Source of the DNA: a virus
Lineage: Duplodnaviria > Heunggongvirae > Uroviricota > Caudoviricetes
DNA length: 6,996 bases
Direction: 5' to 3' (one strand)
Virus record (IMG/VR): IMGVR_UViG_2671180417_000012
Location: 1 to 6,996 of that record
Shown here: piece after piece, positions 1-6,996 of the stretch
Layout of the letters: each line of letters begins with the position of its first letter
How positions within the stretch are numbered: position 1 is the stretch's first letter
Made by a program: the position numbers and the translations under genes
The notes under the pieces: model-generated
The model's input: the letters and a program-made list of their open reading frames with translations, nothing else
The model's database searches: none
What the model was told of the DNA's origin: nothing

Positions 1-66
1 GTAGCGGAGCAGGAAGGACATCTGATGGAAATGGAAGCCACGCAAGCACCTTAAAATCACCATCAT
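1..66 (-). CDS. possible 5' part of a further minus-strand ORF running off the left window edge (partial)
   Basis: ATG at 66-64 lies 3 nt after the stop of the 70..264 ORF and in the same frame; 22 open codons to the window edge. No recognisable SD, and too short to judge. Confidence 0.2.
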   Translation of the reverse strand, partial: MMVILRCLRGFHFHQMSFLLRY

Positions 67-69
67 ACA

Positions 70-264
70 CTAAATCAGTAAGTTGGCAGCATTACCGCCT
101 ACGTCAACCCCTAATGGGTAATGAGCTATAATCTTTGCCACCGGCTCTGCTTCCAGCGATGCCAGCGCAATCCGTGCCAGTTCCATTTGTTCACCACGGG
201 TAAGCCCGTTTTCAAGCGGATTTTTAATGAACAATTCAATACGTTCTTTGGTAATAGTGGTCAT
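70..264 (-). CDS. hypothetical small protein (64 aa)
   Basis: ORF with ATG at 264-262 preceded by AAGGAG (reverse complement of 267-272), though the spacing is very short. Same strand as, and co-linear with, the replication operon. No motif recognised. Confidence 0.5.
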   Translation of the reverse strand: MTTITKERIELFIKNPLENGLTRGEQMELARIALASLEAEPVAKIIAHYPLGVDVGGNAANLLI

Positions 265-333
265 GTGTTACTCCTTAACCCGCAGTGCTTTCAACTGATG
301 AGGGGAACAAAATCTTTTCATCAAACCCTGCAT

Positions 334-537
334 TCATATCATGAACAGCAACACACCAATCCATCGACGAACGATTATCAAGAGCCTCCATGATTTCATC
401 CATGCGGCGTAGGTCATACAGGTAAATGCTTTTATCGCCAATGGTGTAAAAGCCAATTTTTTCGGTGATGGACAGCGATCAAGAACTTCCTGTAATTCGT
501 TCAACCATGCCCGTTCTTTTTTTGTCAAAGTTGCCAT
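334..537 (-). CDS. hypothetical small protein (67 aa)
   Basis: ATG at 537-535, 1 nt after the stop of the upstream 72-aa gene (coupled arrangement). The track ORF 334..627 is longer, but the ATG at 537 avoids overlap with the neighbouring gene. No motif recognised. Confidence 0.45.
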   Translation of the reverse strand: MATLTKKERAWLNELQEVLDRCPSPKKLAFTPLAIKAFTCMTYAAWMKSWRLLIIVRRWIGVLLFMI

Positions 538-538
538 A

Positions 539-757
539 TCAGTTTTCCTTATACGGATTAATTTTATTGTGCAGTGTGTTGAATGACGCCCATACCACGT
601 CGTTATACAATTCAGTAACTGGCTCAATTATTTTCCCGATTGCCCAGACAAAAATTAGAGGGGATATCGGTATCATCAATACGATAAACAGAATGAGAAA
701 CAAAAATTCTGTCGCCCTACTTTTTTGCGGATATTCTTTTCTGAATAATGTAGTCAT
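539..757 (-). CDS. small single-pass membrane protein (72 aa)
   Basis: ATG at 757-755. Charged N-terminus followed by one hydrophobic stretch (FLFLILFIVLMIPISPLIFVWAIG) and a polar C-terminal tail. Confidence 0.55.
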   Translation of the reverse strand: MTTLFRKEYPQKSRATEFLFLILFIVLMIPISPLIFVWAIGKIIEPVTELYNDVVWASFNTLHNKINPYKEN

Positions 758-763
758 TTCTTA

Positions 764-779
764 CCGCCCTTTCGGGCGG
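764..779 (-). other. intercistronic GC hairpin (CCGCCC-TTTC-GGGCGG)
   Basis: Perfect 6-bp GC stem with a 4-nt loop between the stop of the 70-aa gene (790) and the start of the 72-aa gene (757). No U-run follows on the minus strand, so it is more likely an RNA stability or processing element than an intrinsic terminator. Confidence 0.4.
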
Positions 780-789
780 CCTCCCGACA

Positions 790-1002
790 TTAATCGTTGT
801 GGTAACTCATGGCTTCATTTGCAGCATCAACCGGATCAACCTCCCACCAGCAATAATTTGGTGCGTTTCCTTCAGGTGTCCACGGTTCTAATTCATTTTT
901 TGCCACATTCTCGTCGCCAGTAATTTTAAAAATCTGCTCAGAGAATTTTTTCACCCACTCGTTATATTTTTCAGTGTTAATAATTTTCTGTGTATTTGAC
1001 AT
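790..1002 (-). CDS. hypothetical small protein (70 aa)
   Basis: ATG at 1002-1000 preceded by GGAGG with 7-nt spacing (reverse complement of 1003-1020). Acidic, Trp-rich C-terminal half. No motif recognised. Confidence 0.6.
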   Translation of the reverse strand: MSNTQKIINTEKYNEWVKKFSEQIFKITGDENVAKNELEPWTPEGNAPNYCWWEVDPVDAANEAMSYHND

Positions 1003-1107
1003 AGATATACCTCCAGTTAAGGATTAAATTTTATTTACAGTGCTGAACTTAATTATTCAGATTTGGATTATGCTTTCTCTTCACGAAGTTCCGATTGTTA
1101 ATTTGGC

Positions 1108-1530
1108 TCACAACAGCACCTTCTGAAAATTACCCTGATAGAAAGCCAGTACACGCTGCATAGCTTCGCTCTTCCGGCACTCGCTACAGATTATGTTTTG
1201 ACGCCTGTCGTAGCGGCGTATTTCTCCGTCTGGTAATGGCCAGATAAGGTCAGGATCAACCACAGATGGTTTCTTCAGATTTGCCCTTGAGAGTTTTTTG
1301 CGGGCGTTTTGCCAGTCCTTACGCGCCTGTTCAGACGGGAATAACCCGTAACCAGAGTTGTATACATCGCCACTGGCAACCAGCTCTCTGGTGAGAACAC
1401 TCATCAGATATCTTGTCGCACCTGTCTTGGCTTCCAGTTGCCGCAACGTCTCGCGACCGCTCAGACGTACAAGTTCAACAACCTGCCCTTTAATTTTTTC
1501 CCGCTCTTCTTGTGTAAATACTTTTGCCAT
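1108..1530 (-). CDS. hypothetical protein with winged-helix-like N-terminal region (140 aa)
   Basis: ATG at 1530-1528 preceded by GGAGG with 5-nt spacing. The track's longer version begins at a TTG at 1545 that would abut the upstream stop; the ATG with SD is preferred. The segment ETLRQLEAKTGATRYLMSVLTRELVASGDV resembles an HTH/winged-helix motif. Confidence 0.65.
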   Translation of the reverse strand: MAKVFTQEEREKIKGQVVELVRLSGRETLRQLEAKTGATRYLMSVLTRELVASGDVYNSGYGLFPSEQARKDWQNARKKLSRANLKKPSVVDPDLIWPLPDGEIRRYDRRQNIICSECRKSEAMQRVLAFYQGNFQKVLL

Positions 1531-1545
1531 AAGCGCCTCCGGCAA

Positions 1546-2316
1546 TCACTTTTCCGATACAACACGGCGGGAAGAATCAGTAATCTGTCGAACAATATCC
1601 CGGTGCTTGTTCAGCTCCCGCAGCGCGGCGCAGACTCGCTCCCACTTCTGAACATCACTTTTCGCCCTGCGCAGCGCCAGGTTTGCCCTGCGAAGGGACG
1701 GAAAAATCAGCTCATCTGCTTGCGTTTCGGTAAACGATGGCAACGGCTGCACAATGTCCGCCACAGTTTCTGTTTTAATTTCTTCCTGTGTTGCGGCTTC
1801 CCGGACTGGTAACGCAGCACCTGCTGGCTGAGGAAAGGCCTTACCATCACTTTCCGTTACCAGCGCGGCTTTCGGCTCTGCTGGTAAATTATCGCCCGGC
1901 ATGCAGTAACGAAATTTACCGTTCTGATTAACGCGTGCCAGCCGCCCCGTTGCGGTTACCACCGCCAGCGTGGAAGCAACCTTGCGAGTACTGACACCGA
2001 ACTTACCCGCCAGTTCCTCACACGTTTTAGCCCCATCCTGACCGATAAACTCAATCATCATGTCTGCGGTAACTTTTTGTTCGACCTCCCCGGTCAGCAT
2101 ATCCTGTGCTTCAGATTTTACTGGCCGCTCTTCGGTTACCCGGGATTCACCTTCGCCAGCCAGAAACCAGGTGTGACCAGTTTTATCAACGACGCCTTTT
2201 CTTTTGAGTTCCCACAGCTCGTTGACAGCCTCTTCACGACTGATTCCAAGGCGAGCTGCCACCACATGTGAAGAGGCTTTTTTCAGTGCTTTCAGTGCGT
2301 CAGATACGGTTTCCAT
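1546..2316 (-). CDS. phage protein with two winged-helix-like segments (256 aa)
   Basis: ATG at 2316-2314 preceded by GGAGG with 8-nt spacing. Two HTH-like segments (AARLGISREEAVNELWELKRKGVV and CEELAGKFGVSTRKVASTLAVVTATGRLARV). Sits immediately downstream of the helicase-loader gene. Confidence 0.75.
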   Translation of the reverse strand: METVSDALKALKKASSHVVAARLGISREEAVNELWELKRKGVVDKTGHTWFLAGEGESRVTEERPVKSEAQDMLTGEVEQKVTADMMIEFIGQDGAKTCEELAGKFGVSTRKVASTLAVVTATGRLARVNQNGKFRYCMPGDNLPAEPKAALVTESDGKAFPQPAGAALPVREAATQEEIKTETVADIVQPLPSFTETQADELIFPSLRRANLALRRAKSDVQKWERVCAALRELNKHRDIVRQITDSSRRVVSEK

Positions 2317-2337
2317 TAAAATTTCCTCCGGACAAAA

Positions 2338-3084
2338 TTACTTCACAACCCTCATATTGCTGACATTTGGACGCCAGCTATCCCAGTTAAACGTCACCCA
2401 TCGACCACCGTTCATGGTCATGCGGTCCATAATCCTCTCACCAAGAAGCGTACTCATTGCGGCATGATTCAGGTTTGTTAACATCCCGACACTGCACAGT
2501 GATGCTGTCCGGCGATCAATTATCTGGTGCAATACCACCTGCTCGTTTTTCGTCTCCCGCTGAACGCCTATTTCATCCAGGACCAGCAAATCAACCCCGC
2601 AAAGCTCCTGTAAAAATTTTTCCCCGGATTTGCCGTTGTCGTAGCTGTCATGCAACACGCTCATGACGTCAGACACGGTGACGATAATCACGCTGCGCCC
2701 CTTCACCATCAGCCGGTTGCCCATCGCCGCTGCAAGGTGATTTTTCCCGGTGCCGGTTTTACCGCTGAACACAAAATTCGTGCACCCGGTCATCAGTTCG
2801 TCAGCTATGGATTTGGCCTGGCTCAGCGCGTATTTTTGCCCGTCGTTCTGCACCTGATAATTTGCAAACGAGCATTTGCTGTGCAGAGGCTGGATGCCCG
2901 AACGATTCAGGATTTTTTCCACCCGCAACTGGCGATTCTGGCGGTTAATCTCCTCGCTGCGTTTTCGTCCTTCAGCAAGTTGCCATTCCCGCCACTCCTC
3001 CACCGTCCGGTACGGTGGAACCGACCCCTGTGGTGCAAGTCTGCGAATACGTTCAAGAACCCCAACTGCCGCAATGTTTTTCAT
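2338..3084 (-). CDS. DnaC-like replicative helicase loader (AAA+ ATPase; phage P-position gene)
   Basis: Walker A FSGKTGTGKNHLAAA and Walker B DLLVLDEIGVQ, plus GMLTNLN, LLGERIMDRM and WVTFNWDSWR, match the motifs of E. coli DnaC as I remember them. Size and position correspond to ydaV of the K-12 Rac prophage. Confidence 0.92.
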   Translation of the reverse strand: MKNIAAVGVLERIRRLAPQGSVPPYRTVEEWREWQLAEGRKRSEEINRQNRQLRVEKILNRSGIQPLHSKCSFANYQVQNDGQKYALSQAKSIADELMTGCTNFVFSGKTGTGKNHLAAAMGNRLMVKGRSVIIVTVSDVMSVLHDSYDNGKSGEKFLQELCGVDLLVLDEIGVQRETKNEQVVLHQIIDRRTASLCSVGMLTNLNHAAMSTLLGERIMDRMTMNGGRWVTFNWDSWRPNVSNMRVVK

Positions 3085-3090
3085 GACACG

Positions 3091-4032
3091 TCACCCCCTG
3101 AATCCCGGCGGTATTTCAGTGTCCGGTTCAGAAATGTGATTCACGCAACGCTGCGCGGGCGAACGCCCCAGGCGGATAACCAGTTCATCCCATTTTTCCC
3201 GGAGTTTTGCCGGACTCATGATGTTTTTTACCCAGAACGAATCCCGCTGGAGACGCCCAAACATTTCACAAATTTGTCTGTGAGTTCTGCCATCCAGCAT
3301 CCGCATTGTCCGCACGTCATTGGCCCATGCAGTCCAGTTGGGTTCTTTCGGTCTCGTGATCTCGCCATCATCGCTGGCCGCCTGCTCGTAAAGACTCACG
3401 ATTCGTCCCCAGACCCACTGTGCGCACACCAAATCTTCCTGACTTCCCCACTGGCGTTTTTTTGCACTGAACACAACCGCGTCAGGGTGTCGGGTTAAAA
3501 AATTCTGTTCAGCCGTCTGCGGGTCCGGTTGCGAAGCGTCCGGACAAGAAGATCTTTTATCTGACGGATCGGGGTCAATCATCGCCCCCCTAATCGGCAG
3601 TTTGTTATCAACAGTTGATCCATCAAAATTTGACGGGTCAACCGTTGAGGGGGCAATATTTGACGGGTCAACTGTTAACGGGTCATTTTTTGCCGGGCTA
3701 ATTTTTCTTTTCGGTTTATATGACTCACGCGCCGCCGCAGCAGCTGCTTCGAGTTTTTCCACATTAAGCCGATAGATATTGCTTACATTACGCCCACCGA
3801 CCTTACGCTCTTCCTTCGTCAGCCAGCCCTCTTTCGCCAGTTCTGCAATAGCCGATTTCACTGTGGATTCACTTCTTGCACCGATCTGACGCCGGATAGT
3901 TTCAATGGCAGGCCATGACACGCCCTCGTCATTGCTGTAGTCTGCAAGACGGGCCATAACCGCCACCCTGGATAAGATCATGCCGGTGAAGGCGCACCCT
4001 TCCCAGACAAGACCATGAAGCTTGCTGCTCAT
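3091..4032 (-). CDS. replication initiator, lambda-O-like (N-terminal HTH; origin iterons inside the gene)
   Basis: ATG at 4032-4030 after a G-run (an alternative GTG at 4047 gives the track's 318 aa). N-terminal HTH-like segment (SWPAIETIRRQIGARSESTVKSAIAELAKEGWL). An internal peptide repeat (TVDPSNIAPSTVDPSNFDGSTVD) corresponds to DNA iterons. Sits directly upstream of the DnaC-like gene. Confidence 0.85.
   Translation of the reverse strand: MSSKLHGLVWEGCAFTGMILSRVAVMARLADYSNDEGVSWPAIETIRRQIGARSESTVKSAIAELAKEGWLTKEERKVGGRNVSNIYRLNVEKLEAAAAAARESYKPKRKISPAKNDPLTVDPSNIAPSTVDPSNFDGSTVDNKLPIRGAMIDPDPSDKRSSCPDASQPDPQTAEQNFLTRHPDAVVFSAKKRQWGSQEDLVCAQWVWGRIVSLYEQAASDDGEITRPKEPNWTAWANDVRTMRMLDGRTHRQICEMFGRLQRDSFWVKNIMSPAKLREKWDELVIRLGRSPAQRCVNHISEPDTEIPPGFRG
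3606..3725. repeat. putative replication origin: three iterons followed by an AT-rich tract
   Basis: Palindromic cores TCAACaGTTGA (about 3608-3618), TCAACcGTTGA (about 3638-3648) and TCAACtGTTaA (about 3668-3678). The last two sit in a longer repeat, ATTTGACGGGTCAAC. The run ttttttgccgggctaatttttcttttcggtttatat follows at 3686-3725. This is the lambda ori layout inside O. Confidence 0.6.
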
Positions 4033-4054
4033 AAAACCCCCGAACACCGTGCTT

Positions 4055-4480
4055 TTAGTGCATCACCACAGCATTCCCTGCCGGGCCGCCGCGATTCATC
4101 TGGTCATACAAAACAACCGCTGACGCAACAAAATCATCGACATCCTTCACCAGCCGATCCCTCCGTTCGACGATCTCACGGTAATATTCAGAACTGTGGC
4201 TGCGCATACGGGCCACCAGCAAAGGCGGCATCGCCTTTTCGATCGCCGGTAACAGAGCCTGCATTTTTTCAACAGCATCAGGGGTGTCTTTCTCTACCCA
4301 GCGGAAAATTTTCTGGGTATTGCGAGCCAGGGCTTCCGGATGGCTGTCGTCATACAGTTCCGGGAACGTCATTCCCAGCTCGAAATACGCTTTGGTAATT
4401 TTCGCAGCCGGTACTTTTTCGCCGTCCGGATGCGCCCAGACATTCATCGCCATGCGGATGTGTTCATGCTTGATTTTCAT
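4055..4480 (-). CDS. ydaT: YdaT-like protein (Rac-prophage family; CII-position gene)
   Basis: ATG at 4480-4478 overlaps the stop of the upstream Cro-like gene (ATGA overlap), with GGAG 7 nt upstream. The sequence (MKIKHEHIRMAMNVWAHPDGE...) matches my recollection of E. coli Rac YdaT; the 141-aa length fits. Confidence 0.85.
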   Translation of the reverse strand: MKIKHEHIRMAMNVWAHPDGEKVPAAKITKAYFELGMTFPELYDDSHPEALARNTQKIFRWVEKDTPDAVEKMQALLPAIEKAMPPLLVARMRSHSSEYYREIVERRDRLVKDVDDFVASAVVLYDQMNRGGPAGNAVVMH

Positions 4481-4779
4481 GAATCAACTCCATCAGATAA
4501 GCATGCACTACAATCACCTTCAGCATGAACTACATGTGTTTGCCCCAAACGAATGCCGCTCGCATACTCAGGCCAAATAAGCTCCCAATCATGGGGTCGT
4601 AGCTCCGCCCTACTTACTTGGCCTTCCGTCGCAGATTCGATCATAAGGGCGCGGGTTGGAGATATAGCTGTTCGTCCAGACGCCATTTGCGATAAGTAAG
4701 ATGGCGATACACCAAGTCTGGCCGCGAATTTCTTAGCATCACCAACCCTTAATGATTTAATAAACTCTTTTAATGTCAT
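4477..4779 (-). CDS. ydaS: Cro-like HTH protein, YdaS family
   Basis: ATG at 4779-4777 with SD GAGGAAGG (reverse complement of 4782-4789). HTH segment AKKFAARLGVSPSYLSQMASGRTAISP. First gene of the minus operon, divergent from the regulator gene. Confidence 0.85.
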   Translation of the reverse strand: MTLKEFIKSLRVGDAKKFAARLGVSPSYLSQMASGRTAISPTRALMIESATEGQVSRAELRPHDWELIWPEYASGIRLGQTHVVHAEGDCSACLSDGVDS

Positions 4780-4876
4780 ACCTTCCTCGGTTTAGTGTTT
4801 TTTTGCGAGTTTAGTGTTTAATAAACCATTAAGTCAAGTATTTGCTTGTTTAGTGATTACTAAAGATAATTACCAC
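4780..4876. promoter_or_regulatory. divergent promoter/operator region (OR-like)
   Basis: Three direct repeats GTTTAGTG(T/A)TT at 4790-4800, 4809-4819 and 4848-4858. Plus-strand promoter: -35 TTGCTT (4842-4847), 17-nt spacer, -10 GATAAT (4865-4870), placing the start about at the ATG at 4877. Minus-strand promoter: -35 TTGACT (reverse complement of 4832-4837), 18-nt spacer, -10 TAAACT (reverse complement of 4808-4813). Confidence 0.6.
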
Positions 4877-5248
4877 ATGCAAAAAAAAGAAATTCGCCGT
4901 TTACGTCTCAAGGAGTGGTTTAAAGATAAAACTCTGCCACCCAAAGAGAAGAGCTACCTATCTCAACTAATGAGTGGGAGAGCCTCGTTTGGAGAAAAGG
5001 CTGCCAGAAGAATAGAGCAAACATACGGGATGCCGGAAGGGTATCTGGATGCGGAATACGCAGAACAACCGGGGGTTTCTCCACCACATGCAGGGTTAAC
5101 GTCTAATCAACTGGAATTATTGCAGATTTTTTCAGCCTTCCCTGAGGATGAGCAACGCCAGATAATCAGCGAGTTAAAGCAGAAAAAAGAATCAATGGAA
5201 GATCTCATAGCGAGATGGATTGCGGCGCAAAAATGCCGCCGCGCCTGA
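4877..5248 (+). CDS. paaR2: HTH transcriptional regulator (PaaR2-like; occupies the repressor position)
   Basis: ATG at 4877 with no SD, 7 nt after a GATAAT -10 (leaderless, like lambda cI from PRM). HTH segment SYLSQLMSGRASFGEKAARRIEQTYGM. The track's upstream GTG at 4814 would overlap the operators and is not preferred. The name is from memory of the O157:H7 paaR2-paaA2-parE2 locus. Confidence 0.8.
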   Translation: MQKKEIRRLRLKEWFKDKTLPPKEKSYLSQLMSGRASFGEKAARRIEQTYGMPEGYLDAEYAEQPGVSPPHAGLTSNQLELLQIFSAFPEDEQRQIISELKQKKESMEDLIARWIAAQKCRRA

Positions 5249-5268
5249 GTTATAAAACCGGAGGAAAC

Positions 5269-5460
5269 ATGAATAGAGCCCTTTCACCAATGGTTTCTGA
5301 ATTTGAAACCATTGAACAAGAAAACAGTTACAACGAATGGCTGCGTGCGAAAGTAGCAACGAGCCTTGCAGATCCGCGCCCAGCAATTCCCCATGACGAA
5401 GTTGAGCGCAGAATGGCAGAACGCTTTGCTAAGATGCGCAAGGAACGGAGCAAGCAGTAA
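5269..5460 (+). CDS. paaA2: small antitoxin of a ParE-type toxin-antitoxin module (PaaA2-like, 63 aa)
   Basis: ATG at 5269 preceded by GGAGGA (5260-5265). 63-aa charged, helix-prone protein, immediately upstream of the ParE-like gene with a 1-nt gap (TAA 5458-5460, ATG 5462). The track's upstream start at 5215 overlaps the regulator gene and is not preferred. Confidence 0.8.
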   Translation: MNRALSPMVSEFETIEQENSYNEWLRAKVATSLADPRPAIPHDEVERRMAERFAKMRKERSKQ

Positions 5461-5461
5461 A

Positions 5462-5740
5462 ATGTTACCCGTGTTATGGCTTGAAAGCGCAGATACCGAC
5501 CTAGATGATATAACTAGTTATATTGCTCGTTTCGACATAGATGCGGCTGAACGCTTATGGCAGCGATTAAGGGGTTGTGTGCTGCCGTTATCCGAACATC
5601 CGTATTTATACCCACCAAGCGACAGAGTACCTGGCTTGCGTGAGATTGTAGCCCACCCTAACTATATAATTCTATACCGCGTAACAACATCAAGCGTTGA
5701 AGTAGTAAACGTGATCCACGCAAGACGCCAGTTTCCCTAA
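5462..5740 (+). CDS. parE2: ParE/RelE-superfamily toxin (ParE2-like, 92 aa)
   Basis: ATG at 5462 (MLPVLWLESADTD...). Size, composition and conserved C-terminal region (HPNYIILYRV...VEVVNVIHARRQFP) fit the ParE family. Operon partner of the small antitoxin. The track's longer start at 5366 would overlap the antitoxin by 95 nt. Confidence 0.85.
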   Translation: MLPVLWLESADTDLDDITSYIARFDIDAAERLWQRLRGCVLPLSEHPYLYPPSDRVPGLREIVAHPNYIILYRVTTSSVEVVNVIHARRQFP

Positions 5741-5755
5741 CTTTCACTACCAATA

Positions 5756-5808
5756 GAAACATAACAACCGCAACGACTTTATCAAAAGCGTTGTGTTTGT
5801 TATGTTCC
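5756..5808 (+). terminator. long imperfect inverted repeat, possible terminator after the toxin gene
   Basis: About 18 bp pair between 5757-5775 and 5789-5806 (one mismatch, one G-U), with a 13-nt loop. A T-rich segment GGTTTAGTTTTT follows a few nt later. Begins 16 nt after the parE2-like stop. Confidence 0.4.
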
Positions 5809-5855
5809 GCGGTTTAGTTTTTACTTGACTTAAGTTTAATATTCATTAAACCAAA
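5809..5855 (+). promoter_or_regulatory. putative PL-like promoter with operator copy (OL-like)
   Basis: CGGTTTAGT (5810-5818) repeats the operator motif of the 4780-4876 region. TACTTGACTTAA (5822-5833) is identical to the context of the -35 TTGACT of the minus-strand promoter at 4832-4837 and contains the palindrome ACTTAAGT. No confident -10 (best TAAACC at 16-nt spacing). Confidence 0.4.
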
Positions 5856-6170
5856 AATACCAACCCACCCCGCCCCACAGAACGCAGGGAAATACTTCGA
5901 GTTACCCGGCAGTGGTCAGGGGTTAAGTAGCCAGCCCGAGGCGTATGAACATGACGGCAGGGTTCAACTTTAATAACTATGCAGCAGGTTTTTGTTCCGC
6001 TACCCCGGCGTTAAGGGGAAACAGAGGGTTTCTCAGTGGGCGAAGTCAAACATCAGAATGGAAGGCATCCCGGGATCGGCAAAGAAGCAGCAATGGCGCT
6101 TTATATTGACATCAGCGCCATTGCAGGACAGGTAAGAGTTATCAGAGCGGTAACTAAGCGGTATGCGCCT

Positions 6171-6371
6171 TTACTTCAGAAAGTCTCTGGTGAGTGCACC
6201 GAAGATATTGTCAACGATTTCGTCATCGAACTGCGAGGACTCATCTTCAGTTACAAGGTGACCACAATTTTTGCAGATGGCTCCCGCGAAACTGTCAGAG
6301 CCCTGCGGCTTAAAGGATGTGTCAAAGACTTCGCCACCACATTCTGGGCAAGAAAACTTGATTGTATTCAT
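6171..6371 (-). CDS. zinc-ribbon mini-protein (66 aa, CPxCG...CxxCG)
   Basis: ATG at 6371-6369 with SD GAGAGG/GAGGAA 8 nt upstream. Two CxxCG knuckles (CPECGG, CKNCGH) 17 residues apart, and an acidic C-terminal tail. Codon usage looks more E. coli-like than that of the overlapping plus-strand ORF 6036..6392, which uses AGA three times. Confidence 0.6.
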   Translation of the reverse strand: MNTIKFSCPECGGEVFDTSFKPQGSDSFAGAICKNCGHLVTEDESSQFDDEIVDNIFGALTRDFLK

Positions 6372-6463
6372 AACCAATTTCCTCTCGAGTAACAGACCCC
6401 TCAGAGGATACCACCTCGCCTGACGTGGTTAAAAGCAGGCAACGCTAACCACAAGGAGCCGAC

Positions 6464-6682
6464 ATGCAGAAACGAGAACCCGTCATCATCGCGCCAGACT
6501 ATACCGATGATGAACTTTATGAGTGGATGCACCAGAAAATTAATGCAGCGCAGGATCTGAAATGGGCCAATGAAGCCAGGGCTAAGCAGGCTGAAAATCT
6601 GTCCGCTCTGGAGCAGGATATCACCAATCTGGAAAAAGCAGCGGCATTAAGCATTGCCAGAATGATTACATACCCGCGTTAG
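6464..6682 (+). CDS. hypothetical small protein (72 aa)
   Basis: ATG at 6464 preceded by AAGGAG (6453-6458) with 5-nt spacing. Charged, helix-prone sequence. On the same strand as the presumed PL-like transcription. Confidence 0.6.
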   Translation: MQKREPVIIAPDYTDDELYEWMHQKINAAQDLKWANEARAKQAENLSALEQDITNLEKAAALSIARMITYPR

Positions 6683-6699
6683 TAGCTAATCAACAAAGC

Positions 6700-6996
6700 T
6701 AAGGTTAGTAATTAAGGAGTTCTCCACGGGTGAGGTGGAGTGCGTGCGCCGGACACGGGTGAGCATCCGGCACTGACAGTTTACTGAAAGGATATTTCCC
6801 TGAAAAGTCAGACCATAACGCGAAAGCGCACGGCGAGGTAGCTGGTTCATAGATAGCCTGTCGTTAAATTTTCGTCGACCGTGCGCTTCCGGTTGTGGCA
6901 ACCCGCGAAATGGCGCGGCGGTAAGTATGGCGGGGTTATTCCTTCCCCCGTTGAGGACACCGGGTTGTCAGGTTGACCATACGCTTAAGTGACAAC
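6700..6996 (+). other. GC-rich, hairpin-dense non-coding region (candidate structured RNA), continuing past the window end
   Basis: No plausible ORF on either strand. Adjacent hairpins CTCCAC-GGGTGAG-GTGGAG (6722-6740) and GCCGGA-CACGGGTGAGCA-TCCGGC (6748-6771) both display the decamer CACGGGTGAG. Further stems: GCGCACGG (6826-6833) with CCGTGCGC (6880-6887), CCGCG-AAATGG-CGCGG (6903-6918), GTATGG (6925-6930) with CCATAC (6977-6982). Confidence 0.3.

Follow-up and report, generated by a model that had tools for sequence, protein, structure and literature searches.

On the minus strand of the window (the whole 6,996-nt stretch of viral DNA that was analysed), genes for an O-like replication initiator and a DnaC-like helicase loader are followed by two further genes, laid out as below.

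3091-4047, minus strand: O-like replication initiator, 318 aa (phrog_391 'replication initiation O-like', E 3e-113; Pfam HTH_36)
3608-3697, inside the O-like initiator gene: five or six tandem 15-nt units, probable origin iterons
2338-3084, minus strand: DnaC-like helicase loader, 248 aa, counterpart of Rac YdaV; TAA stop at 2338-2340
2317-2337, minus strand: 21-nt spacer between the loader and 256-aa genes, with GGAGG at 2325-2329, read off the sequence
1546-2316, minus strand: 256-aa YdaW-family gene (Pfam DUF1627, phrog_630); ATG at 2314-2316, TGA stop at 1546-1548
1531-1545, minus strand: 15-nt intergenic spacer, TTGCCGGAGGCGCTT on the coding strand, with GGAGG at 1536-1540, 5 nt before the ATG
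1108-1530, minus strand: 140-aa LygF-family gene (Pfam DUF977, phrog_142 'Ren-like exclusion protein'); ATG at 1528-1530

The loader is identified by NCBIfam PRK12377 (506 bits, cut-off 389), phrog_50 'DnaC-like helicase loader' (E 8e-82) and Pfam IstB_IS21. An earlier note on this DNA had placed two open reading frames (ORFs) of these lengths right after the loader, with the upstream stop at 1546-1548 and an ATG at 1530, and the sequence agrees on each point. The note also had the genes abutting, with the Shine-Dalgarno GGAGG inside the last codons of the upstream gene; in fact the 15-nt spacer separates them, and the GGAGG lies in it, downstream of the stop. Its comparison of the site to the lambdoid nin region was imprecise, the match being to the position of lambda ren (the first gene after P) and not to nin proper. 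The same two genes are called by PGAP in a prophage of Escherichia coli ATCC 25922 that is 98.8% identical, where the DUF977 gene is a pseudogene. Both ORFs are real genes under purifying selection, the median dN/dS among relatives being 0.37 (256-aa gene) and 0.13 (140-aa gene).

The start of the 140-aa gene, as judged from sequence, is the ATG at 1530 and not the TTG at 1545, since homologues open with MAKVFT and the match to the Pfam DUF977 model already begins at residue 1. Among related loci, 129 have a 15-nt spacer and seven a 16-nt one, and because its length stays so constant, translational coupling of the pair by re-initiation is plausible. Programmed read-through was also considered, the ORFs being in frame with a single TGA between them, and was rejected because the 16-nt spacer of the seven loci breaks the frame. 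A 403-aa fusion of both proteins was found in one metagenome contig. Scanning of the coding strand gave no terminator-like site between the two genes and no promoter-like site belonging to either, and Rfam and tRNA scans of the window gave no RNA genes. From this layout we read the pair as accessory genes, co-transcribed within the rightward early operon of a lambdoid prophage akin to Rac. The accessory-gene option listed by the earlier note is supported, with winged-helix modules in genes that are co-transcribed after the loader.

The note had recognised no specific family, yet both proteins fall in catalogued ones (DUF1627/YdaW at E 1e-98; DUF977/LygF/phrog_142 at E 2e-30 and 5e-47). For the 256-aa protein, the match to PF07789 (DUF1627) has E 9.8e-99 and 328 bits (gathering cut-off 28.1), with model positions 1-155 of 155 aligned to residues 91-245; phrog_630 matches residues 1-252 (E 9e-133), and the protein cluster that is 100% identical to it has 983 members. 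Three modules can be delimited.

2161-2316, minus strand: first winged-helix-like module, residues 1-52 (AF2 helices 4-11, 16-23 and 27-39, then short strands; pLDDT ~70)
1897-2070, minus strand: second winged-helix module, residues 83-140 (AF2 helices 84-94, 99-106 and 110-122)
1549-1761, minus strand: conserved C-terminal module, residues 186-256 (IPSFTE..LIxP motif, then a long basic helix)

All three can be aligned across 38 relatives of 21-65% identity, and the AF2 secondary structure agrees with this DUF1627 architecture. In the first module W50 and L34 are invariant across the family; it gives sub-threshold matches to HTH_Crp_2 and the MntR N-terminus, and its profile gives weak matches in the PDB to DtxR-family, IclR and LexA winged helices (E 0.004-0.07). 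The second module is basic throughout the family (median net charge +4), and its family profile matches ADAR1 Z-alpha/beta (2e-4), AspA (7e-4) and ArsR/MarR proteins, while phrog_142 and phrog_1687 (MarR) match residues 83-137. The C-terminal module is conserved even among the relatives 21-65% identical, has a median net charge of +6 and is also found alone (phrog_1888, phrog_29124). AF2 models residues 199-255 of it as a single helix (57 residues), and its one PDB match is 3jqh (E 1e-3), which from the aligned repeats we take to be the coiled-coil neck repeat region of the C-type lectin CLEC4M. This basic helix probably forms a coiled coil.

The AF2 model of the whole 256-aa protein is poor (pLDDT 52), and the fold is therefore assigned mainly from weak profile matches. 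For the same reason a Foldseek search with this model is uninformative, its top matches being to tandem winged-helix proteins only at E of at least 0.036. With lower confidence, then, the protein is modelled as two winged-helix modules with acidic disordered linkers between and a basic tail helix. Whether its second winged helix might be a duplicate of that in DUF977 was considered and the idea set aside: BLASTP and hhalign were not significant, and only phrog_142 connects the two (E 3e-6). We treat the likeness as one of shared fold, a duplication being unproven.

The 140-aa protein matches PF06163 (DUF977) at E 2.1e-30 and 106 bits (gathering cut-off 22.1), with the entire model (1-134 of 134) aligned to residues 1-136. 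It matches phrog_142 at E 5.1e-47, and lambda Ren matches the same profile at 1.6e-41. Two parts stand out.

1333-1530, minus strand: winged-helix domain, residues 1-66 (AF2 helices 7-24, 29-36 and 40-53; strands 56-58 and 63-65)
1138-1197, minus strand: C-terminal Ren motif NIICSECRKSEAMQRVLAFY, residues 112-131 (BLASTP, hhalign)

Ten-residue block means of AF2 pLDDT are 83-92 across residues 11-60. With this model all top Foldseek matches contain winged helices (GntR, MarR, ArsR/SqrR, AspA, MotA; best E 2.6e-3), and those in the PDB and BFVD are generic winged-helix proteins only, none specific to Ren. Two winged-helix-like segments in the larger protein and one in the smaller, as the earlier note had proposed, are thus backed by both structure prediction and profile searches. 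The C-terminal motif shares 60% identity with residues 73-92 of lambda Ren (BLASTP E 9e-7; hhalign probability 88%), and C115 and C118 within it are invariant in 31 DUF977 sequences. The two proteins align end to end, with a gapped pairwise identity of ~27%. The sequence comparisons make the 140-aa protein a long-form homologue of lambda Ren, a relation whose strength lies only in the PHROG profile and the 20-residue motif. PDB sequence searches with both window proteins, lambda Ren and three family profiles found no solved relative, giving weak generic winged-helix and coiled-coil matches.

Winged helices invite the view that both are sequence-specific transcription factors, repressing or activating phage or host genes. 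The modules do have basic recognition regions and sub-threshold matches to MarR, ArsR, Crp, MntR, IclR and GntR, and K-12 YdaW figures in a list of E. coli transcription factors whose function is unknown (PMC9308461). We nevertheless think this unlikely. Every family match is under its curated cut-off for either protein, the best in bits (cut-off) being HTH_Crp_2 21 (27), HTH_11 16.7 (25), MntR 20 (153) and ArsR 16 (55), and neither protein has the domains for ligand binding or dimerisation that MarR, GntR and IclR regulators carry. A search of positions 1000-2340 found no repeated or palindromic operator-like site in or beside the genes, only short two-copy repeats of chance quality; targets could lie elsewhere. 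For lambda Ren, the homologue that has been characterised, neither bioRxiv 10.1101/2021.04.19.439022 nor PMC3640518 records a transcription phenotype. The more particular suggestion of late-gene regulators finds no support in either the operator search or the transcription-factor matches, and the two proteins are probably not such regulators.

Of complete E. coli genomes, 51-75% have matching DNA. The scan of species-representative genomes gave only three loci, and the family is therefore narrow and mostly of Escherichia. Both genes are extremely common in E. coli prophages, cryptic ones included. DUF977 lies 15 nt downstream in 76 of the 80 loci anchored on DUF1627, and only one gene of the pair is present in half of the phage records (12/24); since each gene can occur alone and the ATCC 25922 DUF977 gene is a pseudogene, the two proteins need not form a complex. 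The order can also differ: in one case a phrog_142 Ren-like gene directly precedes the DUF1627 gene (47% identical) and does not follow it, and HannyBb and 606R7 have a Ren-like gene right after the O-like gene. Among small genes beside distant DUF1627 homologues only one, at locus L172, is Ren-like. Conserved synteny with the DnaC-like gene, which the earlier note had put forward as a check, turns out not to be specific. DUF1627 is not tied to one loader, because it follows four kinds of replication module (DnaC-like, lambda-P-like, DnaB-type and O-only), and in two or three distant relatives it is preceded by a RecE-like exonuclease.

This distribution bears on whether the proteins could be structural accessory factors of replication initiation, organising or tethering the origin complex or modulating delivery of DnaB. 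In the window, as in most relatives, the genes do come directly after those for the initiator and loader; Ren has been called 'likely involved in DNA replication' and was assayed for two-hybrid interactions together with O and P (bioRxiv 10.1101/2021.04.19.439022); and one chimera (P0257) joins the N-terminal domain of an initiator (DUF1376) to the DUF1627 C-terminal module. The chimera may be a mere deletion fusion in a decaying prophage, however, and the variety of modules, or the RecE-like exonuclease, that precede DUF1627 argues against a specific initiation partner. Half of the phage records have one gene only. P lethality and replicative killing from ori-lambda work without Ren (PMC3640518). 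We doubt this explanation and regard it as improbable.

The exonuclease neighbours raise a different idea, that both are recombination accessory proteins working with a RecE-like exonuclease, DUF1627 sitting in the usual place of RecT. DUF1627 genes 28-36% identical to that of the window share 11 nt with the 3′ end of an Exonuc_VIII gene, and the annotation shows no annealing protein in the vicinity; PhiR46_1 has exonuclease VIII and then LygF directly; and the ATCC 25922 prophage has an 'exonuclease' gene and no recT within its annotated stretch. We find this idea very improbable. The proteins resemble no annealing-protein family; the gene of the window, like that of most relatives, follows replication genes at a distance from the exonuclease; and the adjacency could simply reflect mosaic shuffling of early genes.

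It is also very unlikely that the genes are morons of benefit to the host, which the prophage would express for superinfection exclusion or defence. In PHROGs, phrog_142 is classed as 'moron, auxiliary metabolic gene and host takeover', and the abundance of the genes in E. coli prophages, the cryptic ones too, would fit. PADLOC, however, gave no significant defence match (the 256-aa protein is marginal to the winged-helix part of CARF/Csa3, E ~1e-3; the 140-aa protein has none). The genes lie inside an early lytic operon that is repressed, the coding strand shows no promoter-like site belonging to them, and they would therefore not be expressed in the lysogen.

The explanation that we favour, tentatively and at a little under even confidence, is that the pair are ordinary early accessory genes (YdaW/DUF1627 and a long-form Ren), likely with a counter-exclusion role, and not late-gene regulators. 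The gene ren takes its name from resistance to Rex-dependent exclusion, a phenotype reportedly described by Toothman and Herskowitz in 1980. Like lambda Ren, both proteins would probably be dispensable for replication and would probably act early in lytic growth, as accessory factors that bind nucleic acid or protein; their likely role would be to shield the replicating phage from exclusion or abortive-infection systems, whether of the host or of resident prophages, or to condition it against them. Family assignments, folds and synteny in this account come from tool results, while the counter-exclusion role is based on homology to Ren and one overexpression screen. [quoted passage not shown] In the screen, K-12 ydaW scored as an overexpression blocker of the retron-Sen2 toxin RcaT, a single high-throughput hit in a preprint (bioRxiv 10.1101/2020.06.22.160242). 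A role specific to Rex is not evident here, because the prophage has a RelBE pair, and not rexAB, beside its repressor gene.

A bolder form of the counter-exclusion reading, which we consider distinctly unlikely, joins the YdaW-type and Ren-like proteins in a two-part counter-defence module that disarms abortive-infection systems such as Rex or retron-TA. It would act by masking phage replication or recombination intermediates, or by binding the sensors directly. If true, it would explain why the pair travels with any replication or RecE module, and would supply a mechanism for the long-unexplained Ren phenotype.

Both genes are already known, belonging to catalogued families labelled by PGAP and Pfam, and novelty is low. 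The gain is in annotation: the 140-aa protein, now 'DUF977/LygF', may be labelled a long-form lambda Ren homologue, and the 256-aa protein, now 'DUF1627/YdaW', a putative tandem winged-helix protein with a predicted basic coiled-coil tail. Both DUFs are abundant in E. coli, Shigella and Stx prophages, so that a small experiment could assign function and clarify Ren.

Among known systems, the MarR, ArsR/SmtB, GntR/YtrA, archaeal AspA and Z-alpha domains share the fold class of the window proteins, by prediction and weak profiles. The dimerisation and effector domains typical of small winged-helix regulators are absent from both proteins, and the tandem layout of the 256-aa protein, with long acidic linkers and a predicted basic coiled-coil tail, is unlike such regulators. 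The LygF name was first used in Salmonella Enteritidis Sdr I and now appears in many E. coli phage annotations. The window allele is typical, sharing 86-94% identity with hundreds of E. coli proteins of 140-141 aa that are annotated 'DUF977 family' or 'LygF'.

The closest counterpart in K-12 is the Rac prophage, where the order ydaS-ydaT-ydaU-ydaV-ydaW equals that of the Cro-like, CII-like, O-like, DnaC-like and DUF1627 genes of the window. Rac YdaW (b1361) is 55% identical to the 256-aa protein over residues 1-154, but it is a truncated protein of 186 aa with only the two winged-helix modules and no C-terminal module, whereas the window copy is full length. Rac has no DUF977 gene downstream of ydaW, since rzpR/rzoR are the next annotated features.

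Lambda ren directly follows P, starting at the P stop, at the end of the replication cluster in a pR-type operon; the 140-aa gene differs in being the second gene after the loader, with the DUF1627 gene intervening. Lambda Ren (96 aa) and the 140-aa protein have in common an N-terminal winged helix, a C-terminal ECRxSxxMxRVLAxY helix and a basic pI of about 9.8-9.9. The 140-aa protein has some 40 extra residues (about 61-100) not in lambda Ren, and a CxxC pair where lambda Ren has one Cys; it passes the Pfam DUF977 threshold, whereas lambda Ren gives no DUF977 match in a Pfam scan at E <= 1.

The genes of the early region all lie on the minus strand; their places in the order of transcription are given by number.

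4477-4779, minus strand, Cro/YdaS-like gene, first
4055-4480, minus strand, YdaT-like gene, second
3091-4047, minus strand, O-like initiator gene (318 aa), third
2338-3084, minus strand, DnaC-like loader gene (248 aa), fourth
1546-2316, minus strand, the 256-aa gene, fifth
1108-1530, minus strand, the 140-aa gene, sixth
790-1002, minus strand, small gene, following the 140-aa gene
539-757, minus strand, small gene for a 72-aa DUF4014 protein matching phrog_1832

The phrog_1832 label, 'released from the phage upon host infection', is odd for an early-region gene. At 3608-3697 the O-like gene holds a tandem array of 15-nt units, five or six in number, in which TCAACnGTTGAnGGG and TCAAAATTTGACGGG alternate; the array also makes a 33-nt imperfect inverted repeat and encodes the repeated peptide STVDPSN. 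The units are probably origin iterons, placed within the initiator gene as in lambda.

Both the 256-aa and 140-aa ORFs are real genes. The window is 98.8% identical to a prophage of E. coli ATCC 25922 that adjoins potC, and PGAP calls the same two genes there; the 983 sequences of one protein cluster are headed by an exact match to the 256-aa product; and among related loci the 256-aa gene has a median dN/dS of 0.37 and the 140-aa gene one of 0.13.

The coding strand at their junction reads ...GAA AAG TGA TTGCC GGAGG CGCTT ATG GCA AAA.... The earlier note placed the stop (1546-1548) and the ATG (1528-1530) correctly. It also had GGAGG inside the upstream gene and the genes abutting; they do not abut, because a 15-nt spacer bearing the GGAGG (1536-1540) follows the upstream stop. 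A similar spacer of 21 nt, with GGAGG at 2325-2329, lies between the loader gene and the 256-aa gene. Translational coupling of the pair is possible. We take ATG 1530 as the start of the 140-aa gene, not the in-frame upstream TTG 1545, since homologues open with MAKVFT and residue 1 is already included in the alignment to the Pfam model. The two ORFs share a reading frame with one TGA between them (window 1528-1548); a 403-aa fusion of both, encoded by a single metagenome contig (protein entry P0002), has GGA in place of the TGA. Programmed read-through of the TGA is unlikely, since the spacer is 16 nt long at seven related loci and the common frame is thus not a conserved feature. No terminator-like sites were found between the genes on the coding strand, and the single promoter-like site on that strand (853-882) is downstream of the pair; both are therefore co-transcribed with the replication genes.

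The earlier note recognised no family for either protein, wrongly, as both match families above cut-offs. The 256-aa protein belongs to Pfam DUF1627 (328 bits; cut-off 28.1), matches phrog_630 (E 9e-133) and is named 'YdaW family' in phage records. The 140-aa protein belongs to DUF977 (106 bits; cut-off 22.1), matches phrog_142, 'Ren-like exclusion protein' (E 5e-47), and is LygF or Ren-like in phage records. The lambda Ren sequence was taken from the lambda record and compared directly with it. Ren matches phrog_142 (E 1.6e-41), and its C-terminal NLVFKECRQSAAMKRVLAVY shares 60% identity with NIICSECRKSEAMQRVLAFY of the 140-aa protein (BLASTP E 9e-7; hhalign 88%). Save for an insertion of ~40 residues in the DUF977 form, the alignment of the two runs from end to end. 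By these matches the 140-aa protein is a long-form homologue of lambda Ren. A CxxC pair, C115/C118 (window 1177-1188), is invariant in 31 DUF977 sequences, and lambda Ren has its second cysteine alone; that the pair might form half of an intersubunit metal site is pure speculation. ATCC 25922 is the closest complete genome, and its DUF977/Ren-like gene (L001 6887-7309) is annotated as a pseudogene, interrupted by an internal stop; in the window the gene is intact.

The AF2 model of the 140-aa protein (mean pLDDT 70; ten-residue block means 83-92 over residues 11-60) has a canonical winged helix (helices 7-24, 29-36 and 40-53, strands 56-58 and 63-65), a basic helix (67-82), a low-confidence stretch (85-113) and C-terminal helices (116-139). 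All its top Foldseek matches have a winged helix, including GntR/YtrA, MarR, ArsR/SqrR, AspA, MotA and SelB, at modest E-values (best 2.6e-3). The model of the 256-aa protein is poor (pLDDT 52), with three-helix units at 4-39 and 84-122, disordered linkers and a long helix (199-255). In a diverse alignment of 39 DUF1627 sequences (21-65% identity to the window protein) exactly three modules are conserved, and the linkers are variable. The whole-family profile matches the PDB via the second module (ADAR1 Z-alpha/beta, 2e-4; AspA, 7e-4; then ArsR and MarR), the first-module profile gives weak winged-helix matches alone (E 0.004-0.07), and the sole match of the C-terminal module is the coiled-coil neck repeat region of the C-type lectin CLEC4M (3jqh). 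The second winged helix and the C-terminal helix are both basic throughout the family, with median net charges of +4 and +6; the linkers are acidic. The AF2, Foldseek and profile results thus support the two-plus-one winged helices claimed earlier, firmly for the one predicted in the 140-aa protein and moderately for the two in the 256-aa protein. Such folds, with regulators such as MarR among the matches, would suit sequence-specific transcription factors, a role for both proteins that we consider unlikely. In protein entry P0257 (313 aa) the N-terminal domain is that of a YdaU-type DUF1376 initiator and is joined to the DUF1627 C-terminal module. A deletion in a decaying prophage may have produced this fusion; alternatively, the chimera may hint that the module works with the replication machinery.

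Both families are narrow yet extremely abundant. Clusters at 50% identity that match the 256-aa protein number only 154 among 1.84 billion representatives; the 5426 complete genomes of E. coli include 2767 with DNA like the 256-aa gene and 4059 with DNA like the 140-aa gene, and a junction-spanning probe is covered at least 80% in 1978. Both genes belong to known prophage families that have been sampled in abundance and are functionally uncharacterised. Morons of benefit to the host could be spread in this way, an explanation that we rate as very improbable for these genes.

In IMG/VR, DUF977 lies 15 nt downstream in 76 of 80 DUF1627-anchored loci, and DUF1627 lies upstream in 61 of 78 DUF977-anchored loci; in a curated phage collection each gene is in 24 records, 12 with both and 12 with each alone. 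The partnership is frequent but non-obligatory. A lone DUF977 gene can directly follow an O-like gene without loader, or an exonuclease VIII gene. Distant DUF1627 homologues follow an IstB/DnaC-like loader, lambda-P-type loaders, a DnaB-type helicase or, with the pair order reversed, an O-like gene plus a phrog_142 Ren-like gene. Given such varied contexts, the association is with the end of an early block of replication or recombination genes and not with the DnaC-like loader as such; nor is the position that of the nin region proper, being instead that of lambda ren. In two or three cases a RecE-like Exonuc_VIII gene is overlapped at its end by a distant DUF1627 homologue, from which both proteins might be thought partners of RecE-like exonucleases; this is very unlikely. 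The overlap with the Exonuc_VIII 3′ end is 11 nt, in the usual place of recT, and in PhiR46_1 the DUF977 gene, not DUF1627, is at the exonuclease VIII gene end. No annealing protein is annotated near these loci of relatives (L169 1777-4756; L171 2026-4768; L179 2-1544; L006 2902-3920). The ATCC 25922 prophage has an 'exonuclease' gene, and recT is absent from its annotated stretch.

We tentatively favour a reading that falls just short of probable, in which both proteins would be dispensable early accessory factors, with nucleic acid or protein as binding partners, and would shield the replicating phage from exclusion or abortive-infection systems or condition it against them. It is drawn from a thin literature on Ren, YdaW and DUF977. 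Classically, ren mutants are sensitive to Rex exclusion. Ren-Rex interactions were found by two-hybrid (bioRxiv 10.1101/2021.04.19.439022), and a yeast two-hybrid map has a RexB-Ren interaction too (PMC3224144). In a genome-wide screen, K-12 ydaW scored as blocking the retron-Sen2 toxin RcaT when overexpressed (bioRxiv 10.1101/2020.06.22.160242), and Fic domains fused to the DUF977 winged helix also exist (PMC2686095). A role as replication-initiation accessory factors is another reading for both, lambda ren being transcribed with O and P and described as 'likely involved in DNA replication' (bioRxiv 10.1101/2021.04.19.439022); P-lethality and replicative killing occur without need for Ren (PMC3640518), and we find this role improbable. 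Against the favoured counter-exclusion role stand the presence of RelBE, not rexAB, beside the prophage's repressor gene, a PADLOC search without a match, the single screen hit behind the retron-Sen2 result and the ATCC 25922 pseudogene.

The forward-looking value is limited to the tie with Ren and the retron hint for YdaW, as leads on a possible counter-defence role. YdaW of the K-12 Rac prophage is 55% identical to the 256-aa protein across residues 1-154 and is truncated, without the C-terminal module; the Rac order ydaS-ydaT-ydaU-ydaV-ydaW is that of the window. The cI-like repressor gene (4814-5248) is followed directly by genes for a RelB-like antitoxin (5269-5460, plus strand) and a RelE/ParE-like toxin (5462-5740, plus strand), annotated likewise in ATCC 25922; this is the position that rexA and rexB occupy in lambda.

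Follow-up and report, generated by a model that had tools for sequence, protein, structure and literature searches.

The placing of a replication origin inside the gene for its own initiator is a known arrangement. In phage lambda the origin lies within O, in the stretch that separates the N-terminal domain, which binds DNA, from the C-terminal domain, which binds the loader (PMC7466680). Each lambda iteron has dyad symmetry, and in-frame translation of the iterons adds residues to the linker (codons 117–145 of O); their copy number varies between relatives, with six-iteron origins in Stx phages such as 933W, and pR-driven transcription crosses the site. The locus analysed here, in a stretch of 6,996 nucleotides referred to as the window, is alike in these respects, with its repeats at near-identical codons of the initiator (113–142). 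Here the arrangement is proposed for the HTH_36 O-like initiator family. We consider it probable that the repeats, which lie in the segment of the initiator gene that encodes the linker, are the replication origin of an Sp12/CP-933P-like lambdoid prophage of E. coli. A limited literature search found no description of an origin for this family (phrog_391), and for oriJ, for the iterons of SfII, SfIV and SfV and for lambdoid iterons it found only work on lambda and Stx phages (lambda-type O).

The two origins also differ. The N-terminal domain of the window initiator is HTH_36 whereas that of lambda O is Phage_rep_O, the units are contiguous and 15 bp long whereas the lambda sites are 18–19 bp long and spaced 20–24 bp apart, the core is TCAA-N3-TTGA rather than TCCCTC-N6-GAGGGA, and the partner is DnaC-like rather than lambda P. 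The conserved flanking element of the window family has paired GATC sites, and the more obvious A/T-rich tract of the window is on the opposite side.

The "primosomal protein" initiators of SfII, SfIV and SfV, L17 of phiP27, and homologues in Klebsiella, Yersinia and E. coli phages (phrog_391) have the same N-terminal domain family (45–57% identity over residues 1–160). They also have the 15-bp array in the same position together with a GATCCGTCAG...GATCCATCAG element, and in phiP27 a DnaC-like gene adjoins the initiator. They differ in their core, TCA(A/G)AATCTGA compared to TCAACnGTTGA in the window, and in the subtype of the recognition helix and wing, and in many of them the C-terminal domain is another one and the loader is replaced by an adenine methylase gene. 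The genome papers of these phages do not describe the origin.

The Rac prophage of K-12 (oriJ, ydaU-ydaV) has the same gene order of repressor, ydaS, ydaT, initiator and DnaC-like loader, and its YdaU protein ends in the identical tail motif ...IPPGFRG. YdaU is however a DUF1376 protein that aligns with the initiator of the window over its last 19 residues only, and a TCAACnGTTGA array is lacking, on which grounds a Rac oriJ-type replicon was rejected. Iteron plasmids such as pSC101, F, P1 and R6K also combine a winged-helix initiator (Rep) with tandem iterons next to an A/T-rich region. Their iterons are direct repeats of about 17–22 bp, phased at about 22 bp and located outside the rep coding sequence, and DnaA boxes are regular; GATC-containing repeats occur in the unwinding region of P1 oriR and of oriC. 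The window, in contrast, has one DnaA box, which is clade-specific. Its contiguous palindromic 15-bp units lie inside a coding sequence, and DnaA-box-like matches are not enriched (18 found, 15 expected), so that an origin of the iteron-plasmid type was also rejected.

The features of the locus are collected in Table 1. The initiator ORF, which can be extended to a GTG at 4047, matches Pfam HTH_36 (E 2e-6), DnaD_N weakly, and phrog_391, "replication initiation O-like" (E 3e-113). The same Pfam search gave no match to Phage_rep_O, and in BLASTP against lambda O the C-terminal half alone aligns (residues 175–293, 38% identical to lambda O 171–277, E 3e-25), the N-terminal domain having no similarity. 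Membership of the lambda O family, with its Phage_rep_O type N-terminal domain, was rejected because an HTH_36 domain was found and only the C-terminal half aligns. The C-terminal domain is common to initiators with other N-terminal domains, and in a sequence search of the PDB the sole match of the initiator was that of its C-terminal tail to DnaT.

Table 1. Positions of the features of the locus, in window coordinates.
Feature	Position	Strand	Remarks
DnaC-like helicase loader gene	2338–3084	−	directly downstream of initiator
O-like replication initiator gene	3091–4032	−	313 aa; likely start ATG at 4032, preceded by GGAGGA
C-terminal domain of initiator	3154–3510	−	homologous to lambda O C-terminal domain; presumed loader-interaction module
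Predicted disordered linker	3505–3705	−	aa 110–176; holds all origin elements
GATC/AT-rich element, shortened in window	3550–3570		plus strand AGATCTTTTATCTGACGGATC, gene orientation GATCCGTCAGATAAAAGATCT; GATC at 3551 and 3567
Seventh, degenerate unit	3574–3588		GTCAATCATCGCCCC on plus strand; profile score 12.2 bits; abuts GATC element
Iteron array	3607–3696		six contiguous 15-bp units, one TCAA-N3-TTGA palindrome each
Array units	3682–3696, 3667–3681, 3652–3666, 3637–3651, 3622–3636, 3607–3621		3682–3696 weak
A/T-rich stretch	about 3697–3724		encodes ...SYKPKRKIS; upstream of array in gene orientation
N-terminal winged-helix DNA-binding domain	3721–4032	−	aa 1–104; presumed iteron reader
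DnaA-box consensus, perfect, single	3755–3763	+	TTTTCCACA
pR-like promoter	4808–4837	−	TTGACT-18-TAAACT; consensus match only

AlphaFold2 predicts helices and a β-hairpin wing for residues 1–104 (pLDDT 71–89). A fold search with this domain returned dimeric winged-helix regulators of the MarR, PadR and ArsR types as best matches, all of them weak (E of at least 8e-3), which supports the predicted winged-helix class while naming no specific relative. Residues 110–176 are modelled with pLDDT below 50 and no secondary structure; the length of this linker varies across homologues, with close relatives differing by whole 15-bp (5-aa) units. The loader matches IstB_IS21 (E 7e-19), PRK12377 (506 bits), DnaC (299 bits) and phrog_50. 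The pR-like promoter would drive transcription of ydaS-ydaT-O-dnaC through the origin, the layout of the immunity region being described in PMC8630535.

The sequence-only reading had described three 11-bp palindromic iterons, TCAACnGTTGA, within an O-like initiator gene. These palindromes are present, in the linker and at the codons where lambda has its iterons: TCAACAGTTGA at 3608–3618, TCAACCGTTGA at 3638–3648 and TCAACTGTTAA at 3668–3678, the last having one mismatch to the consensus, with a spacing of exactly 30 bp. Allowing up to one mismatch, TCAACNGTTGA occurs five times in the window against 0.27 expected, a number that was reached in none of 200 shuffles. Between the strong palindromes there are weaker ones (TCAAAATTTGA at 3623, GCAATATTTGA at 3653 and TCATTTTTTGC at 3683), and the true unit is therefore 15 bp, giving six or seven units where three iterons had been counted. 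Tandem Repeats Finder reports both periods over 3608–3685, 30 bp with 2.3 copies (score 82) and 15 bp with 5.2 copies (score 65). In related genera the seventh unit reads GGGGTCAATGGTTGACCCC. The minus-strand translation of the units, ...AKNDP LTVDP SNIAP STVDP SNFDG STVDN..., agrees with the peptide repeat TVDPSN...STVDPSN...STVD that was attributed to the iterons.

The position profile of the 15-bp unit is symmetric around position 9, as expected of a site bound by a dimer. Since the sequence TTGAC-CC-GTCAA within the array is palindromic too, the binding register is ambiguous, and the predicted centre of the site could be either the N of TCAACnGTTGA or the CC of TTGAC-CC-GTCAA. Elsewhere in the window there is no second array of such sites, the other matches being isolated single sites at 291 and 5690. 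An Rfam scan of the whole window found no RNA family, and the repeats are therefore not a known RNA element. The array could form a cruciform with imperfect arms of 33 nt centred on 3643 (DNA fold z = −3.8), which is a consequence of the palindromic units and is not independent evidence.

The comparison was extended to 86 homologous loci: 77 from genomes, six from phage records, two from close relatives in E. coli, and the window itself. In every one of them the winged-helix domain is directly followed by an array with a period of 15 bp (5 aa). The loci come from Escherichia, Klebsiella, Erwinia, Edwardsiella, Morganella, Providencia, Yersinia and other Enterobacterales, and the copy number of the array differs by whole units between close relatives. 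Three more distant homologues have different repeats in the same place, with a period of 21 bp and dyad symmetry as read by eye. The position of the repeats, on which the sequence-only reading had staked its proposal, was thus kept in every homologue examined. Isolated phages with the same module are SfII, SfIV, phiP27, LLS and vB_EcoS-733R5. Initiators with other N-terminal domains are homologous from about 3558 onward, immediately beyond the origin elements, and have different linker repeats of their own. By these comparisons the DNA-binding domain, the iterons and the GATC element move together as one unit.

As judged from codon and position statistics, the array is conserved at the level of its DNA rather than of the peptide. 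Among the best-conserved positions of the unit in the window-like subfamily are the third codon positions 6 (1.61 bits) and 12 (1.83 bits), compared to an average of 0.60 bits for third codon positions in the N-terminal domain. The CAA-N3-TTG motif is kept while 73 units encode 41 different peptides (PPTVE, GLTVD, PSNID and others). In the SfIV-like subfamily, whose iteron sites read TCAGAATCTGA, AAA makes up 97% of the lysine codons in the array and 62% of those elsewhere, while TCA and TCT together make up 82% and 27%, respectively, of the serine codons. The aspartate codon before proline is GAC in 130 of 130 cases within the array, and GAT in 167 of 168 within the GATC element. The core also changes together with the protein that is presumed to read it: GAG-xSTVRT helices and RRxGNRNASN wings are paired with the core TCArAATCTGA, and GA(K/R)SxxTV(K/S) helices and RK(V/S)GGRN wings with yCAAnnnTTGA. 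Such pairing would be expected of iterons whose sequence determines the specificity of the replicon, in which case the iterons may also indicate the incompatibility type of the prophage, as had been suggested.

An A/T-rich stretch following the iterons, as in lambda, was also part of the original proposal. The stretch exists, and has 60–63% A+T in 30-nt windows. However, because the gene runs from right to left, the stretch that follows the array on the plus strand precedes it in gene orientation, which is the opposite of lambda. Nor is it a general property of these origins, since at that place the family mean is 0.49 A+T and other genera are not A/T-rich; it is only moderately meltable, with a 40-bp duplex stability in the least stable 9–14% of the window. 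The family A+T peak (0.61–0.68) is on the C-terminal side of the array, which is the lambda-like side, and coincides with the GATC element. The conserved form of this element, seen in 84 unique loci, is a pair of GATCCGTCAG repeats with Dam sites; in relatives the two GATCCrTCAG repeats are usually 24 bp apart, and 21 bp in close E. coli relatives. Most family loci have two or three GATC sites in the element, usually at the 24-bp spacing, and seven have one. It is a candidate unwinding or methylation-control element. In the window a 21-bp in-frame deletion has removed one GATCCGTCAG copy, and the downstream flank has average or above average duplex stability. The DnaA box is confined to the E. 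coli clade, being absent at that place in 83 other loci, and is possibly fortuitous. There is no IHF consensus in the window.

From these observations we infer how such an origin would bind its initiator, unwind, recruit the loader and, in the window copy, fire. Dimers of the N-terminal winged-helix domain would bind the TCAA-N3-TTGA palindromes head to tail every 15 bp, with the strong sites 30 bp apart, and the nucleoprotein complex would destabilise an adjoining, easily melted segment. By family conservation, this segment is most likely to be the GATC-containing A/T-rich repeats on the C-terminal side of the array. The lambda-O-like C-terminal domain would then recruit host DnaB through the adjoining DnaC-like loader, with transcription from the pR-like promoter crossing the origin. 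The pitch of 15 bp, which is unlike the spacing of the lambda iterons, makes successive sites point to almost opposite sides of the helix, and the complex therefore need not resemble the lambda O-some. The closest named prophage, Sp12, shows no excision, circularisation or replication (PMC2669165). Its disrupted integrase alone could explain this, and because Sp12/CP-933P neither excises nor replicates, the window copy may by analogy be inactive as well.

Other explanations of the repeats were considered. They could be a low-complexity peptide linker, (P-S-x-x-D)n, born of slippage and with the palindromes as a by-product, as the region is predicted to be disordered, is rich in Pro, Ser and Asp and variable in length, and such linkers often arise in this way. 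We strongly disfavour this as highly improbable: conservation within the unit is highest at third codon positions, the palindrome core persists while the peptides differ, the choice of Asp-Pro codons is extreme and is reversed in the next element, the unit profile has dyad symmetry, and changes in the core go with changes in the DNA-binding helix and wing. Iteron arrays can also titrate initiators, and lambda-type phages are inhibited when the lambda replication region is present on a plasmid, as noted in PMC3349717, so that initiator binding by the array might serve above all in autoregulation, in copy control or to exclude related phages, with initiation elsewhere in the prophage. This seems very unlikely to us, given that the array occupies the same codons as the lambda iterons next to the family A/T peak, travels with the DNA-binding domain as one module, and is the only such array in the window. 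There is rather more to say for a plasmid-like layout in which the stretch at 3697–3724, on the N-terminal side of the array, would be the unwinding element and work with the DnaA box, and the GATC element is otherwise employed. In the window this stretch is more A/T-rich (0.60–0.63) than the GATC flank, the sole perfect DnaA box of the 7-kb window is 30 bp beyond it, and AAAAGAAAAATTAG, its A-rich coding strand, is similar to the AT-rich tract of lambda, AAAAGAAAAAAGAAAAG. Nevertheless we regard the layout as unlikely, as conservation of both the A/T-richness and the box is limited to the E. coli clade, DnaA boxes are not enriched, the duplex stability is not exceptional, and the stretch encodes a basic peptide, KPKRK, that could be selected as protein.

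It is also possible, although we think it rather less than likely, that the architecture is correct and that the window copy is a dead origin through the 21-bp deletion. The deletion took half of the conserved A/T-rich segment together with one of the two GATCCGTCAG repeats, both of which are kept in 80 of 80 close IMG/VR relatives and in loci L001–L003. Its specific junction has no match in IMG/VR, and when 5,426 complete E. coli genomes were searched, the best 40 matches all had the 21 extra bases; one other carrier of the deletion was found, NCTC9112. The number of GATC sites in most family loci and the stability of the downstream flank in the window point the same way, as does the cryptic nature of Sp12/CP-933P-type prophages (PMC2669165, PMC8630535), and the deletion resembles the in-frame ori-minus deletions of lambda outlined in PMC6022878, in which O is functional in trans. 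On the other hand, the window retains two GATC sites (3551 and 3567), the array, and intact initiator and loader ORFs, and seven family loci, which may or may not be functional, have a single GATC in the element. The deletion lies between direct repeats and may be neutral slippage, and the role of the GATC element is itself deduced from its conservation.

Within the preferred reading, that of an origin in the linker-coding part of the initiator gene, we tentatively raise the somewhat doubtful suggestion that the HTH_36 O-like family uses an undescribed origin design of three features. Dimers on 15-bp palindromes may alternate round the helix and form a continuous filament and not a wrapped O-some. 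The invariant GATCCGTCAG pair of Dam sites in an A/T-rich segment may be constant despite changes in iteron specificity, so that its reader would likewise have to be invariant (Dam, SeqA or the helicase machinery, for example) and initiation would depend on methylation. The third feature may fit with this, in that the initiator gene is often directly followed by a gene for an adenine methylase, of one or another of three unrelated families (D12-class, PF05869 "Dam" and MT-A70). If this design is true, the window, with its deletion, would represent a naturally occurring ori-minus allele in a domesticated prophage. From the paired Dam sites one can propose, and test, a link between methylation by host or phage and the replication of the prophage, and a small fragment is now defined for a test of autonomous replication.

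Locating the origin and its specificity determinant should allow prediction of which co-resident prophages compete for or share initiators, which is relevant in E. coli O157 with its many lambdoid prophages. The signature of a 15-bp array followed by paired GATC sites, which can be read from codon usage, could be used to annotate such origins automatically. Of the 5,426 complete E. coli genomes, about 2,200 contain DNA that matches the initiator gene, and in about 1,500 the match is near full-length.

The window corresponds to the immunity and replication region of an Sp12/CP-933P-type lambdoid prophage, a type found in E. coli O157. The layout of the region has been described (PMC8630535). 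As described for CP-933P, the position of cI is held by a three-gene repressor and toxin-antitoxin locus resembling paaR2-paaA2-parE2. The O-like initiator gene has DNA matches in 2,232 of 5,426 complete E. coli genomes, near-full-length in 1,514. In strain Sakai the match sits in prophage Sp12, which shows no excision and no replication (PMC2669165).

Coordinates of genes and putative origin features in the window
Feature	Position	Strand	Remark
ydaS/cro-like gene	4477-4779	-	first in minus-strand order
ydaT/cII-like gene	4055-4480	-	second
O-like initiator gene	3091-4032	-	third
DnaC-like loader gene	2338-3084	-	fourth
paaR2-like repressor gene	4814-5248	+	
paaA2 ORF	5215-5460	+	toxin-antitoxin pair
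parE2 ORF	5366-5740	+	toxin-antitoxin pair
cI position	4814-5740	+	three-gene locus
Palindrome TCAACAGTTGA	3608		
Palindrome TCAACCGTTGA	3638		
Palindrome TCAACTGTTAA	3668		
Six contiguous 15-bp units	3607-3696		
Seventh unit	3574-3588		degenerate
Imperfect palindrome	3610-3676		centre 3643
A/T-rich stretch	~3697-3724		
DnaA box TTTTCCACA	3755-3763	+	
GATC element with deletion	3550-3570		
Start of C-terminal homology	~3558		
Initiator tail	3094-3150	-	last 19 aa
Iteron-like site TCAAGCGTTGA	5690-5700	+	
Iteron-like site TCAACTGATGA	291-301	+	

A sequence-only reading had placed a replication origin within the initiator gene, its iterons at the same time encoding a repeat in the linker of the protein. 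This core is well supported by comparative sequence evidence: the putative origin is embedded in the gene, and its iterons double as codons of the linker repeat. Lambdoid phages are the textbook case of such an arrangement (PMC7466680). The array lies at codons 113-142, compared with codons 117-145 for the iterons of lambda O. Revision is needed on how many units there are and with what period, on what the A/T-rich element is and which side it lies on, and on the condition of the window copy. Within a limited literature search, the candidate origin of this HTH_36 O-like initiator family appears not to have been described yet, and only its paired Dam sites and 15-bp packing might be unexpected to a specialist.

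The three 11-bp palindromes originally noted are present at a spacing of exactly 30 bp. The window holds five matches to the palindrome pattern with at most one mismatch, against 0.27 expected, and none of 200 shuffles reached five. Tandem Repeats Finder and a repeat finder confirm the repeats, with a basic period of 15 bp, not 30; weaker palindromes (TCAAAATTTGA, GCAATATTTGA and TCATTTTTTGC) interleave with the strong ones, and a profile from relatives identifies six contiguous units and a degenerate seventh. In minus-strand reading, a unit comprises five codons, CCG TCA Ann nTT GAC, which translate as P-S-x-x-D; this is the in-frame peptide repeat that had been noticed. The whole array also forms an imperfect palindrome with 33-nt arms; the folding energy of the single strand is -17.3 kcal/mol (z = -3.8 versus shuffles), and a cruciform or hairpin could thus form when the DNA unwinds. 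Two isolated iteron-like sites outside the array, TCAAGCGTTGA within the parE2-like gene and TCAACTGATGA, are probably chance matches.

We compared 86 loci with the same N-terminal domain: the window, two close E. coli relatives, six phage records (including SfIV, phiP27, LLS, vB_EcoS-733R5 and a Yersinia phage) and 77 genome loci, kept from 80 retrieved, one per species across Enterobacterales. A 15-bp periodic array directly follows the winged-helix domain in all 86, and thus the lack of positional conservation that had been named as evidence against an origin was not found. Among close relatives, the array grows or shrinks by whole 15-bp units. The window-like subfamily (window, Erwinia, Mixta, Edwardsiella, Morganella) has the unit SSS-yCAA-NNN-TTGA-c, and the larger, SfIV-like subfamily has nCn-TCA-r-AATC-TGA-c, equivalent to TCAGA-n-TCTGA. 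Position 9 is the centre of symmetry in both profiles, which supports the palindrome centre first proposed; TTGAC-CC-GTCAA is an alternative register. The more distant homologues phi24B 'O', ZF40 gp14 and Salmonella S135 (about 40% identity) have unrelated 21-bp-period repeats, with dyad symmetry as read by eye, at the same linker position. Peptide repeats encoded by the origin may thus be a general feature of the winged-helix initiator superfamily. Among these distant homologues, GGGGCAGGAGCTGCCC encodes GGAGAA and CCTGTGCCGCCAAAAAGCACA encodes PVPPKST.

The evidence points to a constraint on the array that acts on DNA rather than peptide. Third codon positions 6 and 12 are among the most informative in window-like units (1.61 and 1.83 bits); in the N-terminal domain, third positions average 0.60 bits and only 6% reach 1.5. 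As many as 41 different peptides are encoded by 73 units, with CAA-N3-TTG retained; for example, CCCCCAACGGTTGAGGGG gives PPTVEG and CCCTCAACGGTTGACCCG gives PSTVDP. In SfIV-like arrays 97% of Lys codons are AAA, versus 62% elsewhere in the gene, and 82% of Ser codons are TCA or TCT, versus 27%. The iteron core also co-varies with the recognition-helix and wing subtype. The joint movement of N-terminal domain and sites, and the whole-unit differences between close relatives, point the same way.

On the lambda-like side of the array, all homologues carry GATCCGTCAGTAAAnnCAAnnnnGATCCaTCAGATAAAAAA, here called the GATC element, where the A+T content of the gene peaks across the family (0.61-0.68). 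Codon choice indicates that it is conserved at the DNA level: within the element, Asp-Pro has GAT for Asp 167 times in 168, creating GATC Dam sites, but the array has GAC in 130 of 130 cases, and other places have both. The element does not differ between the two subfamilies as the iterons do, which suggests a constant partner. In at least 25 of 75 genome loci the next gene after the initiator encodes an adenine methyltransferase (20 PF05869 'Dam', 5 MT-A70), and D12-class enzymes occupy this position in two phage records, a pattern that fits the invariant GATC pair of the putative origin. Many phages and prophages (including loci L007, L008, L011 and L012) have a gene from one of these three unrelated methyltransferase families right after an initiator of this family, whereas the window has its DnaC-like loader gene there.

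The A/T-rich stretch of the sequence-only reading does exist, with 60-63% A+T against a family mean of 49%, but its supposed lambda-like side does not hold. The gene reads leftward, which puts the stretch upstream of the repeats in gene orientation, on the opposite side from that of lambda, and its duplex stability is only within the lowest 9-14% of values in the window. One perfect DnaA-box consensus, the sole one in the window, lies 30 bp beyond the stretch; its conservation is confined to the E. coli clade (the window and its relatives L002 and L003), and it is absent from this position in the 83 other homologous loci.

The GATC element of the window has itself lost one repeat copy: an in-frame deletion of 21 bp between direct repeats of GATCCGTCAG converts DPDPSVLKPDPSDKR to DPDPSDKR. 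Both copies are kept in all 80 close IMG/VR relatives and in the relatives L001-L003; E. coli NCTC9112 is the one other carrier found. In lambda, ori-minus mutations include in-frame deletions with O protein still active in trans (PMC6022878). On that precedent the window copy may be a natural, origin-defective allele, which we consider less likely than not.

AlphaFold2, run with a 33-sequence alignment, predicts that the initiator consists of a winged-helix domain (residues 1-104, pLDDT 71-89), a disordered segment (residues 110-176, pLDDT below 50) and a helical C-terminal domain, which puts every repeat in the linker. The C-terminal domain matches that of lambda O (38% identity, E 3e-25); for the N-terminal domain, Pfam HTH_36, similarity to lambda O was not detectable. 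Homology to initiators with other N-terminal domains starts just past the origin elements, so domain and sites move together. Initiators with the C-terminal domain alone in common have their own linker repeats, encoding SIGSK-type peptides. In E. coli AMA1167 and EC_J_9, the window-type C-terminal domain is joined to an unrelated N-terminal domain and linker repeats TCCATyGGTTyAAAA encoding such peptides, which looks like a clear mosaic swap of a domain-plus-origin module.

The last 19 residues of the initiator, ending ...PDTEIPPGFRG, are 68% identical over 19 aa to the tail of the otherwise unrelated Rac initiator YdaU (K-12 ydaU), and the tail is also shared with the end of host DnaT, at its C-terminus. 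The gene carrying it lies just upstream of a DnaC-type gene in all three settings (window, Rac and host), which suggests a short loader- or helicase-recruiting motif.

Follow-up and report, generated by a model that had tools for sequence, protein, structure and literature searches.

The window (the whole stretch of DNA analysed here, 6,996 nucleotides) holds, with a probability that we put at about 0.93, the immunity region (lysis-lysogeny switch) of a lambdoid E. coli prophage of the CP-933P/Sp12 type, in which YdaS and YdaT are Cro- and CII-like regulators. Sequence identity, protein families, the positions of operator and promoter fragments and gene order were computed here; DNA binding, regulation, bistability, the non-toxic nature of YdaT and the addictive behaviour of ParE2 are taken from published experiments on EDL933. 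Essentially the same locus is present in CP-933P of E. coli O157:H7 EDL933, which is Sp12 in strain Sakai (PMC8630535; PMC9986795). Gene order, the 97-bp OR region, the operator OM and the proteins YdaS, PaaA2 and ParE2 of CP-933P are identical to those of the window.

Identity with the CP-933P immunity region

Positions 3900-5800 of the window were compared with an O157:H7 chromosome and differed at 7 bases in 1901 bp. Six of the seven are clustered in ydaT (4292-4325) and the other lies in paaR2 (5076). At the C-terminal end of the recognition helix, YdaT of the window has V62/E63 and that of CP-933P/O157:H7 has L62/D63; residue 67 of PaaR2 is V in the window and G in O157:H7. The V62/E63 allele of YdaT is common in inducible phages such as Tritos, and is also the one found in PDB 3c4r. 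It sits in what looks like a 34-bp gene-conversion patch. Over positions 1495-6996, identity to O157:H7 was 95.7%, with the differences falling mostly at 2000-3000 and 3400-3600, in the flanking replication genes.

The oligonucleotides used with EDL933 (PMC8630535, Table S3) were mapped onto the window, and exact matches were obtained for 21 of the 22, including those that bound the PR/PRM, PRE and whole-immunity-region fragments. By megablast, the 1.9-kb core was 99.6-99.7% identical in the best-matching complete E. coli genomes; at least 80% of the core is held by 591 genomes, and the best match had an identity of at least 99% in 548 records. That exactly this locus had already been characterised was missed in a preliminary description of the window.

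The genes of the region are as follows.

2338-3084, minus strand: DnaC-like loader gene, after the O-like gene (NCBIfam PRK12377, 506 bits)
3091..4032, minus strand: O-like replication initiator gene, directly downstream of ydaT (HTH_36 and DnaD_N matches)
4055..4480, minus strand: ydaT, 141 aa, CII analogue, a tetrameric POU-like HTH activator (ORF, Pfam, PDB 8bt1)
4477..4480, minus strand: ydaS stop codon and ydaT start codon, overlapping as ATGA (sequence reading)
4477..4779, minus strand: ydaS, 100 aa, Cro analogue, an HTH_XRE repressor (ORF, Pfam, PDB 8c7k, PHROG 35)
4877..5248, plus strand: paaR2, 123 aa, CI analogue, leaderless, with an MQKKE start and without a peptidase domain (PHROG 5736)
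5269..5460, plus strand: paaA2, antitoxin, 63 aa (Pfam PaaA2 PF21217, 69.9 bits)
5462..5740, plus strand: parE2, toxin, 92 aa (Pfam ParE_toxin PF05016, 59.5 bits)

A lambdoid immunity layout was found, with divergent repressor and cro-like genes and repeated operators, followed by a cII-like gene and then by replication genes. The assignment of ydaS and ydaT to the Cro/CII position, made in the preliminary description, holds: the two genes are flanked by the repressor on one side and by the O-like and DnaC-like replication genes on the other, as in annotated phages and prophages. In the O157:H7 record the genes are ordered DUF977, DUF1627, DnaC-like ATPase, O-like HTH protein, YdaT, YdaS, PaaR2, RelB/PaaA2, ParE, ydfC and dicB, and the order repressor, cro-like, cII-like, O-like, DnaC-like is common to this record, Rac and Tritos. 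The O-like gene also carries an array of 15-bp repeats at 3608-3685. No RNA family reached the gathering score in an Rfam scan of the whole window.

A 144-aa mechanical ORF starting at 4814 was rejected as the start of the regulator, the published, N-terminally sequenced start MQKKE corresponding to the ATG at 4877. With paaR2 starting there, the intergenic region (4780-4876) is exactly 97 bp, matching the published length. The N-terminal domain of PaaR2 matched PDB 7nkv, "Phage repressor protein CI" (E 9.6e-41), and ParE2 matched PDB 5cw7 chain B (E 7.1e-60). Regulator, PaaA2 antitoxin and ParE toxin lie on one strand, as in a PaaR2-PaaA2-ParE2 three-component toxin-antitoxin (TA) operon; the ORFs and the Pfam matches to PaaA2 and ParE thus bear out the earlier claim that ydaS-ydaT faces a regulator with a ParE TA pair of its own. 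ParE2 is the only toxin of the locus with demonstrated activity, namely the stabilisation of plasmids through post-segregational killing (PMC8630535).

The control regions on either side of the repressor operon are as follows.

4780..4876, no strand assigned: OR region, 97 bp, with PR933P, PRM933P and operator repeats of the GTTTAGT type; identical to the O157:H7 copy
4837-4808, minus strand: PR933P, -35 TTGACT (4837-4832) and -10 TAAACT (4813-4808), spacer 18 (promoter scan)
4842-4870, plus strand: PRM933P, -35 TTGCTT (4842-4847) and -10 GATAAT (4865-4870), spacer 17 (hexamers read by hand)
5811..5853, plus strand: OL/PL933P-like region with operator repeats, -35 TTGACT (5825-5830) and -10 TAAACC (5847-5852)

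A generic promoter scan found PR and missed PRM and PRE, which fell under its 9-of-12 threshold; these two were positioned manually, with the published 5' RACE result and primer positions as guides. PRM933P starts at A4877, the first base of the leaderless paaR2 message, with GATAAT ending 6 nt before it. The operator repeats of OR are located at 4790-4801, 4809-4820 and 4848-4859. Footprints and 5' RACE of OR have been published: PaaR2 as well as YdaS leaves a footprint on the 97-bp region across PR933P and PRM933P, and each represses both promoters; PRM is activated by PaaR2 at low levels, and a PL-like promoter beyond parE2 is likewise repressed by the two proteins (PMC8630535). The primers of the published PL fragment map to 5741-5761 and 5837-5858 of the window. 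The PR -35 region reappears at 5822-5833, inverted and without a mismatch over 12 nt, and two families of repeats of 4780-4876 recur at 5811-5853. The OL/PL region carries five substitutions relative to O157:H7, with a PL -10 of TAAACC here and TAAACT there; given the PL -10 and allele differences, quantitative behaviour, notably the strength of PL, may therefore differ from that of CP-933P.

YdaS, YdaT and the ydaS/ydaT boundary

Every testable defining feature of the YdaS and YdaT families was found. The YdaS family (PF15943, COG4197) comprises HTH_XRE regulators of the Cro superfamily. In Pfam profile searches, YdaS matched YdaS_toxin (PF15943) with 46.5 bits (cut-off 30, E 3.3e-12) over profile positions 7-64 of 65 and HTH_3 with 29.8 bits (cut-off 23), and YdaT matched YdaT_toxin (PF06254) with 37.8 bits (cut-off 21, E 2.6e-9), so that the family membership proposed in the preliminary description stands, both proteins scoring above the curated Pfam cut-offs. 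YdaS belongs to PHROG 35, a transcriptional repressor (E 1.6e-23), and YdaT to PHROG 163, "CII-like transcriptional activator" (E 1.3e-46). By BLASTP against the Rac proteins of K-12, YdaS was 40% identical to YdaS (b1357) over 58 aa (E 2e-9) and YdaT was 30% identical to YdaT (b1358) over 144 aligned columns, its full length (E 1e-14). YdaS is identical, at 100 of 100 residues, to PDB 8c7k, titled "Phage antirepressor protein Cro", and YdaT is identical at 138 of 140 residues to PDB 8bt1, the crystal structure of CP-933P YdaT. The recognition helix alpha3 of YdaT keeps the conserved Arg-Trp pair (...KIFR60W61VEKD...), whose role in this helix has been described for R60 in CP-933P and for R57/W58 in Rac (PMC9986795; PMC11879457).

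YdaS scored 16.2 bits against P22_Cro, below the cut-off of 30.2, with no other match to a lambda or P22 Cro family in Pfam, and the Pfam profile search gave no CII-family match for YdaT. Because of this sub-threshold Cro match and the lack of a CII match, YdaS and YdaT are taken as functional analogues of lambda Cro and CII and not as members of those protein families. Proteins about 86-88% identical to YdaT are labelled "activator protein cII" in records of temperate E. coli phages, in which they adjoin cro-like and cI genes. The exact YdaS protein is present on at least 1000 public contigs and the exact YdaT protein on 183; a contig scan with a single protein returned 4 loci.

At the junction of the two genes, the ydaS stop TGA (4479-4477) and the ydaT ATG (4480-4478) overlap by 4 bases on the minus strand, which reads ...GAT TCA TGA AAA..., confirming by direct reading of the sequence the ATGA start/stop coupling that had been reported earlier. 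A GGAG Shine-Dalgarno motif is found at 4491-4488, 7 nt 5' of the ydaT ATG, and translation of the two genes may be coupled at the ATGA. Genes of bacterial operons often overlap in this way, by the four bases ATGA, and the overlap is by itself unremarkable. The overlap lies within the following control elements.

4470..4487, no strand assigned: YdaT operator OM (YdaT-box), TTGATTTTCATGAATCAA, an exact match to TTGATT-N6-AATCAA
4452..4571, plus strand (towards paaR2): PRE933P reporter fragment (published primers)

The window contains one exact copy of TTGATT-N6-AATCAA; it occupies 4470-4487, and the ATGA junction falls within the 6 bp between its half-sites. An exact palindrome of 12 specified bases is expected in about 4e-4 copies in 7 kb by arithmetic. 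When up to 2 mismatches were allowed, 88 of 200 shuffled sequences also gave a match, so that this search is not significant alone and weight was therefore placed only on the exact match at the published position. OM is the high-affinity operator of YdaT, an inverted repeat TTGATT-N6-AATCAA defined by footprinting. YdaT, whose family combines a POU-like HTH domain with a C-terminal tetramerisation helix, forms a tetramer, and its structure and the thermodynamics of operator binding have been published (PMC9986795). The location of the ydaT ATG within the spacer of the YdaT-box had been noted previously (PMC11879457).

Exact matches to primers F-PRE and R-PRE are found at 4452-4471 on the plus strand and at 4553-4571 on the minus strand, respectively. 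Within this fragment, TACAAT (4509-4514) is a candidate -10 for PRE933P, and AACTCC (4486-4491), a weak hexamer overlapping the right half-site of OM, is a candidate -35; OM would then be centred about 42 bp upstream of the presumed start. A weak -35 that overlaps the operator is the geometry expected of an activator-dependent promoter and may be likened to that of CII at lambda PRE. In reporter experiments, YdaT had no effect on PR, PRM or PL and turned on the otherwise silent PRE933P at the ydaS/ydaT boundary (PMC8630535). OM has also been placed "downstream from" PRE933P, a wording that is ambiguous as to its position relative to the promoter (PMC9986795).

The YdaT operator/promoter module thus spans the ydaS/ydaT boundary, and because of this the ATGA overlap is a by-product of the ydaS frame ending at a TGA inside the YdaT-box and not a hallmark of TA coupling. 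The overlap was also considered as a signature of the family and rejected, since the length of the gap or overlap differs among relatives and the YdaT-box is kept in most. Overlaps of 4 bp were found in Tritos and 673R7 and of 17 bp in phage 813R8 and a Klebsiella phage. A YdaT-box with at most one mismatch lies over the ydaT start in Rac, Tritos, 673R7 and a Shigella flexneri locus, and one with a single mismatch is found in an E. albertii locus; in 813R8 and the Klebsiella phage the box is degenerate.

Proposed switch and comparison with Rac and lambda

In the proposed mechanism, PaaR2 would act as CI and YdaS as Cro, both binding overlapping repeats in OR and in the OL/PL region downstream of parE2. 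Mutual repression of PaaR2 and YdaS would yield two heritable states, one with ydaST on and the other with paaR2-paaA2-parE2 on; in published EMSA, footprint and reporter experiments PaaR2 behaves like CI and YdaS like Cro, and their competition for shared operators gives a bistable switch (PMC8630535). YdaT would be made from the same PR transcript as YdaS, by way of the ATGA junction and its own GGAG ribosome-binding site. The YdaT tetramer, in the role of CII, would bind TTGATT-N6-AATCAA over its own start codon and switch on the silent reverse promoter PRE933P inside ydaS, from which transcription would run back towards paaR2, antisense to ydaS. The paaA2-parE2 addiction module would occupy the place that rexAB has in the repressor operon of lambda.

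The circuit logic matches that of lambda: a leaderless repressor gene is transcribed from PRM and divergent cro- and cII-like genes from PR, a second set of operators and promoters lies beyond the repressor operon with accessory genes (rexAB in lambda) inside it, and an activator-dependent reverse promoter is located at the cro/cII boundary. The components differ. CII of lambda reads a direct repeat, whereas the site recognised by the symmetric YdaT tetramer is an inverted repeat; lambda has three OR operators, and four palindromes are present in OR of the CP-933P type. Unlike lambda CI, PaaR2 has no domain for RecA-dependent autocleavage, and no CIII is known for the CP-933P type. No CIII-like partner or proteolytic control is known for YdaT. 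Sites for CP-933P YdaT are absent between paaR2 and ydaS, a difference from Rac (PMC11879457), and for this reason the analogy with CII is incomplete.

The racR-ydaS-ydaT locus of the Rac prophage in K-12 encodes proteins of the same YdaS and YdaT families at the same place between repressor and replication genes. A nearly identical YdaT-box, ATGATT-N6-AATCAA, lies over its ydaT start, a YdaT-activated reverse promoter is found there too, and the Rac and CP-933P YdaT proteins cross-activate the box-dependent promoter (PMC11879457). DNA identity between the window and Rac was 27 of 30 positions from -9 to +20 at the ydaT start and about 11-21 per 30 elsewhere in the genes; the operator therefore constrains the DNA sequence of the first eight codons of ydaT (MKIKHEHI). 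In contrast to the ATGA overlap of the window, ydaS and ydaT of Rac are separated by a gap of 22 bp; RacR is unrelated to PaaR2 (E 0.055) and is not followed by a TA pair. YdaT of Rac has further binding sites in the intergenic region and at host rcsA and is toxic, while YdaT of the CP-933P type is not.

The question of toxicity

Cells that lose RacR of the Rac prophage are killed through ydaS/ydaT, and a debate on whether these genes encode toxins or regulators is on record (PMC5700377; PMC5700373; PMC5917428). The preliminary description had given the same account, with racR essential and the pair read either as TA or as Cro/CII, and in this it matches the three papers. It had also seen in ydaS-ydaT of the window a second potentially toxic module, and this is not supported for the CP-933P type. 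No toxic effect of CP-933P YdaT was seen; YdaS and PaaR2 caused growth defects only, and only upon prolonged overexpression; cells with a reporter plasmid carrying a stop mutation in paaR2 were viable, and the ydaST-on state was the majority state in dual-reporter cells, which grew (PMC8630535). The authors of that study concluded that ydaS-ydaT is not a genuine TA module (PMC8630535). Furthermore, the host rcsA promoter, a target of Rac YdaT that has been linked to the toxic phenotype of that protein, is not activated by CP-933P YdaT (PMC11879457).

That YdaS and YdaT form a type II TA pair with either one as the toxin is a reading already largely refuted, and we consider it very improbable. 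Speaking for it are the names under which the proteins are filed ("Bacterial toxin YdaS" and "Bacterial toxin ydaT" in Pfam, "toxin YdaT family protein" in RefSeq), the small size and tight coupling of the genes, and a weak likeness of YdaS to the HigA antitoxin (24 bits, below the NCBIfam cut-off of 47.7). Against it, the names trace to computational prediction, the genes occupy the cro/cII position, the two proteins, whose structures are solved, are regulators that bind specific DNA sequences, and homologues of YdaT are labelled CII-like activators in PHROGs and in phage records. The published experiments on CP-933P, together with structural identity to DNA-binding regulators, led us to reject the TA reading. 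A different possibility is that the two proteins are regulators whose derepression nevertheless harms the host through off-target promoters, in which case paaR2 would be conditionally essential and the locus would hold two killing functions. The lethality of RacR loss in Rac (PMC5700377; PMC5700373), the filamentation and cell death that follow expression of Rac YdaT, which activates host rcsA, and the growth defects under prolonged overexpression of CP-933P YdaS or PaaR2 all point that way, and the V62/E63 allele of the window is not the L62/D63 allele that was examined experimentally. CP-933P YdaT, however, is neither toxic nor an activator of the rcsA promoter, most dual-reporter cells were ydaST-on and growing, and the paaR2 stop mutant was viable. 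We regard harmful derepression as improbable here. It is equally improbable that V62/E63 YdaT recognises extra host promoters and acts more like toxic Rac YdaT, because this allele is common in inducible phages (Tritos) and occurs in PDB 3c4r, a distribution that speaks against a lethal gain of function; if it did, the paaR2-controlled locus would join two harmful functions in carriers of the allele.

Hardly credible is the notion that the prophage has decayed and left these genes as inert relics without present function. CP-933P has been called cryptic, PaaR2 is without an SOS-cleavable domain, and the -10 of PL in the window has a T-to-C change at its last position; against this, none of the five ORFs is disrupted and their sequences hardly vary among hundreds of genomes, and the operators and promoters of OR are identical to those of EDL933, which are experimentally active.

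The locus is thus already known, and nothing found here goes beyond what has been published (PMC8630535; PMC9986795; PMC11879457): earlier papers describe its operators, its bistability and its proteins, for all of which structures are solved, and the TA reading has been tested and rejected for this type of prophage. For annotation, the names "toxin YdaT family protein" and "YdaS_toxin" are misleading, and the ATGA junction follows from the YdaT operator/promoter module at the ydaS/ydaT boundary.

Mosaic structure and the repeats in the O-like gene

The window, whose core is a CP-933P/Sp12-type lambdoid immunity region, was compared with the copy on an E. coli O157:H7 chromosome. Differences per 200 bp numbered 0-6 in this core and 22-52 in the replication genes, with divergence greatest in the two segments listed first below. 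Since the replication genes are far more diverged from O157:H7 than the immunity core, the window is a mosaic. No match to the whole window was found among the complete E. coli genomes of the collection; the best of these matched it with 87% coverage and 98.8% identity.

2000-3000 and 3400-3600: divergent replication genes (DnaC-like gene, part of the O-like gene, DUF1627)
3608-3685: array of about five head-to-tail 15-bp repeats with the consensus TCAACAGTTGACGGG, internal to the O-like replication gene

The repeats, which are translated as a recurring TVDPSN motif in the O-like protein, are similar to the iterons found in a lambda-type origin, itself located within the O gene.

The OL/PL region and its flanks

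The operator/promoter region beyond parE2 (OL/PL, 5806-5852) carries five substitutions relative to O157:H7. One replaces the final T of the PL -10 hexamer with C (TAAACT in O157:H7, TAAACC in the window) and would be expected to weaken the promoter. R-PL, the published EDL933 primer for the PL fragment, has three mismatches here; nearly all of the other published primers match exactly. The region is flanked by the following features.

5758-5806: imperfect hairpin (23-nt arms, 83% complementary, 3-nt loop)
6171-6377, minus strand: small gene past PL for a 68-aa CxxC...CxxC protein (RefSeq 'ECs_2282 family putative zinc-binding protein')
6464-6682, plus strand: ydfC, a small gene past PL

The hairpin begins 18 bp past the parE2 stop codon, immediately ahead of OL/PL, and may be the terminator of the divergent repressor operon paaR2-paaA2-parE2. 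The terminator scan missed it because no T run directly follows it. The CxxC...CxxC gene lies on the strand opposite to PL; its product and YdfC both match PHROGs of unknown function, and published work gives no functional assignment for the ORFs downstream of PL.

Allelic variation and conservation in ydaT

Within 34 bp of ydaT (4292-4325) the window differs from the O157:H7 copy by six substitutions; the rest of the 1.9-kb stretch differs from that copy by a single base, in paaR2. Two of the six are nonsynonymous and affect residues 62 and 63, at the end of the YdaT recognition helix (V62/E63 in the window, L62/D63 in O157:H7). The commoner ydaT allele is present in the temperate phage Tritos and in PDB 3c4r, and the segment appears to be a short tract of gene conversion from a donor of that type.

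The ydaT start was also compared with the Rac prophage locus of E. coli K-12 (L002), and 27 of 30 nucleotides around it were identical.

4451-4489 (L002, 3176-3205): identity island with the YdaT-box (operator TTGATT-N6-AATCAA) and the first codons (MKIKHEHI)

Outside this island the two YdaT proteins are only about 30% identical; the island points to a dual operator and coding-sequence constraint, or to a junction of module exchange.

Follow-up and report, generated by a model that had tools for sequence, protein, structure and literature searches.

The paaR2-paaA2-parE2 toxin-antitoxin locus in the very probable immunity region of a lambdoid (pro)phage of the CP-933P/Sp12 type

Why is a ParE-type toxin-antitoxin pair encoded directly behind a regulator that occupies the place of a lambdoid immunity repressor, and does that regulator govern the phage or only the pair? 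This question is raised by three consecutive open reading frames on the plus strand of a 6,996-nt stretch of viral DNA, referred to in what follows as the window. The original prediction, made from the letters alone, had read the frame at 4877-5248 as a regulator, that at 5269-5460 as a 63-aa antitoxin and that at 5462-5740 as a toxin, and a six-frame list of open reading frames from the raw sequence contains all three at these positions. We are highly confident that the window carries the immunity region of a lambdoid (pro)phage of the CP-933P/Sp12 type, with a paaR2-paaA2-parE2 operon and the switch behaviour published for it, and the sequence holds nothing that contradicts the reading of these genes as an immunity operon.

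The last gene of the unit, parE2 (5462..5740, plus strand, start ATG at 5462), encodes a 92-aa protein that matches the Pfam family ParE_toxin (PF05016) with 60.9 bits (cut-off 23), over residues 4-91 and positions 1-89 of the 89-position profile. This protein is identical at 92 of 92 residues to the crystallised ParE2 of E. coli O157 (PDB 5CW7, chain B; also 5CZE and 5CZF), which means that the RelE/ParE fold of the toxin has been determined experimentally for the same protein. The search for a ParE/RelE fold thus came out positive, as expected for the ParE-family toxin that had been predicted. The preceding gene, paaA2 (5269..5460, plus strand, start ATG at 5269), encodes the antitoxin, which bears no DNA-binding domain: Pfam PF21217 is matched with 70.7 bits (cut-off 27), and no other domain was found in the 63 residues. 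From residue 2 to residue 63 the protein does not differ from the PaaA2 chain of PDB 3ZBE, identity extending also to 5CW7. The assignment of this frame as the antitoxin is thereby confirmed. According to the summary of Hallez 2010 given in PMC8630535, ParE2 toxicity is neutralised by the cognate antitoxin, and involves DNA damage or SOS induction; PaaA2 itself is protease-labile (PMC8630535).

The first gene, paaR2 (4877..5248, plus strand, start ATG at 4877), encodes the CI-analogue immunity repressor, a 123-aa protein with the N-terminus MQKKEIRR, present here as the V67 allele. Its first 66 residues are identical (66/66) to the PaaR2 N-domain structure PDB 7NKV, deposited under the title 'Phage repressor protein CI', and the protein matches phrog_5736, annotated as 'transcriptional regulator'. 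At the DNA level, paaR2 is 100% identical in several E. coli genomes. Pfam returned no family for the 123 residues at E <= 0.01, neither a profile-detectable XRE helix-turn-helix (HTH) nor an S24 peptidase. We weighed homology to lambda CI and dismissed it, given that no HTH_3 or S24 profile matched; PaaR2 is a functional analogue of CI that lies outside the CI/LexA family, not a homologue. This agrees with published work, in which PaaR2 was found without a peptidase motif and unresponsive to mitomycin C (PMC8630535). Since PaaR2 does not have the S24 peptidase domain of CI, prophage induction cannot run as it does in lambda.

Judged by the identities of ParE2, PaaA2, the PaaR2 N-domain and the operators described below, the three-gene unit is the paaR2-paaA2-parE2 locus itself, beyond mere similarity, in a slightly different copy of a CP-933P/Sp12-type prophage. 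The suggestion that the unit resembles this locus, and that its genes are probably not new, is therefore sharpened to an exact match. The order, strand and spacing of the regulator, antitoxin and toxin genes are compatible with a single transcript, and correspond to the three-component paaR-paaA-parE systems as these have been defined. The regulator and antitoxin genes are separated by 20 nt containing a GGAGGA Shine-Dalgarno sequence, the antitoxin and toxin genes by 1 nt (TAAAATG), and a promoter and terminator scan found neither element above chance between the three genes. For the identical locus, the single-operon status has been shown experimentally (PMC8630535).

Control of this operon is expected to reside in the 97 bp between the divergent start codons, the OR region (4780..4876), which holds three GTTTAGTG repeats. 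The copies of the motif GTTTAGTR at 4790, 4809 and 4848 are the only ones in the window, against a shuffle expectation of 0.25, with none of 200 shuffles reaching three copies. The operators, which belong to repeat families D1-D3, comprise a half-conserved site at 4790 (4790-4800) and two palindromic 18-mers, namely, 4809-4826 (GTTTAGTGT/TTAATAAAC) and 4848-4865 (GTTTAGTGA/TTACTAAAG), and they overlap the divergent promoters PRM and PR. A repeat finder placed two further members of these families, at 5812-5822 and 5833-5853, beyond the toxin gene. Together with the three GTTTAGTR copies, this recurrence makes the observation of an operator-laden intergenic region real and well above chance. 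The OR region is base-for-base identical to that of an O157:H7 genome over all 97 bp, and on this sequence both PaaR2 and the divergently encoded YdaS bind, as seen by EMSA and DNase I footprinting (PMC8630535).

The two promoters could be placed within this region. PRM (4842..4870, plus strand; TTGCTT-17 nt-GATAAT) ends 6 nt before the paaR2 ATG, and no Shine-Dalgarno sequence lies upstream of 4877. This geometry fits a leaderless paaR2 mRNA in the window, as had been proposed for the start at 4877. On the identical 97-bp sequence the published transcript begins at the paaR2 ATG, and the MQKKE N-terminus was obtained by Edman sequencing and mass spectrometry (PMC8630535). On the opposite strand, the promoter scan found PR (4808..4837, minus strand; TTGACT-18 nt-TAAACT), which drives ydaS-ydaT-O-dnaC and is followed by a GAGGAAGG Shine-Dalgarno sequence and then by the ydaS ATG. 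Both transcription starts have been mapped by 5' RACE, and PR was confirmed with GFP fusions (PMC8630535).

The genes read from PR had been described as a Cro-like, YdaT-like, O/P operon, a description that stands for all but its last member. First, ydaS (4477..4779, minus strand) encodes the Cro analogue, a 100-aa HTH protein matching Pfam YdaS_toxin and HTH_3, with a sub-threshold match to P22_Cro. Its DNA is identical to that of O157:H7 LSU61, and YdaS has been found to behave like Cro by EMSA, footprinting and repression assays (PMC8630535). Second, ydaT (4055..4480, minus strand) encodes the 141-aa CII analogue, a member of Pfam YdaT_toxin that is identical at 138 of 140 residues to the structure of CP-933P YdaT (8BT1), and that activates a PRE-like promoter (PMC8630535). 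Like PaaA2 and ParE_toxin, both YdaS_toxin and YdaT_toxin score above their Pfam cut-offs. The YdaT operator OM (TTGATTTTCATGAATCAA), at 4470..4487, covers both the stop of ydaS and the start of ydaT; it is the sole exact match to TTGATTN6AATCAA in the window, where 0.01 would be expected. OM thus provides a CII-like activator site at the cro/cII junction, and coincides with the inverted repeat on which YdaT has been footprinted (Prolic-Kalinsek et al. 2023, PMC9986795). Third, the gene at 3091..4047 (minus strand) encodes a 318-aa O-like replication initiator or replisome organiser, with Pfam HTH_36 and a weak DnaD_N match, and has been counted as a homologue of the o gene (PMC8630535). Fourth, in the position of lambda P, the gene at 2338..3084 (minus strand) encodes a 248-aa DnaC/IstB-type AAA+ helicase loader (Pfam IstB_IS21, 68.6 bits, and a Bac_DnaA ATPase match), the RefSeq orthologue of which is named 'ATP-binding protein'. 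Since this second replication gene encodes a DnaC/IstB-type ATPase and not a homologue of lambda P, the label 'O/P' holds by position only.

Beyond parE2, the window continues with a hairpin and a second set of operators. The hairpin (5758..5806, plus strand; inverted repeat I1, with 23-nt arms) lies directly after the parE2 stop, has a folding energy of -25.7 kcal/mol (z = -4.97), and was matched in stability by none of 200 shuffles. No U-tract follows it. From its position, which is that of a t_imm-like element, it may mark the end of the operon, a function we suggest with due caution. At gathering thresholds, Rfam returned no RNA family and no DicF-like sRNA anywhere in the window. The OL/PL region (5812..5852, plus strand) contains operator copies at 5812-5829 and 5834-5851, which belong to repeats D1/D2, I3, I4 and I6, and a promoter PL with TTGACT (5825-5830) and TAAACC (5847-5852) separated by 16 nt. 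Alignments show TAAACT as the -10 hexamer in O157:H7, in phage Evi and in an ST131 prophage. As TAAACC does not have the conserved final T, PL is possibly weakened in the window, and its strength may differ from that of its relatives. The corresponding promoter of CP-933P, PL933P, is repressed by both PaaR2 and YdaS (PMC8630535). Thus, divergent promoters lie under repeated, shared operators, and a second operator set lies at a distant PL, as in a lambdoid switch.

It is on this arrangement that the identity of PaaR2 as a repressor of the phage, as opposed to a mere autoregulator of a three-component toxin-antitoxin system, can be judged. Under the latter explanation PaaR2 would be one part of a split antitoxin, and the Cro-like neighbour would be incidental. 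The system was first described in such terms, as Hallez 2010 is summarised in PMC8630535, and an antitoxin that has no DNA-binding domain does need some regulator. Moreover, rare four-gene variants (L003 and L004) have two regulators in tandem, a PaaR2-like gene first and behind it, immediately ahead of paaA-parE, a second PaaR-like regulator of the XRE type; this arrangement suggests that the pair can bring along its own regulator. However, a plain autoregulator would not need operator copies at another promoter some 1 kb distant, as are present here. Furthermore, in footprints and reporter fusions PaaR2 exerted stronger repression on PR and PL than on its own promoter, and a paaR2 stop mutant loses one switch state (PMC8630535); these results apply to an OR identical to that of the window. 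The published repression of PR and PL, together with the OL copies present in the window, led us to reject this explanation as highly improbable. PaaR2 as the immunity repressor, which the original prediction had made a condition of its argument, is the reading supported by repression on the identical operator sequence (PMC8630535). The underlying experiments, namely, 5' RACE, N-terminal sequencing, EMSA, DNase I footprinting and reporter fusions, established PaaR2 as a leaderless CI analogue (Jurenas et al. 2021, PMC8630535), and in the GFP fusions among them PaaR2 acted as a repressor at PR and at a PL beyond parE2, and at PRM first as an activator and then as a repressor (PMC8630535).

With PaaR2 as the immunity repressor, the switch would be expected to work as follows. 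PaaR2 would be translated from a leaderless mRNA that begins at its ATG and is made from PRM, and would bind the GTTTAGT-type repeats in the 97-bp OR and in the second set, OL, downstream of parE2. Bound there, it would repress the divergent PR, and with it ydaS-ydaT-O-dnaC, as well as PL; at a low level it would activate its own PRM, and at a high level repress it. YdaS would compete for the PaaR2 sites in the fashion of Cro, and this competition would make the switch bistable; bistability has indeed been demonstrated for the locus (PMC8630535). YdaT, binding at 4470-4487 as CII would, is predicted to activate a PRE-like promoter reading back into paaR2. As paaA2 and parE2 follow paaR2 on one transcript, the pair would be made in the repressed, or 'lysogenic', state, in which lambda makes RexAB. 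PaaA2 would wrap and neutralise ParE2 and be degraded by ClpAP/ClpXP, so that loss of the locus would free the toxin, which would then induce the SOS response and kill or arrest the cell. Through such release of ParE2 on loss, the module would act as an addiction device and keep the immunity region from being lost. We infer that the published behaviour holds also in the element represented by the window, and that stabilisation is the selected function. The idea that a pair expressed in the lysogen could stabilise the prophage stands to the extent that addiction and plasmid stabilisation have been published; their basis is plasmid-loss and not prophage-loss assays.

How widely, and in what company, this module occurs bears on its function. 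The cryptic prophage CP-933P of E. coli O157:H7 EDL933, and Sp12 of Sakai, agree with the window in the three genes, their order and their spacing, and in the genes flanking them, namely, ydaS, ydaT, the O-like and DnaC-like genes, ECs_2282 and ydfC. Positions 4000-5900 show a 99.4-99.5% DNA match to O55:H7 and O157:H7 chromosomes; a base-by-base comparison with O157:H7 LSU61 found 10 substitutions in these 1.9 kb, none of them within ydaS, OR, paaA2 or parE2. What distinguishes the window from the O157 prophage is G67V in PaaR2, encoded by the only substitution in paaR2 (at 5076; G67 in O157:H7), together with changes in ydaT, three bases in the PL region including the -10 change from TAAACT to TAAACC, and divergence to the left of about position 1495. 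The best whole-window matches are prophages of ATCC 25922-type strains, which cover 223-6996, and none of the complete E. coli genomes searched is 100% identical to the window. For the overlapping antiparallel frames at 6036-6392 (plus) and 6171-6377 (minus), a codon-position test had a single substitution among the relatives to work with, and was powerless.

Among 5426 complete E. coli genomes, 593 carry paaR2, and 591 of these contain at least 80% of the ydaT-to-PL region (4000-5900), which means that repressor and toxin-antitoxin pair are essentially never separated. The same module is found in Escherichia phage Evi, a coliphage isolated from infant stool, at 95.7% DNA identity and with an identical ParE2. 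Because the 40-kb record of this isolated coliphage contains complete head, tail, terminase and lysis genes, the arrangement is not confined to cryptic prophages. Some variation is seen in the regulator: in some E. coli prophages (L005), the cI slot ahead of paaA-parE is taken by an XRE-type regulator of 132 aa, the last ~50 residues of which are 54% identical to the PaaR2 C-terminus. ParE remains 90-95% identical across variants with different repressor N-terminal domains. This mosaic of variant regulators fits the idea, put forward by the authors of PMC8630535, that the pair survives recombination of the immunity region, for which it is only suggestive.

These distributions can also be accommodated if the pair is a purely selfish passenger, useless to phage and host alike and kept because recombinants or deletions that lose it die. 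The locus stabilises an unstable mini-F plasmid, causes post-segregational killing and is addictive (PMC8630535), which is what a selfish passenger would do; the almost invariable linkage of regulator and pair points the same way, as does the conservation of ParE across immunity regions with different repressors, expected if only recombinants that keep the pair survive. However, the mechanism is the same as that of stabilising the prophage, the two differing in who benefits, and the present data do not separate them. We regard the purely selfish explanation as possible and, on balance, doubtful.

A different use for the pair would be that of a RexAB-like abortive infection (Abi) or exclusion module, in which an infecting phage would cause loss of PaaA2, and ParE2 would kill the cell before progeny are released. 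This explanation bears on the selected function and does not conflict with the regulation described above. It draws on the location of the pair in the rexAB slot and its transcription in the repressed state, on the protease lability of PaaA2, on the presence of the module in Evi, a viable temperate phage whose lysogens could benefit selectably, and on the growing number of toxin-antitoxin systems found to be anti-phage, as touched on for instance in PMC10440598. On the other hand, no PADLOC defence model matches PaaR2, PaaA2 or ParE2, leaving these proteins without homology to catalogued defence systems in that scan and the resemblance to RexAB positional only. Similarly, our literature search found no phage challenge of PaaA2 or ParE2, only reviews and unrelated ParE papers, and the one match for abortive infection in a defence paper was an entry in its reference list. 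Single-cell work on cells not infected with phage detected no ParE2 activity in either state of the switch (PMC8630535). Taken together, we consider this explanation quite unlikely. The broader proposal, that in Evi-type phages PaaA2-ParE2 does something beyond addiction, either as a RexAB-like exclusion module or as a guard that kills recombinants in which the immunity region has been swapped, is likewise an unlikely one. If it were a guard, the rare tandem-regulator variants would be the surviving footprints of immunity swaps.

Addiction thus remains our preferred account of the pair, and it is one whose elements were on record: the headline of the original prediction is already known, and the experiments it proposed, the phage challenge aside, were published between 2010 and 2023. 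To have re-identified so well studied a locus correctly brings nothing new to the field, and the value beyond confirmation lies in minor comparative notes, although the exercise does show that the lambda-like logic of an immunity region can be recovered by a reader from raw sequence. Two side observations may be useful for testing the function of the toxin-antitoxin pair, namely, its presence in a plaque-forming phage, and the near-absence of its separation from the repressor, bar the two-regulator hybrids.

The comparison with lambda bears out the layout that had been predicted, with the pair in the slot of rexAB within a cI-rexA-rexB arrangement; in PMC9986795 it is explicitly stated that paaA2-parE2 takes the place of rexA-rexB, and PaaR2 that of CI. 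Common to both systems are divergent PRM and PR promoters with shared multipartite operators, a leaderless repressor mRNA (published for the identical OR, PMC8630535), accessory genes co-transcribed behind the repressor with a second operator and promoter set (PL) beyond them, and a Cro-like competitor together with a CII-like activator that has its site at the cro/cII junction. Unlike lambda, PaaR2 shows no sequence homology to CI and has no S24 autocleavage domain; its locus has four 18-bp sites about 19-20 bp apart, where lambda has three; YdaT is a POU-type tetramer and does not adopt the CII fold (PMC9986795); and the cargo is a ParE toxin-antitoxin pair instead of RexAB. With the canonical two-gene parDE systems, namely, RK2 ParDE, Caulobacter ParDE1 and V. 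cholerae ParDE2, the locus has in common a toxin of the ParE/RelE fold, the ParE2 of the window giving weak but significant matches to the ParE structures 3KXE, 6X0A, 5CEG and 8C24, as well as a labile antitoxin and post-segregational killing. It departs from them in that PaaA2 has neither an RHH nor any other DNA-binding domain, and in that transcription is left to a separate regulator, which is also the prophage repressor, in place of autoregulation by conditional cooperativity (PMC8630535).

The entire ydaT-ydaS-paaR2-paaA2-parE2-PL region, with its CII, Cro and CI analogues, its ParE-type toxin-antitoxin pair and its promoter, was found in Escherichia phage Evi (LR597642; positions 19990-21850 of the record, L002). 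Evi is an isolated and sequenced coliphage whose structural and lysis modules are full, and its parE2 is intact, yet unannotated in LR597642. In published work, the home of this module is a cryptic prophage.

The regulator genes ahead of paaA-parE vary among E. coli prophage loci. In one of them, L005 (2951-3858), an XRE-type regulator of 132 aa occupies the cI slot and is followed by paaA-parE. Two others, L003 (3167-4477) and L004 (2599-3910), carry a PaaR2-like gene and this XRE-type gene in tandem, for four genes in all. Since the L005 XRE-type regulator and PaaR2 have only the C-terminal ~50 aa in common, and since ParE is kept at 90-95% identity across these three variant immunity regions, the comparison suggests that the variants were made by recombination, either at the common C-terminal domain or at the toxin-antitoxin joint.

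Smaller differences were found within PaaR2 and PL. Residue 67 of PaaR2, located in the linker from the HTH domain to the oligomerisation region, is valine in the window (5076) and glycine in O157:H7, while PaaR2 of phage Evi has E66-I67 at the same place; ST131 and several STEC genomes carry copies with 100% DNA identity to the V67 allele. As for PL933P, a promoter already published, alignment with relatives showed that its -10 hexamer (5847-5852) reads TAAACC, and that TAAACT is present at the same position in O157:H7 LSU61, phage Evi and one ST131 prophage. Because the conserved final T is lost, leftward early transcription may be weaker in the window's element. Two more substitutions, at 5806 and 5844, lie nearby.

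Left of ~1495, the window no longer follows the O157:H7 CP-933P-type prophage. The best whole-window matches, prophages of ATCC 25922-type strains, cover 223-6996, and the first ~220 bases are unmatched in these best hits. The small minus-strand ORFs in 1-1500 match PHROG families of unknown function, and the ORF at 539-757 matches phrog_1832. Lambdoid early regions are commonly mosaic, and this divergence is of that kind. Elsewhere, two antiparallel ORFs overlap fully, namely, a plus-strand ORF at 6036-6392 (phrog_21318), annotated in phage Evi, and a minus-strand ORF at 6171-6377, which has a CxxC...CxxC pattern and is annotated in RefSeq as 'ECs_2282 family putative zinc-binding protein'. 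Each is matched in protein-family libraries, and a codon-position test of which of the two is real had a single substitution among relatives to draw on.

Directly 3' of the parE2 stop and ahead of PL, inverted-repeat and RNA-fold analyses revealed a very stable hairpin with 23-nt arms (5758-5806; -25.7 kcal/mol, z = -4.97), which is undiscussed in published accounts of the locus (PMC8630535, PMC9986795). No U-tract accompanies this hairpin. It might serve as an RNA-stability element; alternatively, like t_imm in lambda, it might be where the operon ends.

Follow-up and report, generated by a model that had tools for sequence, protein, structure and literature searches.

The repeats on either side of the paaR2-paaA2-parE2 operon are, with a probability of about 0.93, the OR and OL operators of the immunity switch of CP-933P/Sp12. 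The DNA stretch analysed here (6,996 nucleotides, hereafter the window) is the immunity region of this cryptic lambdoid prophage of E. coli O157:H7. The first-pass annotation had read the repeats as an OR/OL pair around a repressor operon, with the regulator controlling both outward promoters. This reading is correct but already published: Jurenas et al. 2021 (mBio, PMC8630535) demonstrated by EMSA and DNase I footprinting that PaaR2 and YdaS bind the 97-bp divergent region, and described transcription start sites, repression of three promoters followed with gfp fusions (PR, PRM and PL) and bistability. Since these binding and reporter data of 2021 already established the sites, the promoters and how PaaR2 and YdaS regulate them, the result has little weight as a discovery. 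It does show that a real OR/OL architecture can be recovered by a reader using the sequence alone.

The identity of the locus rests on several comparisons. O55:H7 and O157:H7 chromosomes are 99.8% identical to the window, and ydaT and ydaS lie on one strand with paaR2-paaA2-parE2 on the opposite one. Mapping onto the published fragments was done through primer sequences: 14 of the 15 primers of PMC8630535 that we tested map to the window with 0 mismatches, and paaR2, ydaS, ydaT and the PRE region agree exactly with the published primers. A Rfam scan of the whole window with E up to 1 gave two weak, chance-level matches and none in OR, OL or the PL leader.

Genes of the immunity region

On the minus strand, ydaS (4477-4779), which is transcribed from PR, encodes a Cro-like HTH regulator (Pfam YdaS_toxin 3.3e-12, HTH_3 6e-7). 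It is followed by ydaT (4055-4480; Pfam YdaT_toxin 2.6e-9; 'toxin YdaT family protein' in RefSeq), a CII-like activator whose product acts as a CII analogue (PMC8630535, PMC9986795). The YdaT operator OM, TTGATTTTCATGAATCAA, is found at 4470-4487, where ydaS and ydaT meet within the PRE region, and matches exactly the published TTGATT-N6-AATCAA site (PMC9986795).

On the plus strand, paaR2 (4877-5248), the antitoxin gene paaA2 (5269-5460; Pfam PaaA2 1e-19; relB in RefSeq) and the toxin gene parE2 (5462-5740; Pfam ParE_toxin 1.9e-16) follow each other at distances of 20 nt and 1 nt, forming a PaaR-PaaA-ParE three-component module. PaaR2, a CI-like repressor, is 123 aa long; its N-terminal domain is of the HTH type, and its short C-terminal domain serves oligomerisation. 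As it has no match in Pfam, its identity was taken from PDB and PHROGs: in an alignment over residues 1-71, the first 66 are identical to PDB 7NKV/8C3K ('Phage repressor protein CI'), and the protein matches phrog_5736, transcriptional regulator. A literature search with the PDB codes 7NKV, 8C3K and 8C3L found no relevant paper. The S24/LexA-type autocleavage domain is absent from PaaR2, as judged from its length of 123 aa and from Pfam, and the missing peptidase motif was also remarked in PMC8630535. PaaR2 is therefore not induced by RecA. The motif SYLSQ(L/M)xSG is common to PaaR and YdaS.

A strong hairpin is formed by an inverted repeat on the plus strand between the parE2 stop codon and OL (5758-5806). 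Its predicted stability is -25.1 kcal/mol (z -5.5), and none of 200 shuffles was equally stable. Placed like lambda t_imm, it may be the terminator of the operon, although no T-run adjoins it.

Promoters and operators in OR

OR is the intergenic region bounded by the starts of ydaS (4779, -) and paaR2 (4877, +). It spans 97 bp (4780-4876), the length given in the first-pass annotation, and is identical to the published EMSA fragment, whose primers FL1 and FL2 map at 4780-4799 and 4855-4876 with 0 mismatches. Footprinting revealed about 78 bp protected by PaaR2 and about 65 bp by YdaS, and four 18-bp palindromes with the consensus half-site GTTTAGTAA were described (PMC8630535). The organization is that of a lambdoid switch, with back-to-back divergent promoters and several dyads overlapping both of them. 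PR933P (4808-4837, minus strand), which drives ydaS-ydaT, was located by promoter scan, with a -35 TTGACT at 4837-4832, an 18-nt spacer and a -10 TAAACT at 4813-4808; its AGTTTA and GTCAAG elements are conserved in the family. PRM933P (4842-4877, plus strand) was read from the sequence, with a -35 TTGCTT at 4842-4847, a -10 GATAAT at 4865-4870 and transcription beginning with the first base of the paaR2 ATG. Published 5' RACE mapped the starts of both promoters in agreement with these predicted positions, and 5' RACE, N-terminal sequencing (MQKKE) and mass spectrometry showed that paaR2 is leaderless (PMC8630535).

The repeat GTTTAGTGWTT occurs without mismatch at 4790-4800, 4809-4819 and 4848-4858 and with one mismatch at 5812-5822, right of the toxin gene, always on the plus strand. 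The positions given in the first-pass annotation thus hold, and the repeat lies far above chance: these four matches compare with 0.28 expected, and none of 200 shuffles reached four. The 12-mer TACTTGACTTAA, also noticed before as common to the PL-side element and the minus-strand promoter, is found at 5822-5833 (+) and 4829-4840 (-), two matches for 0.01 expected and a count not reached in 200 shuffles.

The 4809 copy overlaps the PR -10, as had been proposed. It forms part of a dyad over the PR -10 and spacer (4809-4826, IR3 of the published work), GTTTAGTGTTTAATAAAC, which matches the pattern GTTTAnTnnnnAnTAAAC at 12/12 with halves at 7/9 and 8/9, and which keeps its place at -67/-68 relative to the repressor ATG across the family. 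Again as first described, the 4848 copy occupies the gap between the -35 and -10 of PRM, and belongs to a dyad in the PRM spacer (4848-4865, IR1), GTTTAGTGATTACTAAAG, that matches at 11/12 with both halves at 8/9 and is kept at -29 across the family. Between these dyads, a weak site (4828-4845, IR2) covers the back-to-back -35 elements; its halves match at only 6/9 and 2/9, and its core GTCAAGTATTTGCTT hardly varies across the family. The 4790 copy had been placed over the Shine-Dalgarno sequence and 5' UTR of ydaS. It does lie inside the 5' UTR, but is adjacent to the Shine-Dalgarno sequence GAGGAAGG, directly upstream of it rather than over it. It is a lone half-site (4790-4807, IR4), with a left half GTTTAGTGT matching at 7/9 and a right half at 3/9, and is not conserved beyond the E. 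coli PaaR2/PaaR1-like clade.

OL and the PL allele of the window

Beyond the repressor operon, a second operator cluster lies over an outward promoter, as in lambdoid switches. PL933P (5825-5852, plus strand) has a -35 TTGACT at 5825-5830, a 16-nt spacer and a -10 at 5847-5852. A distal dyad covers its -35 (5812-5829), GTTTAGTTTTTACTTGAC, matching at 10/12, and a proximal dyad covers its spacer and -10 (5834-5851), GTTTAATATTCATTAAAC, matching at 12/12; in both, each half matches at 7/9. The proximal dyad is the strongest of OL and was absent from the first-pass annotation. With the dyad pattern, which was derived from the family itself, the window gives matches only at 4809, 4848, 5812 and 5834, a count that none of 300 shuffles reached. 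A possible third OL dyad at 5790-5807 was rejected, its halves matching at just 5/9 and 3/9. In the family, GTTTA-N6-ACTT(G/T)AC is conserved upstream of PL, and past the repressor cassette the related loci retain a dyad with TAAACT after it, so that the PL architecture reads ACTT(G/T)AC, dyad, TAAACT.

The published PL933P-gfp fragment corresponds to 5741-5858, and PaaR2 and YdaS both lowered expression from PL about 100-fold (PMC8630535); these data refer to the EDL933 allele, which is unlike the window at three positions within primer R-PL (5841, 5844 and 5852). The difference at 5852 turns TAAACT into TAAACC: the PL -10 is TAAACC in the window versus TAAACT in each of the other 41 distinct close relatives, suggesting that PL may be weak or inactive here. 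The exact PL allele of the window had no match in viral contigs or metagenomes, and none of 591 complete E. coli genomes carrying the locus holds an identical copy, the best reaching 97.3%.

The private substitutions of the window number only two, both in the PL -10 region. In RNA folding, neither strand of a conserved block of 165 nt downstream of PL was more stable than shuffles (z +1.4 and +1.5), which leaves a structured leader RNA unsupported.

Dyads, direct repeats and the reach of the operators

We compared the locus with 19 non-redundant distant loci (100.5 kb), nearly all related loci carrying a divergent YdaS-like gene. The same family-derived pattern found 40 dyads matching at at least 11/12 in these distant loci, of which 22 adjoin the repressor start and 18 lie 400-2400 nt downstream, with none elsewhere; shuffles of the loci gave a mean of 0.4. 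The frequency matrix of the half-site, built from 72 sites, reads GTTTA(G/T)T(A/g)(A/t).

These data bear on how the regulator reads its operators. The first-pass annotation had described a direct repeat rather than a dyad, and this point finds no support: each of the 4809, 4848 and 5812 copies makes up the left half of an 18-bp dyad (half-site GTTTAGTAA), and PMC8630535 gives 18-bp palindromes with the same half-site. A regulator reading tandem head-to-tail GTTTAGTG(T/A)TT units, unlike dyad-binding CI proteins, would fit the common plus-strand orientation of the three OR copies and the OL copy, with GTTTAG in OR occurring 3 times on the plus strand and 0 on the minus strand. PMC8630535 also notes that direct and inverted repeats are both conserved and leaves the contact sequence open, its authors considering both inverted and 'pseudosymmetrical'/direct repeats as possible contacts of PaaR2 and YdaS. 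However, every conserved copy has an inverted partner half 11 nt away, with halves at 7-8/9, and the 4790 copy lacks conservation. Read on the other strand, the PR operator of the window is moreover identical to GTTTATTAAACACTAAAC, the most frequent version in the family; it has been flipped while keeping its position over the PR -10, as expected of a symmetric site. GTTTAG half-sites occur on both strands in 11/19 distant loci, whereas at least two direct, tandem plus-strand copies are found in just 1/19. The all-direct arrangement is, as far as the compared sequences go, peculiar to CP-933P, and we consider a direct-repeat operator improbable. Searchable literature yielded no single-site operator mutants and no protein-DNA structures; the conservation pattern points to the dyad as the probable recognition unit.

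The repeats could alternatively be mere shared promoter sequence, PR and PL being duplicated promoters whose repeats have no separate operator function. The -10 TAAACT and the -35 ACTTGAC do themselves belong to the repeats, and the 12-mer identity could stem from a common promoter ancestry. But the 4848-4865 dyad, conserved to the same degree, belongs to another promoter, the weak PRM, whose spacer it occupies, and protein binding and regulation were demonstrated by the published footprinting and repression experiments (PMC8630535). This makes shared promoter sequence the least credible of the explanations.

In the favoured explanation, PaaR2 (CI-like) and YdaS (Cro-like) both bind the OR and OL operators, probably as 18-bp dyads with the same half-site. 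In OR, the 4809-4826 dyad lies over the -10 and spacer of PR, which drives ydaS-ydaT, and the 4848-4865 dyad occupies the spacer of PRM, the promoter of the leaderless paaR2-paaA2-parE2 transcript, with the weak site between them and the lone half-site beside them. In OL, about 1 kb away past the toxin gene, the two dyads lie over the PL -35 and over the PL spacer and -10. At both outward promoters, the -10 TAAACT shares its TAAAC with the outer edge of an operator half-site, its last T being a flanking base; this overlap, together with the position of the -35 in the conserved ACTTGAC, explains why PR and PL share the 12-mer. At low levels PaaR2 represses PR and PL and stimulates PRM, and at high levels it shuts PRM too, while YdaS occupies the same DNA with the opposite preference, leading to a bistable switch. 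The predicted control of both outward promoters is borne out by the published repression of PR933P, PRM933P and PL933P (PMC8630535). Octameric PaaR2 probably loops OR to OL.

The system resembles that of phage lambda in its divergent PR/PRM promoters with overlapping dyad operators, its second operator set over PL past the repressor operon, its leaderless repressor mRNA and its accessory genes between repressor and OL (rexAB in lambda, paaA2-parE2 in CP-933P). The OR-OL distance of about 1.0 kb is shorter than the roughly 2.3 kb of lambda, the half-site is unrelated and PaaR2 has no S24 autocleavage domain. As in lambda, the Cro-like protein shares its sites with the repressor, which assembles into octamers, but OR holds four evenly spaced 18-bp sites instead of three (PMC8630535). 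The locus CP-933P/Sp12 described there is the same one, with OR at 4780-4876, the half-site and the 18-bp palindromes identical. Qin DicA/DicC and Rac RacR/YdaS/YdaT of E. coli K-12 are likewise immunity regions of this class, that of cryptic lambdoid prophages. In CP-933P the genes further downstream include ydfC and dicB, paaR2 occupies the exact position of dicA (PMC8630535) and the Rac YdaT box is nearly identical to that of CP-933P, while the Qin and Rac repressors differ in their DNA-binding domains and operators. The racR-ydaS intergenic region is an additional target of YdaT in Rac, but in CP-933P YdaT shows no binding between paaR2 and ydaS (PMC11879457). Like type II toxin-antitoxin systems, paaA2-parE2 is a co-transcribed, transcriptionally repressed ParE-type pair, but the PaaA2 antitoxin has no DNA-binding domain, and control is exerted at phage operators by the prophage repressor and the Cro-like protein rather than by the toxin-antitoxin complex (PMC8630535).

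Across related loci, the N-terminal domain of the repressor is 62-88% identical and the C-terminal domain is swapped; Peptidase_S24 is present in relatives from Yersinia, Erwinia and Mycoavidus that share this N-terminal domain. A tblastn comparison of the PaaR2 N-terminal domain with deposited phages gave matches at 65% or more only in phage Evi, one Klebsiella phage and two Burkholderia phages, with one further weak match at 29% and no classical characterised phage among the matches. The comparison adds modestly to PMC8630535 in that the unit conserved across distant relatives is the 18-bp dyad, not the tandem repeat, and that the same operators are used by repressors whether or not these carry an S24 cleavage domain. 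A wider joint reading, to which we give somewhat less than even odds, is that of an old, portable operator code. A switch core of about 65 bp (PR dyad, GTCAAGTATTTGCTT, PRM dyad), with matching PL/OL and the PaaR N-terminal domain, would have remained almost unchanged among prophages of Gamma- and Betaproteobacteria, while the repressor C-termini would have been exchanged for S24 autocleaving, short oligomerising or other domains. Such swaps would wire the same operators to different induction inputs, and CP-933P would be a non-SOS-inducible derivative with a flipped PR operator. Both private substitutions in the PL -10 region would fit selection silencing the early-left operon (ydfC, dicB and neighbours). 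The change in the PL -10 could bear on whether early-left genes (dicB region) remain expressible in the source strain.

Locus identity and published work

RefSeq annotation and Pfam place a YdaT family gene (4055-4480) and a YdaS/HTH gene (4477-4779) on the minus strand, and a PaaA2-type antitoxin (5269-5460) and a ParE toxin (5462-5740) on the plus strand, with a zinc-ribbon gene, ydfC and dicB past the toxin gene. The plus-strand regulator (4877-5248, 123 aa) is 'hypothetical' in RefSeq; its residues 1-66 are identical to PDB 7NKV/8C3K, 'Phage repressor protein CI'. Around the operator repeats, 1.7 kb shares 99.7-99.8% identity with chromosomes of E. coli O157:H7 and O55:H7, and 98.1% with Escherichia phage Evi. 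These features identify the locus as the immunity region (paaR2-paaA2-parE2 / ydaS-ydaT) of cryptic prophage CP-933P, called Sp12 in strain Sakai. Within ydaT, six substitutions relative to strain LSU61 fall within 34 nt (4292-4325), which looks like a small recombination patch. Further right, phage Evi and RefSeq each annotate one of two overlapping ORFs on opposite strands: a 118-aa ORF at 6036-6392 (+) in phage Evi, matching phrog_21318, and a 68-aa zinc-ribbon 'ECs_2282 family' ORF at 6171-6377 (-) in RefSeq, matching phrog_4852.

Exactly these sequences were studied by Jurenas et al. (2021, mBio, PMC8630535). The start sites of PR933P (PR, ydaS-ydaT) and PRM933P (PRM, paaR2-paaA2-parE2) were determined by 5' RACE, paaR2 was found to be leaderless (N-terminus MQKKE), and EMSA shifts and DNase I footprints were obtained on the 97-bp divergent region (OR), covering ~78 bp for PaaR2 and ~65 bp for YdaS. 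Four 18-bp palindromes at even spacing, with the half-site GTTTAGTAA, were described by the authors, as were 'pseudosymmetrical' operators OR1-3. A third promoter, PL933P (PL), with OL1-3, lies past the toxin-antitoxin genes and has a -35 and a -10 identical to those of PR933P. PR, PRM and PL are repressed by PaaR2 and by YdaS (PL ~100-fold), PRM is stimulated by low PaaR2, and bistability was demonstrated (PMC8630535). Fourteen of the 15 published primers tested match the window without mismatch, placing the EMSA fragment at 4780-4876, the footprint fragment at 4738-4926, the start of the PL reporter at 5741 and the immunity clone at 4033-6035. Because the primers map there, the experiments proposed by the first-pass annotation had already been done on the same fragments. 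Its reading of an OR/OL pair flanking a repressor operon, with the regulator controlling both outward promoters, is correct according to the published binding and reporter data (PMC8630535); the arrangement is already known and experimentally established.

Operators and promoters

The repeats reported from the sequence were recovered: GTTTAGTGWTT occurs exactly at 4790, 4809 and 4848 and with one mismatch at 5812, always on the plus strand (4 matches vs 0.28 expected; 0/200 shuffles with four). The divergent region indeed measures 97 bp, between the minus-strand gene start at 4779 and the plus-strand regulator start at 4877, and the shared 12-mer TACTTGACTTAA is present at 5822-5833 (+) and 4829-4840 (-), vs 0.01 expected. 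We then scored every 18-mer of the 7-kb window against GTTTAnTnnnnAnTAAAC. Only four dyads were found, at 4809 (12/12), 4848 (11/12), 5812 (10/12) and 5834 (12/12), counts matched by none of 300 shuffles. Both halves of each of these sites agree with the published half-site at 7-8 of 9 positions. Three of the repeat copies (4809, 4848 and 5812) thus represent left halves of dyads; the fourth, at 4790, with 7/9 in its left half vs 3/9 in its right, is a lone half-site. Matches in the segment 4828-4845 are weak (6/9 and 2/9). The first-pass annotation had overlooked the best OL site, 5834-5851.

A promoter scan placed PR on the minus strand (TTGACT 4837-4832, 18-nt spacer, TAAACT 4813-4808). PRM (+) reads TTGCTT 4842-4847, a 17-nt spacer and GATAAT 4865-4870, seven bases from the A of the ATG at 4877, and PL (+) consists of TTGACT 5825-5830, a 16-nt spacer and a -10 at 5847-5852. 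At PR and PL a half-site shares its outer end (...TAAAC, with one flanking T) with the -10 TAAACT, and ACTTGAC contains the -35; this accounts for their common 12-mer. From this anatomy, occupation of 4809-4826 would block the PR -10, that of 4848-4865 would block PRM, and that of 5812-5829 together with 5834-5851 would block the PL -35 and -10. Octameric PaaR2 might bridge OR and OL, across the 1025 bp between the starts of the PR dyad (4809) and the proximal OL dyad (5834).

A search for PaaR2 relatives yielded 27 loci from other species and 80 viral contigs. Relatives of only 45-57% overall identity, from Xenorhabdus, Photorhabdus, Yersinia, Erwinia, Morganella, Massilia, Mycoavidus and others, keep a nearly constant upstream core, AGTTTAttaAacACTAAAC, 5 nt, GTCAAGTATTTGCTT, then GTTTAGnnnTTACTAAtC, with the -10 positioned for a leaderless or near-leaderless start. 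The PL layout (GTTTA-N6-ACTT(G/T)AC, dyad, TAAACT) recurs 444 to 2293 nt downstream of their repressor cassette, at a distance set by the cargo. At a threshold of 11/12 or better, 19 non-redundant distant loci (100.5 kb) hold 40 dyads, 22 beside the repressor start, 18 at 400-2400 nt downstream and none elsewhere (shuffle mean 0.4). Built from 72 distinct sites, a half-site frequency matrix reads GTTTA(G/T)T(A/g)(A/t), the same as the published consensus. The operators are thus conserved in all homologues keeping the regulator's DNA-binding domain, the opposite of the loss that the first-pass annotation named as refuting; the exception is the 4790 copy, which is confined to the E. coli clade.

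The first-pass annotation took the operator for a direct repeat rather than a dyad, and the OR of the window does carry GTTTAG three times on the plus strand and never on the minus strand. This reading is not supported: three of the four copies are dyad left halves, and among the relatives GTTTAG lies on both strands in 11/19, with at least two tandem copies in only 1/19. Moreover, the PR operator of the window, GTTTAGTGTTTAATAAAC, and the most frequent version in the family, GTTTATTAAACACTAAAC, are exact reverse complements of each other; the window's site has been flipped while retaining its position over the PR -10, as expected of a symmetric site. The tandem look of the repeats is a CP-933P peculiarity. 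Jurenas et al. allow for contact with either type of repeat (PMC8630535); the comparison of relatives favours the dyad as the contacted unit.

PL allele and DNA flanking OL

The window departs from the published reverse PL primer at three positions. In an alignment of 42 distinct close relatives, window included, over 4477-6177, its only private bases are at 5844 and 5852 (C vs T in the other 41 sequences). Both lie within the PL-proximal operator and -10; position 5852, the last -10 base (TAAACT to TAAACC), is T in every other relative, near or distant. Searches of viral contigs, metagenomes and 591 complete E. coli genomes turned up no exact copy of this allele. Either a sequencing error or a promoter-down change may explain it; a genuine change would be expected to weaken PL.

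Directly 3' of parE2 and 5' of OL lies a long imperfect hairpin (5758-5806, 23-nt arms; -25.1 kcal/mol, z -5.5). It is placed like t_imm in lambda but lacks an adjacent T-run, and might end the operon. Between hairpin and OL, 5801-5811 is hypervariable among close relatives (8/11 columns varying; mean 7.3 minor alleles per column vs ~0.2 in flanking genes; nearly all C/T or G/A), and no compensating changes were seen in the hairpin left arm. This could stem from recurrent recombination or from a hotspot of mutation or deamination.

A 165-nt block (5857-6021) begins ~5 nt past the PL -10, where PL transcripts are expected to start. It is 87-97% identical in E. coli phages whose immunity modules differ and 74.5% in an Actinobacillus phage, and it marks the right-hand boundary of the swappable immunity cassette. 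It opens with a C-rich, G-poor tract, ACCAACCCACCCCGCCCCACA, and RNA folding found no stable fold in it. A small ORF (5945-6109) has a GAGG Shine-Dalgarno, and its first 25 residues match phrog_37620.

Repressor and YdaS proteins across the family

The divergent gene is YdaS-like at nearly all related loci. YdaS-like proteins and the repressor have the motif SYLSQ(M/L)xSG in common, which fits both proteins reading one half-site. At L081 (2832-3353) and the related loci L082-L092, a second regulator gene stands between paaR and paaA/parE, with PaaR at 71-74% identity. Its product combines an XRE-type HTH N-terminal domain with a PaaR2-like C-terminal domain (…ITPNQKELLQTFEAFPEEDQQQMLKDMKEKKEAMDRIVARWLAAQ), so that it and PaaR may share an oligomerisation domain.

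The N-terminal 60 residues of the repressor are 62-88% identical across the family, with KEKSYLSQL(M/I)xGxxSFGE(K/R)AARR(I/L)E nearly invariant, and the C-terminal part is only 6-27% identical outside the E. coli clade. Yersinia, Erwinia and Mycoavidus relatives have Peptidase_S24 in this part and are thus classical autocleavable CI repressors on the same operators. At loci L017, L020, L022 and L027 (repressor genes at ~2501-3166), such a C-terminal domain goes with the same N-terminal domain and the same operators. Pfam detected no Peptidase_S24 domain in PaaR2, as also reported in PMC8630535. Our small additions to the published work are family-wide operator conservation, the private PL allele and C-terminal domain swapping; the last implies that SOS-inducible and non-inducible repressors have been domain-swapped on one operator code.

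Follow-up and report, generated by a model that had tools for sequence, protein, structure and literature searches.

The locus and its prophage context

At the locus described here, a small zinc-ribbon gene on the minus strand (the zinc gene) lies wholly inside a longer open reading frame on the plus strand (the plus ORF). The window, i.e. the whole stretch of DNA that was analysed (6,996 nucleotides), covers the immunity region of CP-933P (named Sp12 in Sakai, CP-933P in EDL933), a cryptic prophage of the lambdoid type that E. coli O157:H7 carries. A 961-base query around the locus is 99.4% identical to O157:H7 chromosomes, and for this 99.4% identical locus RefSeq annotates first a RelE/ParE toxin, then, on the other strand, an ECs_2282 family putative zinc-binding protein, and after it ydfC. 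Directly upstream of the two ORFs, PaaA2 and ParE are matched by Pfam. The paaR2-paaA2-parE2 locus and its switch have been studied before, and the promoter PL933P was found to be active experimentally and repressed by PaaR2 and YdaS (PMC8630535). The following features are discussed below:

5741-5858, plus strand: PL933P promoter/operator fragment, to which the PL933P-gfp primers of PMC8630535 map
6036-6092, plus strand: in-frame leader of 19 codons found in the 118-codon form of the plus ORF, open in this window and not conserved
6078-6124, minus strand: terminator-like element of the zinc transcript, whose GC-rich stem of 11 bp pairs 6124-6114 with 6100-6090 and is followed by a T-rich tail (6089-6078)
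6093-6392, plus strand: conserved core of the plus ORF, 99 aa from ATG 6093, with a full-length PHROG match (phrog_21318)
6171-6371, minus strand: zinc-ribbon gene, 66 aa, ECs_2282 family (NF047912), two CxxCG knuckles and, after them, an acidic C-terminal helix
6381-6386, minus strand: Shine-Dalgarno (SD) site GAGAGG, 9 nt ahead of the zinc ATG, with a purine-rich AGGA/GGAG run at the same place in all homologues
6405-6433, minus strand: promoter-like site of the zinc gene, with TTTAAC (6433-6428), a 17 nt spacer, TG (6413-6412) and TATCCT (6410-6405)
6464-6682, plus strand: ydfC, the next gene of the early-left operon, placed by the RefSeq annotation of the 99.4% identical locus and by phrog_1744

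The PL933P fragment contains TTGACT (5825-5830) and operator repeats of the GGTTTAGT type, which resemble those at 4788-4860. Because the PL933P-gfp primers map to 5741-5858 in the plus direction, early-left transcription crosses the locus on the plus strand. The zinc gene is thus antisense to PL933P transcription, as the initial annotation had presumed. An Rfam scan of the whole window returned two chance-level matches only, with no DicF and no family matching the zinc/plus locus; the window probably ends before dicF, which in K-12 starts approximately 340 nt after ydfC.

The module is not restricted to this prophage, it was found in 937 of 5,426 complete E. coli genomes. In every locus examined that had enough flanking genes, the plus ORF runs with the early operon and the zinc gene against it. 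The module is placed in the PL direction, after cI, in the window and in loci L005-L008, L013-L015 and L018-L019, and in the PR operon, directly after cro, in L003, L004 and L016.

The zinc-ribbon gene and its family

The minus-strand zinc-ribbon gene is clearly real. The ORF listing gives it as 6171-6377 with 68 aa from a TTG codon, and the ATG at 6371 yields the 66-aa form. The initial annotation, which was made from the sequence alone, had described exactly this 66-aa protein with two CxxCG knuckles and the SD site GAGAGG, and its coordinates were confirmed; GAGAGG lies 9 nt ahead of the ATG. The knuckles read CPECGG (C8, C11) and CKNCGH (C33, C36). The protein matches NCBIfam model NF047912 with 57.3 bits against a cutoff of 37, whereby residues 4-59 align with model positions 1-56 of 60. 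Close relatives in Citrobacter, Klebsiella, Enterobacter and Serratia show 53-70% identity. Their alignment has 29 invariant columns, including the invariant stretch SDSFAG-C..CGH.VTEDES.QFD; of the four Cys, one is lacking in a single sequence out of 10, a singleton that is probably frameshifted, and the other three do not vary.

A profile search among 1.84 billion representatives resulted in 66 clusters at 50% identity, mostly of approximately 63-75 aa, and most of these proteins align from residue 1 and have the same architecture. When 32 diverse relatives were aligned, the four Cys were the sole invariant columns, and 27 of the 32 matched phrog_4852, a family of unknown function. Some relatives sit in unrelated genome contexts. 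The bit score, the invariant Cys residues and the number of clusters bear out the earlier statement that the zinc ribbon is very unlikely to be due to chance. Judged from these searches, the approximately 65-aa C4 zinc-ribbon proteins, which are predicted to bind zinc, can be regarded as an old and widespread family.

The protein itself is acidic and hydrophilic. A fold search was not warranted, since AlphaFold2 modelled it with low confidence only (pLDDT 54.6). Profile searches with the zinc protein, and likewise with the plus protein, found no solved structures, and the PADLOC defence-system models gave no match below E = 0.001. As candidate roles, the initial annotation had named an anti-repressor, an exclusion factor or a regulator. 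Most plausibly, the zinc protein is a small protein-binding or nucleic-acid-binding factor, which is expressed by the prophage.

Expression signals of the zinc gene

In every homologue a purine-rich SD is found 6-9 nt upstream of the zinc ATG. The -10-like element approximately 30 nt upstream of the gene, TGnTATC[CT]T, is kept in most homologues, with a -35-like hexamer 17 nt further upstream, and its surroundings diverge; the clade of L003 has TATATCCT at this site, and the TG is absent there. On the other side of the gene, a GC-rich hairpin with a T-rich tail occurs approximately 45 nt past the zinc stop on the zinc-sense strand in all 11 homologues. In the window, the hairpin (6124-6090) has a folding energy of -21 kcal/mol (z = -4.3). 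Its pairing is maintained through compensatory changes (CG/UA at one pair), and most of the hairpin sequences contain G-U pairs, which the opposite strand would show as A-C mismatches, and this makes the pairing specific for the zinc sense. The covariation score amounts to 0.239 compared to 0.169 +/- 0.026 in shuffled alignments, where 0.239 was reached in none of 500, and slid registers of the hairpin pair far less.

Hence, the minus strand can be read as an autonomous promoter-gene-terminator unit of approximately 320 nt. It would comprise a sigma-70-type extended -10 promoter, an SD, the 66-aa C4 zinc-ribbon gene and an intrinsic-terminator-like hairpin, and thus form a self-contained unit. 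In lambdoid prophages of enterobacteria, this unit is located within an early operon (PL or PR) and oriented against it. The possession of an own promoter and an own terminator flanking the ORF, as is typical for morons, is found here at the level of predicted sequence elements.

The plus-strand ORF and chance expectation

The initial annotation had also noticed an uninterrupted plus-strand ORF of 118 codons with GAGGG 7 nt ahead of a GTG start. The ORF listing indeed contains it (6036-6392, 118 aa from GTG), and the GAGGG is present at this distance. It had been left unannotated, with reference to its rare codons AGA, CGA and GGA. These codons were counted correctly as rare (AGA four times, GGA three times and CGA once in 6093-6392); they occur because the TCT, TCC and TCG codons of the zinc gene force them.

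The GTG at 6036 was rejected as start. In our close set, which comprises 88 E. coli-type copies (80 IMG/VR loci and others; the loci found by close alignment are 92-100% identical), the leader 6036-6092 shows 0.45 nonsynonymous and 0.46 synonymous variants per site and five indel variants. Because the leader evolves neutrally and with indels, the core of the plus ORF starts at 6093, and ATG 6093 is also the start that is common to the clades. In the same 88 copies, 6093-6392 shows neither nonsense nor indel variants. The core corresponds end to end to phrog_21318 (residues 1-99 on profile positions 1-99 of 99, E 2.1e-67).

How surprising is it to find such an ORF opposite to a real gene? The two frames are in register codon for codon, i.e. 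the first codon position in one frame is the third in the other, which is the antisense frame most prone to stay open and to give shadow ORFs. Because of this register, a stop in the plus frame requires TTA, CTA or TCA in the zinc gene. When the synonymous codons of the zinc gene were redrawn from the codon usage of the window, the antisense frame was stop-free in 15.6% of the trials, and the chance of 26-45 more open codons upstream is 0.12-0.29. The combined chance of approximately 0.02-0.05 makes the arrangement in this single sequence mildly unusual only, therefore the comparison with relatives is decisive. The avoidance of stop codons was discarded as an argument, given the few synonymous changes at zinc Ser/Leu codons and the mentioned 15.6% chance for a single sequence.

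These estimates bring in the first rival explanation, which grants a function to the zinc gene only. The plus ORF would be a shadow ORF in register with it, and the part of the plus ORF beyond the zinc gene would be nothing else than the zinc 3' UTR with its terminator. The zinc gene would then be an ordinary orphan moron of unknown function. The share of open frames obtained from codon usage alone fits this explanation, as does a distant low-GC relative of the zinc gene, where the antisense frame is open too, but has neither a start nor the extension. We consider it unlikely overall, at a level that still gives it real weight in the following.

What exceeds chance is the conservation. Both ORFs are intact in every diverged homologue compared (n=11), down to approximately 45-53% identity of the zinc protein. 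The plus ORF is open in all 11, each time with an in-frame start that adjoins a purine-rich run, and the frame reaches approximately 26 codons past the zinc stop codon. The protein encoded by this extension is conserved with the pattern T-L-x-[VI]-[DN]-x-S-A-[VI]-x-G-Q-x-[RK]-[IV]-[IV]-...-P.

Features of the start region speak against the plus ORF. The purine-rich run that precedes ATG 6093 is at the same time the terminator T-tract read on the opposite strand, the conserved T-L and S-A residues of the plus protein coincide with the hairpin arms, and the terminator-like hairpin together with the T-tract would account for the conserved region of SD and ATG if the zinc gene were the only gene. 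In this window, the SD before ATG 6093 is weak, and the ATG is buried in the hairpin stem, whereby the plus RNA folds at -19.9 kcal/mol.

Relatives of the plus protein outside the module were not found, which likewise speaks against it. The plus ORF, which occurs only with the module in prophages of Enterobacterales, appears to be younger than the zinc gene. AlphaFold2 predicts a helix-helix-hairpin-helix arrangement (pLDDT 73.8, from only 12 sequences), and Foldseek searches of this model against PDB and BFVD gave nothing below E 0.1.

Selection outside the overlap

The 25 codons of the extension (6096-6170) are free of the zinc frame and are more telling than the open frame as such. Changes were counted by parsimony on the tree of the diverged set of 11 sequences. 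At codon positions 1/2/3, 37/34/71 changes were obtained (p = 3e-5). Split into its two parts, the region over the hairpin gives 12/11/30, and the region between hairpin and zinc stop gives 25/23/41 (p = 0.0085). The plus frame is the sole one of the six frames in the extension without stops in the 11 sequences, whereas the others contain 5-26 stops, and it has the lowest dN/dS of the six frames (0.29). Among the 88 copies, the extension shows 0.38 nonsynonymous versus 0.67 synonymous variants per site and no indels.

The pattern of substitutions in these 25 codons is that of a coding sequence. If they were only a 3' UTR, the third-position excess in one frame, which persists outside of the hairpin, would be unexpected, and so would be the single stop-free frame in 11 diverged sequences. 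A 3' UTR without indels is likewise unexpected when the flanks carry several of them. Moreover, the steady co-orientation of the plus ORF with the early operons has no explanation if the zinc gene alone is functional. Hence, the plus ORF is probably real too and should not be discarded. Here we depart from the initial annotation, which had kept the minus gene only, in view of the coding signature outside the overlap, the always intact frame and its co-orientation with the early operon.

Selection inside the overlap and natural alleles

Within the overlap, every change is seen by both frames, and the synonymous sites of the extension were taken as neutral proxy. For the 11 sequences the following p-distances were obtained:

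nonsynonymous in both frames: 0.133
zinc-synonymous and plus-nonsynonymous: 0.409
plus-synonymous and zinc-nonsynonymous: 0.291
synonymous in the extension (neutral proxy): 0.611

Thus, the zinc-nonsynonymous/plus-synonymous changes proceed at 0.48 times the proxy (CI 0.32-0.69), and the zinc-synonymous sites at 0.68 times the proxy (bootstrap CI 0.50-0.90). Slow zinc-synonymous sites at deep divergence are the pattern to be expected under a second constraint, and they would be left without explanation if the plus ORF were a mere shadow. A similar slowing was found when L005 was compared with L008: the zinc gene has a pS of 0.45, compared to 0.62 and 0.75 in the two neighbouring genes (Fisher p = 0.014) and 0.63 in the extension, despite the fact that the zinc protein is more diverged in its amino acids than the neighbours.

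At the shorter distances of the close set, no constraint from the plus frame was visible in the overlap: the 88 copies show 0.70 plus-nonsynonymous/zinc-synonymous variants per site compared to 0.67 at the synonymous sites of the extension, a result which fits to a plus ORF without own function. An OLGenie-style pNN/pSN ratio of 0.46 was discounted as evidence for the plus frame, because single-coding neighbour genes used as controls gave matching values (0.48 and 0.75), and this similarity again agrees with a functional zinc gene alone. The test of conservation and dN/dS in each frame, which had been suggested in the initial annotation, therefore came out divided. The zinc frame is constrained, and the plus frame is so outside of the overlap (0.29), but within it no constraint was visible among the 88 copies.

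That the overlap shows weak or absent amino acid constraint among the E. coli-type copies is also compatible with another explanation, namely that the plus ORF is translated, but that selection acts on translation as such. The ribosomes on the early transcript would cross the module and thereby protect ydfC-dicF-dicB from Rho-dependent polarity (where the module lies in PR, the replication genes), and maybe shield the RNA from the zinc mRNA. The role given to Rho follows from the general mechanism of polarity. Such an explanation demands an ORF that stays open, keeps a start codon and follows the direction of the operon in all cases, as is found here, and between PL933P and the plus ORF of this window no N-like antiterminator gene was seen. 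It is more difficult to reconcile with the dN/dS of 0.29 in the 25 non-overlapping codons, which points to selection on the sequence itself beyond its openness, and with the compact fold predicted by AlphaFold2. Furthermore, approximately 230 nt ahead of the ORF would stay untranslated regardless. We regard selection on translation alone as improbable.

The opposite extreme, in which the plus ORF is the sole gene and the zinc frame only a by-product of its conservation, can refer to natural alleles. Two zinc nonsense alleles exist among the 88 copies. E14* (6332 C>A) occurs in 20 of them, including O26:H11 strain 11368 and PPompW prophages, and changes only F to L in the plus frame, and E44* (6242 C>A), which is silent in the plus frame, was found in one copy. 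Moreover, the plus ORF alone is listed in the original annotation of EDL933, by RAST and in a number of phage records. However, zinc-nonsynonymous changes are clearly depleted, with 0.26 compared to 0.67 per site in the 88 copies. The zinc gene also has its own conserved SD, a -10 element and a sense-specific hairpin, and its many distant relatives of the same length keep the four Cys invariant in other contexts, one of them with a startless antisense frame. A plus ORF as the only gene is therefore close to refuted and deserves hardly any credence.

Annotation history

The choice between the two ORFs differs depending on the source:

Original EDL933 annotation: 118-aa plus ORF, 'unknown protein encoded by cryptic prophage CP-933P' (AAK16988.1)
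RAST and manually curated phage records: 118-aa plus ORF
PGAP, usually: zinc gene
PGAP where the zinc gene carries E14*: 99-aa plus ORF

That PGAP usually names the zinc gene only is in line with a plus ORF that is not a gene. In at least one genome pair (L027 and L028), its choice differs on identical DNA. The records name one ORF or the other, and none of those examined notes that the zinc gene lies wholly inside the phrog_21318 ORF. Searches for ECs2282, the protein accessions and the identifiers of either family found no papers in the library searched. In practice this represents an annotation problem: whether PGAP, RAST or the original EDL933 annotation is consulted, a single ORF is listed and its partner is lost.

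A possible two-product switch

Taken together, we interpret the locus as a module that is compact and mobile and carries one gene per strand, and the comparative evidence makes antisense dual coding probable, if only somewhat better than an even chance. The plus ORF, which is without own promoter, would be read from the early-operon transcript, in this window from PL933P. From the anatomy of the locus and the published regulation of PL933P, we infer that in the lysogen PaaR2 would repress PL and the zinc-ribbon protein alone would be made. After derepression, PL transcription would cross the module and the plus protein would be made, and convergent transcription together with the RNA duplex would be expected to damp the expression of the zinc gene.

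A further-reaching proposal can be made only tentatively, and we hold it with less than even confidence. It is conceivable that an old antisense zinc unit was overprinted by a younger plus gene, which spans the whole zinc transcript including its 3' UTR and terminator. The two products would then be mutually exclusive, with the zinc protein present in the lysogen and the plus protein once PL or PR is derepressed, and the module would act as a two-state, two-product switch of 350 bp.

Among bacteria and their phages, there are few convincing cases of protein-coding genes that overlap in antisense, and these cases are disputed. The present module adjoins a characterised switch, the PaaR2/YdaS/PL933P immunity region, and natural alleles separate the two frames, since zinc E14* is a mere F to L exchange in the plus frame.

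Comparison with known systems

Both proteins can be assigned to existing families. The zinc protein is a member of NF047912/phrog_4852, with the same CxxC...CxxC spacing, length and TEDE/TEDD motif and without any difference to it; the family itself has no known function. The plus ORF matches phrog_21318, which is annotated as an ordinary gene, from end to end, and its 118-aa form is identical to the original EDL933 annotation (AAK16988.1). Lar-like proteins (PF14354, phrog_6422/599) are likewise small C4 zinc-ribbon proteins of early-left operons in prophages, and a few of the relatives hit them weakly. Membership of the zinc protein in this group was rejected, because phrog_6422 was matched at E 0.0098 without a significant stretch and PF14354 in only one of 32 relatives at E <= 0.001. 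A type I toxin-antitoxin system was also rejected, since the zinc protein is acidic and hydrophilic, the plus protein has a soluble-looking helix/strand composition and no Rfam match exists.

The initial annotation had compared the arrangement with sieB of Rac, and regarding orientation this analogy holds. The sieB gene likewise lies beside the immunity region, on the strand opposite to racR-ydaG-ydaF-kilR-recET. Unlike the zinc gene, it has no annotated ORF enclosing it on the opposite strand, and for the plus ORF homology to SieB was rejected, as hhalign of its profile against SieB gave a probability of 0.3%. Homology to YdaE of Rac was not found either.

The closest parallels are the embedded antisense gene pairs that have been proposed for E. 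coli O157:H7, i.e. ano/ECs2385 (PMC5960689), asa (PMC6294744) and three more (PMC9927249). Such pairs are reported to be likewise fully embedded in antisense, come from the same organism, and only one partner is kept by automatic annotation. They are described as a short novel ORF inside a long established gene, with evidence from RNA-seq and Ribo-seq, and ano is given in frame -3, whereas zinc gene and plus ORF overlap in register. The evidence for our module is purely comparative, and its order of age is reversed and unusual: the embedded gene is apparently old and widespread and the longer ORF that contains it appears to be young, which would make the module a clean case of overprinting.

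Placement and mobility of the module

The module, which comprises the 66-aa zinc-ribbon gene with its predicted promoter and terminator-like hairpin and the 99-aa plus ORF on the opposite strand, is found at two kinds of sites among the homologous loci compared. It lies immediately past cro in the PR operon in L003, L004 and L016. In the window, L005-L008, L013-L015 and L018-L019, it follows the repressor on the PL side. Apart from the module, the flanks are unrelated. Therefore, the module moves as a unit, and its borders are the start of the plus ORF and the promoter of the zinc gene.

Natural nonsense alleles and annotation of the two frames

Two nonsense alleles of the zinc gene were found in the homologous loci L025 and L026 and in IMG/VR loci:

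6332 C>A, zinc gene: E14*, 20 of the 88 E. coli-type copies
6242, zinc gene: E44*, 1 of the 88 copies

Carriers of E14* include O26:H11 strain 11368 and the PPompW prophages. Neither allele breaks the plus ORF, in which E14* reads as an F to L exchange and E44* is silent. Frame-specific mutants are already at hand in nature. L027 and L028, from two RefSeq genomes, have the same DNA at window-equivalent 6030-6440 but different PGAP calls, i.e. the plus ORF as 'hypothetical protein' in one and the zinc gene in the other. In none of the annotated records examined were both annotated together.

Truncated and distant relatives

A truncated copy (L021:1-341), in which the zinc gene promoter, SD and N-terminal knuckles are joined to an unrelated C-terminus, overlaps the end of an MFS transporter gene; it resembles what is left of a prophage where it joins the chromosome. 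A distant relative of the zinc protein was found in two loci with a G+C content within 38-40%:

L022:3001-3225, distant zinc-protein relative
L023:2503-2727, distant zinc-protein relative

The in-register antisense frame of this relative is stop-free across all 75 codons, and it has neither the start codon nor the upstream extension.

Surroundings of the module

Upstream, the listed ORFs of paaA2 (5215-5460, 81 aa) and parE2 (5366-5740, 124 aa) are longer than the RefSeq genes of 192 and 279 nt, which are placed at approximately 5269-5460 and 5462-5740 by position in the matching record; paaR2 is reported to be leaderless (PMC8630535). Approximately 230 nt without annotated function (5859-6092) separate the early-left promoter PL933P from ATG 6093. 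The comparison of copies covered 6000-6092 of this stretch and showed it to be polymorphic, including several indels. Two small ORFs reach into the hairpin/ATG region:

5945-6109, plus strand, small ORF
5992-6135, plus strand, small ORF

DicF has no match anywhere in the window, and the 300 nt past ydfC (6686-6996) hold only unconvincing ORFs. In K-12, dicF begins approximately 340 nt past ydfC, and the equivalent point would be just beyond the window end.

Follow-up and report, generated by a model that had tools for sequence, protein, structure and literature searches.

The window analysed here, 6,996 nucleotides (nt) in all, is the immunity region of an O157 Sp12/CP-933P-type prophage. On its plus strand, a PL-type promoter is followed by a mosaic, strongly conserved leader (positions 5857 to 6018) that begins at the probable transcription start of PL, and a zinc-ribbon gene converges on it from the minus strand. 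The first-pass annotation had called the leftward promoter putative, and this call is borne out by a near-identical copy in CP-933P, the experimentally active PL933P (PMC8630535). In the published work, PL933P was active in a gfp fusion and was repressed about 100-fold by PaaR2 or YdaS; because the fusions ended at the start site, they never contained the leader (PMC8630535). The -10 sequence of the window copy is TAAACC, compared to TAAACT in PL933P. Transcription probably starts at about 5857 to 5859; conservation among relatives opens at 5857, with ATACC. The features of the locus are as follows.

5825 to 5852, plus strand: PL-type promoter, read from the sequence, with -35 TTGACT (5825-5830) and -10 TAAACC (5847-5852).
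5857 to 5866, plus strand: C/A-rich 5' tail; AACCC at 5862-5866 is the 5' strand of a proposed closing helix, P0.
5867 to 5923, plus strand: stem I, a long irregular hairpin (fold shared by 12 lineages; covariation).
5867-5871/5919-5923, plus strand: segment Pa of stem I.
5875-5878/5912-5915, plus strand: segment Pb of stem I.
5879 to 5883, plus strand: 5' bulge of stem I, AGAAC.
5884-5889/5905-5910, plus strand: segment Pc of stem I.
5891-5893/5901-5903, plus strand: apical part of stem I, with loop ACUUCGA within conserved CAAUAC-NNN-GAGUUA.
5924 to 5958, plus strand: near-invariant core UAAGUAGCCAGCCCGAGGC-GUAU-GAACAUGACGGC (invariant columns of alignments A1 and A2).
5930-5932/5940-5942, plus strand: small predicted hairpin P2, which never varies.
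5938 to 5941, plus strand: Shine-Dalgarno (SD)-like GAGG.
5951 to 5953, plus strand: conserved AUG.
5951 to 6109, plus strand: leader open reading frame (ORF) of 52 codons plus stop (MTAGFNFNNYAAGFCSATPALRGN...), the stop lying inside the 6090-6124 hairpin.
5960 to 5964, plus strand: 3' strand of P0, GGGUU, spanning leader ORF codons 4 and 5 and pairing with AACCC at 5862-5866.
5965 to 5993, plus strand: stretch that varies, with small hairpins particular to each lineage, ahead of conserved GCAGCAGG (5981-5988) and a U run.
5994 to 6018, plus strand: 3' module, GUUCCGCU followed by a terminal hairpin, CCCC-GGCGUUAA-GGGG (6003-6018).
6090 to 6124, minus strand: 11-bp inverted repeat GCAATGGCGCT..AGCGCCATTGC, 46 nt after the zinc-ribbon stop and followed by UGCUUCUUUGCC.
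6171 to 6377, minus strand: zinc-ribbon gene (NCBIfam NF047912, 57.2 bits against a cutoff of 37).

The strand of the zinc-ribbon gene was assigned from the NCBIfam match, as the substitution patterns across 6171-6377 offered only three informative sites. pPE4 gp07 was rejected as a homologue. The inverted repeat at 6090-6124 is probably the terminator or a 3' stabiliser of this convergent gene and would then lie outside the leader. No plus-strand terminator was found between 5600 and 6500. In the window, the first gene of the operon has been replaced by the zinc-ribbon moron, and this replacement together with the T-to-C change in the -10 sequence suggests that the window copy may be poorly expressed.

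Alignment across related prophages, which the first-pass annotation had proposed, separated the element from its surroundings. Positions 5857 to 6021 were 87 to 99% conserved in thousands of E. coli prophages, with differing flanks, and 74.5% conserved in an Actinobacillus phage. The leader was found in most complete E. coli genomes, including the Rac copy of K-12 between racR and ydaG, as well as in prophages of Arsenophonus, Symbiopectobacterium, Serratia, and Pectobacterium and in the one Actinobacillus phage. It is restricted to phages of two related orders, and none of the classical lambdoid phages in the phage collection carried the core. The same ~165 nt stand behind unrelated operators, including HK022-type operators in phages Tritos and MIN6, and the first gene varies between ydfA, ydaG, an HNH gene, nutL with N, and none. 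Since the same leader follows unrelated operators and precedes unrelated first genes, it is a modular RNA cassette and no ordinary gene. Inspection of neighbouring genes across lineages identified no co-conserved protein partner; the repressor, Cro, and cII types all vary. The leader is a single-copy element. A search of the window for a second copy gave one hit of 138 bits, with the next best at 9 bits (filters off), and the related loci gave one hit per immunity region.

This leader RNA has apparently not been described so far. The covariance search against RNA families that the annotation had suggested yielded no relevant match. In a cmscan of the whole window against Rfam 15, at E values up to 1, no family matched the leader, and the only matches (mir-4703 at 5756-5808 and a CRISPR repeat at 1222-1260) were due to chance. 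A literature search by sequence string and gene names gave no account of the element. The known element trac was rejected as a candidate, being a Rho terminator within racR, upstream of the element.

A long irregular hairpin with covarying helices is the predicted fold of the first ~108 nt, and this model is well supported. About 17 to 20 bp, stacked in three segments, make up stem I, which has a conserved 5' bulge and is found directly 5' of the SD. An identical stem I architecture was predicted independently in 12 lineages with differing helix sequences; stem lengths and internal loops vary by lineage. In an alignment of 51 distinct rows that was fitted to the model, 86.1% of the cells of stem I and the invariant P2 could pair, compared to 69.3% in shuffles (0 of 500 as high), and 14 of the 20 pairs showed changes on both sides. 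Controls with slid pairings paired at 22 to 49%. The single-sequence folding energy was not better than that of shuffled sequences (z = +1.2 for the plus strand and +1.9 for the minus strand). Given a plain MAFFT alignment, RNAalifold failed because helix lengths differ among lineages, and its one proposal was a sterically implausible GUUAC/GUAGC pairing.

The C-rich tract ACCAACCCACCCCGCCCCACAGAAC that the annotation had pointed out is present at 5859-5883, one base away from the 5860-5884 given there, and forms the 5' strand of stem I. The annotation had offered a rut site or a small RNA as possible functions of the region. A Rho-loading (rut) site, or a trans-acting small RNA or sponge derived from the 5' end of the PL transcript, would agree with the C/A-rich, G-poor 5' end, and a processed small RNA, DicF, already comes from the same operon. 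However, the tract is one strand of covarying helices and is predicted to be base-paired in every lineage, and the domain is not followed by an intrinsic terminator or a conserved 3' end. In Hfq CRAC data from O157 Sakai there is no peak at the Sp12 locus, though PL is repressed in lysogens. The enterohemorrhagic E. coli (EHEC) prophage small RNAs AgvB, AsxR, and Pas, which were rejected as candidates along with EcOnc04, also all map to the late region. We consider either function very unlikely.

The 5' tail is probably joined by P0 to the codons after the AUG, closing a three-way junction in which stem I, the SD hairpin P2, and the start codon would be brought together. The counterparts of P0 elsewhere are different in sequence but still complementary (AACAAC/GUUGUU, CAGCAAC/GUUGCUG, and CCAACC/GGUUGG). 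Duplexes between matched tails and post-AUG segments had a mean energy of -6.31 kcal/mol, versus -4.50 kcal/mol for mismatched ones, with only 2 of 20,000 permutations as good. All five P0 pairs showed changes on both sides, with one fixed register pairing just 56.5% of cells; the register varies by lineage, and in Serratia and K-12-type copies the helix is short, weak, or missing. The three-way junction scores -27.8 kcal/mol, and the minimum free energy of 5857-5968 is -29.2 kcal/mol.

The core has the consensus UAAGUAGCCAGCCYGAGGC-N-GAACAUGAMGGC, in which the linker between GAGGC and GAAC is variable, with a 2-nt indel among copies. The distance from GAGG to AUG is 9 nt, or 7 nt in a few copies, and this spacing holds in every lineage. 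Only three endosymbiont or MAG copies lack the AUG. The annotation had dismissed the 54-codon frame for having its SD too close to the ATG. This objection falls away, as the frame holds another conserved ATG, at 5951, whose distance of 9 nt from GAGG (5938-5941) is normal for an SD. The conservation of the SD is partly built into the sample, because the collection patterns required GAGGC or AAGTAGCC. The invariant block reaches well past the SD and AUG, to UAAGUAGCCAGCC, GAAC, and ACGGC, and the core also takes in UAAGUAGCC. GAGG and AUG may therefore be mere junction nucleotides of an element that works at the RNA level.

The ORF that opens at the conserved AUG ranges from 4 to 78 codons in the relatives, starts with M-(T/K)-A, and is unrelated after codon 5. 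Its lengths fit a random distribution, and many of its stops are far from the next gene. Judging from the predicted product, at least one phage (L295) starts a real gene at the conserved AUG, a 143-amino-acid HNH endonuclease ORF (Pfam HNH_3, 4.9e-10). The stop of the leader ORF overlaps or abuts the start of the next gene in L328, L140, L148, K-12 Rac, and L329. In L328 it overlaps the AUG of the next gene, and in K-12 Rac and L329 it is a UAA in the terminal hairpin loop. In nut-type phages, the mini-ORF mostly ends 8 to 9 nt before boxA.

A conserved small protein, encoded by the 54-codon frame or by a minus-strand frame, would also account for the conserved SD and AUG and for the shared first three codons. 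MTAVV-like peptides occur in several distant lineages with some synonymous differences, and three variable core sites are spaced three or six bases apart, which hinted at a gene on either strand. However, the length of the plus-strand ORF and its divergence between lineages past codon 5 argue against a protein product, stops interrupt the minus-strand and other plus-strand frames in most copies, conserved nucleotides do not keep one reading frame, and no protein family matches. We regard such a protein as highly improbable. The whole element was likewise rejected as coding sequence, since many copies have stops in all frames, the core linker carries the 2-nt indel, and the frame in which GUUCCG is read changes from lineage to lineage. 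The annotated minus-strand ORF of the Actinobacillus phage (gp08) crosses the promoter and looks spurious. The first-pass annotation had found no convincing gene here. That judgment stands insofar as no ORF within 5856-6170 matched a protein family and no conserved coding frame was found in the alignments of homologues, but it dismissed translation too quickly.

Between P0 and the 3' module, the region from 5965 to 5993 varies in length and sequence among E. coli subtypes and other lineages, and no consistent fold was found for it across lineages. GCAGYAG is kept; the U run at 5989-5993 is not conserved. The GC hairpin CCCC-GGCGTTAA-GGGG that the annotation had placed at 6002-6017 is present one base further on, at 6003-6018, with an 8-nt loop, GGCGUUAA. 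In relatives, the 3' module lies directly 5' of the SD of the first gene, and in the mEp460 and PPompW phages it occurs alone, without the 5' domain. The terminal stem shows compensatory changes among relatives: Pectobacterium has GCCG-GGCGACAA-CGGC, Serratia has GCCG-GAAAGA-CGGC or GCCAG-GAAAGA-CUGGC, and Superficieibacter has GCC-GCGUUAA-GGC. When we looked for a common fold of the module (GGCGGGA/UUCCGCC versus GAAC/GUUC), the predictions differed by lineage. Arsenophonus and Symbiopectobacterium have boxA and boxB, or a gene directly, in place of the 3' module.

The annotation had compared this position with that of nutL or put in lambdoid phages, and a conserved RNA element does sit where lambda has nutL and HK022 has putL. 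Among the functions it listed for the RNA (antitermination, processing, rut, or small RNA), the expectation of a conserved RNA element was upheld, but we found no nut site, no significant similarity to put, no free rut site, and no small RNA defined by a terminator. As the annotation had also noted, there is no canonical boxA. The boxA pattern CGCTCTTTA, with up to two mismatches, matched 21 times in the window, compared to 18.9 expected, and not once in 5857-6022. A boxB with a purine-rich GAAAA-type loop is likewise absent from the window leader, and the leader was rejected as a nut site on both grounds. The terminal loops of relatives include GAAAGA in Serratia and UGAAAAA in Arsenophonus. 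No N-like arginine-rich protein was found in the E. coli relatives or in the window, which ends before the whole operon does. N-like ARM proteins occurred only at the nut-bearing Arsenophonus and Symbiopectobacterium loci, which have, 3' of the domain, a genuine boxA/boxB/boxC (boxA match CGCTCTTTAAC) with an N-like gene. The domain and nut are thus separate modules.

HK022 put is a ~74-nt RNA with two stems and a pseudoknot/triplex (PMC9378689). The leader is similar to put in following PL directly, sometimes behind HK022-type operators, and in occurring in phages without N. In contrast, it is a ~108-nt junction with a 57-nt hairpin, is present in a single copy, contains an SD and an AUG, and coexists with nut and N in some phages. 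A factor-independent antiterminator or antipausing RNA like put, whose folded domain stays on RNA polymerase through terminators such as the dicF terminator, would explain the putL position and its occurrence behind the operators of Tritos and MIN6. The Rac/Qin-type operons with the leader encode no N-like protein, and near-invariant single-stranded sequence across genera would be in keeping with a target in the conserved host machinery, for example RNA polymerase. However, local alignments with HK022 putL and putR were within the shuffle distribution (the best score, 32 for putR, equalled the best of 200 shuffles), and a search of HK022 with model R1 found nothing. The architecture is unlike that of the pseudoknotted two-stem put (PMC9378689), and the window has no second copy on the PR side. 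The same domain stands beside a complete nutL and N in Arsenophonus and Symbiopectobacterium, and Qin-type relatives with the same downstream genes lack the leader. We consider antitermination of this kind distinctly unlikely.

Our preferred reading, to which we give a tentative probability of about 0.4, is that 5857-6018 is the transcribed 5' leader of the early-left (PL) operon and acts in cis by gating ribosome loading. The position at the PL start, the covariation, the conserved SD and AUG, and the predicted use of the AUG by the HNH gene of L295 all agree with a leader that would hold a working translation initiation region. The fold would gate 30S access to the SD and AUG and so time ribosome loading on the nascent PL transcript. 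A ribosome starting at 5951 would translate a short leader ORF, the sequence of which would be irrelevant. In relatives, where this ORF stops at or beside the terminal hairpin and the first gene's SD, its translation would open the hairpin and couple into the operon. Translation would also shield the long leader from Rho. Stabilising or melting the junction would then set the expression of toxic or host-takeover early-left genes, such as kil and dicB. Candidate triggers range from a ligand or a conserved host factor to RNase III and the kinetics of folding.

Several known leaders share parts of this arrangement. The Salmonella corA and mgtA leaders contain short ORFs and are subject to Rho-dependent attenuation. 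The similarity to our leader is a short, poorly conserved ORF in a structured leader; in contrast to corA and mgtA, neither an alternative terminator/antiterminator pair nor a mapped rut site was found, and the conserved part is the initiation region rather than the peptide or the stop. In lambda, the cro stop lies ahead of the nutR site, and the leader ORF stop similarly lies just 5' of a functional RNA site or the next start. The lambda N leader carries an RNase III hairpin before N, and R1.1 of T7 is an RNase III processing signal. Like the lambda N leader, the element is a long, structured early-left leader with a large hairpin just 5' of a translation start. However, it is unrelated in sequence, lacks boxA and boxB, comes from a window without N, and has its start codon inside the conserved fold. 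Its irregular hairpin, in which an asymmetric internal loop separates an upper from a lower stem, resembles R1.1, whereas its position at the 5' end of the transcript and not between cistrons, with an invariant core downstream, does not.

These parallels with lambda and T7 also bear on a possible second role for stem I, as an RNase III (or RNase E) processing or stability element whose cleavage would set the stability or translatability of PL mRNA. The length of the stem, its stacked segments and conserved 5' bulge, and its place directly 5' of the SD agree with such a role. However, it leaves the invariance of the apical loop and of the core 3' of the stem unexplained, and stem lengths and internal loops differ by lineage, so that we consider it quite unlikely.

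The multihelix junction with invariant junction nucleotides is an architecture compatible with a riboswitch, which would bind a ligand. An aptamer-like sensor for a host protein or small molecule, with the SD and AUG as a built-in expression platform, is a refinement of the ribosome-gating leader and not a true alternative. Covarying helices around invariant junction nucleotides are the usual signature of riboswitches and operators, and the initiation region lies inside the fold. Protein-bound 5' untranslated region (5' UTR) motifs are known in phage early operons, where Aca1 and Aca2 bind the 5' UTRs of acr operons (bioRxiv 10.64898/2026.07.27.740549). As in our leader, these are structured motifs that run from the transcription start of a phage early operon and lie at or overlap the ribosome-binding site. 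In contrast, they are simple hairpins with a coencoded HTH protein, whereas the leader is a larger junction with no evident covarying partner. No phage protein is encoded beside the element in all lineages, the gene context points to no ligand, and only phages of two related orders carry the element. We regard the sensor as a fairly unlikely refinement.

In the most far-reaching reading, which we find rather doubtful, the leader would represent a class of phage riboregulators that is new. It would work as a sensor, be it a riboswitch or an operator for a host factor, or else modify the transcription-translation machinery without protein factors, as put does, in either case deciding the expression of the host-killing early-left operon in Rac-, Qin-, and Sp12-type prophages. 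Lambdoid early-left operons encode cell-division inhibitors and other toxic or antidefence genes, such as kilR, dicB, and dicF, and because these operons are leaky, K-12 cannot do without Rho and the prophage repressors. If the riboregulator exists, it has gone unannotated in most E. coli genomes, including K-12, and also occurs in phages that infect insect symbionts, plant pathogens, and Pasteurellaceae. The leader accounts for annotators finding no gene after PL933P, and it would be an addition to the known phage leader RNAs, so far nut and put. A conserved, folded leader around the first ribosome-binding site would add an unrecognised step of control, after promoter repression and before gene expression, which most E. 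coli genomes contain and which passes between immunity types as a cassette.

The window covers the immunity region of a lambdoid prophage (Qin-site) of the E. coli O157 Sp12/CP-933P type, and a leader element lies on its plus strand downstream of the early promoter PL. The surrounding genes and signals are as follows.

Minus strand: O-like and DnaC-like replication genes
4055-4480, minus strand: YdaT
4477-4779, minus strand: YdaS-type Cro
4877-5248, plus strand: repressor PaaR2
5269-5740, plus strand: PaaA2/ParE2 toxin-antitoxin pair
5825-5830 (TTGACT) and 5847-5852 (TAAACC): PL promoter, the published PL933P
6090-6124: 11-bp inverted repeat, 46 nt past the stop of the zinc-ribbon gene
6171-6377, minus strand: convergent zinc-ribbon gene (ECs_2282 family of NCBIfam; score 57 bits, cut-off 37)
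6464-6682, plus strand: ydfC

The simplest reading of the 6090-6124 repeat is a terminator of the zinc-ribbon gene. Annotation is in conflict here, with a plus-strand 118-aa ORF (6036-6392) in the GenBank PPompW phage records and the minus-strand zinc-ribbon protein in RefSeq. NCBIfam favors the minus-strand gene, and of only three informative substitutions, two are synonymous on the minus strand and none on the plus strand. A long, imperfect inverted repeat at 5756-5808, past the parE2 stop and ahead of the PL operators, gave a chance match to a microRNA model; it may terminate the paaR2-paaA2-parE2 operon or work as a bidirectional terminator. At the left edge, positions 1-96 recur at tens of thousands of sites across E. 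coli chromosomes and plasmids, with a median of 10 per genome; positions 97-260 match prophage DNA, and the junction is absent from every complete genome. The 1-96 segment appears to be one end of an insertion sequence that entered the prophage; it resembles the left end of IS1, with insA beginning on the minus strand. The GC-rich spacer 3' of ydfC (6683-6996) has several hairpins and no Rfam match; by synteny with phage Tritos and with Sakai, it corresponds to the region upstream of dicF, a gene lying just past the window end.

PL933P of CP-933P has three operators and was active in a gfp fusion, with roughly 100-fold repression by PaaR2 or YdaS; no function could be assigned to the downstream ORFs (PMC8630535). 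The published gfp fusion stopped at the start site (primer R-PL), and the leader was therefore outside the assayed fragment (PMC8630535). The window copy differs from the characterized promoter of Sakai Sp12 and LSU61 at 5841, 5844, and 5852, the last giving a -10 hexamer of TAAACC rather than TAAACT. The missing final T should weaken the promoter, and since the first gene is also missing, the element may be poorly expressed in this particular copy.

Alignment across related prophages had been suggested in the first-pass annotation; by BLAST, 5857-6021 is conserved as a separate mobile module whose flanks on either side vary from copy to copy. Of 5426 complete E. coli genomes, 3758 have matches to the 5800-6060 segment, which contains the module, with as many as eight in one genome; some matches cover the 3' module only. 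The module is also present in 12 deposited phages; the feature is real and extremely widespread. Upstream there is always an immunity repressor gene (RacR, HK022-like CI, LexA-like CI, or a DicA-like protein) and a promoter, and the first downstream gene is ydfA, ydaG, or none; in K-12 the element lies unannotated in Rac between racR and ydaG. Conservation begins at the predicted transcription start (ATACC) and stops at the Shine-Dalgarno (SD) sequence of the first gene. The element is a conserved, modular leader at the transcription start. In a species-wide scan, the 5' two-thirds of the element was found in prophages of Arsenophonus, Phlomobacter, Symbiopectobacterium, Serratia, Pectobacterium, and Superficieibacter, and an Actinobacillus phage copy shows 74.5% identity. 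The parts of the leader in the window are as follows.

5862-5866 with 5960-5964: probable closing helix P0
5867-5923: stem I
5930-5932 with 5940-5942: P2, a small, invariant putative hairpin around the SD
5965-5993: variable hairpin region, then GCAGCAGG
5994-6018: 3' module, GUUCCGCU plus the terminal hairpin
6003-6018: terminal hairpin, CCCC-GGCGTTAA-GGGG

The single-sequence fold of the element was no better than those of shuffles. Folded separately, twelve lineages gave one common architecture, with a C/A-rich 5' tail of 10-13 nt, three stacked helices (Pa, Pb, and Pc) with an internal loop and a 5' bulge between them (the bulge is AGAAC in E. coli), and an apical loop inside the conserved CAAUAC-NNN-GAGUUA. 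The helix sequences are wholly different between lineages, Pb being CCAC/GUGG, CAG/CUG, GGCAAA/UUUGCC, GGCAAU/AUUGCC, GGCAGAA/UUCUGCC, or CGCAU/AUGCG. A covariance model trained on 27 E. coli copies recovered every lineage (45-138 bits). In the resulting alignment, which was fitted to that model, 86.1% of cells pair compared with 69.3% in shuffles (0 of 500), both partners have changed in 14 of 20 pairs, and sliding the partners by one to three columns lowers pairing to 22-49%. At the level of sequence comparison, the hairpin covaries and the element is a folded RNA. The C-rich tract and the CCCC/GGGG hairpin of the first-pass annotation are present at 5859-5883 and 6003-6018, each one base from where it had placed them. 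Its suggestion of a rut site is disfavored in the sense of a free site, because the tract forms the 5' strand of stem helices with a G-rich partner at 5912-5923. RNase III cleavage of stem I is one candidate for how the folded leader acts.

Stem I is followed by a nearly invariant core, UAAGUAGCCAGCCYGAGGC, a variable linker of 2-4 nt (some Symbiopectobacterium copies carry a 2-nt indel), and GAACAUGAMGGC. GAGG lies 9 nt from the AUG at 5951 (7 nt in the indel copies), and this AUG is missing only in three endosymbiont or MAG copies. The earlier view that the region lacks a good gene holds in that no ORF of the region matched a protein family, but it considered only a nonconserved ATG at 5945 and missed the conserved AUG with its normally spaced GAGG. 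A gene spanning the element as a whole was rejected, as frames are interrupted, the conserved GUUCCG falls in differing frames by lineage, and the peptide itself lacks conservation. From the conserved AUG, the ORF always reads M-(T/K)-A first, then diverges, and has 4 to 78 codons. In one phage (L295:5361-5792), a 143-aa HNH endonuclease (Pfam HNH_3, 4.9e-10), the first gene of the early-left operon, starts exactly at this AUG. Elsewhere the short ORF stops in overlap with the next AUG (L328), a few to about 11 bases ahead of it (L140 and L148), or at the UAA in the terminal hairpin loop (K-12 Rac and L329). Its stop in nut-bearing Arsenophonus phages usually falls 8-9 nt ahead of boxA, and a stop shortly before boxA is the arrangement of cro and nutR in lambda. 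The HNH start, the stops at or near the next start, and the stops before boxA suggest that the conserved AUG is used; on sequence grounds, the invariant SD-AUG region serves at least one phage as a genuine start. Whether the leader ORF ends at the loop UAA or continues in frame into ydfA as a predicted 77-78-aa fusion depends on the number of C residues in the run of the terminal hairpin (CCCC or CCC; 6003-6006 and equivalents in L029, L097, L099, and L125), and both states are common in E. coli prophages.

The 5' tail ends in 5-7 nt that complement the codons right after AUG-ACG-GCR, and both strands change together between lineages.

E. coli: tail AACCC, after AUG GGGUU
Actinobacillus type: tail AACAAC, after AUG GUUGUU
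Pectobacterium: tail CAGCAAC, after AUG GUUGCUG
L336: tail CACAAC, after AUG GUUGUG
Symbiopectobacterium: tail CCAACC, after AUG GGUUGG
Arsenophonus: tail UCACU, after AUG AGUGA
L295 (HNH phage): tail CAGCAA, after AUG UUGCUG

Duplexes with their own partners average -6.31 kcal/mol compared with -4.50 kcal/mol for swapped partners, and 2 of 20000 permutations were as good. In a fixed register all five pairs show double changes, and only 56.5% of cells pair because the P0 register differs among lineages. P0 is thus a probable helix, while P2 is unproven because it never varies. As modeled, the domain is probably a three-way junction of P0, stem I, and P2 enclosing the SD and AUG; in the window this fold has -27.8 kcal/mol compared with -29.2 kcal/mol for the minimum. 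In Arsenophonus type ii copies (L135, L139, L155, L157, and L168), a second complement of the tail AACUCACU, namely AGUGAGUU, lies about 100 nt farther downstream, past the boxB-like hairpin and ahead of the boxC-like tract; the two may form an alternative long-range pairing, seen in this lineage only.

For the 3' part, no fold common to all lineages was found. The 3' module is independent, as mEp460 and PPompW phages lack the 5' domain and have the module behind a short, simple hairpin. Its stem shows compensatory changes in Pectobacterium, Serratia, and Superficieibacter. In the Qin-type (DicA/DicC) phages mEp460 (L175:2440-2530) and PPompW (L176:2455-2530), the short leader is AUCAAGACACCGCACGGUGUUCUCAGCAAACAGUUCCGCUACCCCGGCGUUAAGGGG, with the simple hairpin in place of the whole 5' domain. 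Arsenophonus and Symbiopectobacterium instead have, after the 5' domain, either a gene directly or boxA, a boxB-like hairpin, and a GU-rich boxC-like tract with an N-like arginine-rich protein. Copies from Arsenophonus (L128, L132, L135, and L155) and Symbiopectobacterium (L133 and L142) carry the canonical boxA CGCTCTTTAAC, a boxB-like hairpin such as TCGCTGAAAAAGCGA, and the boxC-like tract TTTTGGGGTGTGTG. By its motifs, this arrangement is a nutL preceded by a mini-ORF.

The first-pass annotation had rightly found no boxA in the element, and its proposal of a nut site was rejected; coexistence with true nut sites elsewhere makes the element a different module. HK022 put, a pseudoknotted RNA of 74 nt, binds the beta-prime zinc-binding domain (PMC9378689), whereas the element has another size and fold, a single copy in the window and in each related immunity region searched, and no significant similarity, so membership in the put family was also rejected. 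A put-like effect on RNA polymerase is a candidate for its action. The small RNA suggestion did not lead to a known one, since the O157 prophage sRNAs AgvB, AsxR, EcOnc, and Pas are located in the late region, and the proposed covariance search against known RNA models matched no Rfam 15 family.

In the mechanism that we propose, at a probability of roughly 40% for the whole, the fold would gate ribosome loading on the PL transcript, and leader translation would open the terminal hairpin, couple into the first gene, and shield the leader from Rho. A host factor or ligand is a further candidate for the trigger. Text searches of the literature by sequence and gene names found no description of the element, which represents a new family within a known kind, the phage early-operon leader RNAs.

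Follow-up and report, generated by a model that had tools for sequence, protein, structure and literature searches.

DicF is a prophage sRNA that blocks the synthesis of FtsZ, and the dicBF operon corresponds to the pL operon of lambda. RNase III hairpins occur in the early transcripts of T7 and lambda, and some sRNAs located in 3' UTRs are released by RNase E under the guidance of a stem-loop. In E. coli K-12, the dicBF operon is transcribed from dicBp (PMC10448788), and DicF is present as a 190-nt species with an RNase III-dependent 5' end and as a 53-nt species that depends on RNase E (PMC10448788; reviewed in PMC9438474). The two species and the lack of an internal promoter were also described by Faubladier et al. 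(1990). The 3' end of the 53-nt DicF in K-12 is formed by its own intrinsic terminator, and both terminated and read-through transcripts were seen in this strain (PMC10448788). In an rnc deletion strain the upstream bands containing ydfA vanish (PMC10448788), suggesting that RNase III processing stabilises the upstream part of the transcript.

The region analysed here, positions 6683-6996, lies at the end of the window (the whole stretch of phage DNA under analysis, 6,996 nt) and showed approximately 98% identity to the ydfC-dicF intercistronic region in the dicBF operon of the K-12 Qin prophage, with almost no variation across 6464-6996 in the alignment. It is located directly 3' of ydfC on the same strand, as the 3' UTR of this gene or the ydfC-dicF spacer. 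The ydfC gene (6464-6682, + strand, 72 aa; PHROG 1744, E=1e-39), annotated both in K-12 and in the 99.5% match described below, is the last protein gene upstream of the region. Positions 6400-6996 were aligned with an E. coli chromosome (locus L001, the best full-length match) over 597 of 597 nt at 99.5% identity, and also matched lambdoid phages, the best identities among E. coli chromosomes and lambdoid phages reaching up to 99.5%. The match was present in 4342 of the 5426 complete E. coli genomes. The gene order in L001 was ydfC, 568 nt without annotation, dicB, ydfD, exonuclease and integrase, and DicF (Rfam RF00039) was detected in this locus at 7626-7677 (76.7 bits, E=8e-17), starting 29 nt past the position of the window end. 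DicF followed by dicB, as expected of a ydfC-dicF spacer, was found in both L001 and K-12, and the window stops 28 nt before the expected DicF start. From these near-identical loci, DicF would be expected beyond 6996 in the source genome as well.

As in the K-12 Qin prophage, the spacer is flanked by ydfC, and the full-length relatives share DicF, dicB and the spacing. The window and the K-12 spacer differed at a few single positions and by an additional C within the 3' arm of hairpin H2, which is described below. Further upstream, ydfA and ydfB of the K-12 Qin operon were absent, and unlike K-12 the window carried a zinc-ribbon gene on the minus strand together with a putative toxin-antitoxin pair. 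The stretch is the known ydfC-dicF spacer, comprising the RNase III site and the 5' leader of the DicF precursor, and its identity was already known. We assign a probability of about 0.9 to the explanation that the region is the ydfC 3' UTR and pre-DicF leader in the dicBF operon of a Qin-like lambdoid prophage. The hairpin modules described below and their conservation are absent from the publications examined on the K-12 dicBF operon (including Ragunathan & Vanderpool 2023, PMC10448788).

The original prediction, made from the sequence of the window, had pointed to a GC-rich non-coding region with many hairpins and a repeated loop motif. The window indeed contained two and only two copies of the 10-mer CACGGGTGAG (6725-6734 and 6754-6763), both in or next to the loops of hairpins with the arms CUCCAC (6722-6727)/GUGGAG (6735-6740) and GCCGGA (6748-6753)/UCCGGC (6766-6771). 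The AAGGAG at 6714-6719 was followed by nothing longer than GTG-initiated mini-ORFs, of 10 and 13 codons. Several more stems were also confirmed. A third hairpin occupied 6773-6811 and was followed by a long imperfect duplex (6813-6898) and by hairpins at 6903-6918, 6931-6950 and 6962-6996. The last of these is cut by the window edge, in agreement with the predicted truncation, and DicF would lie beyond it. The term GC-rich was overstated, since the region contained 52.9% G+C versus 48.6% for the whole window and was only mildly richer. As for the repeated loop motif, the two copies were real but their conservation among relatives was loose. The chance probability of a repeated 10-mer within 314 nt was approximately 0.05, or 0.013 when the copies were required to lie within 40 nt, and the folding z of the whole region was only modestly unusual (+ strand, -1.9; - strand, -3.0). 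The flagged observation is correct, but alone it is only moderately beyond chance. The real evidence for a predicted structure is comparative, not thermodynamic, as seen in the alignments described below.

No credible ORF was found in the region, as stated in the original prediction, and the interval from ydfC to dicF/dicB is without RefSeq annotation both in K-12 and in the 99.5% match. That the region encodes a protein, in an ORF of 71 aa, 31 aa, or 10 or 13 codons, could be suggested by the 'hypothetical proteins' annotated here in some phage records, by the conservation of AAGGAG, and by the 13-codon ORF, which was unbroken in most close relatives; these relatives were more than 95% identical, so the integrity of the ORF was uninformative. 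The 71-aa ORF on the minus strand (6686-6901) had no Pfam match and crossed four of the mosaic breakpoints described below, and the 31-aa ORF (6881-6976, + strand) contained a 1-nt deletion in K-12. The 13-codon ORF behind AAGGAG was extended or frameshifted in two divergent copies (L011 and L012, respectively). A codon-position test was uninformative, as even ydfC showed no third-position excess (13:12:15). A retron-type non-coding RNA with a partner gene beyond the edge had also been considered in the prediction. Rfam gave no match to a retron or any other family over the flagged region, and dicF, dicB, ydfD and an exonuclease gene, with no reverse transcriptase, were found downstream in the full-length relatives, so that the retron was rejected. 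Taken together, a coding or retron-type origin is extremely improbable.

Other searches for known elements were similarly negative within their scope. Rfam at permissive E-values detected in the window only chance matches located elsewhere (mir-4703 and CRISPR-DR57), and Rfam applied to the complete intergenic region detected nothing over 6683-6996. The Rfam DicF model (RF00039) had no match in the window at E<=1, the flagged part being the leader and not the sRNA. Consensus scans of 6683-6996 on both strands found no promoter or terminator. A lambda-type nut site was also rejected as a candidate, as no boxA-like match was found inside 6683-6996 and no N-like gene was found between the repressor and ydfC in the window.

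For comparison among relatives, 211 IMG/VR loci were collected by scanning with two sequence patterns, as a YdfC-based search of genome contigs had given only 4 loci. The patterns fix most of the H3 loop and part of hairpin 2, and conservation in these parts is biased accordingly. Recurrent breakpoints among the 211 loci were located at window positions 6703, 6743, 6803, 6892-6903 and approximately 7015. These breakpoints divide the region into a mosaic of independently recombining modules, designated A (6703-6811), B (6813-6898) and C (6899 to approximately 7000). BLAST against phages gave nested coverage classes. The whole region was covered in Qin-like phages, 6803/6817-6996 in HannyBb and mEp460, 6892-6996 in cdtI and Stx2c phages, and 6903-6996 in P1 and P7 with 77-82% identity, where it is annotated as 'dicF-like region' in P1. 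Only 6712-6784 was covered in the Sepvirinae phage phi367.

Module B is a long imperfect hairpin on the + strand (6813-6898) with a predicted basal duplex of approximately 22 bp and a variable apex (6837-6874), and its fold had an energy of -37.4 kcal/mol and a z of -2.95. The basal arms were conserved among relatives, the apex was freely replaced, and the variable sites clustered in the apex. The variants included a G-C/G.U/A-U series and A-U to C-G changes at individual pairs, and cdtI-like phages carried an unrelated long duplex that also ended in CGUUGUGG directly before module C. Conserved arms, a variable apex, compensatory pairs and a replacement duplex are the pattern expected of an RNase III processing stem. 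Measured 190 nt upstream from the 3' end of DicF (L001 7677-7682), the 5' end of the longer species falls at approximately 6888-6892, in the 3' arm of the 6813-6898 duplex and within a putative RNase III cleavage zone at 6887-6892 on the + strand; this position was calculated from the 190-nt size of the K-12 species, not from the published gel. In Fig. S1B of PMC10448788 the sequence shown starts at a nucleotide corresponding to window 6837, in line with the computed position. The 190-nt species calls for cleavage some 137 nt ahead of the 5' end of DicF, and a duplex of approximately 22 bp is present at this place; the cleavage itself is known only from K-12 experiments. We infer that the module B duplex would be the RNase III substrate, cut in its 3' arm at approximately 6888-6892. 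The suggestion in the original prediction of a processing element of the leftward early transcript proved right, this being the dicBF transcript with its documented RNase III and RNase E processing (PMC10448788), as did that of the 5' part of a non-coding RNA with its body past 6996.

Module A is a portable block (6703-6811, + strand) containing AAGGAG and three hairpins in the fold prediction: hairpin 1 (6722-6740) with the loop GGGUGAG, hairpin 2 (6748-6771) with the loop CACGGGUGAGCA, and a three-tier hairpin 3 (6773-6811). Two Sepvirinae phages, phi367 and P13374, carried module A alone; in N-encoding phages it was accompanied by B, with C absent. Three of the recurrent breakpoints (6703, 6743 and 6803) lie at this module. 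The stem of hairpin 1 was preserved through a change from CUCCAC/GUGGAG to CCCUAC/GUAGGG and was elsewhere swapped for an unrelated hairpin, CUUCACG/CGUGAGG, and the stem of hairpin 2 survived indels in its loop. The loop motif drifted to GGGUCAG, GGGUGAA and GGGUAAA, and to GUGCGCA in K-12, indicating that the repeat is not a strictly selected site. In the minimum free energy fold, AAGGAG or hairpin 1 formed a long-range pairing with the H2/H3 region; P1 and cdtI-type phages lack module A.

The RNase III cut in module B would leave the module A hairpins (6722-6811) at the 3' end of the upstream mRNA fragment containing ydfC, where they would most likely shield this fragment from 3' exonucleases. 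Such a role fits the disappearance of the bands containing ydfA when rnc was deleted (PMC10448788). Against it stand the contexts in which A is present without B, and the frequent occurrence among phages of a variable gene on the minus strand that begins directly beside A. Alternatively, module A would belong to the opposite strand: a variable 'moron' gene on the minus strand, now lost from the window, would have had it as its conserved leader or as the region near its promoter. The hairpins and CUCCUU, the complement of AAGGAG, would then control the mRNA stability or translation of this gene. Indeed, many relatives carried an insertion of 383-795 bp with a convergent gene pair at 6702/6703, and at least five unrelated small minus-strand ORFs (63-92 aa) had an RBS in common and, upstream of it, module A in reverse complement. 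The same minus-strand arrangement was seen in phi367 and the L011 type, the fold was slightly better on the minus strand (z = -3.0), and, from the sequence, CUCCUU could pair with the AGGAGG RBS of the minus-strand gene. In contrast, no sigma-70-like promoter was found on the minus strand within 6683-6996, the gene is absent from the window and K-12, in which ydfC abuts module A, and the common junction sequences may be mere recombination linkers between phage modules. Variants in the 3' arm of hairpin 2 included 4-6 cases of G.U pairing valid on the + strand only and no A.C, which favours pairing in the + strand RNA, while those in hairpin 1 were ambiguous as to strand. Assignment of module A to the minus strand is unlikely, with an appreciable chance of being right. 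The shielding of the upstream ydfC fragment remains our preferred, conditional assignment for module A.

Module C extended over 6899-6996 and 2-5 nt beyond the window on the + strand and was predicted to form three hairpins and a probable pseudoknot. H1 (CCGCG-AAAUGG-CGCGG, 6903-6918) was paired in 97.8% of the cells among 73 distinct sequences; its stem was invariant and its loop differed in P1 (ACAGG). H2 (6931-6950) consisted of CGGGG, the pyrimidine-rich loop UUAUUCCUU and CCCCG. The H2 pairing was maintained over at least six stem sequences, including CUGGGG/CUCCAG, CAGGUG/CACCUG, CAGGGG/CUCCUG, GCGGGG/CCUCGC and CUGGG/CCCAG, and the loop retained a UCC/CUC pyrimidine tract. H3 (6962-6996) was composed of GGGUUGUCA, a 19-nt loop and UGACAAC..., and is cut by the edge so that its last two pairs lie past 6996. 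The linker GUAUGG (6925-6930) was complementary to CCAUAC (6977-6982) in the H3 loop, 99.3% of the cells being paired, and RNAalifold independently selected this helix. The pair types recorded for this helix were UA in 68 sequences, UG in 3 and CG in 2, and H3 showed a compensatory change of U-A to C-G in P1/P7 and of G-C to A-U/G.U at another pair; the covariation in H3 and the pseudoknot represents few independent events, mainly in the P1/P7 lineage. These findings make a loop-linker pseudoknot in module C probable.

The alignment of relatives for compensatory changes, suggested as a check in the original prediction, gave a positive result for module C as it did for module B. When the 73 distinct sequences were aligned to a covariance model, 96.1% of the cells were paired and 6 of the 25 pairs showed compensatory changes. 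None of 500 shuffles reached the observed value on any of five measures, and sliding of the 3' partners reduced the pairing to 35-51%. The covariance-model alignment was used because MAFFT misaligned H1 and H2 of the divergent types; in some H2 variants it displaced the 3' arm by a single column, and these variants were read by eye. The model scored 106 bits for the truncated copy in the window (6900-6996), 131 bits for the complete copy in L001, 120 bits for cdtI and 85 bits for P1. Module C was found in no Rfam family. By these comparisons, module C is an undescribed, conserved and apparently folded RNA module common to lambdoid phages and P1/P7.

Module C was followed by different sRNA-like sequences. 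For 174 instances, such a sequence was present within approximately 30-110 nt and ended in a GC-rich hairpin and a U-run. The seed regions of these payloads formed 12 clusters at 80% identity, representing at least ten clearly distinct sRNA types, which include DicF, the cdtI type and the P1 type, each with its own intrinsic terminator. The payloads of cdtI, L011 and P1 were not recognised as DicF by Rfam at the gathering score. A minority of relatives carried payloads other than DicF behind the same module C. In cdtI and the Stx2c phages, which lacked N, the order was cI, pL, leader, long duplex, module C, sRNA with terminator and early-left genes. In P1, the distance from Pban to the start of module C is approximately 40 nt, and a terminator and the tRNA-ban operon follow. 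The P1/P7 'dicF-like region' (NC_005856) shares module C, whose H2, H3 and pseudoknot show compensatory changes, and an intrinsic terminator lies behind the module as in the DicF locus. Unlike the window, this region has a primary promoter approximately 40 nt upstream and neither the RNase III hairpin nor module A, and the RNA behind module C is not DicF, having a different sequence and no Rfam DicF match, with tRNA genes and ban downstream.

These contexts bear on whether all or part of the region functions as an sRNA gene in its own right, transcribed from a promoter of its own; examples would be a module C fragment of approximately 133 nt, or an RNA with the pyrimidine-rich H2 loop as an anti-Shine-Dalgarno seed. 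The UCC/CUC tract was kept in the H2 loop while the stem changed, the 190-nt species accumulates in stationary phase in K-12 (PMC10448788), and the P1 module sits at the extreme 5' end of a primary transcript. On the other hand, no promoter- or terminator-like site was present inside the region, K-12 primer extension and RT-PCR found no internal promoter (PMC10448788), and the DicF literature examined described neither a target nor a separate RNA of module C. A free-standing sRNA, one of the options in the original prediction, is consequently not borne out and quite improbable. The reading of the region as a ydfC 3' UTR and pre-DicF leader is retained below.

The distribution of N genes provided a further clue. 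Homologues of the N types searched were present at seven loci, all without module C, and at none of the loci with the module C anchor; this anticorrelation covers two N types and is essentially one lineage against the rest, confounded by phylogeny. DicF-type cassettes without C were found only in N-encoding phages. A payload with the seed AUUGCUGUGUGUAG followed C in L045, a cdtI-like, N-less phage, and N-encoding phages had this payload immediately after B with no C between them. The pattern suggests that C supplies something that N-encoding phages do not need, possibly read-through of terminators. Module C (6899-7000) might then be a cis-acting RNA antiterminator working like put of HK022 and HK639, by which RNA polymerase would be modified to pass the intrinsic terminator of the sRNA and later ones, and the read-through would express dicB, exonuclease, xis and int in N-less phages. 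In agreement with this, module C always lay just upstream of a strong intrinsic terminator followed by genes on the same strand, the copies of cdtI/Stx2c and P1 occupied the pL leader directly after cI and the start of the Pban transcript, respectively, the left operon of the window had no N-like gene, and terminated and read-through transcripts coexist in K-12. However, no homology to put was detected, the covariance model giving at most 6.9 bits for the HK022 immunity region and for HK639 including its annotated putL-like RNA. Only one copy per phage was found and none on the pR side, and partial termination alone could account for the expression of the downstream genes. We judge antitermination by module C, another of the options in the original prediction, to be doubtful, and the same small chance applies to the combined proposal that module C is both a pseudoknotted portable front end for at least ten sRNA-terminator cassettes and a protein-independent antiterminator, similar to put but unrelated to it.

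Under the preferred reading as a pre-DicF leader, the spacer would be transcribed on the + strand as part of a polycistronic early transcript. Cleavage by RNase III would give the 190-nt DicF species, and subsequent cleavage by RNase E the 53-nt DicF, as extrapolated from the K-12 data at approximately 98% identity. The RNA with a 5'-monophosphate left by RNase III would begin with a single strand of approximately 10 nt, followed by the three-hairpin, pseudoknotted domain (6903-6998), and the RNase E site would lie approximately 29 nt beyond the window. Module C may serve as a portable leader before interchangeable Hfq-type cassettes of an sRNA and a terminator; guiding maturation, stabilising the long form and promoting read-through are its candidate roles. 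The roles of modules A and C given here are proposed from their position and conservation.

As flagged, the region has little significance, as it is the known DicF precursor and the 'missing partner' is dicF-dicB just past the window. What the comparison added is a spacer composed of three independently exchangeable RNA modules. One of these, the conserved module C, is absent from Rfam and stands ahead of a wide variety of sRNAs in both P1-like and lambdoid phages. Control of maturation or terminator read-through by module C, if true, would explain the balance between sRNA output and the expression of toxic dicB/kil and would define a family of swappable phage sRNA cassettes. If it were an antiterminator, N-less phages could make abundant sRNA by termination and still reach dicB and the genes for recombination and integration.

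The proposed processing resembles that at the RNase III hairpins of the T7 early region and the lambda sib/N leader, in which cleavage of a long imperfect duplex likewise separates functional RNAs and hairpins remain at the new 3' end, as proposed for module A. It also resembles MicL and CpxQ, sRNAs freed from mRNA 3' UTRs by RNase E beside a stem-loop, as with DicF. Unlike all of these cases, two nucleases would act in series on one DicF leader, with a conserved, putatively folded domain between the two cuts. With respect to read-through, HK022 putL/putR and the HK639 putL-like element are structured RNAs, approximately 70-125 nt long, that precede terminators in the leftward early transcripts of lambdoid phages without N; put acts by way of the beta' zinc-binding domain of RNA polymerase. 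Module C is also located in the early transcript of N-less phages upstream of terminators (cdtI, Stx2c, P1, mEp460 and the window), and its place in the pL leader of cdtI/Stx2c is analogous to that of put. It differs from the put RNAs in having one copy per phage, and in its predicted three hairpins and pseudoknot versus the two long stems of put, with no detectable homology in sequence or structure.

The position that DicF occupies in the E. coli locus L001, downstream of the multi-hairpin module C, was filled by at least 10 different sRNA-like payloads across the phages. These payloads differed in their seeds and had similar terminators (GGCGG...CCGCC-U5), as exemplified by those in L213, a cdtI/Stx2c-type phage (4609-4680), L011 (2697-2766) and P1 (L009, 2596-2650), none of which was identified as DicF by Rfam at the gathering score. 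The sequence of the spacer between dicF and dicB, located just beyond the window (L001 7675-7884), was retained even downstream of the payloads other than DicF. This spacer presumably contains the RNase III site generating the 3' end of the 72-nt DicF. It also gave a match to the Salmonella sRNA STnc100 in Rfam, with a score of 34.7 bits that was below the gathering score of 47 for this family.

In one IMG/VR contig (L069, approximately 5233-5370, minus strand), the sequence that usually precedes ydfC (CCACCTCGCCTGACGT.GTTAAAAGCAGGCA) was fused straight to H1, the first hairpin of module C, with ydfC, the three-hairpin module A and the long duplex of module B all missing; this fusion point is one more recurrent junction. 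The P7-like copy of module C in L023 (4678-4801, minus strand) carried an insertion of approximately 25 nt with a G-run within the hairpin H2, and thus the apex of H2 tolerates insertions.

Many related phages, such as L150, L035, L209, L206 and L194, harbored an insertion of 383-795 bp exactly at window position 6702/6703, beside module A. The insertion contained a plus-strand gene (MEFKDLP...), the start of which overlapped the stop of ydfC, and a convergent small gene on the minus strand. The sequence of the latter was highly variable, while its ribosome-binding site and upstream region were conserved, and this conserved upstream region was the reverse complement of module A.

As for ydfC (6464-6682), the variable sites among 55 distinct alleles were distributed evenly over the codon positions (13:12:15), and purifying selection acting at the protein level was not evident from this crude test. 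Just upstream of ydfC, within the leftward operon, lies a small zinc-ribbon gene encoding 68 amino acids with two CxxC motifs (6171-6377, minus strand). Its homologue is annotated in RefSeq as an ECs_2282-family putative zinc-binding protein, and Pfam gave weak zinc-ribbon matches alone, below the cut-off. Two overlapping plus-strand ORFs (5215-5460 and 5366-5740), directly following the repressor-like gene (4814-5248), look like an antitoxin/toxin pair of ParD/RelE type, as judged from their translations. PHROG 2455 assigns no function to them; the equivalent place in L001 is occupied by higB-higA on the opposite strand.

The short strings CGCGACAG, CCAUGCG and GACCAUA occurred both in module C as found in P1 and in the putL-like RNA of HK639, an annotated antiterminator RNA (L216 34187-34312, minus strand). 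This sharing is probably coincidental, and the covariance model of module C gave no significant match to this RNA. In the rightward operon of the cdtI and Stx2c phages with module C, Rfam also detected C4 antisense RNA, at 68-80 bits, and next to it IsrK, at 60 bits (L213 2040-2228 and L215 1038-1226, both minus strand), an RNA pair in these lambdoid phages resembling immI of P1.
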